Source: Heteronotia binoei
Lineage: Eukaryota
Assembly (NCBI RefSeq): GCF_032191835.1
Contig: NC_083231.1
Coordinates: forward strand, 72,168,001 to 72,232,000
Direction of reading: 5' to 3'
Length of the DNA stretch: 64,000 nt
Below, one piece after another: positions 1 to 64,000 of the stretch. Below the pieces are notes generated by a model. That model did not search any database and was not told the origin of the DNA. It worked only from the letters and a program-made list of their open reading frames with translations. The position numbers and the translations under genes are program-made. The stretch's first letter is position 1; every line of letters starts with the position of its first letter.

Positions 1-56
1 ATGAGAAAGTGTACTAAAACTATACAAACATAGGCATATTCTGCCCTTGAAGTAAC

Positions 57-172
57 CAGGGCTTTTTTGTAGAAAAAGCCCAGCAGGAACTCATTTGCAT
101 ATTAAGCCACACCCCCTGACACTAAGCCAGCTGGAACTGCATTCCTGTGCTTTCCTGCTCAAAAAAGCCCTG
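57..172. mobile_element. Short non-autonomous hAT-type MITE (CAGGGCTTTTT family)
   Basis: Terminal inverted repeats cagggcttttt / aaaaagccctg; 8-bp flanks gaagtaac / gaagtagc (7/8). An 8-bp TSD is diagnostic of the hAT superfamily. Confidence 0.8.
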
Positions 173-549
173 GAAGTAGCCAATACTTGAACTAAGAAGT
201 CCTGAATCTATATAACATAATAGCATTCAATATTTCTAGATTAAGATCCTTGAAACAATAAAACAATTCAGTATCATTGGGTTGATAACCTTGAACCACA
301 TTAAAATAGGACTAAATGTTTTGGCTTCCAAGGCCTTCCAATGGTCAGATTACTGTACCTATGCACACTATGACATATAAATGCGTTAATTGCAAGGCAG
401 GTTGATCATGAGGCCTGAAAATGAATAAATAATATAATTATTCAATAATATGAAAAACCAACAATTTAACTATATAAAACTGGTCTTCTTGTATGGAGTT
501 AACCATAGCAGCAACACAGTTCTGAGGCTTTCCCACTCTCACTCAATTT

Positions 550-837
550 AAGAAGAAGAAGAAGAAGAAGACTGCAGATTTATACCCCACCCTTCTCTCT
601 GAATCAGAGACTCAGAGCAGCTTACAATCTCCTATATCTTCTCCCGCCGCAACAGACACCCTGTGAGGTGTGTGGAACTGAGAGGGCTCAGAGCCGCTGC
701 CCTTCCAAGGACAACTCCTGCGATAGCTATGGCTAACCCAAGGCCATTTCAGCAGGTGCAAGTGGAGGAGTGGGGAATCAAACCCAGTTCTCCCAGATAA
801 GAGTCCGCACACTTAACCATTACATCAAACTGGCTCT
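550..837 (-). mobile_element. Squam3/MIR-like tRNA-derived SINE with L2-type tail and (CTT)n end
   Basis: Reverse complement of the head gagccagtttg..gtaatggttaagtgtgcggactc; tail motif tttataccccaccc; colinear with the copies at 6.7, 14.1, 35.5 and 43.9 kb. Confidence 0.85.
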
Positions 838-1329
838 GTCTATTAACTTTAATACTTACACTTAGTTTTATCACACTTATCTTTATCACAACTACATAAA
901 GCTTATTTTTTTTTAATTAATTACTTACATTCCAAATATTCTGTATGGCAAAAGATTTAGATTGTATGAAAAGTTTTCTAAAACTTTTAAACACACACAT
1001 CCACGGAATGCAGATTCAATAGCTCCTGTTAAAATGTATACAGCAAAACTACTTAAATGAGAGAAAAAATAAGTTCAATAGCTTAAGGACAAAACAAATT
1101 GTAATAAGATAAACTTTATCAATAAACTTTATAAAATAAATAAGATAAACTTTATAACATGCATATTTAACTTTGGCTATCAAAACCCTTAGAGTGCATA
1201 TATACGTAAGTCAACCTTTAACTGACAGTAATGTTCTACTTGTACAATGCAATCCACATGATGAATGAGTAACCAAAAGCAAGAGGGAAACTATGAACAA
1301 GATAGAAGGTAAGGAAAAGAGAGCCACAA

Positions 1330-3340
1330 CAAATGTTTAAGAACTTTGTTACAACATTCCAGAGATATATAAACCCCTTTGCATTTCTTCATGTAGTTCT
1401 ATTCAATGCTTTCTTACAGGTCCACTATATAAGGTAAAATGCTACATCTGTGTTGTGACAATTCCAGCACTAACCAATTTACTCATTATTAGTTTTTGCA
1501 ATGTCTTTGGGACAAAAATACCACTTAAAAACTTTCTATACCAATTCTCCATTAATATTTGACATTCAGCAGATTTAATTCCTTTAGTCTATAGGTTTTC
1601 CTACTGGCACATGCACATATTTTCACCAAAATTTTGCATCCATTTTATCGTATAATTTTTACTTGCTCTGTTTCTGTCTCATATTGCAATAATATTTTAT
1701 AAATTTTCTCTTATAGGTTTTTTGATTCTCCAGTGATTAATTGTTTAAAAGCCTGGCATTTTCTCCCTTAAGTGTCCCCCTGCCTTGCATATTTATTCTT
1801 TGAATTTAGACACCATTTAACAGTGCAGCAACCATGGAATGTTTTTGCCTCCATTTTGGATTTCTTGCCAGGGCTTTATTTTTCCTTGTTTATCCATCAT
1901 ATACTCATAATTTATATAGTCAATTTTATTTCTTATACTAATGTTGCAATAGGCATCAATTGGAGATGTCAATGGCAAGGTTAGCAGACTTATTCTATTT
2001 CTGCACTGAAACCATATTCTTAATAGTCCATCCCTCAAAATATGAATGCCATCTTGTCTTTGAATTATTTTTAATGATTTCTTAGTCCATGCATAATTAT
2101 GAATTCTGTCTTCAGTATCAATCGTCTCCAGTTCAATGTTCCTTCCATTTGGATTTCTAATCCAGTCGGATATCCAAACTACTGCAGCTGCTTGGTAATG
2201 CAGAATGATGGCTGATATGGTAAACCTCCCTTTTTTCATCCTGTAGTATTATAAATCTTATTCTTAGTTCCCATTCCATACAAAATTATTTATAGTTTTC
2301 TGCCATTTTTTAGGTCTCTTCATCTATGTAACTTGATAACATTTGGGGAAAAAAAAAGAAAATTCAACTTTGGTAATATGTTCATTCTAACAGCAGAAAT
2401 TCTTACAAACTAAGAAATTTTCAGTCTTTCCTATCTTTGTAAATCTTCAGTAATACTTACCTAGATGTTTTAATAATTGTCATCTTTATTTATTTATAAT
2501 TTATATAAATTATCATTTTGCCCTGTCACATATATACCAAAATATTTTATTGTGCTTTTTTGTTACAGCAAAAAAGTTTTTTTTAAAAAAGGCCCCCTGT
2601 GCAAGCACCAGTTCTTTCCGCCTCTGGGATGATGTCACATCACAACATTTTCACAGCATACTTTTTACAGGGTGGTTTGCCATTGCCTTCCCCAGTCATC
2701 TATACTTTACCCGCAGCAAGCTGAGTACTCATTTTACTGACCTCATAATAATGGAAGGCTGCATCAATCTTGAGCAAGCTACCTGAACCTAGCTTCTGCC
2801 GGGATTGAACTCAGGTCGTAAGCAGAGCTTGGACTGCAGTACTGCAGTTTACCACTAGTTACAACACATTCTGCTAATTTTCTGTCTTTTATTGTTCTGC
2901 TTTAATTGCCACTGATAACATTACCTTGGTCTTCTTTTTATTCAGTTTATATTCAGAATAAATTCCAAATTTAATTATTTGTTCCACAGTATATTTCAAA
3001 GAAATATTTGGTTTTATTACTGATAAAACAATGTCAGTGGCATAGGTTTTTAAAAAATCTTGTTCTCTTTTTTTTTTTTTAATTGCAGCAATTCTGATGT
3101 CTTGTCTGATTTTTATAACCAGTATTTCCATTGCTGGAATATATAATAATGGTGATATTAGACAACCCTGTTGAGTTCCTTTTGGTATTTCAATTTTCTC
3201 CATTAAGAAGATATTTATTAAGATTCCAGTTTGTTGGTCTGTGTAAATACTTTGATTCTGATTTTAAAATTTGGTTCCGCAGTTTATATTTTGTAAAACT
3301 TTCATTAAAAATAACCAAAACACATTATCAAAAGCTTTCT
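1330..3340 (-). mobile_element. Degraded L1-clade LINE ORF2 relic (RT and C-terminal part), interrupted by a SINE
   Basis: ORF 2889-3203 contains GTQQGCLISPLLY (L1 GTRQGCPLSPLLF motif); ORF 1817-2239 LHYQAAAVVWISDW matches the PDLKLYHEAVCLVWIKEW block of the other L1 copies. Confidence 0.7.
2585..2857 (-). mobile_element. Sauria/Squam2-type SINE, head truncated
   Basis: Contains ggtttgccattgccttccccagtc and ggactgcagtactgcag; colinear with the copy at 22713. Confidence 0.8.
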
Positions 3341-3361
3341 CTGCTTCCTGAAACATAAATC

Positions 3362-4170
3362 CAGAATCTACTTCCCTTCAGCTTCATTGGATGCCTTTGA
3401 GTTCTAGAATTTTGGAAGAAGAAAAAGTTCTCTTTGTCAACTCTCTCCATCCCATTAATAACTTTATAAACCTCTGTCATGTACTCCCCATAGTCATCGC
3501 TTTTCTAAACTGAAAAGTCCCTGACTCTCTAGTCTTTCCCCATAGGGAAGGTGCTCCAGCCCCCTAATCATCTTGATTGCTCTCTTCAGTACTTTTTCCA
3601 GCTCTGCAATGGCCTTTTTGAGATATGGTGACCAGAATCAAACACAGTAATCTAAATGAGGCTGTGCCATAGATCTATACAGAGACATCATAATGCCATC
3701 CATTTTCTTTTCAATCCCTTTCCTAATGAGGGTTGCTAGGTCCATTGGGCCAGCAGGTGAGGGATGGGAGTAAGCTTACCAGGAGCAGGGATGGGAGAAG
3801 CCAGAAATAAACTCAACATGCCTTCATCACACAGAAGTGATGTAGGCATATCAGGAATGTTGGGAATGATGCTCTGGTTTGTGGGCAAAACCTCTATAGT
3901 AGAATTAACTTATAACCATAGAATTTTACCCAAAAATTAGAGTGCTGCTGTTGATGTCATTGACATGCCTACATCATTTCCAGTTGACATGGGCACATTG
4001 CATTTATTTCTGGCTTCATGGTTTTTTTTGGGGGGGGAGGGGTAATTCCCTCCAGCAGCTCATCTGGCTGCTGGTCGATAGGCCCAAAACTGAGGGACCC
4101 CTGCTTGCACTGGGAGATTTGGCAACCGTATTCCTAATAATCCCCAGCATAGAGTTTGCCCTTTTCATCT
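3362..4170 (-). mobile_element. CR1 LINE 3' fragment interrupted by a hAT MITE
   Basis: Similar to the CR1 at 15.9-16.3 kb (ctcttcagtactttttccagctctgc..gagatatggtgaccagaa); CR1 sequence resumes at 4131 (ttcctaataatccccagcat). Confidence 0.7.
3728..4130. mobile_element. Non-autonomous hAT element (TAGGGTTGCCA family)
   Basis: Ends gagggttgcta / tggcaaccgta; perfect 8-bp TSD ttcctaat (3720-3727, 4131-4138); internal inverted repeats gaagccagaaataaa / tttatttctggcttc. Confidence 0.85.
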
Positions 4171-5584
4171 ATTTAAAGAAGACCAAGAAGCAGGCTAGGG
4201 AAAAGTAAGCTGACTCTACCTTGAATGAAAGGTAGTAGCAGTAGTGTAGAAAATGAGAGATCAAGTAGTGACAACTCCTCCCCTCTCCCTCTGAGCAGCA
4301 TGGCAACAATCATGGCAGTGGGCAGAGACTGAATGTCAAATACAGTCAGAGCCCCACACATGCATTGGTCAGCAAAGGAAAGAGATGGGCAGTAAAAGGT
4401 CATTTCATGTTTCATGGGCTTGCATATAATCTAGTTAATAATACTAGATGACATCATACTTGGGGGAGAACAGACTACTGAACTTCAGCCATCCTTCCAT
4501 TGCTAAAGAGTTATCTTAATAGGATCATTCAGAGTTTCTACAACAAAAGGTTAATGATCTTCAAAATACTTGAACTGTAAAATAACCACAATGGCAATTA
4601 TTGTTTTGGTCTATCTCAGAAACAGAATTGTTTTTAGTCCAGTAGAGTCCAGTCAGACGCTATTATTCATATTATGAGGTAAGTATCTCACAGATGAGGT
4701 TGTGCAAAGCCCTCTGTAAAATACATGGGGTGATATTTATTGGATATTTAAATTGAGAGAACATGATCAAAAGTAAAGTTGTAAATATGCAGTCATGTGA
4801 TATGGAAATTTTGCTTCCTGTACTATCATTTCTCTTGTGAGCAACTTTCCTTCAGCACAATACAACAGCAGGAATAGTGTGGCTTCCTGAGATACTAACC
4901 TACATTGTTGTTATACTAATTTTAAAAGTGGTAACAAAAAAACAACAAAAATGCAAAGAGCCAGAGAAATCCAGTTTGAGAACAAATTAGTGTAAAACCT
5001 TGTTAATGTAAGGGTTACATCTCAAGGCCACCATACAATATACAGTTAGGTATGAGTAAGCTTGTTCACAGAAGTCTATGTTGGATTGTGTCCAAATATA
5101 ACCTCAGAAACAAGCACTTGTAATAAGAGGTTTTGTTAAAATTAAAAGGTTCTGGCAACACAGCACAAGACTATCAATATTCATGATGTCTGGATTTTCA
5201 TATGTTTCATATGTTGATGGCTGAACAGCCAGCAAACTAATTTGCATAATGGAAGAAATTGAAAGAGTGGCATTTTTAAGTTGGGATGGCATCAAATGTT
5301 TCTCCTGCAGGTTTAATACATAGCACATTTACCTGAGTGTATCTGAAGACTGAAGGCTAATCTCAGCCTATCTGCTGTGGATACAAGACTTTAGTATGAG
5401 TTGGTGTCTTCTCTGGAACACTGAGGTAATTTTGACATTTTCCAGTGACCTTTATCCAGCCATGCATTCCAAGACTCAAGAGTGCTACAATTTCCTTAAG
5501 AGGGTTTGGCAATTTCTGCCGATTTCCCCTAAAGAAATAGTGGCATCTCTAGAAAAAGAATCTAAAGACTTCTTTCAAATAAAC

Positions 5585-5628
5585 AATGATGATGAAATTG
5601 GATTTATATCCCGCCCTCCACTCCGAAA
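5585..5628 (-). mobile_element. Isolated 3' tail (~45 bp) of a Squam3-like SINE
   Basis: gatgatgatgaaattggatttatatcccgccctccactccg matches the SINE tail and stops abruptly at the start of the inverted-repeat arm. Confidence 0.7.
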
Positions 5629-5751
5629 TATTAAATAAAATAAATAAAATAAAATAACGAATGCAAATGAAATACAAAAATAAGAAATATTTCTGTTTTC
5701 TGTGTTCTTTCAGAATATGTAGATGCACCTAGCTACTATATCAAAGATCGG

Positions 5752-5955
5752 AGAGGCTGTGAATCACTGGCAGAGCATCTGTTTGGGACGCAGAAGGTCC
5801 CAGGTTCAATCTCCAGCACCTCCAGTCCAAAGGAACAGGCAGTAGGTGAAAGACCTCTGCCTGAGACCCTGGAGAGCTGCTTCCAGTCTGAGTAGACAAT
5901 ACTGACTATGATGGATCAAGGGTCTGATTCAGTATAAAGCAGCTTCATGTATTCA
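5752..5955 (+). mobile_element. tRNA-derived SINE with CR1-like 3' tail
   Basis: A-box/B-box-like head (ggcagagcatctg..ggtcccaggttcaatctcc) followed by the tail gacaatactgac..gatggatcaagggtctgattcagtataaagcagcttc; mirrored at ~15085-15290. Confidence 0.6.
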
Positions 5956-6654
5956 GATCTGCCATTGTGTGAATCACTTACATAGAATAACTAGTACTTC
6001 CTAGGTGTGAGAGGCAGCAGTGGGGGAGGTCATTCTCATGCTAAAGCTATTTCAGTGTGGATTGGGGTTTGAACTGAAAGGTAGAACATATTTATACCAA
6101 CATTTGTAGGGTAGTTGTTTCTTCGAACCACACATGGTAAGATATATGTTTTCAATTTTCTATGTATGTTATATCATGGAAGTACAAAATCCATTTTAAA
6201 AGTCAAGAAGATCATGAATACAACATGAATAAGAGCAATAAAACATGAAAGCAATTTAAATGCCATGTCCATTTAAATTTGATGGCTTTTCCCTCTCCTC
6301 CCTGACCTATAATATTGGCAGGGGTCATTATGTAGAAAAATAGGTAGAGGAGCTCATCCAGGAATTGTTATGCAGCTGCACATACTATTCAATGGACAAG
6401 GAGGTGAATTCTCAGAAGGAGGAGGTGGAACTCTCATAAAGGTTCAGGAGCTGTGGTCCTGTGAGCTCTCACTGAATTTGAGGTCTGAATATTGGTGATG
6501 AGAATATTCAAACAGACAGAAAAAAGGCTCCTGCACAATAGTTAACTTATAGTCTTCCCTTGCATCCTTCATCACACAAGAGTGTTAGTTTAGATGACTT
6601 TAAACATTTATTATGGAAAATACATCATCAATCATTACTAGTGATGATGGTTAA

Positions 6655-6944
6655 GTAGAAGAAGAAGATGAAGAAGATATTGGATTTATATCCCGCCCTC
6701 TACTCTGAAGAGTCTCAGAGTGGCTCACAATCTCCTTTACCTTCTTCCCCCACAACAGACACCCTGTGAGGTGGGTGGGGCTGGAGAGGGCTCTCACAGC
6801 AGCTGCCCTTTCAAGGACAACCTCTGCCAGAGCTATGGCTGACCCAAGGCCATGCTAGCAGGTGCAAGTGGAAGAGTGGGGAATCAAACCCGGTTCCCCC
6901 AGATAAGAGTCCGCACACTTAACCACTACACCAAACTGGCTCTC
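6655..6944 (-). mobile_element. Squam3-like SINE, full length
   Basis: Head gagagccagtttggtgtagtggttaagtgtgcgg on the minus strand; L2-type tail with ctt repeats. Confidence 0.9.
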
Positions 6945-7574
6945 GTATATGTTTAGAGGCAGTATACTCCTGAATACCAGTTGCTAAAGGGCTGCAGCAG
7001 GAAAGCTGCTTAGCATCCTTGCCCTGGTCCTGTCAGAGCATCTCATGAGCAACTGCAGGAATCAGGATGCTGAACTAAATACAGTATTGTCTGATCATGC
7101 AGAGCTCTTTGTATGTCCATAATATTTATGATCCATTATTGTCTTCAAATTTATCATTCTACAGTAATGTAAACATATCTGAATAAACTTACCTTGTGTT
7201 CTCAACACATTTTAAACTTGTAGGTGATATGTTAATTTTGATAAATTAGCAGTGTCTCAAATTCTTCAGAACAGTTCTGAAATGGGAAATGGAATAAATT
7301 AAACAGTAGACATCTCACCTGCAATTAATGAGCTGTCTTTCACTTTCTAATAGAGCTGCTTCCTGCTGCACTGCATTAATTGCTCCAACAGGTTATAAAG
7401 ACGGGAATGATAATTCAGAAAAGAATGAAATCTGTGAATTAGATGGATTGGATAAAAAGCATTAATAACCTTTGCCTGTTTTGATCTAGAACTTCTTCTT
7501 TTCTAAGTTCTTTACACTAAATTGGAGTGTGTGAAGTTAGCCCTCAGTATTTCTTGGGGCAAGACCAAACTCAC

Positions 7575-7608
7575 CTCATCAGGTCTTCCCTAGGCTGCAT
7601 GAATTGTC
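7575..7608 (-). CDS. Candidate 34-nt exon (GQFMQPREDLM) of an unidentified gene
   Basis: Acceptor cacttttctcttag, consensus donor GAG|gtgagt, single open frame; phase-compatible with candidates 8171-8228 and 8629-8687. No protein recognised. Confidence 0.25.
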
Positions 7609-8170
7609 CTAAGAGAAAAGTGTTTAGAGTGGTTTATTGTTCAACAAAAATTGCTTGTAAAAGTAGAAAAGATGATAAAAAATACACCAGAAGTCCAGTC
7701 TTAGAAGGCTTTGTGGATATTCTTATGATGATGGTACTTCTCTGTTCTTTGAGTTCTTTACTGAGGGAAAGTTAACTCTGTCCAGGTTTGTTTTCACAAA
7801 ATGGTTCAGCAAGACCTTTATGAATCCTGGTCCAGCTACAATTATTTGTATGGATTTAAACATTCCATCTGGAATATGTGGACTGATGTACATTTCAGCT
7901 GTATGTTTGTGTAATTGTTGTTTTGTAATTTTATGGAAGGAAACTGCCTGATACTTAAGGACATAGGAAAGAAAAAAAGTTTTGTTTGGGTCCTTTAGCC
8001 CTGCTATATATTTAGAAATAAAGTTGCTGCCATCATCGTTTTACTATACTACAGCATCTGCATCCCATTGCCCACATCAACAATTTTTGACTCATCAGAT
8101 GCTGAAGACAATAATGCTTCATGCAGTTCTATATAATTTAGCAACTTGATGAGGCTACAACTAAAAATAC

Positions 8171-8228
8171 CAGTAATTGACAAAGTCTGTTCTGTTGGAC
8201 ATTTAATGGAGATTCTGCAAGCTGTATG
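8171..8228 (-). CDS. Candidate 58-nt exon (HTACRISIKCPTEQTLSIT)
   Basis: Long polypyrimidine tract ending tctag; donor CTG|gtattt; phase 0 to phase 1. Confidence 0.2.
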
Positions 8229-8628
8229 CTAGACATGAAAGAGCAATGGAAAGAAAAAGAAACTTAGAAACAAGATTTAAAACTCAGTTTTAAAGAAATC
8301 AGTTCAAAAATAGTTTTAGATTATTCACAGGCACATCTGGCTCACACTTGAAATATTATAAGTGCTCTTATTCCTTCTCTCTTAAAGCAGCTTGTTATGG
8401 CAAATTACCACTTCAGACTTCATTAGTAATTTTTCCCTTTCCTTTTTTTTTTTTTAATCCAGCTTTCTCCAGATCAGGAAAACATTTTTGCTGTAAAAAG
8501 ACACCTTTCCAGCCTTACAGATGGCAATTTTCATCGTGTAATGTGATGGAATGCTGGTCACACAGTAATAAGCTGCCAAATCACCTTTTCCGTGGTACAA
8601 GATGGCAGGGCAAAGTCCAGAAAGTTAC

Positions 8629-8687
8629 CTCCTGTTCCAAAACCCTTTGCTGCTGCAGTTCATTGGGCATTATGCTAATCAGATCAT
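8629..8687 (-). CDS. Candidate 59-nt exon (DLISIMPNELQQQRVLEQE)
   Basis: Acceptor ctatttaaacag, donor GAG|gtaact; only one of three frames is open. Confidence 0.25.
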
Positions 8688-9276
8688 CTGTTTAAATAGG
8701 GTCCATATGGTGATGTTTCCATAAATGTTTTCTTTATTTGAACACTATGCATTAATCTATTTACAGCTCCACACTGAAATTAACCTTGGAAACTGAACAA
8801 TTACAATCTGAGCCAAGAGGCAGGCTAATTGTGCTTGTTATCTAAAGCAAGGTATCAGTAAAGCAAGCTACATCGTCCTGGGTTACAAATACCCAAGAAG
8901 ATGAAAATGAAAGAAAATAATATTGACCTCAGGGGGTAAAAGAAAAGATTACACTTGCAACCCCCCCCATTGTTAAAAATATTTTTTTTTTTTCAGACCT
9001 ACATAAAGGCCAAAATAATCTATTCTGGGCTGGCATTCTTTATATAATTTATAAACTAGCCTTTCAATTACTTAACAGGCAATGACTGGGCAAATGAACA
9101 TGTCACTGTGTCATTATACCTAAAAAGAGAAAGAATGATTCAGATCAGTGTTTAGATAAGACAAAAATATAAGTAGAATATATGACTGCATTTCTTATAA
9201 AGAGAAGAGCTAATTCACATCCCATGAGTACATTGCTAATTTCTGTTTTTAGAAATTCAGTAAAAGGTTTCTAAAG

Positions 9277-9460
9277 GAAGCCCATGGCACAGAGTGGTAA
9301 GCTGCAGTACTGCAGTCCAAGCTCTGTCCACCACCTGTTCACCACCTGAGTTAGATCCTGGTGGAAGCTGGGTTCAGGTAGCCAGCTCAAGGTAGACTCA
9401 GCCTTCTATCCTTCCGAGGTCGGTAAAATGCTTGCACAGGGGACTACCTTTACCTTTTTT
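9277..9460 (+). mobile_element. Internally deleted Sauria/Squam2-type SINE with TSD
   Basis: Head through ggtaaaatg is joined directly to the cttgcacaggggactacctttacc tail; flanks aaaggtttctaaa / aaaggatttctaaa. Confidence 0.8.
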
Positions 9461-9937
9461 AAAGGATTTCTAAACTGGTCACAAACTATGGATTTGTGCA
9501 TTAAGTAACATTTTATGCTGCAAACTTTATGAACTAATATCTTAGGAGATGAATATTATCAACCTCTAGGTGGGACTTGGACCTTTTCCAGAATTACAAC
9601 TGATCTCCAGACTACAGAGATCAGCTCCCCTTTTTCCTAGAGGAAATGGCAGCTCTAGCGGGAGGACTCCGGCATACCATAGATTCTAGAAGAAATGAAA
9701 GTTCTAGACTGATGCACTTCCCTGCTGAACTCCCTCCTCTCTACAAACTCCACCCTCCCAAGAATTCCCCAAGCCAGCATTATCAATATTGCAGGAGACT
9801 GGAGAGTCAGCCAAACAAACCTATCACTATTCAATAATACCAATGTTTCTACATATTTGGAATTGAAATATTCTGTCTCTAGTTTTACCTATTTTAGCAA
9901 CTTGCCATTTATTTACCATATGAGAGATAATAATTTA

Positions 9938-10685
9938 TGCTATTGCTGCCAAATTTATGCTATTGCTATATTATGCCAATATATAGCCAGTTATGGACAC
10001 CTGCATACCTGTACCTCTTATTTTCAGTTTTGGGCTACCATTTGTGGTGTCTTACAGATTTCTATAAGAAGTTTTGAGCAGAAAATAATTATATTATTTC
10101 TGCTGCCCACAAACCTCTGATCTGCTTTCTCACCCACTTCATGTTACAGGATTAAATCATTCCCCACCCCCCTCTGTTCTGCCCGATTTTTTTTTTTTAC
10201 CATAATGTATTTGTTTAAAAACTAAACTCATGACAAAGCATTATACTGAGTCAAATCTTGTGTCTATTGATTAAAGTGATTTGATTTGTTCAATTTTTAG
10301 CCCATCCTTCCTGCTATTGCTGCCAAATTTATGCTATTGCTATATTATGCCAAAATATAGCCAGTTATTGACACCTGCATACCCGTACCTCTTATTTTCA
10401 GTTTTGGGCTACCGTTTGTGGTGTCTTACAGATTTCTATAAGAACTTTTGAGCAGAAAATAATTATATTATTTCTGCTGCCCACAAACCTCTGATCTGCT
10501 TTCTCACCCACTTCATGTTACAGGATTAAATCATTTCCCACCCCCCTCTGTCCTGGCTGATTTTTTTTTTTACCATAAAGTATTTGTTTAAAAACTAAAT
10601 TCATGACAAAGCATTATACTGAGTCAGATCTTGTGTCTATTGATTAAAGTGATTTGATTTATTCAATTTTTAGCCCATCCTTCCC
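9938..10685. repeat. Head-to-tail tandem duplication, unit 374 bp
   Basis: tgctattgctgccaaatttatgc begins at 9938 and again at 10312; about 13 substitutions by eye (~96-97% identity). Confidence 0.95.
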
Positions 10686-10855
10686 GCGAATGGGCTCAGG
10701 GTGGGGTACAACATAGTTATAACAATGAAATATACATATAAACAAATTAAAAATGAGTAACATTTAAACCCACGATCTAATATACAAATATAGTGACCAG
10801 AATATGTCTCTTATATTCCAATCAATCCAGTGAAAGATAACTTTATCTTCAGCTC

Positions 10856-13800
10856 TTTTTTAGCTAAAAGAATTTTATTTAGTAACATATGGTAATAATA
10901 TCCAATACTAATAACATAAAAAGAAAAACACTCTATACCTATCCCATACATTACTCAATTTTATCCTCCCCTCCCCCCATATCAAGACTCCCGCCGGTGT
11001 CAATTACTTTAAATACTAATAAAAAAAAGGTAACCTTATCACTTAAAGAATTTCCTTAAAAAAGAAAACTACATATCATCCTACAAGAGAGTAAACAAAA
11101 CCTAAATAAACCAACTCAGTTATTTTAGTCCATTTTCATTATTCAAATATTGTCAAAAATCACCCAATGTCCCTTTATTTTCCATTCTTTTTCCACATAT
11201 CTTCTGAACTTCTCCCGCTCCATTTAAAAACTCTCCAACTCATAGTCTTTTAAAATTCTTGTAAGTTTGTTCATTTCACTTCAGGACATAACTTTTAAAA
11301 TTCAGTCCCATTTTTCTGGTAATTTGTCTTGCTTCCACAACTGTGCATACAATGTCCTAGCAGCTGAAAGTAAGTACCAAATTATTGTTCTGCCTTGTTT
11401 TGGAAAATTTTCCATTTGTAATCCCAATTAAAAAGTTTCTGGAGTTTTCTTGAACTCACACCCCAAAAATTTTGAAATCTCTCGTTGAATCATTTGCCAA
11501 AACTGTTTTGCTTATTCACAAGTCCACCACATATGGTAGAAAGAACCCTCATGTTTTTACGTTTCCAACATCTATCTGACTCCTTATTGTTCAATTTTGC
11601 CAGTTTTTTGGGTGTCATATACCATCTGTACATCATTTTAAAACAATTTTCTTTAATATTATAGCATGTCGATATCTTCATAGAGTTCTTCCATAAGTAT
11701 ACTCATGATTCCATTTGTATTTCCTTATTTATATTAATTGTCCACTTTATCATTTGTGATTTTACTACTTCATCTTCTGTAGACCATTTCAATAGTAATT
11801 TATATATTCTTGAATTTAACTTATTATCTCCAAGCAGAACTTTTTCCAGCTCAGTTTGCTCTTTTCTTATTCCTTCATTTTTAATACCTTTTCCACCAAG
11901 CTCTTAATTTGTTGCATTTGAAACCAATCATATTTATTATTTAATTCTTCAGCCGTTTTTAATTCTATCTTGCCACCTTGTATTTTTAAGAGTTGACTAT
12001 ATGGTAACCACTTCAACCATGCAGGAGATAGTTTTATTACTTCTGTTGGCACGATCCACAATGGCTTCCTTTCATCTCCATATTTTTTTTTATATTTTAT
12101 CCACGTATTTAATAAATTTCTTCTTATATAGTGATGAGAGAAAAAACCATCCATCTTATTTTTTCCATAATACATATATGCGTGCCAACCAAATATATTT
12201 CCATGTCCTTCCAATACTAAAAGTTTTTTATTTAATAATGTCACCCATTCTTTTATCCATACCAAACATACTGCTTCATGGTATAACTTTAAATCTGGTA
12301 ATTGAAATCCTCCTCTTTCTTTTGCATCTATTAAAATTTTCATTTTGATTCTTGGTTTCTTCCCGGCCCATACAAATTCTGAAATTTTCCTTTGCCATTT
12401 ATTAAATTGTTTACTGTCCTTCACTATCGGAATTGTTTGAAACAAATACATAATTCTTGGTAGAATGTTCATTTTGATTGTGGCTATTCTGCCTAACAAT
12501 GATAGATTGAGCTTGTTCCACTTTAACATATCTTCATCAATTTTACGCCAAAGCTTTTCATAGTTGTTTTTATATAAATCAATATTTTTCATTGTAATTT
12601 CCACTCCTAGATATTTTACTTTAGAAGTAACTTCACATTCTGTTAGACTTTGTAATTCTTTTTGTTTAGCAATTGGCATATTTTTACATAAGATTTCTAT
12701 TTGTCTTTATATAAAATCCTGCCAGTTCTCCATATTCTTGTATCTTACAAAGCAACAATGGTGTATCGGATTTTCATTAATAAACATTACATGATCTGCA
12801 AATGCTCTATATTTATAAGAAAAACCTCTCAATTTCAAACCTTCTATTTCTTTGTCTTCTTCACATCAAGATTTGTCTTCTTGAAATCTTTGTCTTCTTG
12901 AAATCTTGCATCAGCAAGATTTCTAAAGTCATTATGAATAACAATGGAGAAAGAGGGCAGCCTTGTCTTGTTCCTTTGCTAATTATCATATTTTCTGTTA
13001 AATCTGCATTTATACAAAGCCTTGCACATTGTTCAGTATATGTCTCCTTCACCATTCTTATAAGATTTTCTCCCAATCTCAATTTTTCCATTACTGCAAA
13101 CATAAAGTCCCAGTTCACATTATCAAAAGCTTTTCTCTGCATCTGCGAAGAATAATGCAACCTCTTTTTCTGGATGTCTTTCACAGTACTCTACAATATC
13201 TACAACAGTTCTCATATTGTCTCTTATTTGTCTCCTGGGAAGAAATCCTGCTTGCTCCTCTTTAATAAAATTCATCAAATATTGTTTAAGTCACTCTGCT
13301 AGTATTCGTGTATATATTATATAGTCATTATTTAACAATGAAATTGGTCTATAATTTTTTACATGTGTGGCATCTCTATCTTCTTTTGGAATCAACGAAA
13401 TTACTACTTCCTTCCATGTATTTGGTATTTTCCTCTCCATTCTTATAATGTTCATCAATTTTTGAAGTTTGGGTACTAACTCCTCCTTGAGGACTTTAAA
13501 AAACTTTACTGTATATCCATCTGGACTGGGTTCCTTACCCATTTTCATTGAATTTATTGCTGCTTCAAACTCACATTTTTCTATTGGTTCATTCAGGACC
13601 TTCACCATATTTTCTGTAAGGGGATTTACATTAACTTTTCGTAAATATACTTCCATCTTTTCTTTATTTATTTTTAAACCTTTAAACCATTTAGCATAGT
13701 ATTTAAAAAATTCTCTTTTAATTCCTTCTTGATCCAAAATCTCTTTTCCTCCAACAATTATTTTATTAATAATTTTATCCCCCCTCTTTTTTTTCATTTG

Positions 13801-14094
13801 CCAAACCAAATATATTTCAGGTTTATTTGCTCCTTCAAAGGATTTCTGTTGCAATCTTTTCAAATTCCATTCCAATTTTTTATGTATCAAATGTCTATTC
13901 GTGTTTGTAATATTGTAATATTCCTCATGATTTTCTTCTTCCCAAGTCTCTTTTTAAATTCTGTTTCCTTTTTCTTTATTTCATTTTGAATGTCCAATGT
14001 TTGTTTTTCTTTGTTCTTTTATCTTTATTATTCAATGTAATCAAGATACCTCTCATCACTGCTTTATATGCATCCCATTCAATGTCCTCATTAG
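10856..14094 (-). mobile_element. 5'-truncated L1-clade LINE (ORF2 with frameshifts, 3' UTR, AATAAA, short poly-A)
   Basis: Fragments WDAYKAVMRG, KNYRPISLLNNDY, KAFDNVNWDF, GTRQGCPLSPLLF, VKYLGV, PDLKLYHEA and a C-terminal CWK..H.WW motif; 3' end matches the copy at 61797. Confidence 0.92.
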
Positions 14095-15404
14095 GAGAGC
14101 CAGTTTGGTGTAGTGGTTAAGTGTGCGGACTCTTATCTGGGAGAACCGGGTTTGATTCCCCACTCTTCCACTTGCACCTGCTAGCATGGCCTTGGGTCAG
14201 CCATAGCTCTGGCAGAGGTTGTCCTTGAAAGGGCAGCTGCTGTGAGAGCCCTCTCCAGCCCCACCCACCCCACAAGGTGTCTGTTGTGGGGGAAGAAGGT
14301 AAAGGAGATTGTGAGCCACTCTGAGACTCTTCAGAGTAGAGGGCGGGATATAAATCCAATATCTTCTTCATCTTCTTCTTCTACTTAACCATCATCACTA
14401 GTAATGATTGATGATGTATTTCCCATAATAAATGTTTAAAGTCATCTAAACTAACACTCTTGTGTGATGAAGGATGCAAGGGAAGACTATAGGTTAACTA
14501 TTGTGCAGGAGCCTTTTTTCTGTCTGTTTGAATATTCTCCTCATCACCAATATTCAGACCTCAAATTCAGTGAGAGCTCACAGGACCACAGCTCCTGAAC
14601 CTTTATGAGAGTTCCACCTCCTCCTTCTGAGAATTCACCTCCTTGTCCATTGAATAGTATGTGCAGCTGCATAACAATTCCTGGATGAGCTCCTCTACCT
14701 ATTTTTCTACATAATGACCCCTGCCAATATTATAGGTCAGGGAGGAGAGGGAAAAGCCATCAAATTTAAATGGACATGGCATTTAAATTGCTTTCATGTT
14801 TTATTGCTCTTATTCATGTTGTATTCATAATCTTCTTGACTTTTAAAATGGATTTTGTACTTCCATGATATAACATACATAGAAAATTGAAAACGTATAT
14901 CTTACCATGTGTGGTTCGAAGAAACAACTACCCTACAAATGTTGGTATAAATATGTTTTACCTTTCAGTTCAAACCCCAATCCACACTGAAATAGCTTTA
15001 GCATGAGAATGACCTCCCCCACTGCTGCCTCTCACACCTAGGAAGTACTAGTTATTCTATGTAAGTGATTCACACAATGGCAGATCTGAATACATGAAGC
15101 TGCTTTATACTGAATCAGACCCTTGATCCATCATAGTCAGTATTGTCTACTCAGACTGGAAGCAGCTCTCCAGGGTCTCAGGCAGAGGTCTTTCACCTAC
15201 TGCCTGGTCCTTTGGACTGGAGGTGCTGGAGATTGAACCTGGGACCTTCTGCGTCCCAAACAGATGCTCTGCCAGTGATCCACAGCCTCTCCAATCTTTG
15301 ATATAGTAGCTAGGTGCATCTACAGATTCTGAAAGAACACAGAAAACAGAAATATTTGTTATTTTTGTCTTTCATTTACATTCGTTATTTTATTTTATTT
15401 AATA
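14095..15404. repeat. Arm B of the 1.3-kb inverted duplication (starts with a Squam3-like SINE, 14095-14383, plus strand)
   Basis: Reverse complement of 5629-6944. Confidence 0.95.
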
Positions 15405-15618
15405 GCCTTATATTCCACCTTTTCCCATAAGCGGGCTCAAGATGGATCACATTATAGTTCGCCTTTTTCACTGAAATTCAAAGCAGATTGAACAAAGTAA
15501 GTCAAAACAATCAAAATGGGGCATTCAATAAACAATGAAAACAGGATTAGTGTTGTAGATCCAACCAGAAGTCTAAAAAGGAGACAGAGAAAACTGAAGC
15601 AAAGCAAAAGTGTTAATG

Positions 15619-17451
15619 TAAGAACATAAGAACATAAGAGTAGCCATGTTAGAGCAGGCCAATGGCCCATCCAGTCCAACACTCCGTGTCACACAGTGGC
15701 AAAAAATTTTTATATATACACACACACTGTGGCTAATAGCCACTGATGGACCTCTGCTCCATATTTTTATCTAAACCCCTCTTGAAGCTGGCTATGCTTG
15801 TGGCCGCCACCACCTCCTGTGGCAGTGAATTCCACATGTTAATCACCCTTTGGGTGAAGAAGTACTTCCTTTTATCCATTTTAACCTGTCTGCTCAGCAA
15901 TTTCATCGAATGCCCATGAGTTCTTGTATTGTGAGAAAGGGAGAAAAGTACTTCTTTCTCTACTTTCTCCATACCATGCATTATCTTGAAAACCTCTATC
16001 ATGTCACCCCGCAGTTGACGTTTCTCCAAGCTAAAGAGTCCCAAGCATTTCAACCTTTCTTCATAGGGAAAGTGTTCCAGCCCTTTAATCATTCTAGTTG
16101 CTCTTTTCTGGACTTTCTCCAATGCTATAATATTCTTTTTGAGGTGCGGCGACCAGAACTGCACACAGTATTCCAAATGAGACCGTACCATTGATTTATA
16201 CAGGGGCATTATGATACTGGCAGATTTGTTTTCAATTCCCTTCCTAATAATTCCCAGCATGGCATTGGCCTTTTTTATTGCAAACGCACACTGTCTTGAC
16301 GTTTTCAGTGAGTTATCTACCACGACCCCAAGATCTCTTTCTTGGTCAGTCTCTGCCAGTACCCACCCCATCAACTTGTATTTGTAGCTAGGATTCTTGG
16401 CCCCAATGTGCATTATTTTGCACTTGGCCACATTGAACCGCATCTGCCACGTTGACGCCCACTCTCCCAGCCTCAACAGATCCCTTTGGAGTTCCTCACA
16501 ATCCTCTCTGGTTCTCACCACCATGAACAATTTAGTGTCATCCGCAAACTTGGCCACTTCACTGCTCACTCCCAACTCTAAATCATTTATGAACAAGTTA
16601 AAGAGCATGGGACCCAGTACCGAGCCCTGCGGCACCCCACTGCTTACCATCCTCCACTGCGAAGACTGCCCATTTATACTCACTCTCTGCTTCCTATTAC
16701 TCAGCCAGTTTTTGATCCACAAGAGGACCTGTCCTTTTACTCCATGACTCTCAAGCTTTCTAAGGAGCCTTTGATGAGGAACTTTATCAAAAGCTTTCTG
16801 GAAGTCAAGGTAAACAACATCTATCGGGTCTCCTTTGTCCACATGTTTGTTCACCCCCTCAAAGAAATGTAACAGGTTAGTGAGGCAAGATCTTCCCTTA
16901 CAGAACCCATGCTGAGTCTTCCTCAATAACCCGTGTCCATCAATGTGCCTACTCATTCTGTCCTTGATAATGCTTTCTACCAACTTTCCCGGTATTGAAG
17001 TCAGACTGGCTGGCCTGTAATTTCCCGGATCTTTTCTGGAACCCTTTTTAAAGATGGTGGTGACATTTGCTACCTTCCAGTCCTCAGGAACGGAGGCAGA
17101 TTTCAATGAAAGATTACAGATCTTTTTTAGAAGATCCACAAGTTCAACTTTGAGTTCTTTCAGAACTCCCGGATGTATGCCATTCGGACCCGGTGACTTA
17201 TTAGTTTTTAATTTGTCTATCAGTTGTAGGACCTCCTCTTTTGTCACCTCAATCTGACTCAGGGCTTTCAACACCCCTTCCAAAATTAGTGGTTCTGGGG
17301 CGGGCAAAAAGTTCTCATCTTCCACAGTGAAGACGGAGGCAAAAAATTCATTCAGCTTCTCAGCCATTTCCCTATCCTCCTTCAGTAATCCTTTTACCCC
17401 ATGGTCATCCAAGGGCCCCACTGCCTCCCTGGCTGGTTTCCTACTTCTAAT
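15619..17451 (-). mobile_element. 5'-truncated CR1 LINE with an uninterrupted RT frame (ORF 15733-17526)
   Basis: PGNYRPASLTSIPGK, QHGFCKGRSCLTNL, YLDFQKAFDKVPH, SGVPQGSVLGPMLF, FADD, ERDLGV; 3' tail of (ttcttatg)n octamer repeats typical of CR1. Confidence 0.95.
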
Positions 17452-18744
17452 GTGATGTATTAAATTATGCAAAATTATGCATTGGGACTCAACCCACAGT
17501 AAACTATACACAATAGTACAAACCAAAGTCCCCCAATAATTTATCCAAGTAACTTTGTGAAGCCTTTCATAACAGTGCTACCCTATAGTCTGCACATAAA
17601 AACCCTCTTGAATAATTCAGTTTTGCACTGTTTGTGGAAAACCATGGGAGTGGGAGCTTTCTTGGCTTTCTTAGACAGGCTATTTCACATGGTGGGGCCA
17701 CAGCGGAGATGGCATGTGTGTGGGCAGTTGTTGACTTTGCTCATTTCCAAGTTAATTGAAATATATAATCTAAATGTTTGCACTGATAATTAGCAACCTC
17801 AAGTAGTTATATATAACATTAAGCACTCCATATCAGTACCCAATTCCAGTAAAGCTGGAACCCCAGCTTTAAAGCTTTGTGGTCCAAGCTGTGCATGTTG
17901 TTACGCTGAAGGATATAAATGAGGCAAAGTGATGGGGGAGAGAAAAAGCAAGAAAAGTATAGTTACCTATTTGTTGATGGTCCAGGTGCAGACTCAATCA
18001 CTGAAGAATGGTCTAGGCAAATCATTCAAAAGAGAATATAATGTTGACATTACATGTCATTACATGTCACCACATGCTCAGCCCTACACAAGCAATAGCC
18101 ACTTTGGGGATAGATTCTGGCCTTACTTTTTAAAAAATACGTTCAATTTTTTTATTTTGTTTTAAAAGATATAGAAATAAAAAGGAAAATAAAAAGTAAT
18201 TAGAGAAGTAACAAAATATATACATGTACATAAACACCCCCTTCTACAATTTCAAAACAGCTCATACACTAACAATATCTTCAATCATTATCTTAACAAT
18301 ACAAATCAACTCCAATCTTCAAACACATTGATTTCTTTTAAACACAGTTATTTCCATAAATATTATCAAAATTTTCATCTGCCATTTCTATTTAAACTCA
18401 AAATCAACAGGCACAATCTATTAAAATATAAACATTTTTTCTAAAAGGGGGACACCAATAATTCTGGCCTTATTTTTGACAGGCAAGTAACAAGATATTT
18501 TTCCTTCCTGTCTCAGAAGATGGTGTATGTGTGATTTCAGGACCTAATAACATTTAAATGAGGTAAAGGTTTCTGGATGTGGAGTGGATTTAATCTTAGT
18601 TGCTCATGACAGTCATTTCCAAATGTCATAACTCTGAAAATAGTGGTAGTTAGTCCAAGGATAGAAACCTTGTTGGCTCCAGTTAATGGGATTAACTGGA
18701 CAGTCCTACTTCTGTTGACTCTTCTGCTTCTGCTGTGGTAACAA

Positions 18745-18914
18745 TTAGCCCAATCTAGCCTGATCTCATCAGATCTCAGAAGCAAATCTTGTTCAATTCT
18801 GGTCCCTGTTTGGATGGGAGACTACTAAGTAAGTCTAGGGTCACTATTCAGATCTGGACAATGGCAACCCTTCTCTGAATGTCTCTTGCCTTGCCATAAG
18901 TCATCTGTGACTTT
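18745..18914 (+). mobile_element. 5S rRNA-derived SINE with RTE/BovB-like tail (diverged)
   Basis: gcctgatctcatcagatctcagaagc and tttggatgggagac resemble vertebrate 5S rRNA (GCCCGATCTCGTCTGATCTCGGAAGC..CTTGGATGGGAGAC), followed by caatggcaaccc..gtctcttgcctt..ccataagtc. Confidence 0.65.
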
Positions 18915-21900
18915 ATTGGGGGTAGGAAGTCCTGACCCAAGAAAAAAGGGTGACTGAGAGGGGCACAACAGAGTCAGGCAAAAATGGATACTGCTTAAGA
19001 TAGTGTATTAAATTGAAAGAGGTGACATGGTACTTTCATACATACATCATTTTACAAATATGCATTTTTCGCACTTCACTTAGCACTTGCATTCACTAAT
19101 GCATACCTGAGTACAACAAATGTGGTGAGAATTGGCCTAAACAAACTTGCTTTACTTGTTATTTCCTTTAAGACCATCTTACTGTTTCGAGTGGCACCAA
19201 ATCACCTACTTTCATTATCATAATGGTTCTTTTATTTTCTTTCTTTTTAAAAAGTTGTCTCACATTTCCTAGAATTCTCAGCCCAGTCAGGCTTATGCAG
19301 CTGAGCCACAGGAAGGTTATAAACATATTCAAAGTGCCTTTATTCCTCTATGGTATTTTTAGCAAATTCAGGGACATCTCTTTTTAAAACTCCAGGGGGC
19401 TAGTGAGTTTCCATGCTGTTCGTCTGACAGAATAATTGTGGGTAATCTGCTATACAAATATTGGTTTAATAGCAAATATGCCTTCCGTTCCAACCATCTA
19501 AGATCTAGCATCAAATATTCGTGTTTGCCTGCATCTTTAATGTATACATCTATGGGAAATGGTTGTTTAAAAAAGTAAAGGTAAACAGAAGGTCATATTT
19601 GTCCTACTGTATCATACTCTACATAATGTTATTTTGTAAATATAGAATTTTAGCAAATATTTTCCAGATAGTACAAGACTCCTGTTGTTCTAGTGTTCTG
19701 AACAAGGACTGTTAAAATAAGCATGTTACCACACATTTTATAGCATTGTCACACCTTGTCTGACCTTAGGTAATCAAGGTGGGGAGAAGGCATGGTGATT
19801 AATCCTTGTACATGTGGATATGATACAAACAAGGGCAATGTGCTCTGCATAAAAGTTTTGCTTTTAATAACACAAAGATTTGCTTTGACATATAATGAAA
19901 TCCAGAAATGCACACTTCTTTAGATATAATGAAATGGAAGAAAACCATTCTAACTTATAGACAGAAGCTGAACAGCAAATTAGCATATAGCATGATGAAG
20001 GTGTTTTAAGAAATGTGGAGATGAAACGTGAATAATAAGTGTATAGGTTCAACAGTTGTATGGATTTAATTAAGGGAAAACAACAGTTGAAACAATATGT
20101 TAAGATAGGAGATTGTGGGAAGTAAATTGAGACTTATTTGTGATACCCCATTAATCTCTTCTGAAGCATGGAAGTAACATGCTTGGGGTAGGGTGCAGAA
20201 TTATGTAGGAAAATATATTTCAATTTGCATTACATTGCAATCACTATATGCTGTTCCAAATACTATACCAGGGCATAGTTTTCCTCCATCTCTCCCTGGC
20301 ATTGCCTCTTTCTCCACTGCTGCTTGGCCTGGGCCTGCTCCTCTGGCAGCGATAGTGAGCAACAGCCCAACTTACAGCACGAGGTGCTGTTGGGGGGCTG
20401 AGTAGGCCCTGATGGGCTGGCCAGAGGGGACAGAAAGGGAGAGAAAAGGAAGGCCATTGGGGAGCTGAAGGGAACCTGCATAGCCTCCTTGTATAGACAC
20501 ACACACTCACTTCATAAACTATCCTTCACTGACCTTGGCCAATAAAGTCTCCTTTTTGAAAAAATCATTTTCTTTGATAATTGATATTTCAGTTACACAG
20601 GCAGATTAAAATATATAGAAAACTACATTATAAAAATAAAAATAATATCAACAGTTTAAAAATGGAAACATTAAAAATTATGAGCAAGATGTAAAACATA
20701 GTAAGAATCTCTACTAGCAAGAACTATATCAATTTGCAAGAATTTGTGGGAACTTTATCAAATGGAATTTTGCATGAAGATTCTTAATTTGGAAATTCGA
20801 CATAAATATAGTTGGAAGCATCTACACAGTTATTGGGCTTCCTTTTTGATGGTCGAAATACTTTTGGATATCTTGAGAGTATATATTATGGACATTTGTG
20901 ATTTGTATTTTCTATGAATCATATTGTTAAATTTCTGAATATATTCTATTGTCATCGTTATTGGAAGTTATGATACTTGTATAGTATATTTTCTCTAGAG
21001 AGCTGAGATCATAGCAAAGAGAACAGAATGATGGGCAGAGTTGCAGAAATAATTTCAGTTTTTTGTTTTCACATGCACCAACATGTAGTATACTTTGCAG
21101 AGATCATTCGTACCACAATGCTATTTCACAAGTTGAGATGATTCACAGTATGGAGGCATTTCCTTATATTATTTTTCATCAAAAGGAGCTTATACTTTTT
21201 GCCCATCTGAATAGTGTCATTAGACTACTAATTTACACTTTGTAAAAGGGTCAGGAGTATTCTACTTTTTTTTTTGATGATCTGATATTAGATTGAAAAG
21301 GAAAAATTTAATAGGCACTGTAATTTGCCACTGCCCTTCCATTATCTAGTGTTTTTTGAATTACATAGCTTGTAAGACAAAAACCCCAAATGCATAAGGT
21401 ATTTCAAAGTGTTAAGTCTTTCCATCACTAAAGAATTCATTTTCTTTTATCCTAATGGAATCCCTATTTTGCCAAAATATAAAAAGATTTAATCTTCTTA
21501 ATTTTATCAGTCAATTTAGGAGGAAAAACTGGGCCATTCAGAATACTTTATGCAGCAACTAAATAATAAATACTGTAATTCTTCCATCATCTGCAAAATG
21601 CGGGAAAATGCACTGATAGCAGAAGTGACTGTTGGATATCTTTAGAATAATAAATACAATCAAATAATGTTAAGAAAGGCAGGAAGGAGATAATCCGGGA
21701 TAAAAAGTCCTTATCCCTACTTATTTACCACAGCTTAGTTATGGTCAGTGCATGTGGGATTTCTGTGAGCTTAAGGACTGTCAGGACAGGTCCCTGCCCT
21801 GGTGTAGTAATAGAACCAAGCTATGCCTGGGTTTGGTCTCAGAAACTCCTCAAGTAACTCACACCATAAAGCAAAATAAAGCTTTATTGAAGAAATTCAA

Positions 21901-22057
21901 GAATAAAGGTTTAAAAACAAGGCGTATAGTTCAGTGGCAGTAAAACGCACAGAAAAACTAACTAGCTAGAAAAACTAACTAGCACAGCAAAACTGAACTA
22001 GCTACCTTTTACTAGAGTTGGTTCTGGAGGCAGACAGTCCTTGAGCATAATACAATT

Positions 22058-22262
22058 TAGGGTTGCCAGCCTCCAGATGGGGCCTGGAGATCTCCCACTT
22101 TTACAATTGATCTCCAGGTGGCAGACATCAGTACCCCTGGTGAAAATGGCTGCTTTGAAGGGGAGACTCTATGGCATTGTACCATGCTGAGACCCCTCCC
22201 CTCCCCAAACAGCACCCTCTCCTATATCCACCCCCAAAGACTCCACAAACCTGGCAACCCTA
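22058..22262. mobile_element. Short hAT MITE (TAGGGTTGCCA family)
   Basis: Perfect 11-bp TIR tagggttgcca / tggcaacccta; TSD imperfect (taatacaa / taatacat, offset 2 nt). Confidence 0.75.
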
Positions 22263-22712
22263 TAATACATACCTCTTAGCAGCATGGAGGCACACAGAGG
22301 AAAGGGTAAATGCATAGACAACGTTTCTTCTCACTGACTACTTTTAAAGAAAACTGTAGGCCATAGCCTCCTGACATTCTCAACCAATCACTGGACAGTG
22401 TTCATGGAATCTTTCATGAAAGAGCGATATCCCCATTCCCATACAAGACCCACAGTTGAACTAAGTGAGCTTAATTAGCAGGCCTGAATGGATGGACTTG
22501 TCAAATATCTGCATGTGTGGGAGGTACCCAGCACCTGCTGTAAATCAAGGAACTATGTAGAACAGAAAGGTAACCTGGGGAGTAGTGTAGCTTCAGAAAA
22601 TTCTCTTAAGGTGCTCTCTGTCTTGACAAAGGATCAAGATACAAGAAGAAGGAACCAAAAAAAGGTAAAGGAAGTACATGCTAATTTAAACCTTCCTATT
22701 ACATAATAAAAA

Positions 22713-23005
22713 GAGCCCCATGGTGCAGAGTGGTAAAGCTGCAATACTGCAGTCGGAGTCCTCTGCTCACGACCTGAGTTTGATCCCAGCGAAAGCTGGT
22801 TCAGGTAGCTGGCTCAAGGTTGACTCAGCCTTCCATCCTTCCGAGGTCAGTAAAATGAGTACCCAGCTTGCTGGGGGGGAAGTGTAGATGAGTGGGGAAG
22901 GCAATGGCAAACCACCCCATAAAAAGTCTGCTGTGAAAACGTGAAAGCAACGTCACCCCAGAGTCAAAAATGACTGGTGCTTGCACAGTGGACTACCTTT
23001 ACCTT
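22713..23005 (+). mobile_element. Full-length Sauria/Squam2-type SINE with 15-bp TSD
   Basis: Head gagccccatggtgcagagtggtaaagc, (accttt)n tail; TSD tattacataataaaa at 22697-22711 and 23006-23020. Confidence 0.92.
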
Positions 23006-23699
23006 TATTACATAATAAAATTCATAGCTAGTCATAAATATATGTCCATCTATACATGCAACATAGTATGTGTTAGCATAATATGCAGTGGAATTTCATA
23101 TTAATTTGATAAGGACAATCCTTATGAAGGTCAAGCAACTAGAACCTACAGAGAAGCATTTTAATTTTGTCCTGTCCCATACCTATAGAGATTGGCCAAA
23201 GGCTAAACATCTTTGATTACATTACAAGAACATGAGTAAAACACAATTTACTCCCATCACTTCCTATTCTCTGCCTTTGTCATCCTTCCATTGTTTAAAT
23301 TTTACTTGTGAATAATTCTGATATCCTGCATAGTATTTACTGATTATGCTACATGCAGTGCATGTTTATCAATACGGCCCTATTATGGATCACTTCATAC
23401 TCACCTTTGATTCATTGTGCTAAATGGATCATATAAAGTCCCTATCTACACTTCTGCTTTCCAGAGGGTGATTATGGCAGTCTAGCTGAGTTGCTGAACT
23501 ATTGTACTGAACCGTTCTCTTGGAAACCTTCCCAAGTCAAACTATAGTTATAAATACTGATTAAATATTAAATGTAACCTTTTCTAGGAAGAAGAATGTT
23601 GACGGTTTATTATCAGCTCAGAAAATCACATATAGAAAAATATTTTTCTTACCGTTTTAAATAACCTTTAAATAACTTAAATAACTGAGCCAGTGTGAC

Positions 23700-23895
23700 A
23701 TTGTGACTAGAGTGCTAGTTTAGGATCATTCACATCTGCATCCATACCCCCACTCTGCCATGAAACTTGCTGGGTGACCTTGGGCCAGTGACTTTCTTTC
23801 AGCCTGACCTATCTTCCAGGGTTGTTGTGAGATAAAATGTAGGAGAGGATGGTGTATATAACCTTTAGGCTCTTTTGAGGAACGATGGGATAAAA
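23700..23895 (+). mobile_element. Old MIR/Squam3-like SINE
   Basis: Core-like block ccatgaaacttgctgggtgaccttgggccagtgac..cagggttgttgtgagataaaatg. Confidence 0.55.
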
Positions 23896-24676
23896 TGGTG
23901 CAAAATATATGATGTAACAATATCACATATTTCAAGAACCACATCATTCTGGAGAATATATTTCTTTCTTTCACTATTTCTGTATAGTTTCAATCCTAAA
24001 CACAATTTCTAGGGAGCAAAACCTCATTGAATTCAGCGGGAATTAGGTTTGTATATCCAGCCTTGTAAACATGCTTTAAGATTACTGTTGATCCCTATGT
24101 GTTTTAGTCAGAATTAGTATGTACTCAAAGAGTTCCATAGTGTTATTTTTAGTCGGTTACAAATTAGTTTTAAAACAATTACAGGCCCAAATGTAGCCTC
24201 AATAAGAATTACAAACTGTACAATATGCACAATTGGAACCTTATGAAACATATGCATTTTGGCCTAACAATCTTTTTCAGTAGTCAAGCATAACTGTTGC
24301 ACATAGTTTGAATTATTGCTATATTAATATTAATCCATATTGGATTAAATGAAAATTATACTGAAAAGGAAGGATTTTTTTTCATTATCAATTCACAAAC
24401 AATATCTAATAGAGAAGTAAAGGTAAAAGGTAAAAAAGGTAGTCCCCTCTGCAAACACCAGTCATTACCGACCTATGGGGTGATGTCACATCAGGATGTG
24501 ATGCAAATAAGTTCCTGCTGGACTTTTTCTGCAAAAAAGCCCTGCTTTTGTTTATTTTTTCTAGGTTTTTAATTATTATTAATTAACATTTTCTATCCCA
24601 CTTTTCCTGTTGTGAGAATTTTTCAAGTGGGAAAGAAAGATTTTGTCAATTAATTCTGGACTAGTAACTCACAGAT

Positions 24677-25255
24677 CAGGAGTGTCAAACATGCGGACTG
24701 AGGACCAAATCAGGCCCCAAGAGGGCTCTTTTCAGGCCCCCAAGCAACTGGCCATCATCTGCTTCCTTCTCCCTCTCTCTTGCTTCCTTCTGAATCACAG
24801 CTTGCTTTTCCAGGCTTGCTCAATTGCACAGGAGGTATAAAGCCTCTATTTTCTCCATTGGCTGAGACTCCTTCCTTGGGGACAAAGCAGGGGAGGAAGA
24901 GCTTGCTTCAAAGGAAACTCTGACTCTTTCCTTCCTTCCCCAGGGGACCAGGTTGGGGAAAAGCCTCACCCAATAGAAGGAAGAGAGGCTTGGCTCAGTA
25001 GCTCTGCTGTGCAACTGAGAGACCCTGGATTGCATGGGATAGATACAAAGAAAGCACCTTTAAGACCAACAAGTGCTAACATTTTAAGCATGTTTTATTT
25101 TAAGTTTTAAAAATATCTTTGTGTTTGTCTGTGTCCTTTATAAAGTTTATATCTCTGCTACCTGGCATTACATTTTATGACACTCATGGCCCGGCCCAGC
25201 AAGATTTCATTTATGTAAGATTCAGACCTCAGAACAAATGAGTTTGACACTCCTG
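24677..25255. mobile_element. Non-autonomous hAT (Charlie-like) element, 579 bp
   Basis: Perfect 14-bp TIR caggagtgtcaaac / gtttgacactcctg; 8-bp flanks tcacagat / ccatagat (6/8). Confidence 0.85.
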
Positions 25256-25954
25256 CCATAGATAGAACAGATTTACTAAATTCAAGCATGTGCATTGCAT
25301 TTGTTATCCAAGTTAGGATACTCACTAAAAGGCAATGCACTCCAGTCAACAGAGTGCACCGTCAACAAGATGATCAGAAACCTGAAATCTACAAAGAAAT
25401 TCAGGTGGGGCCATTTCCATAAATATACTTAGTGAAATGTCAGTTTAATTGTGGATTGTTGCCCATTTAGAAAGGAACGCTTAATTGAGCATAGTTTTAT
25501 AGTCATGATGGGGATACAATGTATTATTTATTGTGCATTTTAATTTCAATATATTACAGATACGCATTTTTGAAATTCTTGGCTCCTACAATTTTACCAC
25601 AGCATCAATCCAATTCTATAGATCACTGTTAAGAAGTCCAGGCTCCATTTTCTCTTTAGTTAATAAACAGTAATCAGGCTTATGTCATCAAGAAAAAGGA
25701 TGCCTAGTTTAAAAAAATAGGAATATTTAGGTATTAAAATAGTCATTCATGTCCACATAGGTTTTATTCTGAAAACCACATGAGAATACTGGCAGAAAAT
25801 TCCTCTCTGCATTCCATTGGTTTGCTCTTAAGACAACTTGCAAACTCAGTTGGAATAGGATGCCAGGGCCTGGCTACTATTTGTCACTAAGTGAAATCTT
25901 CAAATCATTCCAGTTCTGCAGATGACATACTGTTTACCAATCAGTTACCAGGCT

Positions 25955-26150
25955 CAGTTCAAGTCTTTAGCTATCACCTACAAAATCCTTAATGTCACTG
26001 GACCTGCATGCTTGCAGGACTGCCTCTCTTAATATGTTCAACCATGATAGCTGATCAAAGCTTTCTGAAGGTGCCACCTTGCAAACAAGTGTTACTGGCA
26101 ACTGCCTGCTTGCACACATTCCTACAGAATTGAATGGCCTGCCTAAGGCT
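25955..26150 (+). mobile_element. Old L2 3' ORF remnant
   Basis: Translates as QFKSLAITYKILNVTGPACLQDCLS, similar to RYKVLFITFKALYGLGPAYLRDHL in the L2 at 57.4 kb. Confidence 0.5.
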
Positions 26151-26286
26151 GTCAAGAAGGCACCCGCACTTCTGTCATTTTCCAGAATATGCAAAACAGA
26201 AATGCTCTGAAGGACATTCTTAGCAAGAAACAATAGCAGTATAATGGATCAACTCAATAGGTAACTTCTATAAGGAATAAGTCCTG

Positions 26287-26475
26287 ACCTGAATAGCCCA
26301 GGCTAGCCTTATCTGATCAGCTCTCAAAAACTAAGCAGGGTTGGCCCTGGTTAGGATTTGGGAAGGATACAATCAAGGAAATTTAGGATTTCTATGCAAA
26401 GGCAGGCAATGGCAAACAACATCTGAACATCTCTTGCCTTGAAAATCCCATGGAGTCACCATAAATCAGATGACA
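26287..26475 (+). mobile_element. 5S rRNA-derived SINE with RTE/BovB-like tail
   Basis: ctaagcagggttggccctggttag versus 5S CTAAGCAGGGTCGGGCCTGGTTAG; tail ggcaatggcaaac..catctcttgccttgaaaatcccatggagtcaccataaatcag. Confidence 0.7.
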
Positions 26476-26566
26476 ATTCTTCAATCCACATACCTGTTGT
26501 ATTATTTTGGTTACATATCTTGCTGTTGGATTGAATTGTTTTATCATATTTTGTACTCTGCTCTGT

Positions 26567-26780
26567 ACTTGGACTCAAAGAGGATAACAAATAAAGGAAC
26601 CATTCAATTAGTGAATTAAGAAGAAATACTATTCTCAAACCTGATACCTACCCAGCCTGATACCTACTCTTTATTCTGTTTTACTAGTTATTACTGCTGT
26701 TAGATTCAAAAGTTTTTATCATACTTCTTAATTCACTAATTGAATGGTTCCTTTATTTGTTATCCTCTTTGAGTCCAAGT
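26567..26780. repeat. Perfect 57-bp inverted repeat with 100-bp spacer
   Basis: 26567-26623 is the exact reverse complement of 26724-26780. Confidence 0.95.
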
Positions 26781-26939
26781 GAGAAGGGCAGACTACAAAT
26801 TAAACTAATAACTGTAATTATTTCAAGTGAGGGCCTTGTGAGGACTTCCAGGGACATCTCATTATCCCCTTTCCTTTTCCTGAAAGCCACCATAGCCGCA
26901 CCCATTTCCTTCTTCCATCTGTCCTTTCAACGCACCAGA

Positions 26940-27315
26940 AAACTGAAGAAGAAGAGTAGATTGGATTTATACCCCACCCTTCACTAAGAGCCCCATGGCG
27001 TAGAGTGGTAAAGCTGCAGTACTGCAGTCCAAAGCTCTGCTCATGACCTGAGTTTGATCCCGGTGGAAGCTGGGTTCAGGTAGCTGGCTTGAGGTTGACT
27101 CAGCCTTCCATCCCTTCCTTTCCCCACAACAGACACTATGTGAGGTGGGTGGGGCTGAGAGGGCTCTCAGATAACTGCTCTTGAGATAACAGCTCTGCAA
27201 GAACTGTGTTTGACCCAAGGTCAGCTACCAGGTGCATGTGGAGGAGTGAGGAAGCAAACCCAGATCTCCCATATTAGAGTCTGCACAGTTAACCACTACA
27301 TCAAACTGGCACTCT
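26940..27315. mobile_element. Composite: Squam3-like SINE (minus) interrupted by the 5' half of a Squam2-type SINE (plus, ~26987-27118)
   Basis: Squam3 tail, then Squam2 head up to ccttccatcccttcc, then the Squam3 body resumes. Confidence 0.75.
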
Positions 27316-27463
27316 GTGCACTTAACCACTACACTGGGGTTTCTACTTCTATCTGCCCCACATCTTCAAATTTCCCTTCCTCCCTCTCTTGGCATCACTG
27401 AGAAAACTCTGCTCAGTATTCACTTATTTCAGTAACTAGCAGTAAAGTCAGTTGTAGGAAGCC

Positions 27464-27599
27464 NNNNNNNNNNNNNNNNNNNNNNNNNNNNNNNNNNNNN
27501 NNNNNNNNNNNNNNNNNNNNNNNNNNNNNNNNNNNNNNNNNNNNNNNNNNNNNNNNNNNNNNNNNNNNNNNNNNNNNNNNNNNNNNNNNNNNNNNNNNN
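27464..27599. other. Assembly gap (136 N)
   Basis: Run of N. Confidence 1.
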
Positions 27600-27966
27600 G
27601 ATGGACCTCTGCTCCATATTTTTATCTAACCCCCTCTTGAAGCTGACTATGCTTGTAGCTGCCACCCCTCCTATGGCAGAGAATTCTACATGTTAATCAC
27701 CCTTTGGGTGAAGAAGTACCTCCTTTTATCTATTCTAACCCGACTGCTCAGCAATTTCATAGAATGCCCACGAGTTCTTGTATTGTGAGAAAGGGAGGAA
27801 AGTACTTCTTTCTCTACCTTCTCCATCCCATGCATAATCTTGTAAACTTCTATCATGTCACCCCGCAGTCGACATTTCTCCAAGCTAAAGAACCCCAAGT
27901 GTTTTAACCTTTCTTCATAGGGAAAGTGTTCCAAACCTGTAATCATTCTAGTTGCACTTTTCTGCA
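27600..27966 (-). mobile_element. CR1 3' fragment next to the gap
   Basis: QKSATRMITGLEHFPYEERLKHLGFFSLEKCRLRGDMIEVYKIMHG; close relative of the 15.7-16.1 kb sequence. Confidence 0.9.
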
Positions 27967-28229
27967 TGTGATGAATGTGTAGGTGGCAGGAAGGAAGGAG
28001 AAATGAAAAAAAGAGAGAGAGACAGAGAAAGAACAGTAGAAAAAAATATGGAGAGAAAAGAGTAAGAGTAAAAGAAATGGAAGAAAGGAAGGAAGGTAGA
28101 CAGACAGAAGCTGAAATCACACATGTTAAATAATGCAGTTTCAATCCAGTTTCAAAGCACTTTCCATCTGGATTTTGCCAGTTCATACAGTAAAATCCAG
28201 TTGGAAAGTGATTGGAAGTGGATTGAAAG

Positions 28230-28905
28230 TAGGGTTGCAAATCCCCAGTTGGGGGCAGGGGATTCTCCTGTTTGGAGGCCCTCCTCCCACTTCAGGGTCA
28301 TCAGAAGGCCAGTCAGGGGAGGAAATGTTTGCTGGGCACTCCATTATTCCCTATGGAGACTGATTCCCATAGAGTATAATGGAGAATAATCCATGGGTAT
28401 CTGGAGCTCTATGGGATTTGTTTGTTGAGGTAGAAGCATCAAATTTACAGCTCACCATCCAGTGCCTCTCCTCAAAACATCCTTCAAGTTTCAAAAAGAG
28501 TGGGCCAAAGAGTCCACTTCTATGAGCCTAAAAAGAAGGTGCCCCATTCTTCATTATTTCCAATGGAGAGAAAGCATTTAAAAGGTGTGCAGTCCTTTTA
28601 AATGTGATGTCCAAACTCCCTTTGGAGTTCAATTATGCTTGTCACAACATTGCTCCTGGCTCTACCCCCAAAGTCCCCAGATATTTTATTTATTTGTTTA
28701 CTTGCTTTAATTGATATGCTGCCCACTCCGCGAGCGGACTCTGGGTGGCTAACAGTCATAATAAAACAATGTAAATACAATTATAAAAGAATAAAACACA
28801 TATAAACAATTTAAAGCTACATTATTAGGTGCTATAAAAAGATTTCATAACAAAGGCGGCTTCTCCAATCTCAATTCTCTTGAATCTCAGTTCTCTTGAA
28901 CCTTA
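28230..28905. mobile_element. Non-autonomous hAT element (inverted relative of 59075) containing an L2-tail insertion (~28685-28860)
   Basis: Left end tagggttgcaa, decayed right end gaacctta; perfect TSD attgaaag (28222-28229, 28906-28913). Confidence 0.8.
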
Positions 28906-30688
28906 ATTGAAAGTGTATCATTTAGTGTATGTAATCGCAGCCAGGATGAAATAAAAAGACAGAAAGATAAAGAAACAGAGAAAGAATGAGAGAAAGAACA
29001 GAAGGAAGGTAGGAAAAAGGGGGAGGGAGGAGTGAGAGAAAGAAAAATGAGAAGGAAGATAGAATGAAAGAAAAAGACAAAGACCCTTTCTCCATTTAGC
29101 TTTGCTCCAGATCTAGGAGCACTGAATCTGCCTGCTACAAACTCACATCATTCAAAATGCTTCCACCTTTTGCGGAGTTTTACATCTACATTTACAAAAG
29201 AAGGAAGAAAGTCTGCAGGCCCTTGCCCCTCCCAGAGACTGGAGGTTCAATTCAGCTGTCTCTCAAGATTGCCCAGTCATAAGTGTGGGGACAGGGTGGG
29301 GGGGGAGGTTGAAACCCCAATCAATGCACTGCTGTCACACACACACTTCCAACCACCCAAAATGGGTTTTGATTGGATCTGGTTGGAACTGGGCTTTTAT
29401 TCCAGGAGGGGGGAGGAGAAGTGGGCAGAGCCACCAGCAACAATTTGGAGCAGGGGAGAGATGCCACCTCTGGCAAAGACCCCTGCCCCCTGCACAGCAG
29501 TACGCACATTGTTGCCATACATCACCTCTTTCTCCTTGCAAGGGAAACCGAGCTCAGAGGAGAAGAAGGCACCCTGCTCAGCTGCTCTCACAAGGCGAGA
29601 GCATTTGGGCAAGCCGGGTGCACTCTTCTCTTCTAAACTTGGAGAAGAACATGTCCTGCTCGATTGCTCTCGCTTTCAAGGTGAGAGCGGCCAGGTGGAG
29701 TGCATTCTCCTCTGAGCCCAGCTTCCCTTGTGAAGGAAGCCAGGCTCAATGGAGAGTGCCGCTAACATGCCATCCAACCACCGTCAGCCAAGAGTGTTGG
29801 GGAGGGGGCCCCCCATAGGCAAGGTGGCACCCCAGGCTGCCACCAACCTCATCTAGTCCCAAGAGCCAGCCATGGGACCTGTCACCCCAGGCTAGGACCC
29901 CCACCTTTCATGGTGGTGCACACATTGCTGCCACGCACCACCTCTTTTGCCTGCCCAGGACCCAGGCAGGTGAAAGGGGTGGAGGGGCATCTCTCCGCCA
30001 CTTGAAGGCTGCATTCGTTTGCAAAGGAAGTGTAATGTACTGAGTGACGAGACGTGTTGAAGGCAACATACTTTATTGGTGAGTACATCACAAGGGCAGG
30101 ACACGCGGGCCGGGTCCCAATTATATACATCTCCCGGAACAACCCTCCGTCTGGTCAGGTCCAATCCTGGCCAGTTAAACTTCCCGCCACAGATCTTGAT
30201 TGGCAGAGTGTATTAGCGAGCTACCTCCGGGGACCCATGGGCTTCCACTGGTCACCTCTGTAGCGTTCGCTGTGTTGTAACATTAAGACTGAAATGCAAA
30301 ACATAACACTCCTCCCCCCCTAGTTCAGGACACAAAGTCTTTCAAGTAGGCTGGCACCCTGCATTCCCTGGTCGACCTCCTCGGGGTTATTTGGGGAGTT
30401 GGAGCGGCCGCCGTGGCTGGCAGGGTGGCTGGTTCCTCGAGTTGGGGTGATGCCAGAAGAGGACTGTCCGCCGCTTGTTGCTCTTCCAGAATCCCCCCTC
30501 TGGGGGGGTCGCTCCCACCGCTGTGGTGCTCTTCCGCCTGTATAGTCGGTGCAGCCGGCATGGGCTGGGTAGCTTCCAGGGGTGTTGCTGTCAGTTCTCC
30601 CCCGAATTCTGTTGGTTCCTCTGACAAAGTGTGGCGGCGCAGCTGGTTGATATGCCTCCTTAGGATCTGGCCCCCCTCCAATGAGACC

Positions 30689-31604
30689 TCATAGGAGCAG
30701 GACCCGGGCGGCTAACCACTCCAGGCCGCTTGCAAAGTTCTTAGCGTACACCGGATTCCCAGGAAAGAACCCCCTAGCGGATTCCCTGGTTTCGGGGGAA
30801 CTGCAGAGATCCGTGGCTCGGTCAGGATGAAACCTGTCTAGCCTCGTGATCAACTTCCTCCCCATTAGTAACTCAGCAGGGCTTAACCCGGTGACGGGGT
30901 TGGGGGTGATTCTGTTATTGAATAGAAAGGCCGCCAGGCGGTGGTCCCAATCTCCCTGTACAATGCGCCCCAGGGCCTCTTTAATGGTGCGCACCATGCG
31001 CTCTGCTTGGCCGTTGGTGGCTGGATGGAAGGGGGCGGACCGAATGTGCTGTATGAGGTATCTATTCAAGAACTTCTGGAATTCCCGGGAGGTGAAAGCG
31101 GTCCCATTGTCCGTGACGAGGGTATCGGGAATCCCATGTGTGCAAAAGACCCTACGCAAGGCTCTGACTGCCGCCGCAGTGGAGGTTGAAGCTACGAGAA
31201 TAACTTCCAACCACTTGATGCATGCATCTACAAGAATAAAGAATATTTGGCCCTGGTATGGCCCCGCAAAGTCTAGGTGTAACCGGGACAATGGCCTCCT
31301 ATTGAACTCCCAGCGGTGTACAGGGGCACTGGGCGGATCAGGCTGGGACTCTTGGCAGGCACCTTCAAATCCACCCTTCAATCTCTTCGACCATTCCCGG
31401 CCACTATACATAGCTGCATGCCAGGGCCTTCATCCGCACCATTCCCGGATGTGTTTTGTGTAGGGCTTCCAGCACTTGTTTCCGCAATGGGTGGGGGGGA
31501 CCACCACCCTGCTTCCCCAGAGAAGGCACCCCTTGTGCATGGACAGTTCTTCTCTGCATAATGCGTATGCCCTGAATTCTGTGTCTTGTTTGCCGGCGGG
31601 CCAT
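30689..31604 (-). pseudogene. Gypsy integrase remnant (HHCC and DDE core)
   Basis: LHKTHPGMVRMKALA; LHLDFAGP, VTDNGTAFTS, APFHPATNGQAERMV; frameshifted. Confidence 0.9.
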
Positions 31605-31734
31605 CCCCTTTCCACCCAGTCTAAAACACGAGCGAGGATACGGTCTCTACCCGTGGCCTTAGCTACCTCGGCAACATGGAGGGGCCTCTCCGGTAGAGTC
31701 TCTATAAGCATCACATGGTGGGCCAGGGCCAGGT

Positions 31735-32127
31735 CTATAGAGGGCAGCGGCAGGCAGCTGAGGGCGTCAGCGTGTTCCATAGCTTTGCCCAGGCGGTGGA
31801 CCAGGGCATATGTGTATGAAGTGAGGAACTGGTTCCACCGCAGGACGTGCTGTGACAGAATTTGCGGCATCTGGCGGTCTGGGGCGAGGGGGCCCAGTAG
31901 CGGCTTATGGTCCGTGCGATCATGAAACGCCTACCGTACAGGTAGTCGTTGAATTTATACACACCCGCCACTATTGCCAAGGCCTCCTTTTCTATCGGGG
32001 CGTAATTGTGCTTGGCAGGGGTCAGGGTCCTCGAATAATAGGCCACGGGAACCTCCCTCCCATTCAGGAGTTGGTGCCCCAGGATGGCGCCCACCCCGTA
32101 CAGGGAAGCATTGCAAGCCAGAATCAC
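31735..32127 (-). pseudogene. Gypsy RNase H remnant
   Basis: ILACNASLYGVGAIL..PVAYYSRTLTPAKHNYAPIEKEALAIV. Confidence 0.9.
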
Positions 32128-32172
32128 TGGTAAGGATGGCAGGATGGCTGGTTCCTCGAGTTGGGGTGATGC

Positions 32173-32885
32173 TGGTGATGATTGGTTGCTCTCGGCCCCA
32201 TTCCTGGTTGGCGACGGAGCTGGTGTGCCTCCTCCTCCTCTAGGTTGCCCGGCGCCATCTCCTCTTGGTGGGTGGCTTCTGCTCGCGGGTAGTGGAAAGC
32301 TTTGGTGGCTCTCTCGAATGCGGTGGCTTCGTTGAAAGCAAGTTGGAGGGTGAGCTCCTCCTTTGTGAAGAGCTTTTGCTGCAGTCTTTCATCTCGGAGG
32401 CTCCAGACGAATCGATCCCTCAGGGCTTCATCCAGCTTGTCGAAGCTGCAGTACCCCACAAGTTGGCAGAGGGCGGCCAAGTAGACTGCGGCCATCTCTC
32501 CCACCCCTTGATCCCTCTTGTAGAAGAGAAATTGGTGGGCGATGATGGATGGCTGGGGCAAGAAGTGCCTGGTCAGGAGTCTGACTATCTCCTTGTGCGT
32601 TTTCTCCGTGATCTTCGCAGGGGCTGAGAGACCCTTTGCAATCTCGAATGTGGCCTACCCGCAGACCCTCAGGAGCACATCTCTCTTACGGCTGTCATCC
32701 GTGATCATGTTTGCTCGTAGGTAGCAGTTGACCCCCTCCGTGTAGTTCTCCCACCTATCGGGGTTGGTGGGGTCGAACTCTGTAAGGTGGCCCATCGTCA
32801 CACTCGGGTTAGCCATGGCAGCGGTGGCAGCGGGCACTTCAGTCTCCCTAGACTGCGTGCCTTTCTCATCTCCGGCCAGGTCCAC
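32173..32885 (-). pseudogene. Gypsy gag remnant
   Basis: LTEFDPTNPDRWENYTE..RDVLLRVCG; FYKRDQGVGE..LRDRFVWSLRDERLQQKL; frameshifted. Confidence 0.8.
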
Positions 32886-32916
32886 GAAGTCCCGCTTGGG
32901 GACTTACCTGGCTAGG

Positions 32917-32934
32917 ATCCCGTCCTCGTTGCCA
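32917..32934 (-). promoter_or_regulatory. Primer-binding site, probably tRNA-Ser(GCT)
   Basis: TGGCAACGAGGACGGGAT, 1 nt inside the 5' LTR; 16/18 match to the complement of the vertebrate tRNA-Ser(GCT) 3' end as recalled (TGGCGACGAGGATGGGAT). Confidence 0.7.
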
Positions 32935-34959
32935 CTGTAATGTACTGAGTGATGAGGCATGTTGAAGGCAACATTATTGGTGAGTACATCACAAGGACAG
33001 GACACGTGGGCTGGGTCCTGATTATATACATCCCCCGGAACAACCCTCCGTCTGGCCAGGTCCAATCCAGGCCAGTTAAACTTCCCACCACAGATCTTGA
33101 TTGGCGGAGTGTATTAGCGAGCTACCTCCGGGGACCCGTGGGCTTCCACTGGTCGCCTCTGTAGTGTTCGCTGTGTTGTAACATTAAGACTGAAATGCAA
33201 GACATAACAGGAAGGCAGCCTCTGAGCAGTGCACATGTCACCACCACCTCTCTTGCCTGCCTGGATGCAGGCAGGCCCAGTGCTAGGGCCTTGGGCACCC
33301 CAGGTTAGCACCTGCCCTGTGCCCCCCCCCATCCCTGCCTTGCTGCCACACTCCCGTCCACAGGGAGAGCAGATGATGCAGCATGGAAGGAAGGCTCGGC
33401 AGCCTCTGGCTGCGCCAGGCCTGTGCAGTGCGCTCTTGGAGGTGTGGAGTTAGGTTATATATTGGGTGTGTGTGACTGGCCCCAAAGTCACCCAGTGTGA
33501 CTCTATGGCAGAGAGGGAATTGAAACCTGAGCCTCCTCACACAGCTCCTAGCCTGAAACAGTAATGACTAAACCACAGTGACTTTCATGGGGTGGCTGTT
33601 GTTGAACAGTAGGGAGCAGCCAGGTCTGGATGAGTCATGGAAGTCATGTTGCTCCAAGCAAGTCATCCAGTGGCAGTTGCTGTCCTCCATGATTCTCCTT
33701 CAAAGGTCAAAACAGCATTGTAAAGGTCCTCTTACTTCCCCCCCCAGACAGAATCCCTATCTTAAAGTCTCATAATAATACTGTTGTAGCTGCCTAGAAG
33801 CCATACTTAGAACATTTGTTTCTTAAAGCTACAGGTGTTGCTTCTATTTATTTGATCTGTATTTTTAACCCCTCAGGTTTGTTTTTTAGATTTCAGATTT
33901 TTTTTTCCACAAAACTTGTGCATTTTTTCAGTTTTGTAGAAAAATCTCTCTATGGCTTCAGACTGTAGATTTAAATATCCACAGATTTGGTCACCTTGAT
34001 AATTGGATATATTGATAACAATGTGGTTTAAAGTCTTGTAGACATAGGAAGGGGAAAATGATGTTAGCTGTGGACAAAATAGTACAAGTAACAGGGCACT
34101 AAGAACTAAATGTCCATGAAAAGGAAAGGGAGAGTTTATTAAAAATAGTGAAGAGCAAATGAAAACCGAGAACTTGGTTGACTTTAATGCCATGTCTATA
34201 TCTTTGTCAATGATGCAGATCTTTAGCTGTAAAGAATATGACTGTTTGACAGATACATTTCTTTGTGGATCTTTATTAAAATAAAGTTTAATGCATTACA
34301 TGCTGTTATCCATAGAAACGAGCATCAAAAAAGGGAGTGGGAAGTTAATTATGGTTTCACTGTTAAAAAAAGGATGCGTTTTCAAATCACATTTGCCCCA
34401 AATTATATTGTGTTCTCAGATGTTTGAGGAAAGGTTATAAACTTTCTGAATTGCATTTCTTTGGGGGAAATCAAGCAGAAGACAAAAGAAATTGGCTGTA
34501 GATTAATATTTGCATTAATACAACTAAAAGAAAAAATGAACAAATGCACCATAGTCAATGGGCCAAATCTTGCATTCTTATATCAGACAATTTTCTACTG
34601 AGCATAATTTGCCTTCAAATACTCCTAGTTTGGGCCCTATGTTTGTATTCATTATGTGAAATAAACTGACATAAGTTAATTAAATTTTGCAAGCTATTTG
34701 CTTGATAAAAATATCTGTATCTCTTAAGAGAGAGGCATTAAGAGGACTAGGCTGCTTCCATTGCTTTTACAGCTGTATGTGTTTTGGTCTATGAGTGATT
34801 GACTAGTATTCAAACACTTTTTTTTTTTTTTGAAATTATAAGAATCTAGGGCAGAAAAAGCTAATTCTGAAAAGAGACAAAAATAGTTCCACTTGCACAA
34901 GACCTTGTGTAATACCTAGCCCTTTATTCCATGGTTATACCATGGGTTCACATCTATTC

Positions 34960-35130
34960 ATTATTATTTATTACATTAAACTTCTATCCCGCCCTCTCCG
35001 CAAGCGGACTCAGAGCAGCTTACAACATCCAATTACACAAATTAAGAACGATAAGTCAATAAAATCTATAAAACATTAATACAATTAAAAAAAATTAAAA
35101 AACTATTTCATGGTGCTGTATCATTACTAT
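34960..35130 (-). mobile_element. Short L2 3' tail fragment
   Basis: ttctatcccgccctctccgcaagcggactcagagcagcttacaac motif preceded by tta repeats. Confidence 0.6.
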
Positions 35131-35457
35131 ATTGGCAGTTCTCCTTTTCAGATGGTGATCACCGAGTACTCTACTGATGTCAGGTGGCAGCTCTCTCTCG
35201 GTTTAAGCTTCTCCATGAAGTTATAGACACGACCATGTAGACAGGATACATTTGGCCATTGGGAAAGGGTTTTTTGCATAATAAACATGAGGATAGTATA
35301 TAACTAAAATATGATGAGCTGTTTCATGAAACAGTAGTGAGATTTCTCTTAAGCAGGGGTCATTTTGTAGAAAAGGAGGTGCTGGAACTCATTATCATAA
35401 CTCATTTGCATATGTCACACATCCTTGACATCACCAGAAGGTGTACTAAATTATATC

Positions 35458-35740
35458 AGCTCAGTTTGGTGTAGTGGTTAAGTGTGCGGACTCTTATCTG
35501 GGAGAACCGGGTTTGATTCCCCACTCCTCCACTTGCACCTGCTAGCATGGCCTTGGGTCAGCCATAGCTCTGGCAGAGGTTGTCCTTGAAAGGGCAGCTG
35601 CTGTGAGAGCCCTCTCCAGCCCCACCCACCTCACAGGGTGTCTGTTGTGGGGGAGGAAGGTAAAGGAGATTGTGAGCCGCTCTGAGACTCTTCGGAGCGG
35701 AGGGCGGGATATAAATCCAATATCATCATCATCATCATTA
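35458..35740 (+). mobile_element. Squam3-like SINE with (CAT)n tail
   Basis: Nearly identical to 14095-14383 but ends in atcatcatcatc. Confidence 0.9.
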
Positions 35741-37616
35741 AAATGCTTCCTGAATTATAATTGTCACAATAAAGCCTTACTCCCATCATACTTTTTATAT
35801 TACTTTCTCCTATGTGGCCATAGTGGCATGACGAAGATTTCCATCTGTCTGCTTTATATGTTTTCATTATTTCCCCCTTTTTGTGGAGAGAAATATGAGA
35901 AAGTTTGTCAAATCTTAGAGGTCAGCAAAATTTTCACAGGGGGTTTGGACAATGGAGCCCAGAAGCAAGCATTTTTGGAGGGTGGGGGTAAGAAAGAAAA
36001 AGCACAATAACATTTAGAGGTTCTGGAGCTCTTGCCCAAAATGAGGCCTTCTCTTTAGCACTCATTGTAGCTGTGACAATAGGTAATTTCACATGGCAGC
36101 TATTTGCAAGAGGATTATGCTATTCTTACACAATAAAAATCTACTTGCAGAGCACATTATTGTGTCTGTGTGTAATCACCCCCAATGTCTTGTTTAATCT
36201 CTAAGAGCCTCTGATATGTAGTGGTGACAGCTCAGCATATTTTGAACTAATTTGGTTTGAACTTCTGCAGTGACCAATATTAGAAAAATGCGAATGAAGA
36301 AGAATCATTTACAGGCACAGCAAGGGAAACCAAGTTATGATGATGAGTAAGGAGTAGAAGAAACATAATGCTTCTCAAAAATGGGACATGAGGGAAATCA
36401 GTCTAACTTTGGGAATAAGGATCAGGAACAAGACAAATAATGGCTGTAGATCCTAGTGTCAGTTCTGACAGTGAAAGCAATTACCAGTTTGTGTAGACAT
36501 ATGAAAATAAAAAGACCAATATAAGTGTAGAAAATTCACTGCATACAGGTCTTGTGACACTGTTATTTTACCAAATTGAATCAGATGTTCAAGATCCATG
36601 CTGTTTTGCTTATTAGATTTCACACCTCCAACACATAAAAGGGCACAATTGTCCTTTAAAAAAAACTTGCAGATGTTGTTTGCTCTACTGACGTTATCTA
36701 CAGTGAAGGCAAGTTTTATTATAAGACTGTGAACAGTCTTAATTTCTGAACTATGCTGTGGTGTAAGAACATACAATATCTGAACTCAGCTCCTTTTTCA
36801 AAACAATAGAATTTCCTTTCGTGACTATACTATGTTACTCATTCCACAACACTTTTTATTGACAGTGTTATTACAGAAAAGGCTTTTGATGGCAATATTC
36901 CTTAGCATTTGAATGTTTTTACTAATCCTAGCTACTTGATTTCATAAATGTTGCGATAACTTTTGATGCCAGCATTCTTTCAGCTTGAATGCATTTTGAT
37001 AACCCTGTCAAGACTCTGATTTAACAAGCCTATCACATCTCATTAAAATCCTTGTAGTACCCAGTTTATATGCCAATAATGTGTCTATGGATCATATTTG
37101 CAGAGGCCCATTAACTATGCTTCTGATTACTCATGTCATTGGCACTGTTGCTAATCTATGTTTATTTCTCTGTTTGGCTTCTGCTACTTAATTAGGGGAT
37201 AGAAGATATTTCTGTCCTCCTAAATTAGGTAGTGCCAGGTATTTGAACAGATTTCTAAATTTCAGAAGTTTCATGGCTAAAGACAAGTGAAGCCATATCC
37301 CTCAGTAGGTGAACTCTAAATATGTTCTAGTTCAGAAGAATGTAAGAACACACTTTAGTTTAAAATGGGTTGTCTGGCTAAATCATATGTTGCCTTTGAT
37401 CATGACTAAAGCTTAGGTCATGGATACCTTTCTAGACTAATCTTATCAACACCCAACTTCCCCTGCATCCTCTTACATTAATTAAGAAGCAGTTAATCAA
37501 TGCTTAATTCTATTCACTTAACCCATTAGCCTTTCCTGCCCACTACCTGCAAGATCATCAAACCTCTCCCACACCATTATCTACCTCAGAAATGCCCATT
37601 AGTAGTTTTTCTTCAG

Positions 37617-37777
37617 GCATCATTTCACACACCTGAAGGTACATTTTGCTCTGTATCTCAAACACCTTGTCTCCCAGTGTGCGTATCTCAGATTCTATGA
37701 ATACGCCCCCACTTGTTGGGTTCTGTTCTCTCGAAACACTGGCCATTTTGCTGCTGCCATGGACCTCTTCAAGGCAG
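37617..37777 (+). CDS. Candidate 161-nt exon of an unidentified gene
   Basis: Acceptor agtttttcttcag, donor CAG|gtaata; open frame HHFTHLKVHFALYLKHLVSQCAYLRFYEYAPTCWVLFSRNTGHFAAAMDLFKA. Protein not recognised. Confidence 0.25.
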
Positions 37778-39107
37778 GTAATATCACCCTTTTCAAGAAT
37801 TGCTTTCTCCCTGTCCTTCATGTATTTCTCTTAGTTAGCTCTAGTATGTGTGCTGTGTGCATTTTGTTTTATTCTTTCTATTTTTGATTTTTTAAAAAAA
37901 CCTTCTGCCTGCTTTATTTGAGAGTTCACTGGAAGGAAAAATCCTTGTATATATAGGTGAAGAATTCCAGTTATCCTCTCTTGCTCTGTCTTCTTAAAGC
38001 TAATTCCCCCAACTAATTAGGAGACCGCCTATTTGGGATCAGAATGCCATGAATAGACACTGCTCAGCTCCGCAGACTCTCTTCTCTTAGCTGTTTGCCG
38101 TTACATTGAGAGGCAGAGAACTAGTTAAAAGTAGAGTAGCAGAGCACATTGCCTCATGATTGGGAACACCTCTTCTCTACTGGGATTTTGATGTTAAGTG
38201 GACTCAGGGCATTGAGCCATCTGTCTCTCTATTCACACTAAGCAGAGGGGCTTCCTCAGCTGGAGACTCAGATTTTGTTGTTTCCTTGCCCCTGCTGAGT
38301 CTTCGTGGACTCAATGATTTGAGTCACGCCAAGCCAGGCAGAGAGGGTTAGCTATAGGTTCCTTGGCTGAAGACCCACATTTTGATTGAGAACTCTTCTC
38401 CCCCTGCTGGGGCTTGGGACTCTATGGTGGACTTAGGGATCTGAGGCATCCTGTCTCCCTGCTCATGTCAAGCAGAGGGGCTTAGCTAGGGGGTTCCTCA
38501 GCTGAGGACCCACATGTATACCCTCCTACCCCTCTTGATTTTGAACTAACCCCTCTGAGCCTTGAGGGTGAAAGTGGGTGAAAGTGTGCTCATCAAGGGG
38601 CAAAGCCATTCTTCACCCTCTGTGTACACACGCCCCTGTCCCCAGGCACCAAACCCATCCTGCCAACCCACTGGAGCCCACCCCTAGCAAGGCATCACCA
38701 GAGGTCTCAGAACCTCCTTCTCCTGATCTGTTTCTGTGGTTCTCCATAGAGGACAAGGAGTTGTTAGCACATCCCAAACACTAGTGGTTGATAAACTATT
38801 TGGAGAAAGCTCTGATAGCAGTGATTGAAGGGGAAGCATCCTTCCCTTCCACACCATTTCCTGTTGCTGCTCCTACCTACCTCTGTGGTCCCTCCCAGTC
38901 CAGAGCCAGAAAGCAGTTGTCCCTCCCACCTTCTCCAGTTCTGGGGTGTTGTTTCCAGCTCACAATTTGGAAATATTTCCACACCATCCCCAGTGACCCT
39001 TATGTAGCAGAGTGCCAGATGCACAAACTTTCAGCACTTCTCTATCTCTGCAGGCGTACCCCAATATATTGCCATGAGAGGAAATAGTCACGTGCACTGC
39101 AATATTT

Positions 39108-39111
<4 letters not shown>

Positions 39112-39137
<26 letters not shown>
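39112..39137. repeat. (TG)n microsatellite
   Basis: Direct reading. Confidence 0.95.
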
Positions 39138-39138
<1 letters not shown>

Positions 39139-39180
39139 ATGATTAGAACACTTGGAGTTATGTCTGTTTAGAAATCATAT

Positions 39181-39655
39181 ATTTTCATTTTCATTTTTCA
39201 TTTCATTTGATTTATATCCCGCCGTACCCCTCCGAGGTGGGCTCAGGGCGGCTCACAGCATAATAATTCTAACTATAAGGTTTAAAAATTAAAATACAAT
39301 AATAATTTACATAATTAAAAACAACCAGTATATCATTGTATCAATCAATGTCAGTATGCTATTTTATTGTCTTCCTTCAGAATATTTCAATGCCGGTCAG
39401 TTATAAGCCAACCAGAAGAGGACTGTCTTACAGGCCCTGCAGAACTGTCTGAAGTCCCGCAGGGCCCTGACCTCTTCTGGTAGCTGATTCCATCAGCAAG
39501 GGGCTGTGATTGAGAAGGCCCTGTCCCTAGTTGACTTCAGCTGGGCCTCCTTTGGCCCAGGGATTACAAGCAGATTTCGAGAGCTGGATTGCAGCACTCT
39601 CTGGGGAGTATATGAGAAGAGACGGTCCCTAAGGTAGGCAGTTCCCTAAGGTAGG
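39181..39655 (-). mobile_element. L2 3' fragment
   Basis: Tail tttatatcccgcc..ggctcagggcggctcaca plus a block homologous to 57.5-57.75 kb (cttacaggccctgcagaactgtc). Confidence 0.75.
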
Positions 39656-41019
39656 CAGATATATACAATATATCATTGGTACATACAGTGAAAGCAAAAA
39701 GAAAGAAAGAAAGAAACACCTCATGGTTGAAACTAGCAATCTAATAACTATACAGTCTATTAGGAAGGGAACCTATCCCCAATTCTTGATGGATTACCAG
39801 CATTTCTCCATGATGGTTGTTCTCTATAGCACTCTATTCAAGTCACACTGCAGCTATTTCCTTTTACCAAATGCTCAAACCTCTCCAGGCAAGGACATGG
39901 TTATTCAGCACAGGATACTGACATGCTCTACACCCATAAAGCCAACTAGGGCAAGTCATCCTACTGAATTGGTAGATGGACCAGATGCTGGCCTCCACAC
40001 TGCAGATAGGCCACAAGGGGATGCCTGTTTTTCCATGTGTCAGGGCCTTAGCAAAAAGGTTGTGGGTGGACATCACTGCCACGTTTCTTCTTCTTTGCAA
40101 GGAAAGGGAGTACATACTTGCCTGTACGTGTGACCCCCAGATAAAAGGCAACATTACTCTCCAGAATTCAGAGCTTATGCAATGGAAGTGTGAATTTTGC
40201 AGAGAAGTGTAGAGGCTACAGGCAAACAGATGTGGCCAAAGGGAACAGCAGGTGGAAGAGGTTGGGGAGGAGGAGGTTCTGCAGCCTTGTACTGCTGCCT
40301 CAAAGAGGCCAACTAGGGAGAAGCCTAACTAATGGTTATCAGTAATGAACTGGGACATCAACAGCAGTAGGGATGCCATGCATATGATGGAGGAGGATTC
40401 AGCAGTGGTGATGGTGAAGGAGAACCTTGCTGAGTCCTCTAAGCCCACCTCCACTGATTCACAGGACTACTAGTCAAGCAAGGCTGCCATCTGACATGAA
40501 CTCTCTTGAATGGCCACAAGTCTCCTCTCCTCCCCTTCTACATGTTTAAAGTGAGCAGGTATTCTCCCACCTAGGAAACATTCTCAGCCCCCACCACTCC
40601 TGTCTGGATCTGGCCAGGGTAGACAAGTTGGCCTTTCTCAAGGTTATCCCCCACCTGCTGGGTTACTCCTCTATAGATCTCACAAAGCAAGATCCAGGCC
40701 TCCTGTTGTCCCCCTACCTGTCCCCCATTTCTTTTCCTCTCTTGGCCATGTAGCCTGCAGTTTGAACCCTTGGTGCTTGGGTGAGAGGATGGCCACCTCT
40801 GCTGTGTAGCGGCAGGCTCCTTCACCCAACACCTACTTTATGAAACATGATGTGCCTCATAACAAAACACCTACCTCAAGATCACTTTAAGTAGAAAACT
40901 CTGTCTTCCATGGTCTGGTGTGGGATAACTTTGGGGAACCCTTGTCAGAAGTCTCTTGTCATGTCTACCATTCTGTCCTTCAGAACTTGCCTTTCATGGG
41001 GCTGAGAGCATAGGGGGGG

Positions 41020-41766
41020 TGCTTGCATTGATTCCATTGTCTGGTTGGGGGTGAGCTCTGCCCAGGTAAAGTTTCCCAGTGAGTTTGATGTCACTAGCTT
41101 GTTCATGAGCCATTTCATTGACTCTCATAACTGCAGCTGTCTTTTCCGGAGAGGGCACTAGGGAGACCTTTTTTTGGGGGGGGGGGTTTCCATAATTCCA
41201 GAAAGGTAATCTGCCTACAACTTGGATACATTGTAAACAAGCAGGCAGCATGGTAAAGTTCCTTGTGTGTTTTGTGTGTGTAGCTTGCTGGGGGGGGGGC
41301 ACACTATACTCTTTTGAACCTGTACCTGACATTTCCCCAAAAAACATTTTCCTAGCTTGATCTTAGTCCTGTCAGGTTTGCACTGCCACAGTGCGACTGG
41401 TTCTGTTGGGTACACTGCACTGGTTCTGCTGTGAGTTTGATGTCTGTTCTATACACTACTGAACCTCCTGAACCTGCCCTTGTTATTTCCCCAGAAAACA
41501 CTTTCCTGGGAGTACTTTCTTTGTGGGACTGTAACTCATACCCTGTATATCCAATCCACACCAAACCTGGAGAGCAGGTTAAGGAGATTCTCTGAGTTTG
41601 GTGTCTCCAACATGTCAGGGGCCATCCTACCACAGCATGAACGTCATGACATTAACCAGTTCATTTAGCGCAAAAATGTTTGTGATAATTTGTGGTTCAC
41701 AAACAATGCATGCCACGAACCACGAACTAGTCCAAACCACATTTTCCTGGTTTGTGCCCATCCCTA
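41020..41766. mobile_element. Degenerate DNA-transposon-like repeat, related to ~51200-51805
   Basis: 41480-41620 aligns with 51290-51430; both copies end in a gtgcccatcccta-like terminus. Left end not found. Confidence 0.45.
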
Positions 41767-42309
41767 ACTATGCATTGCAAGGAGCATGATTTCTAAGTTC
41801 CAGACTACACTTTAAAGAAACAACAGCAAGACCATTCAAAATAGTCACAAGCACAGGCAGCTGTCACTTGTCAGCAGAATAATTGTGGTGAAGAATTAAA
41901 AAATAAGAAACAGCAGACATATCAGTGAGAGTGATCTTCAGAAGGAGTGATCACTGAAGATGCTCAGAGTCTCTGAAGGCACTAAGTGTGAGATCTTCTA
42001 AGCTCAAGGTCTGAAACTACACTAGAAAATTCTTATTGGTTGCTAGAAATCCCATCCCCATATCTCATAAGAGGCTGCAGCTATTGCCTAGAAACTGGTG
42101 GAGAGAACAAATAGCAACAGAGGGCCTAGAGGGGTTTGCAATTTTTTTTATCTAGTATTTTTCAGTTTGGGTCTATTGGTCCCCCCAAAATTTCAGTATT
42201 CCAAATAATATTGGATCCCAATACTGGTACGGTATTCAGATCTGAGATCTTTTAGAAATCTTTGGGGTTCAATATACCCGAGAAGAAAAATATCTGATTC
42301 GTTAAAAAG

Positions 42310-42790
42310 CCAGCCTGATCCTGGGGCTGGCGTGGCTTCTTCTGCAGTGTGGAACTAGACAAAGGTGTAGTGCCTTATATCACAGCAGCTTACCGTCTTG
42401 GCCCGCCAAACCTTCCATCCAGAAAAGAGCCATGTGACATTATTGCTATTATCCCCGAAGCCCGCTCTAGACGCTGGATCCTTGAGGCTGCACGCAATGC
42501 CGGCTATTTACAATACAAAGGGGATAGTATACTGGTTTTCCCTGACCTTCCTTGTGATGTGCTATCTAAGCGTCGGGTCTTAAAACAAATAACTGAATCT
42601 CTAAGGCATGCCAAAATACGCTACTGTTGGGCTAATCTTACAAATCTCAGAGTGACATACAAAGACTAGATTTATACTGTTACTGATCCTCCCTCAGGCG
42701 TCGCCCTCCTGCAGTGTCTTCATGTGCCGCTGCTAGCAGATCTTTCAAAGCCTTCACAGAAAAGAAAACATCCAAACTCCTCCCAAAGAC
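42310..42790 (+). mobile_element. L1-type ORF1 (RRM/C-terminal region) remnant
   Basis: AAYRLGPP..PCDII..ILEAAR..YKGDSILVFPDLPCDVLSKRR..IRYCW resembles the L1 ORF1p pattern RAHR..PR.II..I.IFPD. Confidence 0.6.
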
Positions 42791-43850
42791 AATAAAGTTG
42801 TAGTTCATTAAGTTGGTGATCTACTAAATATTAACTGTTATGTTTTCAAAAGATGTCATGTGCTACAAATGCTACTGATGAATGTGCCATCGATAACCAT
42901 AACTGTTTGCCTGTTGCATGCCCGAGTTTATTAAGTCTTCAATTGTAATAGCCTTTTGGGGGAAGGGGGTGTTTCCTCTGTACTCTTTATGTCTGTTTGT
43001 TTTGCTTTGTTCTAAGTTTATACAGTCTCTTCTCTCAGAGCCTTGGCTCTATTAACCCTGGGTTTTTGCATATCCCTGGGTTAAGTAAGACTTTAACGTT
43101 AAAATAAGCCTAGTTCCCTTTAGTGGAGAGCAAACTATTCATATAATTACTGTAGTTCATTGTTTTGCTTCCTGTTTTTCTGCTCAGTGTCTGGCTTAAA
43201 TAGAGTTTTTGTTCACACTGTCTAAATAGTTTTTACTAAATTGCAATATTAGGTTATTATAACTTAGAAATCTATTATAATCATATAGTAACTTTGTTTA
43301 ACTAGTTTTTATACGCTTGATTAATTCATTCATTACTCTTAACATCCTTTGGGATACAATAGCATAGTTATATCAGTTTTTATTATTAAATTGGTAATTT
43401 TCATAGCTCTTCCTTAGATTACATTGATACTGATTGATTTATTGCACTGTTTATTAGTATATATTTTGGATTAATTGTTATTAGAGTGTTTTTAATATAG
43501 GACTGTTATGAAAGTTTATATATTCTTGTTAAATTGCTAAGTAATTATATTGATTGATTCGCTATTTAATAATATTTATATTATAAATTCATCATAATCA
43601 AATTATAATATATTTTAAATCTGCCTATCTAATCTATTATCAGTTGATGCTCTTTCAGACTGAAAATTAGTTGACCTTGATTTGTTTTAAGCATTGTAAT
43701 AATATCTTGTACATTCACCAACATATAATATCTATCATCCTCTATTTATTCATTTATTATCTATTTATTTATTCATTGTTATTATAATTTTTTATTTTTA
43801 TTATCAGTTTTTAAGCTTATTAGGTCATTTAGTTCATTTTGTATTAATTT

Positions 43851-44113
43851 GATGAAGATTTTGGATTTATATCCCGCCCTATACTCTGAATATCAAAGTC
43901 TCAGAGCGGTCACAAACTCCTCATCTTTCCCCCCCACAACAAACACCCTGTGAGGTAGGTGGGGCTGAGAGTGCTTTTATAGCAGCTGCCCTTTTTATGA
44001 AAGATATGCCTGACCCAAGGCCATCTCAGCAGGTGCAAGTGGAGGAGTGGGGAATCAAACCTGGTTCTCCCAGATAAGAGTCCGCGCACTTATCCACTAC
44101 ACCAAATTGGCTG
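43851..44113 (-). mobile_element. Squam3-like SINE
   Basis: Tail ggatttatatcccgcccta, head ccagataagagtccgcgcacttatccactacaccaaa. Confidence 0.85.
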
Positions 44114-44119
44114 AGACCT

Positions 44120-45900
44120 GTGTCATGGCTTATCACTTGCTAGTAACTAGTGTTTGATCTCTATAACAAACTCACTCTTTAACTGTCATTCTTGTAACTC
44201 CTACCAAATATTCCATATGGCCCAAAACTCCATTGAATGGTCCAAACCTCTGCACCCCCTGATGTCACCTCTCTGTATTCAAGACTCATTATGGCTGAAG
44301 CCTTCCTCTCGCCCATCTTCAGTCAATACCAATCCCTCCTTAATGTCCATCCTCAAGGCATGGGATAAACTACATCCAAAAGCTCTACCTACTATATCGC
44401 GATTTTCTTCATTTCACTACCAATCTTGGTTTAATCCAGATAACGGTGCTTCTCATCTCAAAGCCTTCAAAACAGCAAAAGTCACCTGTCTTGTAGACAT
44501 ATCCTCACATTCCGGTCTTTTGCCCAAATCTGATTTGGACCATAAACTCGGTTGGTCATTACCATGATTTTTCTACTTCCAATTAAATCATGCTATGTCC
44601 TCAATCAATCTTTCAAAAATATTGAAAACACCACCAACGCCCTTTGAAAAATTACTAGATTCTTCAGTAGCAAGTTCTAAAGGCCTCATATCTGCTGCAT
44701 ATAATATTGTGGTTAATCAAGACAATGCTGATCCACCTACATCTCAAAAACATTGGAACCATGATTGCAATATCAATCTCACTGATGACCAATGGTCGTG
44801 CATATACTCTTTCAATATGTTCAGCTCACCGATAATTGTGACCAGGCTACAATCCTTTAAAATCCTGCACAGGTGGTACATCACCCCACAGAGACAAGCA
44901 GTATTTACAAAAAGCAAATCTCCACTTTGCTGGAAAAATTGTGGACAAATAGGATCATATGCCCAATGCTAGTGAGAGTGTTCAGTAATACAAAACTTTT
45001 GGAAGGATGCTCTGAAACAAATTAAAGCTATTACCTCCTACACTGTACCCTTTTCACCTACACTGATCTTTTTAAATTCCTGGGAAGGCATGGATATTCC
45101 TAAAATCAGACAAGAACTAATCATCAGTTTGTTAACAGCGGCAAAATCCTCAATTGTAACTTATTGGAAATATTCACAAGCTCCTCCAAGAATGAATTGG
45201 CTGAAAAATGTGTGGGGGAATTTCCTTATGGAGAAGATAAATGACAAATTATTACATTCTGAATTTTTTCCAAAAGAAACTAACTTTACTGCTAAATGGC
45301 TTCCCTTTATTTGCTTTATTTCAGCTCAAGACAGCTCTTTACACAACCCACTACACTTAAAAATACTTCATTCATAACACTTGTATTTTAATTCTCACTA
45401 TACCACACTCCATACTTAGTACAGTATAACCATAGTTAAGCCATGACACAGGTCAACTATTGGGTAGAGATTTTTATTATTATTATTATTATTATTATTA
45501 ATTTTTATTTCATCTCTCTAAGTTAATTTTGTAAGTAGAAACATTAACAGTGTATGCTGTTAATGCACTGACTTCTTTATCTAATTACTAAATGTCTTTT
45601 TCCTTAATTAATCACTCATTGTCCATTTTCTTTATGAGCATCATTTTTGCCTCCAATTAAGCATCTTTATCAGCAGTGCAGTTGATTTGGAACCTCTTAG
45701 TTTATTACTTGGTCACTCAACTCAATTAAATGTTAGTTGTATACTTATTATTTAGAGAAACGACAACAATGTAATCAAATGTTACCTATGCTAGTTAATT
45801 TTTCTGTGTAGAACTCAGAAATTTTCACAAGCTTTTATTGAGGTATGTACCAAATTCTCAATAAACTTTTTCTTCTTTAAAAAAGAAAAAGAAAAAAGAA
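44120..45900 (+). mobile_element. L1-clade ORF2 C-terminal part, 3' UTR and poly-A
   Basis: FKILHRWYITPQR..CWKNCGQIGSYAQC zinc-knuckle region, LLTAAKSSIVTYWK; aataaa at ~45861 followed by an A-rich tail. Confidence 0.75.
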
Positions 45901-47671
45901 ATGTCAGTTGGTGCAACATGCAGCAGCTATATTCCTGCACAGGGCCATCAGTTCAGAACATATCCCTTCCCTGTTAAGTCAAGTGTACTGGTTACATATT
46001 GGATTCTAGCCCAATTCAAAATGCTGGTCATTACTTTAGTGGGAAGGGGGGAGGTTATTGTTTAAAACCCTCATACTGATTGAACCACATCTCCTGTTTC
46101 CTCATGCCAGTTATATTCCTCAGTGCCTTTTCACTGTGATGCTTTCTCTTGAGATGGTCCATATGGCAACAGCTAGTCACAGGCTTTCTCTGTGATAGGT
46201 CCAGTCACTTGGAATGATTTAACAGAGACAGTGGCTGCATTTAGGAAACTATATAAGGCAGTTCTGTTTCAGGGGGCATTTTGTGGAGGGTGAAAAATTT
46301 GGCTGTATTTTTTAATCTTAATTTTAATCTGTGCATATTTTTCATATTATTAATTGATTCTTATCTTTCCTGTGTCCTCCTAATTGGTTGCATTCTTAGC
46401 CACCTTCAGTGGGAGGGATATACATATTTTAAATAAATAAATCTCATAGAAATTTTTAAAAATGTGCTTAACTCTTCCAATTAAGTCATTGGCTTAAAAT
46501 GGCTGGACATTAATAGGATTGTTTTCAGTTTCCTTAATATAGGCAGCTGTGATACCTGTGTAATGTAGGGAAACTTATTGGGGTATTTCATTAATATAGC
46601 AGAGTTTTGCCCAATTATAGAAGCATGTTACTTAGTGCAGTAAATAAATCTCCCAATATTGCAAAAAGCATAAACTACATTTGTTCATGTAGTTCAAATT
46701 AAAGTTGCAGTCAAAAGAAGAGAAGGAAACCAAATCTAAAGAGTACTTTCTTTATCACAAATGGCTAGCTTGTCTGGAATGATGTGTGTGGGAGTATAAG
46801 GGCATTGTCTCTACAGGAGAGATCTACAGACACAAGTATCTCCATAGAAGGATTTGTAGAGAGATATGAGAGGACAAAGCCAGCAAGAGAAAAGGGGTCA
46901 GAGGACAACTCCCAGGTTAAGACAAAGAGAGGCATCTAATTCAAGGAGATAACACCTATACACAGAGTGATGTAGTGTCCCTCAATGTATAGAGATCCTG
47001 AGTTGCTTACTCCAACAAAACTTTGGGTCAGTTCTCTACCCAGTCATGAAGCAAACTGGAATTTCTGAGCATTGTAAGGATTGATGCTTCTGCCACAGAA
47101 AGTGTGTGTGGGTGGGGTGGGGTGGGGAGATCGGTTGGTTTATATACCAATAAACTTGAGATTTTTGCGAAGGATAGCTATACAAACTATTAATTGCTAC
47201 TATAGCTACTGCAGATGTGCTACTGTATACGGCCCTTTATGAAAAAGTATTTGTTGTAACAATGGTGAGGAAATACATCCTATTAATGTTATTGCAATGA
47301 ATACTTGCGATATCTGTATGGGTTTCAGACATTAATAAATAAAATTATATATTTGAATGTGCCAGTAGATGGAGCTCTTTATATTAACCAGATATACTCA
47401 CACATCTTTTAAAATGATATATAAACTAGCCAGAATTTTGTATTCTCCTCTGGGTAGCTTTTTTGGTGAAGGAAAAAGATGGAGAAGAATTTAGTATCCC
47501 AATACTTTCTTGGTGTCTTTTTAAAAATATACACAGTTACATTGCAAAGCACTGATTTATGGCTTTGATAGGATGTATCTTGCTCATTTATAAAATATAG
47601 TCAAATTCTCTTTCCCCTATATATCTTTTAATGCATTTATTTTAGCCTACTGCTATTTTAGACTATTTTAG

Positions 47672-47938
47672 AGTACTGCAGTCCTAACCTCTGTTCATGA
47701 CCTGAGTTCGATACAGCGAAAGCTGGGTTCAGGTAGCCAGCTCCAGGTTGACTCAGCCTTCCATCCTTCTGAGGTCGGTAAAATGAGTACCCAACTTGCT
47801 GGGGTGAAAGTGTAGACGACTGGGGAAGGTAATGGCAAACCACTCCATAAAAAATCTGCCGTGAAAACGTCGTGATGCGACGTCACCCCAGAGTTGGAAA
47901 CGACTTGTGCTTGCATAGGGGACTACCTTTACTTTTTT
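47672..47938 (+). mobile_element. Sauria/Squam2-type SINE, head truncated
   Basis: Colinear with 22740-23005. Confidence 0.85.
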
Positions 47939-49941
47939 ATTTTGTCCTTGGCCTGAAAGTTAGTGGCAGATGAAAGAATATTGTGAAATTATGACCATTC
48001 CTATTACCAACTGTTGGAAGTAACATGTTTGCAGTGACATGACCAACAGCCCTGACATATCCCTGGATATTTGGCTGGGAAACAGCAGTGGAGCTGGGTG
48101 GGAATTCCAAAATGAAGTAGTATAACAAGTCCCTTTAAAAAACACGGAACTTTGCATCAAGTGACTAGACTAATTTACCAAGTACAAGGGGAAACATTCC
48201 CATGTATATTGACTTATCTTTAGGAAAGACTGGAAAGTGAAAATTGCATATTCATAGTTGCAGAGGATTGTCCTAAATGTAGCAATAGGTTTCTGATCTA
48301 TGATGGTTGGGTGGGAGGAAATGAGGGGTTGGACCCACTGTAAATTTTCCTTTGGCAAAATTGAACTTTCCTTCTTCCTCCCAATGCCGCTCACTGACCT
48401 CCACAAAGTGCTGCTCTTAGGGTTCAGGGGACTTGAAGGGAATAGGAATTGGTGGACATTGCCAGTTTAGTCTGGATCCAACCAGATGGCCTGTTGAGTC
48501 TGATATTCAATTGCATCTGTTGTACAAAATCAAACATGCAAAATGACTTATACAGAATAGCAAGCAAGCATTATGATGAATGGTGACCAAAAAAAGTAAG
48601 TAACTATGTGAAGTAGTAAACCACTCAGATCTTTGACTGAGGAGCTCTGAGGTCTGTTTTGGTAGGACAACCTGATCTGAATGACAGTAATAGTGTGGAA
48701 GGGGGAAAGGAGGGGAGCCATGGCACAATCTCACATGTGGAGTGAAATTTAGTGCATTACATTTGTAAGAATAAGGCCAACAAGCTTTAATAACTAATTT
48801 ATAAAAGCCATATGGAACACACAAAATGTGTAAAATCGAACTGGAAAATCAACTAAAAGGAAACTAGAAATATGTGCTAAAACCACATTTAATAAAAGTT
48901 AAAGCATTATTATCTTAAAGGATGTTTTCTCTTTGGCAAACATGCTCTTCAGTTTTTCTGAAGAGTTCCCATAAGTTTTAATGACCAAGTAAGTATTCAT
49001 ATTTCTAATATGTTTTCCTAGGTTAATAACCTGTATGCATAATCAACTACTTCATTTGAAATGCTAACAGGGATCCTTGTTTTACTGATCTCTTTCCATC
49101 ATGTTAAAAATGTTGCGAGTTTTTTCTTGGTTGATATCACTTACTAATTATAACAGTGTGGATGTTTAGAGTTTAGTACAGTATCATGAAGGATTTATCT
49201 GTCAGATTCTCATTCCCTTTTGCTAACCTGTCATTGTACTTTTGTTACCCAAAGAGTCAGTTTCCTATTGGACTAGTGTCTCAGTGCATATAGGAAGAAT
49301 GTTCCCTGGGACTATGCTGGTTTGCCCCCAAAACAATGTCTTGATTGTTGTTTCAGGGATGAACAAAGATCTTGAGAAACCTTGATGAGATTGCTGGGGG
49401 TTGATCTATAGGTGTTAATATTCTTCATGTGATCCTCAAATTCAGAATGGGAGAAACTACTGGGTTGTATGAATAGCATTAAGTATTTCATAACTAGGGT
49501 AGATGGCCAAGGGGAAGCATGACTGGAAGTGGATGAGGTTAATCTCAGGTGAGGTAATGTTTTCTTGGGAGAACCATTGTTTTAAATTATGCATCTCTTT
49601 AGGGTGGGGGTAAGGTCATTAGCTTGTCAGCCTCTATGTTGCACCTACCAAAATACTTTCCCAGACTTGTCTCTGGCCAGCATCCATTTTGGTTGTATCA
49701 GATTCATTTTGGTTTCACTGTTAGGCCAGGCAGTGTCCACCGCTGGCCCACTGCCTGCTCTCCACAGTGATCAGAGGAGTGCCATGACGAGACGTGGCAC
49801 CACTTGCTTCACAAGGGCCCGGGATTCTTCTAAGTTGTTTGAAGAGTGTGCTGGAGGAGGCTTCTCCCCCCCCTCACTTCTGGGCCCTTGTGAAGCAGGT
49901 AGGGCCAAGCCTTGTCCCTCTTCTGATCACATGGGGGGGGA

Positions 49942-51178
49942 TAGGGTTGCCAAGTCCCATTTTTAAAATATCTGGGGACTTTGGGGGTGGAGCCAGGAGA
50001 CTTTGGGGGTGGAGCCAGGAGACACTGGGGTGGAGCTAGGGGGAGGGGGGAAACGGCGCCGGGGAGCGTCGCTGCGCTGCTGTGGCTGCTCCTCCAAGAT
50101 GGGCTCAGGCTGGGCCCATCTCGGAGGAGCAGCTGCCGGGGGGGGGGGGCGTCGCGGCGGCGTCCTGCACTCCGCCTCTGCATTGGAATGGGGGGGTGGA
50201 GGTGGGCCAGGAGCGTGGCGAGCCGTGAGTCCGGGTCTTAGAGGGGCCCGGATTCGCGGCTCGCCATGCTCCTGGCCCGCCTCCACCCTCCCCTTCTCTG
50301 CTTTGGCTGCTCCTCCGAGATGGGCTCAGCCTGGGCCCATCTCGGAGGAGCAGCTGCCGGGGGGGCGGCGCGGCAACGTCGCGTGCTGCGCTCAGCCTCT
50401 GGGTTGGAATGGGGGGGTGGAGGCGGGCCAGGAGCGTGGCGAGCCGCGAGTTCGGGTCCTAGAGGGGCCCAGATTCGCGGCTCGCCATGCTCCTGGCCCG
50501 CCTCCACCCTCCCCTTCTCTGCTTTGGTTGCTCCTCCGAGATGGGCTCAGCCTGGGCCCATCTCGGAGGAGCAGCTGCCGGGGGGCGGCGCGGCAGCGTC
50601 GCGCGCTCCGCTCAGCCTCTGGGTTGGAATGGGGGGGTGGAGGCGGGCCAGGAGCGTGGCGAGCCGCGAGTTCGGGTCCTAGAGGGGCCCGGATTCGCGG
50701 CTCGCCATGCTCCTGGCCCGCCTCCACCCTCCCCTTCTCTGCTTTGGCTGCTCCTCCGAGATGGGCTCAGCCTGGGCCCATCTCGGAGGAGCAGCTGCCG
50801 GGGGGGCGGCGCGGCAACGTCGCGTGCTGCGCTCAGCCTCTGGGTTGGAATGGGGGGGTGGAGGCGGGCCAGGAGCGTGGCGAGCCGCGAGTTCGGGTCC
50901 TAGAGGGGCCCAGATTCGCGGCTCGCCATGCTCCTGGCCCGCCTCCACCCTCCCCTTCTCTGCTTTGGTTGCTCCTCCGAGATGGGCTCAGCCTGGGCCC
51001 ATCTCGGAGGAGCAGCTGCCGGGGAGGGAGGGGGTGGCAGCAGCGCGGCTGCGTCGCCCGCTCTGGGATGGGGTGCCCGCCGTTTCTCCCCTTCCCCCGC
51101 TTCTGTTTTTGGGGGGAGCAGGGGAAGAGGGTGGAAAACCTGGCATCCCCCGCCAGAGCGGGAGGGTTGGGAAGGCTA
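49942..51178. mobile_element. Non-autonomous hAT element carrying a GC-rich hairpin tandem array
   Basis: Left end tagggttgccaag shared with the 59075 copy; right end ttgggaaggcta (59075 copy: ttgggaagccta); perfect TSD ggggggga (49934-49941, 51179-51186). Confidence 0.85.
50085..51024. repeat. CpG-rich tandem array, ~4.25 units of 220/221 bp
   Basis: Unit starts at 50085, 50306, 50527, 50747 and 50968. Confidence 0.97.
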
Positions 51179-52716
51179 GGGGGGGAAGGTGGAGCACAAC
51201 ATGCTGCTGCGCTATGCTGGGGAAGTCCAAATTGTGGCACCCCAAAGAAGGTACCCCCAGGAAAGTGCTTTCTGAGAATGACAGATGGTAATTTCCTCCG
51301 AAAGCATTTTCCTGAGAGTGCCTTCTTTGGAGGGAGCATAACTCAGATCTCATAAATCCAATCCTCTCCAAACTTGGAGGGCAGATAAAGGAGATTCATT
51401 TGGAGATCCCCTCAAATTTAGTGTCTTCAGCTTGCACAGGATTCATTCTATACATTGCTGAACTTCCTGAACCTGTGCCTGTTAAAATTTTGACAGATGC
51501 AGGTGCAGGAGGTTTAGGAGTGTACAGAATAAATCCTTTACAAACTAGATATATCAAAGTTTCAGGGGACCTCTGCAAGATGTTCCTCTTCATGCCTTCC
51601 AAGTTCTGACTCCTCTATTGCGTTGAAGTTTTGTAAACATTTAGAGTGAGTGGAGAAAGTCTGTCTGGAACTGTATCCATTCATGACCACCACAAACTGG
51701 AAAGTTCATGCTGGTTGACTCTCATGAACTTCACTTCATGTACCATGAACTGCCCAAAATTCATTCTGAACTTTAGTTTGTGAGCCAATTCATGCCTATT
51801 CCTAGTTGTAAAATGAATTCTCCCTAGCTGCCACCTGTGTGGGGGGAATAAAAACTGGGTAGAGGCAAACCCACCTGGGAAAAAAATCTAGTGTAAGCCA
51901 GTTGTCTTCATCTCATTCTAACTACTATGAAGCATAATTTACAGATGTAGCAAAATGAAATAGCAGAATTTCAAGGTTTTATGGGATATGCCATATAGAT
52001 TCCAGAGGGGTTATTCTTAATGGTCCTTCATGTAAAAAATCGCTTAGAAATAATAAAAAGCCCACCCGGGAGTAAAGTTCTAGTGCAGCCCTTTGCATGC
52101 TGAGCTAATCTTCAGGTTTCAGTAAATTATTAATGTGAGAGAAATTTGGGGTAAAAAGTAATCTGGGCCATTGCATTGAAATGTCTTCTCCAGTTAAACT
52201 GCATGTTTGTAAAAGCCTATAATGATTGTTTTAAGTGCTTGTATTAACACAGGCAATCATTATAGGCGTTTTCAAACTTGCATTTAAAGTGCATTACAAC
52301 AAAATGGCCCTGATCTATAGTAGTCTCATACAGCTGTTGTTTTATATAACTAGGAAACAAATATTGTAGGGGGACATACATATTCACATCCATATTACAA
52401 GAAAGATGCACATTCTGATGAGAAATGCATTGGCTACTTTGCATAACAATGCAGGTGAAATCTTTATCTGCACACACAGTTTCAATCCAGTAATGGAATT
52501 TACACATGGAAAATTCCATAGGAGTAGTTTAGTTAATCTGCTGCAGCCAAAATAACAGATAATCTTGTTATGCCTTAAAGACTAACAGATTTATTATGGC
52601 ATGGTCTTTCATAAGTCACAATTCACATGGGCAGATACATAAAAATTACATTCAATCAATAGTTTACGCACAAACAGAAAAACAAACATTGCTGTGCAGG
52701 GTGTTATTACAATGAG

Positions 52717-52897
52717 CAGGGCTTTTTTTGTAGCAGGAAGTCCTTTGCATATTAGGCCACATCCTTCTTATGTAGCCAACCTCCAAGAGCTTACAGGGCT
52801 CTTATTACAAGGTCTACTGTAAGTTCTAGGAGGACTGGCTATATCAGGGGTGTGTGGCCTAATATGCACAGGAGTTCCAGCTATATAAAAAGCCCTG
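52717..52897. mobile_element. hAT MITE (CAGGGCTTTTT family), long imperfect palindrome
   Basis: TIR cagggctttt / aaaagccctg; TSD acaatgag / acaatggg (7/8). Confidence 0.8.
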
Positions 52898-52952
52898 ACA
52901 ATGGGAGTCCAGAAGGTTTCCAGGGACATTGGTATAAGACAGAACATTATGG

Positions 52953-53086
52953 NNNNNNNNNNNNNNNNNNNNNNNNNNNNNNNNNNNNNNNNNNNNNNNN
53001 NNNNNNNNNNNNNNNNNNNNNNNNNNNNNNNNNNNNNNNNNNNNNNNNNNNNNNNNNNNNNNNNNNNNNNNNNNNNNNNNNNNNNN
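52953..53086. other. Assembly gap (134 N)
   Basis: Run of N. Confidence 1.
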
Positions 53087-55259
53087 ATCAATCTGTCTAA
53101 TTCTAATGGTGGCCAGATTTGTGGATACTTAAATTCAGATACTGAAGCCATGAACAGACAAGACAGGTCTTTCTACAAACCTGAGAAAGACCCAGGCTTT
53201 CAATAAAATTTGAAATCTAAAAAAAGGTTGATAACTTCTCTGAAAAGAACAGAAGGTGTACCTGTAGATTTAAGAAATGACTGTCCTTTCAGTGGCTGCC
53301 CTTAGGCAACCACAATAAGTATTACTGCTTTCCAGCCTTGAGGCAGGGAGAGGGGCTGTGGTCTTTTCAGTATTGTTTGGGCCTTTGAGGGAGGATTAAT
53401 CAGGTGACTTCCTACTACACAACATGCATTACTCATCCAGAACTGGCTGCTTGTATTCTACAGCAGTCACCCCATGAAAACCAGTGTGGTGTAGTGGTTA
53501 AATCTTCAGACTAGGATGATAAAATGGGGGCAAAAAAAGAGAGAGAGAGAGCTGTAAACTGCCTTGGGCACCTATAGTAGAGAAAGGTGGGCTATAAATA
53601 ACATGGGAAGATAAAAAATAGTTTGATTGATAGATATAAAGGAGTGAAGGAAGAAGGGGGCAGTAGGGATATGGGGGCTGCTGGGAGAAAGAAAAGAGGA
53701 AATTGCGTGGGGAAGGTGATACAGGGGAAAGTGAGGTCTCCCCGGTAGGTCTTCGTGGGTTTCCTCTCACACAGCTGGGCCTGGTGGCCAGAACAGACCA
53801 ATTAGGTCACAGTTTTCCTGGACAGAGGCTGCTGGGGGAGGGAAATAGGGAAAACTGAAGATAGGCAGTGGTATAAAGATAGTTTGGATGATAGGTGGGA
53901 AGGAGAGAAGGGAACAGGCAAAGAGGAAAGGCTATGGGGGCTTTTAGGGAAGGGGAAAAGAAAATGAGGGAGGTGAAAATGAAATACACCATGCACGCTA
54001 TTGCAGGTCCTCCTCTTGAGTGTGTTTGTGTGTTTGCCAACTGAACATGATACTTATTGCATCTAATAATGTAGGCTCTAATCAAGAAAGTTTAAACTCG
54101 ATATATTTGTTAGTCTTTAAGTGGCTATAAGATTCTTATATTGTTTGTGGGCTCCTGCTTCTACCCTAGCTGAACTGCAGTAAACTATCAACAAATAAAT
54201 ATTCATATTTTTATAGATCATGGCAGACATTTAATATGCCTGAAGAAAATGTCTTCTCTGAATATGTTTGCCATTTATGCAGACATAGGCACAAATCCTA
54301 TCAGTCAAATTGCCTACACAAAATAAGAACTACAATTCAAAATGAAAATATAAACTGCATAGCAGCAGTTTACACTATTCCATTAGTGGCACAACACATA
54401 GTAGACCAGCCATACACATATTAAAAAGCTAATGTATTTATACTGTAAATAAGTAGGATAATGATACTAGCTGATTTGTAAAGGATTACACATTTTATAC
54501 TCTGTTCCACTGATATTATGATCACCAGGAAAGGTATGGGGACAATTAATTTAAAATACTACTTAGTTTAAATTGTGTGTGTATGTTTCATTATAGATGT
54601 ACAGTACAGTTTCAAACAAATCCATGAGAACAGTTTACATATCAACTATAGGTAAAATGCTATTTCATTTCCATTATTGTTGTGCTACCTTTTATTTAAT
54701 TTATTTTATTTAAATCTAAAAACTGATTTTTAGTGATACTTCTGTAGACTGATTTTATATTCTCATAGTGAAGTCAGTCAAATCTTTAGATACTTAAGTA
54801 TGGTGACTGGAGGTGTGAACAGGCAACACAGATCTTTCTACAAACCCAAAAGGGACCCCAAGTTTGCAAAAAAAAAAAATCTGAAATCTTTTTTAAAAGT
54901 ACGATAATAAAAGGAGTCCCTGTAGCTTAAGAAAAACAAAACAGATTCACTCAGTGGTTGTTTCTAGGCAACCACAATATTCCAAGCTTCAGTTTCTGTG
55001 AGTAACAGACAGGGGGGAGAATGCAGGACCCTTTTCAGACCTATTTTGGCCTTTGAGGGAGGACTCATTGGATCCAGGCCTGGCCAGGGTTACCTGTTTT
55101 AGATTGGGAAGTTCCTGAGATTTTGTGATGAAGTCTGATGAGAATAGGGTTTGGGGAGGGGAATATTTTCAGCATGGTATAATGCCACAGAGTCCACCCT
55201 CCAAAGTAGCCATTTTTCCCCAAGGGGGACAGTCCATTAATCTAATGACTGGTGCTCAG

Positions 55260-55785
55260 TGTCACGTTCTCAGGTGCAGGCAGGCAGGAGTCCGAAGGTC
55301 AAAGTCCAGGAAGTCAAGCAGGAGCCAAGTCACCAATGCAGAATCACAAACTGGAATCAGAAGTCAATGTCCAAAAGGTCAGGGTGCCAAGGAAATCAAG
55401 CAGGTCAGGATTGGGAAGGAGAGTGGATGCAAGCCAGAGCATAGACTTGTTGATTCCACAAGGTTACCAGGTCCTGCGTGGGAGCTATATGAGAGTCTCA
55501 ATCAGCCTGCTCCCTGGGTGGCAGTGACTCTGCTAGAACTCAGGGCTGAGAGATCTGAAGCATCGGCGTGCCTCATGTCTTTGCTCTGAAAGTTCTTTTT
55601 GGAGCCTGTTTTGAACTCTTGAGATGGGAGGAGGAGAGCTTGGAGGAGATTGATCATCAACAGCTGATGTTGGTGCCTGGAGAGTAATTGATGGGCCAGC
55701 TGCTGTTTGTTCAGCTGAGGAACTGGCTGGCAAGCCTTCCAGGTCTGTTAACCCTTCCAGCTCCTCCTCGTTAGGGCTCATGACA
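55260..55785. mobile_element. Solo LTR, probably Gypsy
   Basis: tgtca..tgaca termini; 5-bp flanks ctcag / gtcag (4/5); no internal region. Confidence 0.7.
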
Positions 55786-56320
55786 GTCAGTTTGACTCGG
55801 TTGCAGCATGTTTGCACATGCTTTGTTTTGCAAAAAACTAATACAGATATGTTTGGTGGGCAATTGTGGCACAAATTAGATAGGGTGGATGATCAACTCA
55901 GATCTGATTAATGCCCTAAAACAAAGGAAGTTTGACTGTCAAATATATTCAAATTCAAAGCAACCCTGATACTTTTTTATACTATTTTATTTTGTCACAC
56001 AGAATTTGTCAGTAAAATATATTATTTTCTTGACTGTTTGCATCACTGAATTAGCACTGTACCTATATGTATATGCATTGAATACATAAATATTGTATAC
56101 AATATGTATAACATCTGTTTAACACACATACACAGTAAAAACCAGCCTACAAAAACCAACAGCAAAAAATAGACAATGAAATCACTTAGAAAAATATAAC
56201 AATATCAGGAAGATTTGCTTATTGTTGTAAGAGTTTTAAGAGTAGATGGTATGGTTTTCAGCTATGTTTGAACTCATGTGCCTTAATATAAATTTAAAAT
56301 AAGAGGGTTACAAGAAATAG

Positions 56321-57940
56321 GTGGAAGGGCATTTTCCAGCACCTCTGAAAGAGGCTGTGGTCCGCCCTCTATTGAAAAAACCAACGTTAGATCCGGCCGA
56401 ATTGACACACTATCGGCCAGTCTCGAATTTACCCTTTTTGAGTAAACTCATTGAGAGGGCAGTGGTGTTGCAGTTGCAGAGTTTTCTGGAGGATGCTTCC
56501 GTTCTCGACCCCCATCAGTCCGCTTTCTGTCCGGGTCACGGGACGGAGACAGTGCTGGTTGCTTTGATGGATGATCTCCAGCGGCATCTGGATTGAGGCG
56601 GCTCAGCGGTGCTGGTGTTGTTAGACCTATCAGCAGCATTCAATATGGTTGACCACCAGCTGCTGACTTGTCATCTTGCTGATGTGGGGATTCAGGGGTT
56701 GGCCCTACAATGGCTCTCCTCGTTCCTTGATGGTCGGGGACAAAGGGTGGCGATTGGGGGTGAGTTGTCCCAGAGGCACACACTTGATTGTGGGGTGCCC
56801 CAGGGGGCAGTTCTTTCCCCAATGTTGTTTAACATCTACATGCGCCCCCTTGCCCAGATTGCTCAGAGATATGGGCTGTGTTGCCACCAGTACGCTGATG
56901 ACACCCAGCTCTATCTATTCATGGACGTACGGCCTGACTGTGTCCCAGAAAACCTGGACCGGGCATTACAAGCTGTGGCTAGATGGCTCAGGCTGAGTAG
57001 GTTGAAACTAAATCCAGCAAAGACAGAGGTCCTTTGCTTGGGTTGCCGTGGTCTGGGGGGGAAGGGAATTCCCCTTCCAGCTCTTGACGGTGTGCCACTG
57101 ACAGTGGCGCACAGGGTCAGGAGCTTGGGGGGTACTACTTGAGCCCGCCTTAACTATGGAGGCTCAGGTAGCAGCCACTGCTAAGTCCGCATTCTTTCAT
57201 CTTAGGTGGGCGAGGCAGCTGGCTCCCTTCCTGGAGCAGGATGATCTGGCAACAGTGATCCATGCAACGGTCACCTCAAGGTTGGATTACTGTAATGTTC
57301 TCTACATGGGGCTGCCCCTGTGCTGAACCCGGAAGTTGCAGCTAGTGCAGAATGCCGCCGCTCAGCTGTTATTAGGGCTCCCTAGATGGGAGCACATTCA
57401 GCCGGGCCTTTGGGGACTGCATTGGCTGCCAATAATATACCGAGTCCGGTACAAGGTGCTGTTTATTACCTTTAAAGCCCTATATGGCCTAGGACCTGCC
57501 TACCTTAGGGACCATCTCTTCCCATATATCCCCAGAGAGTACTGCGATCTAGCTCTCGAAACCTGCTTATAATCCCCGGGCCAAAGGAGGCCCGGTTGAC
57601 CAGGATAGGGCCTTCTCAATTACAGCCCCTTGCTGGTGGAACCAGTTACCGGAAGAGGTCAGGGCCCTGCAGGATATTGGACAGTTCCGCAGGGCCTGCA
57701 AGACCGTCCTCTTCCGGTTGGCTTATAACTGACCGGTACCGAAACACCAAAATAGTAAGGAAGTCTATAGATAGCACACTGATATGGATATTAATGTTTT
57801 AACTATGTAATTTATTATTGTATTTTAATTCTGAATTTTATTGTTAGAACTTTTATGCTGTGAGCTGTCCTGAGCCCGCTTCGGTGGGGTAGGGCGAGAT
57901 ATAAATCAAATCAAATAAATAAAAATAAAATAAAAAAATA
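56321..57940 (+). mobile_element. 5'-truncated L2 LINE (RT with stops and frameshifts)
   Basis: HYRPVSNLPFLSKLIER, HQSAF.PGHGTETVL, LLDLSAAF..VDH, GVPQGAVLSPMLFNIYM, YADD, LNPAKTE; tail gggcgagatataaat plus an A-rich microsatellite. Confidence 0.92.
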
Positions 57941-58332
57941 GGTATGCATAAATCCTTAGCACAAACAGATATGAGGATGTGCTTGGAGATTTTATCTTTT
58001 TTAAATGGCAATTTCCACTGAATGGTCTACCCAGGAGAAAATTCTGCACCTTTATCTCACAGGCTGTGGTGGTGTCCCTTCACAGCAAGGGTTGTCATCT
58101 GAATTGCCTCAATATGTGTCATAGCATACTTTTCATGCATTCTCCATTCAAACTTCAGCAGCAGGAGGAAAATTGCTTCTGGTTTGTCCTTTTCCTTAAA
58201 ATGGCTTTGGGCAAAGCAGCAGCTGAGTTGCCTAAGGAGTAGATGAACCCATCAGTGTCTCCAGCTGTTGGTTTGATAAACAAATATTGTTAACTGTTTG
58301 GAAACCTTGAGGTATGTCTTTCTAGTCAAAGT

Positions 58333-58334
<2 letters not shown>

Positions 58335-58367
<33 letters not shown>
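58335..58367. repeat. (GA)n microsatellite
   Basis: Direct reading. Confidence 0.95.
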
Positions 58368-58372
<5 letters not shown>

Positions 58373-58649
58373 TGTTCAAGAAGCTATTCCCCTCAACAGT
58401 CTCTCCCTCCAACCCTAAATCAACTGTGACTTCAATCTAAAAAAGCAGAAAAAAAGCTGAACTCATTGGAATGAAAGATACAGGCCCAACATTCCAACAT
58501 AATGACATTGTAGCAATCTAACACCACATGTTGTGTACTCTATACAATAAATTTGGAACAATTGGAATATGCACACATGCTGCTCTTATAGAAATCGAAA
58601 CAACAAGGAGCACAAAAAACTGATTATTTAAATGCGCAAGGAAGTTCAT

Positions 58650-58740
58650 GCATTGAATAAAACTTTGTTGGTCTTAAAGGTACTATTGGATTGAAACTTC
58701 ATCCTACTGCTTCAAACCAACATGGTTACTCATTAATTAA
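58650..58740 (+). mobile_element. Possible Penelope-like terminal remnant (similar pieces at ~52575-52625 minus and ~54080-54150 plus)
   Basis: Motif aataaaactttgttggtcttaaaggt resembles reptile Penelope-type repeat ends from memory; short and diverged. Confidence 0.35.
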
Positions 58741-59074
58741 ATGTCTGATATAGTTCATAGTTCATGTCTTCATAGTTCAAGAAAGCTTAAAAAGCAACAA
58801 TTTAAAACACAGATGAAAATAAACTCTGAAATAATCTCTCCTCTACAGAAAAAAAAAAGCCTTGACTTAATGATCCATGTAAATCCCTGGCAAAATGTCC
58901 TTGCAAAGTCTTCAAATAATTTGTGGAGATGGTACCCTCCACAACTTTTCTTATTCATGACATGTGACCTACCTTAAGCTAAGAGTTAACTTATTAAAAT
59001 AACTGTTACCCAGAGTGGATTTGATCATTCAGAGTTTAGGCAGTTAAGACTTCAAGAGAAGTGCCAGTCCTGGA

Positions 59075-59909
59075 TAGGGTTGCCAAGTCCAATTCAAGAA
59101 AAATCTGGGACTTTGGGGGCGGAGCCAGGAGACTTTGGGGGGTGGAGCCAGGAGACATTGGGGGTGGAGCCAGGAACAAGGATGTGACAAGCATAATTGA
59201 ACTCCAAGGGAGTTCTGGCCATCACATTTAAAGGGGCAGCACACCTTTTTAAATGCCTTTCTTCCATAGGAAATAATGAAGGATAGGGGCACCATATTTT
59301 GGGGCTCATAGAATTGGACCTCTGGTCCAATCGTTTTGAAACATGGCGGGTATTTTGGGGAGAGGCACTAGATGCTATACTAAAAATTTGGTGCATCTAC
59401 CTCAAAAAATAGCCCCCCAGAGCCTCCAATACCTGCAGATCAATTCCCCATTATTCCCTATGGGAATCATTCTCCATAGGGAATAATAGAGTGCCCAGTA
59501 GACATTTCCCTCCCCCCCATGCTTTCTAAAGCGGGGGGGGGAGGGCCTCCAAACCAGGGAATCCCCTGCCCCCTTCCTCTCTCACAACCACAAATACTTA
59601 CTAGATCTTGTTCCTGCAGAACTTTACTTGCTGTGAAAATGAAAGCAAAAGAAAGGGAGGGGCCGTTCTCCATCGAAACTGTTACTGACCCTTTCCCATG
59701 AAGCCCTTCCTGTTTCCTGTTTCCTGCTCAGTCTTAAAGGCACACATTTTACAAACAGATCAGTTTGCAGTTTTCTAAACCTGCAGGAGCTCTACAACTA
59801 CATGATGACTGTGGGGGTGGGGCTTCCACTGCTGGCCAGCTGGCTGGGGGTGGGGAGAAGCCTGTAAAAACAGGGGCTCCCCCCTGGGACCTGGGGATTG
59901 GGAAGCCTA
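59075..59909. mobile_element. Non-autonomous hAT element, 835 bp
   Basis: Ends tagggttgcca / tgggaagccta; perfect TSD gtcctgga; three subterminal ggggtggagccagga-type repeats. Confidence 0.9.
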
Positions 59910-60213
59910 GTCCTGGAACTTACCAGGGTTCGTGTCTGAGGCCTGGGATAGGAGAGTCAACGCAAGGGAGTCTATTTAGCCAGCACTATGCAGGAGTGGG
60001 GGCAGGGTCCTGCTGTGACCCTGTGCCAGCTGAATCACCTGTGGACCAGTTGGGGGAAGGGAGAGGGGAGTCGCAGGGGTACCTGGGTCCATTGTGTCCA
60101 CTTTAACCCACCCTTCCCTTACTTAGTCAGATCACCCCAGTGGCCTCAAACTGGCTCTAGGCTCTCCCACCCACCCTCTCCCTGCATCATAGTTGTTACA
60201 GGTTGTGTGCAGT

Positions 60214-60397
60214 CAGGGCTTTTTTTGAGCAGGAATGCACAGGAACACAGTTCCAGTTGGCTTAGTGTCAGGGGTGTGGCCTAATATGCAAATGACTTCC
60301 TGCTGGGCTTTTTCTACAAAAAAGCTCTGCATGGAACAATGGTTACATCAGGGGTGTGTGGCCTAATATGCAAATGAGTTCTACAAAAAAAGCCCTG
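60214..60397. mobile_element. hAT MITE (CAGGGCTTTTT family) with internal duplication
   Basis: TIRs as in 57-172; tcaggggtgtggcctaatatgcaaatga occurs twice; TSD ambiguous (tgtgcagt / tgtgtagt). Confidence 0.75.
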
Positions 60398-61065
60398 TGT
60401 AGTTATTTTGTCTTTGAATTTTTCTGCTTGCAGCAGCTTGTGTAGGCAGTTTGGAGAGTGGGATGGATCCATTTGGGGAGAAGCCATGCCTGGATGCCTG
60501 TCTCCTCCAGGCTGGGGACTCCCTTATGAGGTATTGGGTATAGAACCACTTAGCGACATTCCCAGCTCAAGAGCTGTCAGCTGGCTCTTACCACCAGGTG
60601 GCAATGGAACCATACAGCAACAGCTTATGCCCATATGAAATCCTGGGGGTTGGCACTCTATGGTGCTTCCCCCCCAGCAGGCAGGCTGGAAGGAAAGGTA
60701 ATATCAGAATGGAAGTGGGTCATCTGATACAATCCATCCCTACTCTGTGCTAATGCTCCTGCAGTTGTATTCTTTAAAGCTGTGACCTGTTCCATCCCAA
60801 TTGGTTGTGTTCTTCTTCCTTGCCCTCGCCTCACCCTTCATCCCTTGGTCTGTGAATTTCTCAGAGCTCAGAAGCAGGTTTTGTAAAGGGCACTTCTTGC
60901 CCTTTTCAGTAGCTTAACTGTTTTTGCAGGCTTTCCCAATCTCCTGTGCCTCTTAACTCTGAGCAGATGAACAGGTCATGCCTGAAGATGCTTTTTGTTT
61001 AGGTCTTCCTGAACTAACAGTGCCATCCTAAACACCCTTTTAAGTCTACTAACCTCAGTGAATTT

Positions 61066-61796
61066 TTTGTTGTTCAGTCACACATTCAAGTCTGACTCTT
61101 TGCGACCCCATGGACAAAGTCATGCCAGGCCCTCCTGTCTTATTTTTATTTATTTATTTATTTATTTAGAATTTATATCCCGCCCTTCCCACGAATGGCT
61201 CAGGGCGTCTTCCACCATCCTCCAAAGTCTGCTCAAATTCATGTTAGTTAGATCAGTAATGTTGTCCAACCATCTCATCTTTTGCCATCCCCTTCTTCTT
61301 TTGTCTTCTGTCTTTCCCATCATCAGGATCTTCTCCAGAGAGTGCTCTCTTCTCATTTGGTGGCCAAAGTATTTCAGCTTCAGCATCTGACCTTCCAGGG
61401 AACGGTCTGGGTTGATTTCCCTTAGGTCTGACTAATTTGATCTTCTTGCAGTCCAAGGGACTCCCAAGATTCCTCTCCAGCACCACATCTCAAAAGTATA
61501 TATTCTTCTGCGCTCGGTCTTCCTTATGGTCCAACTCTCACAGCCATACATTACTATGGGGAATACCATAGCTTTGACTATACGGACTTTTGTTGGCAGG
61601 GTGATGTCTCTATTTTTTATTATATTGCCTAGGTTCGCCATAGCTAGCCTCCCAAGGAGCAAACGTCTTTTAATTTCATGGCTACAGTCACCATCTGCAG
61701 TGAACTTGGATCCCAAGAATGTGAAGTCTATCACTGCTTCCATGTCTTCCCTTTCTATTTGCCAAGGAATGATAAGGCCGGATGACATGATCGTAG
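61066..61796 (-). mobile_element. RTE-BovB LINE 3' end
   Basis: DFTFLGSKFTADGDCSHEIKRRLLLGR..VKAMVFPIVMYGCESWTI, LKLKYFGH..RRRGWQKMRWLD; (caa)n tail. Confidence 0.95.
61141..61207 (-). mobile_element. ~65-bp L2-type tail inserted in the BovB 3' end
   Basis: ttta repeats plus tttatatcccgcccttcccacgaatggctcagggc, flanked by gtctt on both sides. Confidence 0.7.
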
Positions 61797-63805
61797 TTTT
61801 TTTAGGTTAAAACAATTTTATTTGGTAACATATGGTAACAAATTATATTTCTTGCATCATTAATAACTTCTTTTATCTATCCCATATATTATTTTCTACC
61901 CACCCCTCCCCCCGTTACTTGACCCCCGCCGGTGTTATTTACTTAAAGTACTAATGTTTAAAGGTACCCTTAACTAATATAAACAAAAATTAATATCCTT
62001 CTTTTTTCTAAGACTTTATCATTATCAAAAATTGTTCAATGTCCTTTTATTTTCCACTCTTTTTCTACATATCTTCTGAACTTTCTCCACTCCATCTTAA
62101 AAACTTCTAAATCATAGTCTCTTAAAATTCTTGTTAATTTGTCCATTTCACTCCATGTCATAACTTTTACAATCCAGTCCCATTTCTCTGGTATTTTTTC
62201 TTGCTTCCATAACTGTGCATATAATGTCCTTGCAGCTGAAAGCAAGTACCAGATTAAAGTTCTATCTTCTTTTGGGAAATTTTCCATTTGTAATCCCAAC
62301 AGAAAAGTCTCTGCAACTTTCTTAAATTCATATCCCAAGATCCTAGAAATTTCTTGTTGAATCATCTGCCAATACTTTTCTGCTCTTTCACAAGTCCACC
62401 ACATATGGTAGAAAGAACCTTCATGTTTTTTACATTTCCAACATCTGTCTGGCATCCTATTATTCATCTTTGCCAATTTCTTAGGAGTCATATACCATCT
62501 ATACATCATTTTAAAACAGTTCTCTTTAATACTATGACACGTCGAAAGCTTCATAGAATTCTTCCACAAATATTCCCAAGTTTCCATCTGTATTTCTTTA
62601 TTTACATTAATTGCCCACTTAATCATTTGATATTTCACTACTTCATCCTCCGTAGACCATTTTAAAAGTAATTTATATAATTTTGAAATTAATTTTTCAT
62701 TGTCTCCAAGCAGAACTTTTTCCATTTCTGTTTGCTCTCTTCTTATTCCTTCAGTTTTAATGTCATTCTCCACCAAGCTTTTTATTTGTTGCATTTGAAA
62801 CCAATCATATTTATTATTCAGCTCTTCAGCAGTTTTCAATTCTATTTTGCCACTTTGTATTTTTACTAGTTGATTTTATGACAACCTCTTTTCTTTACCC
62901 GTCTCAGCTGTTATTTTTATCACTTCGGCTGGCACTATCCATAACGGTTTTCTTTCATCTCCATATTTCTAATATTTCATCCAAGTATTTAGCAAGCTGT
63001 TTCTTATATAATGGTGAGAGAAAAAGCCGTCTATCTTTTTTCCCCCATAATACATATAAGTGTGCCAGCCAAATTTATTTCCATGACCTTCCAACGCTAG
63101 GAGTTTTTTGTTTAACAACATTATCTATTCTTTTATCCATACTAAGCAAACTGCATCATGATATAATTTTAAGTCTGGTAATTGAAATCCACCTCTCTCT
63201 TTTGCATCTGTTAAAATTTTCATTTTAATTCTTGGTTTCTTCCCCGCCCACACAAACGCTGACATTTTCTTTGCCATCTATTAAATTGTTTACTGTCTTT
63301 TACAATTGGAATAGTTTGAAACAAATACATTATTCTTGGTAGAATATTCATGAAGTTTATTCCACTTTAACATATCTTCATCCATTTTACGCCATAGCTT
63401 CTCATAATTATTTTTGAACAAATCAATATTCTTCATTGTTATCTCCACACCCAAATATTTTACCTTGGAGGTAACTTCACAGCCCGTTAGTCTCTGCAAT
63501 TCTTGTTGCTTATTTATTTGCATATTTTTACATAGAAGTTTTGATTTTTCTTTATTAATACAAAGTCCTGCCAACTCCCCATATTCTTGTATTTTGGCTA
63601 ACAACAAAGGTGTGACTTGTATGGGGTTTTCATTTATAAACATTATACCATCTGCAAATGCTCTGTATTTGTAAGTAAATCCTTTTACTTTTAATCCTTC
63701 TATTTCTTTATCTTCTTGAATTTGCATCAGTAATATTTCAAGAGTCATTATAAACAACAGTGGGGAAAGTGGACAACCTTGTCTTGTACCTTTACTAATT
63801 ATCAT
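61797..63805 (-). mobile_element. 5'-truncated L1-clade LINE, same family as 10856-14094
   Basis: GTRQGCPLSPLLF, FADG, VKYLGV, KMMYRWYMTP, CWKCKKHEGSFYHMWWTC; shared 3' UTR end. Confidence 0.93.
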
Positions 63806-64000
63806 GTCTTTTGACCTCTTTGCAATGGCCGCTGATGTTTTTCTATGATATTATAGTCCTAGAGTAGGCTAGCTGCTTCAATGATTTCCTTTTTCCATCC
63901 AACACTTCCTGCTTTTCTTGCCACCAAATCCCATTTTCAGTGGTAAAAAGATCTCGCGATGTTTGATGTATTTCCTGTGTTGACTGTGAGAGCTGCAAAT

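Follow-up and report, generated by a model that had tools for sequence, protein, structure and literature searches.

The 1,237-bp segment at positions 49942-51178 of the window (the whole 64-kb stretch of DNA analysed here) is, with a probability that we put at about three in four, a single copy of a non-autonomous hAT (hobo-like) transposon of chimeric make-up, which inserted as a unit with an 8-bp target site duplication (TSD), and whose GC-rich palindromic core was amplified head-to-tail at the DNA level with no dedicated product. The element has a GC content of 70% and a CpG observed/expected ratio of 0.65, against figures of 40% and 0.24 over the full window, and its length (1,237 bp; >500), GC content (0.70; >55%), and CpG ratio (0.65; >0.6) all lie within the sequence criteria for a CpG island. 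It is considerably longer than the canonical copies of its family in the window (~470-520 bp), and it exceeds the few hundred base pairs expected of a miniature element.

Both boundaries are marked by a perfect TSD that can be read directly, with the left copy of GGGGGGGA at 49934-49941 matching exactly the right copy at 51179-51186, directly outside the 3′ end. Over the whole 64 kb, the + strand contains this 8-mer only eight times, and among random position pairs at the element's spacing an exact 8-mer match was found in 0 of 20,000. These observations bear out the first-pass annotation, which had proposed a 1237-bp element flanked by a perfect 8-bp TSD, and the 8-bp TSD together with the lack of a coding signal (see below) supports its description there as a non-autonomous hAT-type element. 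The GGGGGGGA target does not fit the hAT/hobo consensus (nTnnnnAn, or NTRNNYAN for lizard hobo), as it has G at positions 2 and 7; the hAT target consensus is a statistical preference only. We found no paralogous empty site for the element within the window. The element lies 4 nt after a ~164-bp foldback-like sequence (49767-49930), which is low-copy in contigs from related organisms and has arms at 49786-49820 and 49882-49916 (35 nt, 83% complementary), and at 49767-49784 and 49913-49930 (18 nt).

The 5′ end is that of a very abundant MITE family. The terminus, TAGGGTTGCCAAGTCCC... (49942-49976, + strand), corresponds to the terminal inverted repeat (TIR) of this family and matches a copy at 59075. 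It is followed at 49977-50040 (+ strand) by three 22-bp subterminal direct repeats (GACTTTGGGGGTGGAGCCAGGA; Tandem Repeats Finder, period 22, 3.0 copies), which are presumed to be a transposase-binding region; the same 22-bp repeat array is also present at 59109-59175. The element's first 99 nt share 88% identity with the 59075 copy, in agreement with the match of the first ~100 bp recorded at first reading, and the 5′ 100 nt are common to the copies at 59075 and 28230-28700. The canonical ~0.5-kb copy at 59075 extends to ~59585 and is missing its 3′-terminal ~20 nt; the second canonical copy (28230 to ~28700) is in reverse orientation, is without the 5′ terminus, and has a single 22-bp repeat. 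The 28230 copy supplies the family's canonical 3′ end, ...GGGGATTTGCAACCCTA, and reveals the 3′ truncation of the 59075 copy.

We aligned contigs from three public runs, representing related organisms A and B, to window positions 49700-51400. The 5′ end, including the 22-bp repeats, reaches a summed contig depth of ~1e5 in RNA-library contigs of organism A. In dozens of contigs from the relatives, and in all three runs, unlike and mutually different flanks of low agreement start at 49941/49942; the 5′ end is therefore present at many insertion sites, and its boundary is exactly where it was first placed. Behind ~50020, the relatives' contigs run into at least two other interiors, one of which, CAAGGTTGTGACAAGCATAATTGAACTCCA, is the core found at 59075.

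The terminal TAGGG of the 5′ end conforms to the YARNG motif of hAT elements, and the terminus is similar to TAGGCTTG, the TIR of Anolis hobo (PMC3014272). When the terminus sequence was looked for in the literature, unrelated primers were the sole matches. The window also contains a separate ~400-bp MITE (3728-4130) with hAT-type termini (GAGGGTTGC.../...GGCAACCGTA; GAGGGTTGCTAGG.../...TTTGGCAACCGTA), flanked by a perfect 8-bp TSD, TTCCTAAT, at 3720-3727 and 4131-4138, which fits nTnnnnAn at positions 2 and 7. This combination of a like terminus and a perfect 8-bp TSD supports the hAT assignment of the terminus type. The hobo families of Anolis carolinensis (hobo-N1..N_AC) have 8-bp TSDs, YARNG termini, and the TIR TAGGCTTGMTC (Novick et al. 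2010; PMC3014272). Our element is similar to these in its 8-bp TSD, its terminus starting TAGG(C/G)TTG, and its lack of coding capacity, although its termini are not identical to hobo_AC (TAGGCTTGMTC) and its TSD departs from NTRNNYAN. The likeness is one of termini and TSD, and a common lineage with the Anolis families is putative.

The 3′ subterminal region and terminus (...GGGAGGGTTGGGAAGGCTA; 51098-51178, + strand) are identified by contig comparison as a lower-copy variant end. Positions 51084-51172 are multicopy in organism A contigs, at a depth ~1/100 of that of the 5′ end, and the longer of these contigs match the 3′ stretch alone, not the GC-rich interior. Contig matches in the relatives end at 51172, 6 nt short of the TSD-defined end. 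We considered whether the 3′ end is a diverged version of the one that is canonical for the 59075 family and rejected this, as 95 of 500 shuffles score equally well. The terminal inverted repeat formed by TAGGGTTGCCAA and TAGCCTTCCCAA is weak, with nine of the 12 positions pairing. The ends as initially described thus stand as TSD-bounded, with a 5′ end of the 59075 family, but the TIR is weak and the 3′ end is not canonical for that family. With the 5′ end of an abundant family, a non-canonical lower-copy 3′ end, and a different interior in place of the usual core, the element is, judged by its sequence, a chimera. In lizard hobo families the ends are common and the centres differ, through inter-element recombination and uptake of extraneous 'filler' DNA (PMC3014272); however, the cargo of the Anolis hobo elements consists of fragments of other transposons, whereas here it is a tandem array of long palindromes.

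This array occupies 50077-51024 (+ strand) and comprises 4.3 units of 221 bp with 95% matches and 72% GC (Tandem Repeats Finder), in close agreement with the ~4.25 tandem CpG-rich units of 220/221 bp counted initially. Together with an alignment of the units, it resolves into unit 1 (50077-50297), unit 2 (50298-50518), unit 3 (50519-50738), unit 4 (50739-50959), and a partial unit 5 (50960-51024), all on the + strand; Tandem Repeats Finder also gives a second solution with a higher-order period of 441 bp. A degenerate continuation of the last unit is present at 51025-51077 (+ strand), in which the linker part can be aligned and the centre of the large palindrome is absent; 51015-51070 aligns to unit positions 55-110 with a score of 35, and none of 300 shuffles is as good. 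The array is bracketed by a 20-nt inverted repeat found by local alignment, with its left arm at 50039-50058 and its right arm at 51078-51097 (+ strand coordinates). The left arm aligns to the reverse complement of the right arm with a score of 30, compared to a shuffle mean of 14.4, and again 0 of 300 shuffles is as good. There is no further occurrence of the 221-bp unit in the rest of the 64-kb window. The earlier idea of a MITE amplifying internal sequence or seeding a satellite was of the right kind, and a tandem array of hairpin-forming GC-rich units is indeed present.

The differences among the units carry a record of how the array grew. Units 2 and 4 are identical, and the 65 nt of unit 5 are identical to the first 65 nt of unit 3; at a 441-bp offset, 286 nt align without a single difference. 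Units 2 and 3 have 97.3% identity, and unit 1 has 88.5-90.6% identity to the remaining units. Because unit 2 equals unit 4 and unit 3 equals unit 5, a 441-bp dimer has either been duplicated very recently or been mis-assembled. We conclude that the array grew in at least two phases, the latest of them very recent, although an assembly error could also have given rise to the identical stretch. In that event the last dimer (50739-51024) would be a spurious duplication of 50298-50583 and the copy number would be partly artefactual, an explanation that draws on the 286 nt of 100% identity at the 441-bp offset and on a unit number known from the assembly alone. However, a diverged partial unit closes the array, which is the pattern of a natural array, and units 1, 2, and 3 are mutually different, so at least three units are real; we regard such an artefact as unlikely. 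Six of the ten transitions between units 1 and 2 are at CpG, and these between-unit CpG transitions suggest decay of the kind seen in methylated DNA.

Each unit consists of a small palindrome whose arms are 24 nt long, a linker of 52 nt that includes a small stem, and a large palindrome whose arms are 53 nt long, such that the palindromes (49 and 111 nt) account for ~72% of the unit. A repeat search places the small palindrome of unit 2 at 50306-50354, with a 1-nt centre, and those of the other units at 50085-50133, 50527-50575, 50747-50795, and 50968-51016. The arms are 92-96% complementary, with a T:G as the sole mismatch in unit 2, and the 20-bp perfect stem recognized at first reading is recovered as the outer 20 bp of the 24-nt arms. 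The large palindrome, located by repeat search and in folds, is at 50407-50517 in unit 2, with a 5-nt loop, and at 50186-50296, 50627-50737, and 50848-50958 in the other units; its arms are 87-89% Watson-Crick complementary, and the mismatches are mostly G:T. This is the large stem previously described as having 50 bp and a 3-nt loop, but the arms are 53 nt, the loop is 5 nt, and the stem is perfect only when G:U pairs are included.

One unit folds as + strand RNA at -197.6 kcal/mol (z -15.5), as - strand RNA at -165.2 kcal/mol (z -13.0), and as single-stranded DNA at -107.1 kcal/mol (z -17). Strong RNA and DNA folds on both strands result from the palindromic nature of the DNA. The stability of the unit folds, the 32 kcal/mol by which the + strand is better than the - strand (owing to 10 of the 12 transition mismatches, which can pair as G:U on the + strand), and the presence of array-like short contigs in RNA libraries of a relative would all be in keeping with a transposon-borne structured-RNA locus, in which + strand hairpins are processed to endo-siRNAs or miRNA-like small RNAs that, for example, silence the element's own family. 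However, any DNA palindrome folds in this way on both strands. The RNA-library contigs, from one relative, are few, low-depth, and neither strand- nor end-resolved, and are no demonstration of transcription. Rfam searches at permissive E-values gave only generic miRNA-precursor models, on both strands as is to be expected from any long palindrome, with 25-69 bits compared to gathering scores of 51-200; the best match, MIR1437, has 69 bits compared to a gathering score of 168, and no Rfam family matches the element at its gathering score. Among the four to five closely related units compared, there are no compensatory double changes in the stems, and all of the differences are one-sided. The element is similar to animal hpRNA and MITE-derived miRNA loci in having long inverted repeats that would form near-perfect hairpins if transcribed, and is unlike them in having no Rfam family at threshold and no sign of conserved pairing among the units compared. 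With both strands folding, sub-threshold Rfam matches on both strands, and no compensatory change, the structured-RNA or endo-siRNA reading put forward in the first-pass annotation is not supported, and we consider it improbable.

The stem mismatches themselves are unevenly distributed. Read on the + strand, the distinct mismatches comprise 10 G:T, two A:C, and one transversion (two-sided binomial p ~0.04, n = 12 transitions). When these are split by eye and post hoc, the CpG-type transitions are symmetric (3:2) and the non-CpG transitions are 7:0 wobble-compatible. Local transcription or replication asymmetry was rejected as a cause, there being no G/T skew in the window outside the element. 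Half of the mismatch events are common to all units, and the G:T bias was thus inherited from the founder unit; a p of ~0.04 on 12 events, half of them from one founder unit, also counts against a small-RNA locus. The bias could stem from selection acting on a single-stranded form of the + strand, or from C-to-T damage that was specific to one strand of a master copy. An account at the level of DNA alone does not predict this + strand bias (10:2), which is the sole observation in favour of a role as RNA, and a weak one. We think it quite improbable that the hairpin cassettes constitute a mobile and strand-specific structured element, with the G:U-tolerant hairpins of transcripts or of single-stranded DNA under selection, perhaps as a source of hpRNA or endo-siRNA regulating the hAT family. 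If this were true, the host or the family itself might regulate a huge hAT family, with expansion of the array tuning the dose.

The element gives no sign of being a new RNA gene, and nothing points to a dedicated RNA or protein product. A Pfam search of 20 ORFs in the window, including the array ORF, yielded matches only to retroelement domains outside the array; the array itself had no match, and no ORF was identified as a hAT transposase. The array has a 450-aa read-through ORF, which covers all three + frames and has no HMMER matches among 1.84 billion representative proteins, and a homologous-protein search with a 138-aa array ORF was without match. An ORF of 450 aa is expected from stop-poor GC-rich DNA. 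Given the absence of a Pfam match and of a protein relative, and a unit period of 221 that is not divisible by three, there is no coding signal.

The unit is also present in related organisms. Exact 31-mers of the unit turned up in three organisms from two studies, in DNA data sets that comprise only 6-18 million letters, and short contigs of organisms A and B are 88-92% identical to the small or the large palindrome, with some joined in other orders or orientations. What was seen of the unit in the relatives were fragments. Because the unit words were caught in such tiny data sets, in which a single-copy locus is not expected, we infer that related genomes contain the hairpin modules as multicopy cassettes. 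In a scan of metagenome contigs, the core of the small palindrome had no exact match.

These observations bear on whether the cargo is host DNA (a CpG island, promoter, or 5′ exon) that was captured in the manner of a Pack-type element and then duplicated, giving rise to a mobile CpG island or promoter. The composition would fit such an origin, with 70% GC and a CpG ratio of 0.65 over 1.2 kb compared to 0.24 for the window, and so would a canonical G-quadruplex motif on the + strand, present once in each of units 2-4 (at 50401, 50621, and 50842). However, each unit, with ~72% of its length in palindromes, does not resemble the DNA of exons or promoters, the modules appear to be multicopy and rearranged in relatives, and there are many CpG transitions between units, as expected of methylated, decaying DNA. 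Moreover, neither of two very large protein collections contains anything like the + frames, and the palindromic parts read nearly alike on the - strand. Protein searches with the 138-aa and 450-aa ORFs found no host-gene homology of the cargo, a result with which capture of a non-coding promoter is compatible. Overall, we find an origin by host capture hard to credit.

A different role for the repeats is suggested by Tetris of Drosophila virilis, a foldback transposon that carries TIR-220 repeats and whose alleles are documented to differ by duplication of a unit (Dias et al. 2014; PMC4079207); the internal repeats of Tetris and Galileo have been proposed to multiply transposase-binding sites (PMC4079207). 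Our element is similar to Tetris in its ~220-bp internal tandem repeats, in a short stretch common to the repeats and the terminal domain, in the change of copy number by single-unit duplication, in ends shared with MITEs, and in a modular, rearranged structure. The Tetris repeats are different in that they sit in long foldback TIRs and seeded kb-size satellite arrays, whereas here there is one central array between short termini, with no satellite array known. By analogy with the description in PMC4079207, the array could multiply transposase-binding-like motifs, and thereby raise, or eventually block, mobilization. The left arm of the large palindrome does contain GGGGGTGGA-(5 nt)-GCCAGGAG, which agrees with the 22-bp subterminal repeat at 17 of 17 nt, interrupted by a 5-nt insertion, but the likeness is marginal, with 21 to 23 of 500 dinucleotide shuffles (~4%) scoring equally well in this G-rich sequence, and GGGGGTGGA and GCCAGGAG are putative transposase-binding sites only. 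We therefore view a binding-site function for the array as very unlikely.

The chimeric hAT transposon that we favour has its closest counterparts in kind among DTC84 of Donax trunculus and pearl/CvA, which are tandem-repeat-containing MITEs (Satovic and Plohl 2013; PMC3879986); in these elements, a palindrome in each repeat has been put forward as a hotspot at which array length changes (PMC3879986). Similarities to them include a short array of core repeats (up to ~5 units), flanks with inverted repeats that act as a 'cassette', and a palindrome in each repeat. They are in different superfamilies, however, with DTC84 having an AA target duplication and our element one of 8 bp, and the palindromes are 12 nt in DTC84 compared to 49 and 111 nt here, in an element that is 1.2 kb and GC-rich. 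Our element has the head-to-tail internal repeats between TIR-bearing flanks, and the lack of coding capacity, of a tandem-repeat-containing MITE. It is best filed with the tandem-repeat-containing non-autonomous DNA transposons, having the 8-bp TSD of hAT elements and multicopy ends, a TIR in part, and a target outside the consensus. The first-pass view that this is not a described family holds for its sequence, but not for its kind (PMC3879986, PMC4079207, PMC3014272).

We propose that the core of a family member was replaced at an earlier time by interrupted gap repair, by template switching, or by recombination with another element (as for lizard hobo; PMC3014272), and that GC-rich palindromic 'hairpin cassette' DNA would in this way have taken the place of the usual family core. 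The palindromic modules may then have expanded head-to-tail by unequal exchange, or by replication slippage or template switching, any of which long palindromes favour, with monomers expanding first and duplication of the 441-bp dimer following; the placing of capture and expansion with respect to insertion is likewise conjectural. A hAT/hobo-type transposase acting in trans would have cut and pasted the non-coding element into the G-rich target, duplicating 8 bp, and a putative autonomous hAT/hobo partner would bear TAGGGTTGCC termini.

Although a single copy alone alters no current view, the element provides a clean, dated snapshot of a transposon interior turning into a tandem repeat, with a monomer array followed by a dimer duplication at zero divergence. 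It is a vertebrate hAT example, with unusually long palindromes, of a phenomenon mostly described in bivalves and Drosophila, and hairpin-cassette hAT elements bear on the birth of satellites, on palindrome-linked genome instability, and on possible small-RNA production.

Transposons are abundant in the window, in which we recognized no host exon. There are runs of N at 27464-27599 (136 nt) and 52953-53086 (134 nt). Among the retroelement remains, reverse-transcriptase (RVT_1) ORFs are present at 15733-17526 (- strand, 597 aa), 56609-57142 (+ strand, 177 aa), and 63290-63805 (- strand, 171 aa), and an ORF of 240 aa with an integrase core domain is at 30689-31411 (- strand). Just downstream of the element there is a palindrome with 35-nt arms (51242-51330); 51289-51398 has 77% identity to 41482-41590, and 51239-51400 is covered by organism A contigs. 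The 51242-51330 region and 41482-41590 are probably another small MITE.

What the first reader, a model, noticed from the sequence alone, without database searches (positions are those of the whole stretch)
50306..50514. Hairpin mismatches are almost all G-U compatible on the plus strand
Seen: in the 50-position stem of unit 2 there are 43 Watson-Crick pairs, 6 G-T (G-U in RNA) and 1 C-A, and that C-A is C-G in alternate units. The small stem, the first stem and the diverged unit 1 add further G-T pairs and only one more A-C. Strand-symmetric transition decay should give G-T and A-C about equally, and several changes are not at CpG. Inference: either selection keeps a plus-strand RNA or ssDNA fold, or C-to-T deamination was strongly strand-biased (exposed non-template strand, APOBEC-like editing). 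The number of independent sites is small.
Basis: partly seen in the sequence, partly recalled or inferred. Interest (0 to 1): 0.7.

Follow-up and report, generated by a model that had tools for sequence, protein, structure and literature searches.

The report
G:T-skewed hairpin minisatellite inside a transposon
The hairpin mismatches do nearly all read G:T on the plus strand, but they come from only about a dozen independent mutations in a young, transposon-borne palindromic tandem repeat, so the skew is weak evidence and no structured RNA is needed to explain it.

Summary
In unit 2, the 50-pair stem (50411-50513) has 43 Watson-Crick pairs, 6 G:T and 1 C:A. That C:A is C:G in units 1 and 3.

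The 4.3 units of the 221-bp array are copies (unit 2 = unit 4), so the independent transition sites number only 10-13 G:T against 2 A:C. The two-sided binomial p is 0.039 on a strict count and 0.007 on a liberal one. About 13 hairpins in this window could have been flagged, and one of the others shows the opposite skew (2:8).

Other inverted repeats in the window are balanced: 32:33 for short hairpins and 170:156 for long-range pairs.

None of the 74 pairs shows a compensatory change. The minus strand still folds at about -100 kcal/mol. Rfam gives only sub-threshold generic hairpin hits on both strands. No sequencing run was listed, so expression could not be tested.

The array is the interior of a 1,237-bp hAT-like non-autonomous transposon (49942-51178) with an 8-bp target duplication. 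The base of the big palindrome reuses the transposon's own subterminal repeat motif.

Best reading: neutral decay of young DNA palindromes, with sampling noise and perhaps a mild strand bias. Strong plus-strand deamination, or selection on a plus-strand fold, remain possible but have no independent support. The same scan has noted similar two-hairpin GC-rich minisatellites elsewhere in this genome (unchecked).

The parts
49934..49941 (.). Left copy of the 8-bp direct repeat GGGGGGGA flanking the element (candidate target-site duplication)
   Evidence: Read directly. It is identical to 51179-51186 and lies immediately outside the TAGGG... terminus.
49942..51178 (+). Element A, a 1,237-bp non-autonomous hAT-like transposon that carries the array
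   Evidence: The left terminus TAGGGTTGCCAAGTCC is shared exactly with element B at 59075. The left ~110 nt and part of the right end align to B. B's inverted relative C (28230-~28700) has the matching right terminal inverted repeat. An 8-bp flanking duplication is present.
49977..50040 (+). Three 22-bp subterminal repeats of the transposon
   Evidence: TRF: period 22, 3.0 copies. The motif GGGGTGGAG..CCAGGAG recurs in the 5' arm of each big palindrome.
50077..51053 (+). GC-rich tandem array: 221-bp unit, 4.3-4.4 copies, with a 441-bp super-unit duplicated once
   Evidence: TRF gives periods of 221 and 441 at 95% match. Units start at 50074, 50295, 50516, 50736 and 50957. Unit 2 is identical to unit 4. 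nhmmer extends unit 5 to 51053. GC is 0.72 and CpG observed/expected is 0.67.
50306..50354 (+). Small palindrome of unit 2 (24+24 nt). Its equivalents are 50085-50133, 50527-50575, 50747-50795 and 50968-51016.
   Evidence: the repeat finder I14-I18. Mismatch table. Folds.
50356..50410 (+). Spacer of unit 2: CpG-dense, with a G-run. It is the fast-diverging part of the unit.
   Evidence: Between units 1 and 2 there are 13 differences in 55 spacer positions, against 7 in 154 palindrome positions (Fisher p=1.5e-4). The spacer also has indels and transversions.
50411..50513 (+). Big palindrome of unit 2 (50 pairs, 3-nt centre), the stem the finding is about. Its equivalents are 50190-50292, 50631-50733 and 50852-50954.
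   Evidence: (I4, I6, I7, I11). It has 43 Watson-Crick, 6 G:T and 1 C:A pairs.
51057..51163 (+). Imperfect right-terminal hairpin of the transposon, homologous to 59490-59575 of element B
   Evidence: Folds (-79.5 kcal/mol on the plus strand, -71.4 on the minus). Alignment.
51179..51186 (.). Right copy of the 8-bp direct repeat GGGGGGGA
   Evidence: Read directly.

Best explanation
The stretch is DNA-level repeat architecture, not an RNA gene. A non-autonomous hAT-like transposon (49942-51178) has a 221-bp unit in its interior that was amplified in tandem. Each unit holds two palindromes of 24 bp and 50 bp. The big palindrome is built on the transposon's own subterminal repeat motif plus that motif's inverted copy.

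The palindromes were perfect or nearly so when they formed, and have since picked up about a dozen transitions. Most of those happen to be C-to-T (or A-to-G) on the plus strand, which reads as G:T in a plus-strand fold. With 12-15 independent sites and many hairpins available to pick from, sampling noise is enough to explain the skew. The mild strand asymmetry common in vertebrate DNA may add to it. No function of the fold has to be assumed.

Shown here: the counts, the copy structure of the array, the transposon context and the balanced background. Inferred: that the ancestral palindromes were perfect, the direction of the changes shared by all units, and neutrality.
For: - Array structure and identical units.
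- About 13 hairpins in the window range from 2:8 to 7:2 and sum to 32:33. Long-range inverted pairs give 170:156.
- None of 74 pairs has a compensatory change.
- Both strands fold far beyond shuffled controls, and the minus strand keeps 82-88% of the plus-strand energy in the big stem.
- Rfam has nothing at gathering score, and the weak hits fall on both strands.
- Transposon context: 8-bp flanking duplication, a terminus shared with B and C, and the subterminal motif inside the stem (7 matches against 0 expected).
- Replication template switching can create and repair perfect stems without selection (PMC8794818).
Against: - The skew is nominally significant, and stronger at non-CpG sites (7:0).
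- All five mismatch sites shared by every unit are G:T.
- The palindromes diverge about five times more slowly than the spacer between units 1 and 2. A purely neutral view has to put this down to a hypermutable, slippage-prone, CpG-dense spacer, or to patchy homogenisation between units.
- CpG observed/expected of 0.67 in a genome at about 0.1 means the array is either very young or unmethylated in the germline. The latter would fit a transcribed, CpG-island-like state.
Confidence: 0.55

Rival explanations
1. Real strand-biased mutation. The G-rich plus strand is often single-stranded, either as the non-template strand of a transcribed, R-loop-prone CpG-island-like array or as a hairpin-forming replication template. 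Its cytosines therefore deaminate faster, giving C-to-T on the plus strand only.
For: - Changes polarised among units are 5 C>T to 2 G>A on the plus strand.
- The shared site 50510 is polarised as C>T by the transposon motif.
- The shared site 50488 is a CpG-to-TpG change.
- Mismatches cluster toward the loop of the big stem (one-sided p=0.02), where a hairpin breathes.
- GC skew is +0.11, GC is 0.72 and CpG observed/expected is 0.67 over 50001-51000.
- Vertebrate genes show [C>T]/[G>A] above 1 on the non-template strand near CpG-island starts, and [A>G]/[T>C] above 1 along transcripts. Both are attributed to ssDNA and R-loops (PMC2927911).
Against: - Neighbouring hairpins (15:9) and the unpaired spacer (about 2 C>T to 3 G>A) show no clear plus-strand bias.
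- I assume published asymmetries are modest ratios that would not by themselves give 10:2; that magnitude was not read from the paper.
- The sequence contexts of the C>T sites are mixed (TC, CC, GC, AC and CpG), so there is no AID/APOBEC-type signature.
- No evidence of transcription could be obtained.
Confidence: 0.25
2. Selection on a plus-strand fold. The array is transcribed from the plus strand (or exposed as plus-strand ssDNA), and the long hairpins serve as siRNA/miRNA-like precursors or protein-binding structures. A:C-forming changes are removed and G:U-forming ones are tolerated.
For: - All five old (shared) mismatch sites are G:T, and both A:C sites are young and unit-specific.
- Palindromes are about five times better conserved than the spacer, and carry no transversions.
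- The plus strand folds 32 kcal/mol better per unit.
- G:U content is an accepted indicator of the reading direction of structured RNAs (PMC1892782).
Against: - No compensatory pair in 74.
- The minus-strand hairpins still fold at about -100 kcal/mol, so single A:C mismatches cost little.
- No Rfam family reaches threshold.
- No relatives were found in any collection searched.
- The sequence is transposon-derived and very young.
- From general knowledge, 50-bp perfect GC-rich dsRNA is not a typical vertebrate miRNA precursor.
Confidence: 0.15

Closest known systems
Non-autonomous hAT-superfamily DNA transposons (MITE-like) with internal tandem repeats
   Same: 8-bp flanking duplication, a TAG... 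terminus shared with other copies in the window, subterminal short repeats, no transposase gene and a variable interior.
   Different: The right terminal inverted repeat of this copy is degenerate. The interior is a GC-rich array of long palindromes, not the ~330-bp interior seen in relatives B and C.
Palindromic or quasipalindromic minisatellites shaped by replication template switching (PMC8794818, PMC7202029)
   Same: Near-perfect inverted repeats with a short centre. Perfect stems can be explained at the DNA level without selection on an RNA.
   Different: Here there is no sign of arm-to-arm correction since the units diverged: 7 one-sided changes and 0 two-sided.
Transposon-derived hairpin RNA precursors (MITE-derived miRNA or endo-siRNA loci)
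   Same: Transposon origin, long hairpins and a tandem cluster. G:U pairs favour one strand.
   Different: No expression data, no family match and no covariation. The stems are far longer and more perfect than typical animal pre-miRNAs.
Transcription-associated mutational strand asymmetry at CpG-island starts (PMC2927911)
   Same: Excess of C>T and A>G on one strand in a GC-rich, CpG-rich, positively GC-skewed kilobase.
   Different: No gene or transcription start site is known here, and the flanking hairpins and the spacer do not share the bias.

Membership tests
hAT-like non-autonomous DNA transposon | 8-bp target-site duplication flanking the element | tested here: met
   GGGGGGGA lies at 49934-49941 and at 51179-51186, directly outside the termini. 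Caveat: it is a low-complexity G-run in a G-rich context.
hAT-like non-autonomous DNA transposon | Terminal inverted repeats | tested here: inconclusive
   The left terminus is identical to element B. Relative C has a good right inverted terminus. Element A's own right terminus matches its left at only about 11 of 17 positions.
hAT-like non-autonomous DNA transposon | Other dispersed copies of the same family | tested here: met
   Copies are B at 59075-~59575, C at 28230-~28700 (minus strand), and a related ~400-bp element at 3728-4130.
hAT-like non-autonomous DNA transposon | An autonomous partner encoding a hAT transposase | not tested
   No transposase ORF was looked for beyond the ten largest ORFs. 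Those gave reverse transcriptase and integrase domains only.
Minisatellite / tandem repeat | Head-to-tail copies of a unit of 10-several hundred bp | tested here: met
   TRF: period 221, 4.3 copies, 95% matches. nhmmer agrees.
Structured non-coding RNA / miRNA precursor | Match to a curated RNA family at its gathering score | tested here: not met
   The best Rfam hits score 37-53 bits against gathering scores of 90-100, and fall on both strands.
Structured non-coding RNA / miRNA precursor | Covariation (compensatory changes) supporting the stems | tested here: inconclusive
   None of 74 pairs changes on both sides. Only three distinct units at 95-99% identity were available, so there is no power.
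Structured non-coding RNA / miRNA precursor | A transcript from the predicted strand | not testable with these tools
   The look-up of sequencing runs listed no run, so read laying could not be used.
AID/APOBEC-type DNA editing footprint | Clustered same-strand C>T in a preferred dinucleotide context | tested here: not met
   Contexts of the polarised or likely C>T sites are mixed: TC (50452), CC (50238, 50510), GC (50528) and CpG (50203, 50226, 50488). Two G>A changes lie on the same strand.
CpG island (Gardiner-Garden criteria) | GC above 0.5, CpG observed/expected above 0.6, length above 200 bp | tested here: met
   For 50001-51000, GC is 0.72 and CpG observed/expected is 0.67. The window background is about 0.1. 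Methylation state is unknown.

The most novel reading that the evidence does not exclude
A transposon-borne palindromic minisatellite in a gecko genome is a plus-strand hairpin-RNA (endo-siRNA or miRNA-like) cluster, or a strand-specifically extruded ssDNA structure. In this reading the G:U excess, the slow divergence of the stems relative to the spacer, and the retained CpGs all reflect constraint on the fold. The similar two-hairpin GC-rich minisatellites noted elsewhere in this genome would then form a family of such loci.
Probability: 0.12. Interest if true: 0.55.

Novelty: new member of a known kind. Interest (0 to 1): 0.2.

Why it matters
If the skew held across many independent copies, it would assign a strand to a whole class of transposon-derived hairpin arrays in squamate genomes. 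It would then point either to a new source of hairpin RNAs or to a strongly strand-specific mutational process at structure-forming DNA. As it stands, it mainly shows that G:T against A:C counts in tandemly copied hairpins must be reduced to independent events and compared with the local background before they mean anything.

Tried and rejected
- **Rfam.** A scan at a permissive E-value over 48-53 kb gave only generic sub-threshold miRNA-hairpin hits on both strands.
- **Public collections.** Exact-pattern scans of the metagenome collection (two scans), the viral collection and the bacterial/archaeal genome collection used stem words. They returned nothing, or 19-22-nt chance matches in bacterial contigs with no second arm.
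- **Other copies in the window.** blastn and nhmmer with the unit found none outside the array.
- **Coding reading.** ORF 50003-51355 (450 aa) is open across all three unit frames but has no Pfam match. I take it for a GC-composition effect.
- **Regional strand bias.** Background hairpins and inverted transposon pairs are balanced.
- **ADAR-type A>G editing via an RNA copy.** Rejected for the unit-specific sites, which are C>T against the other units.
- **Arm-to-arm correction as the reason for slow stem divergence.** Not supported: 0 two-sided changes against 7 one-sided.
- **Polarising element A's flank substitutions with relatives B and C.** Given up. C lacks the left part, and the right part is only about 65% identical.
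- **Earlier findings by sequence.** The look-up was blank, which means nothing.

Full report
**What is there**

The window is transposon-rich vertebrate DNA. CpG observed/expected is about 0.1. The large ORFs carry reverse transcriptase and integrase domains. Notes from other agents of this scan call the genome a gecko; I did not check that.

Between 50077 and about 51053 lies a GC-rich tandem array with a 221-bp unit and 4.3-4.4 copies. TRF also reports a 441-bp period. Laying the units side by side shows why: unit 2 (50295) and unit 4 (50736) are identical, and units 3 and 5 are near-identical. A two-unit block was therefore duplicated. Unit 1 (50074) is the diverged edge unit.

Each unit has three parts:
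- a 24+24-nt palindrome (unit 2: 50306-50354);
- a CpG-dense spacer of about 55 nt containing a G-run (50356-50410);
- a 50+50-nt palindrome with a 3-nt centre (50411-50513).

**Check of the observation**

An RNA fold of the plus strand can only display G:U pairs. I therefore re-counted with an ungapped alignment of each arm to the reverse complement of its partner, which treats G:T and A:C alike, and confirmed the result with the count of structure pairs.

In unit 2, the 50-pair stem has 43 Watson-Crick pairs, 6 G:T and 1 C:A. The C:A (50453-50471) is C:G in units 1 and 3. Unit 1 adds three more G:T pairs. The first stem adds G:T pairs and one A:C (50096-50122, unit 1 only). Many of the sites are not at CpG.

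The plus strand folds better than the minus strand as RNA: -196.3 against -164.3 kcal/mol per unit.

**How many independent events**

Counting each site once gives the following.

| Stem | G:T sites | A:C sites |
|---|---|---|
| Big palindrome | 4 shared by all units, 1 shared by units 2-4, 3 private to unit 1, plus 1 loop-proximal pair | 1 |
| Small palindrome | 1 shared, 1 in units 3 and 5, plus 2 edge pairs | 1 |

The total is 10:2 on a strict count (two-sided p=0.039) or 13:2 on a liberal one (p=0.007).

Subsets of the strict count:

| Subset | G:T : A:C |
|---|---|
| Sites that vary among units, polarised by the other units | 5 C>T : 2 G>A on the plus strand (p=0.45) |
| Sites shared by all units | 5:0 (p=0.06) |
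| CpG sites | 3:2 |
| Non-CpG sites | 7:0 |

Mismatches in the big stem cluster toward its loop (one-sided p=0.02).

**Background**

| Comparison set | G:T : A:C |
|---|---|
| Twelve other short inverted repeats in the window | 32:33 |
| Four of those, nearest the array (49-53 kb) | 15:9 |
| Long-range inverted transposon pairs | 170:156 |

Individual hairpins range from 2:8 (3797-4017) to 7:2 (52717-52897).

There is no regional bias that the array merely shares. Equally, a reader had about 13 hairpins to choose from in this window alone.

**Tests of the RNA reading**

- None of the 74 pairs changes on both sides. Five change on one side and stay paired as G:U, and two break. With three distinct units at 95-99% identity this test has almost no power.
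- Rfam yields only generic miRNA-hairpin hits far below gathering scores, and on both strands.
- The minus-strand big hairpin still folds at -96 to -104 kcal/mol as RNA, against -117 to -122 for the plus strand. As DNA the two strands differ by only 2-9 kcal/mol. A single A:C in such a stem barely matters to its stability, so purifying selection "to keep the fold" would be weak unless a perfect duplex is needed.
- G:U content is an accepted cue for the reading direction of structured RNAs (RNAstrand, PMC1892782). That method presupposes a conserved structure seen in an alignment of diverged sequences.

**Tests of the mutation reading**

Vertebrate transcribed DNA shows [A>G]/[T>C] above 1 on the non-template strand. 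Near CpG-island starts it also shows [C>T]/[G>A] above 1. Both are ascribed to single-stranded exposure and R-loops (PMC2927911).

The array has the right composition for this: GC 0.72, CpG observed/expected 0.67 and GC skew +0.11. The polarised changes are mostly plus-strand C>T.

Three things count against it. After re-gapping the alignment by eye, the unpaired spacer shows about 2 C>T to 3 G>A. The neighbouring hairpins are not clearly biased. The contexts of the C>T sites are mixed, so there is no AID/APOBEC-type signature. Lizard APOBEC1 is reported to act on retroelements (PMC4866542), but this is a DNA-transposon interior.

**What the thing is**

The array sits inside a 1,237-bp element (49942-51178) flanked by the 8-bp direct repeat GGGGGGGA (49934-49941 and 51179-51186).

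- Its left terminus and about 110 nt of subterminal sequence, including three 22-bp repeats, are shared with element B at 59075.
- Part of its right end, including an imperfect terminal hairpin, is also shared with B.
- B's inverted relative C (28230-~28700) carries the matching right terminal inverted repeat.
- B and C have a ~330-bp AT-richer interior and no array.

This fits a non-autonomous hAT-like transposon, as an earlier first-reader note on this window proposed (s1-345470). Element A's own right terminus is degenerate.

The motif GGGGTGGAG(0-6 nt)CCAGGAG occurs seven times in the window, with none expected by chance. It appears only in the subterminal repeats of A and B and in the 5' arm of every big palindrome. 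The big palindrome was therefore built from the transposon's own subterminal repeat and its inverted copy. This also polarises one shared mismatch (50414-50510) as a C>T change in the 3' arm.

**An observation that remains open**

Between units 1 and 2 the spacer differs at 13 of 55 positions, and the two palindromes together at 7 of 154 (p=1.5e-4). The spacer changes include indels and transversions, while the stem changes are all transitions.

Arm-to-arm correction cannot explain the slower divergence, because no two-sided change exists. Three explanations remain open: a slippage-prone, CpG-dense spacer; patchy homogenisation between units; or constraint on the palindromes.

**What could not be done**

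- No sequencing run was listed for the region, so expression, strand and genomic copy spectrum could not be examined.
- Scans of the metagenome, viral and prokaryotic collections gave only 19-22-nt chance matches.
- No other copy of the unit exists in the window.
- The two N runs (27464-27599 and 52953-53086) were left alone.

**Verdict**

The counts are right and the skew is real in this locus. It rests on about a dozen events in one young, transposon-borne palindromic minisatellite.

| Reading | Estimated probability |
|---|---|
| Neutral decay, with sampling noise and perhaps ordinary mild strand asymmetry | about 0.55 |
| A strong plus-strand-specific deamination process | about 0.25 |
| Selection on a plus-strand fold | about 0.15 |

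The scan has noted several similar two-hairpin GC-rich minisatellites elsewhere in this genome (unchecked). That makes the decisive genome-wide count straightforward for anyone with the assembly.

Noticed in passing
window 49934-49941 and 51179-51186: An identical 8-bp direct repeat, GGGGGGGA, lies immediately outside the element's termini. It is consistent with a hAT-type target-site duplication, though it is low-complexity.
   Followed up: partly
window 50193-50213, 50414-50434, 50634-50654, 50855-50875 versus 49984-50021 and 59139-59154: The base of the 5' arm of each big palindrome contains the transposon's subterminal 22-bp repeat motif with a 5-nt insert (7 matches, 0 expected). The palindromes therefore derive from the transposon's own ends.
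   Followed up: partly
window 50356-50410 versus 50135-50189: The spacer diverges about five times faster than the palindromes between units 1 and 2. It has indels (a G-run 5 nt longer, and a 5-nt deletion) and transversions, while stem changes are all transitions. The cause is unresolved.
   Followed up: partly
window 28230-28700 (minus strand) and 59075-59575: Two further copies of the same transposon family have a ~330-bp interior and no array. C keeps the right terminal inverted repeat, B is truncated at its right end, and C lacks the left subterminal part.
   Followed up: partly
window 3728-4130: A ~400-bp element with related inverted termini (3 mismatches each) has an internal hairpin with the opposite skew, 2 G:T to 8 A:C on the plus strand.
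   Followed up: no
window 5641-6947 and 14092-15401: A 1.3-kb inverted duplication at 98.6% identity, with arm differences of 3 G:T-type, 8 A:C-type and 5 transversions. An earlier first-reader note (s1-345578) also covers it.
   Followed up: no
window 50003-51355 (+): A 450-codon open frame runs through the whole array and so through all three frames of the unit. It has no Pfam match and is most likely an effect of 72% GC.
   Followed up: partly
window 51242-51330 and 51438-51537; 41447-41526: Two further hairpins lie just right of the element. They share short similarity with 41447-41526, which suggests another small palindromic repeat family.
   Followed up: no
window 15733-17526 (-), 30689-31411 (-), 56609-57142 (+): ORFs with reverse transcriptase (597 aa and 177 aa) and integrase-core (240 aa) domains. 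These are retroelement remnants, and the region 30-33 kb has CpG observed/expected of about 0.6.
   Followed up: no
window 49767-49930: An imperfect ~164-bp hairpin directly left of the element (arms 49767-49820 and 49882-49930), with balanced mismatches (2:2).
   Followed up: no
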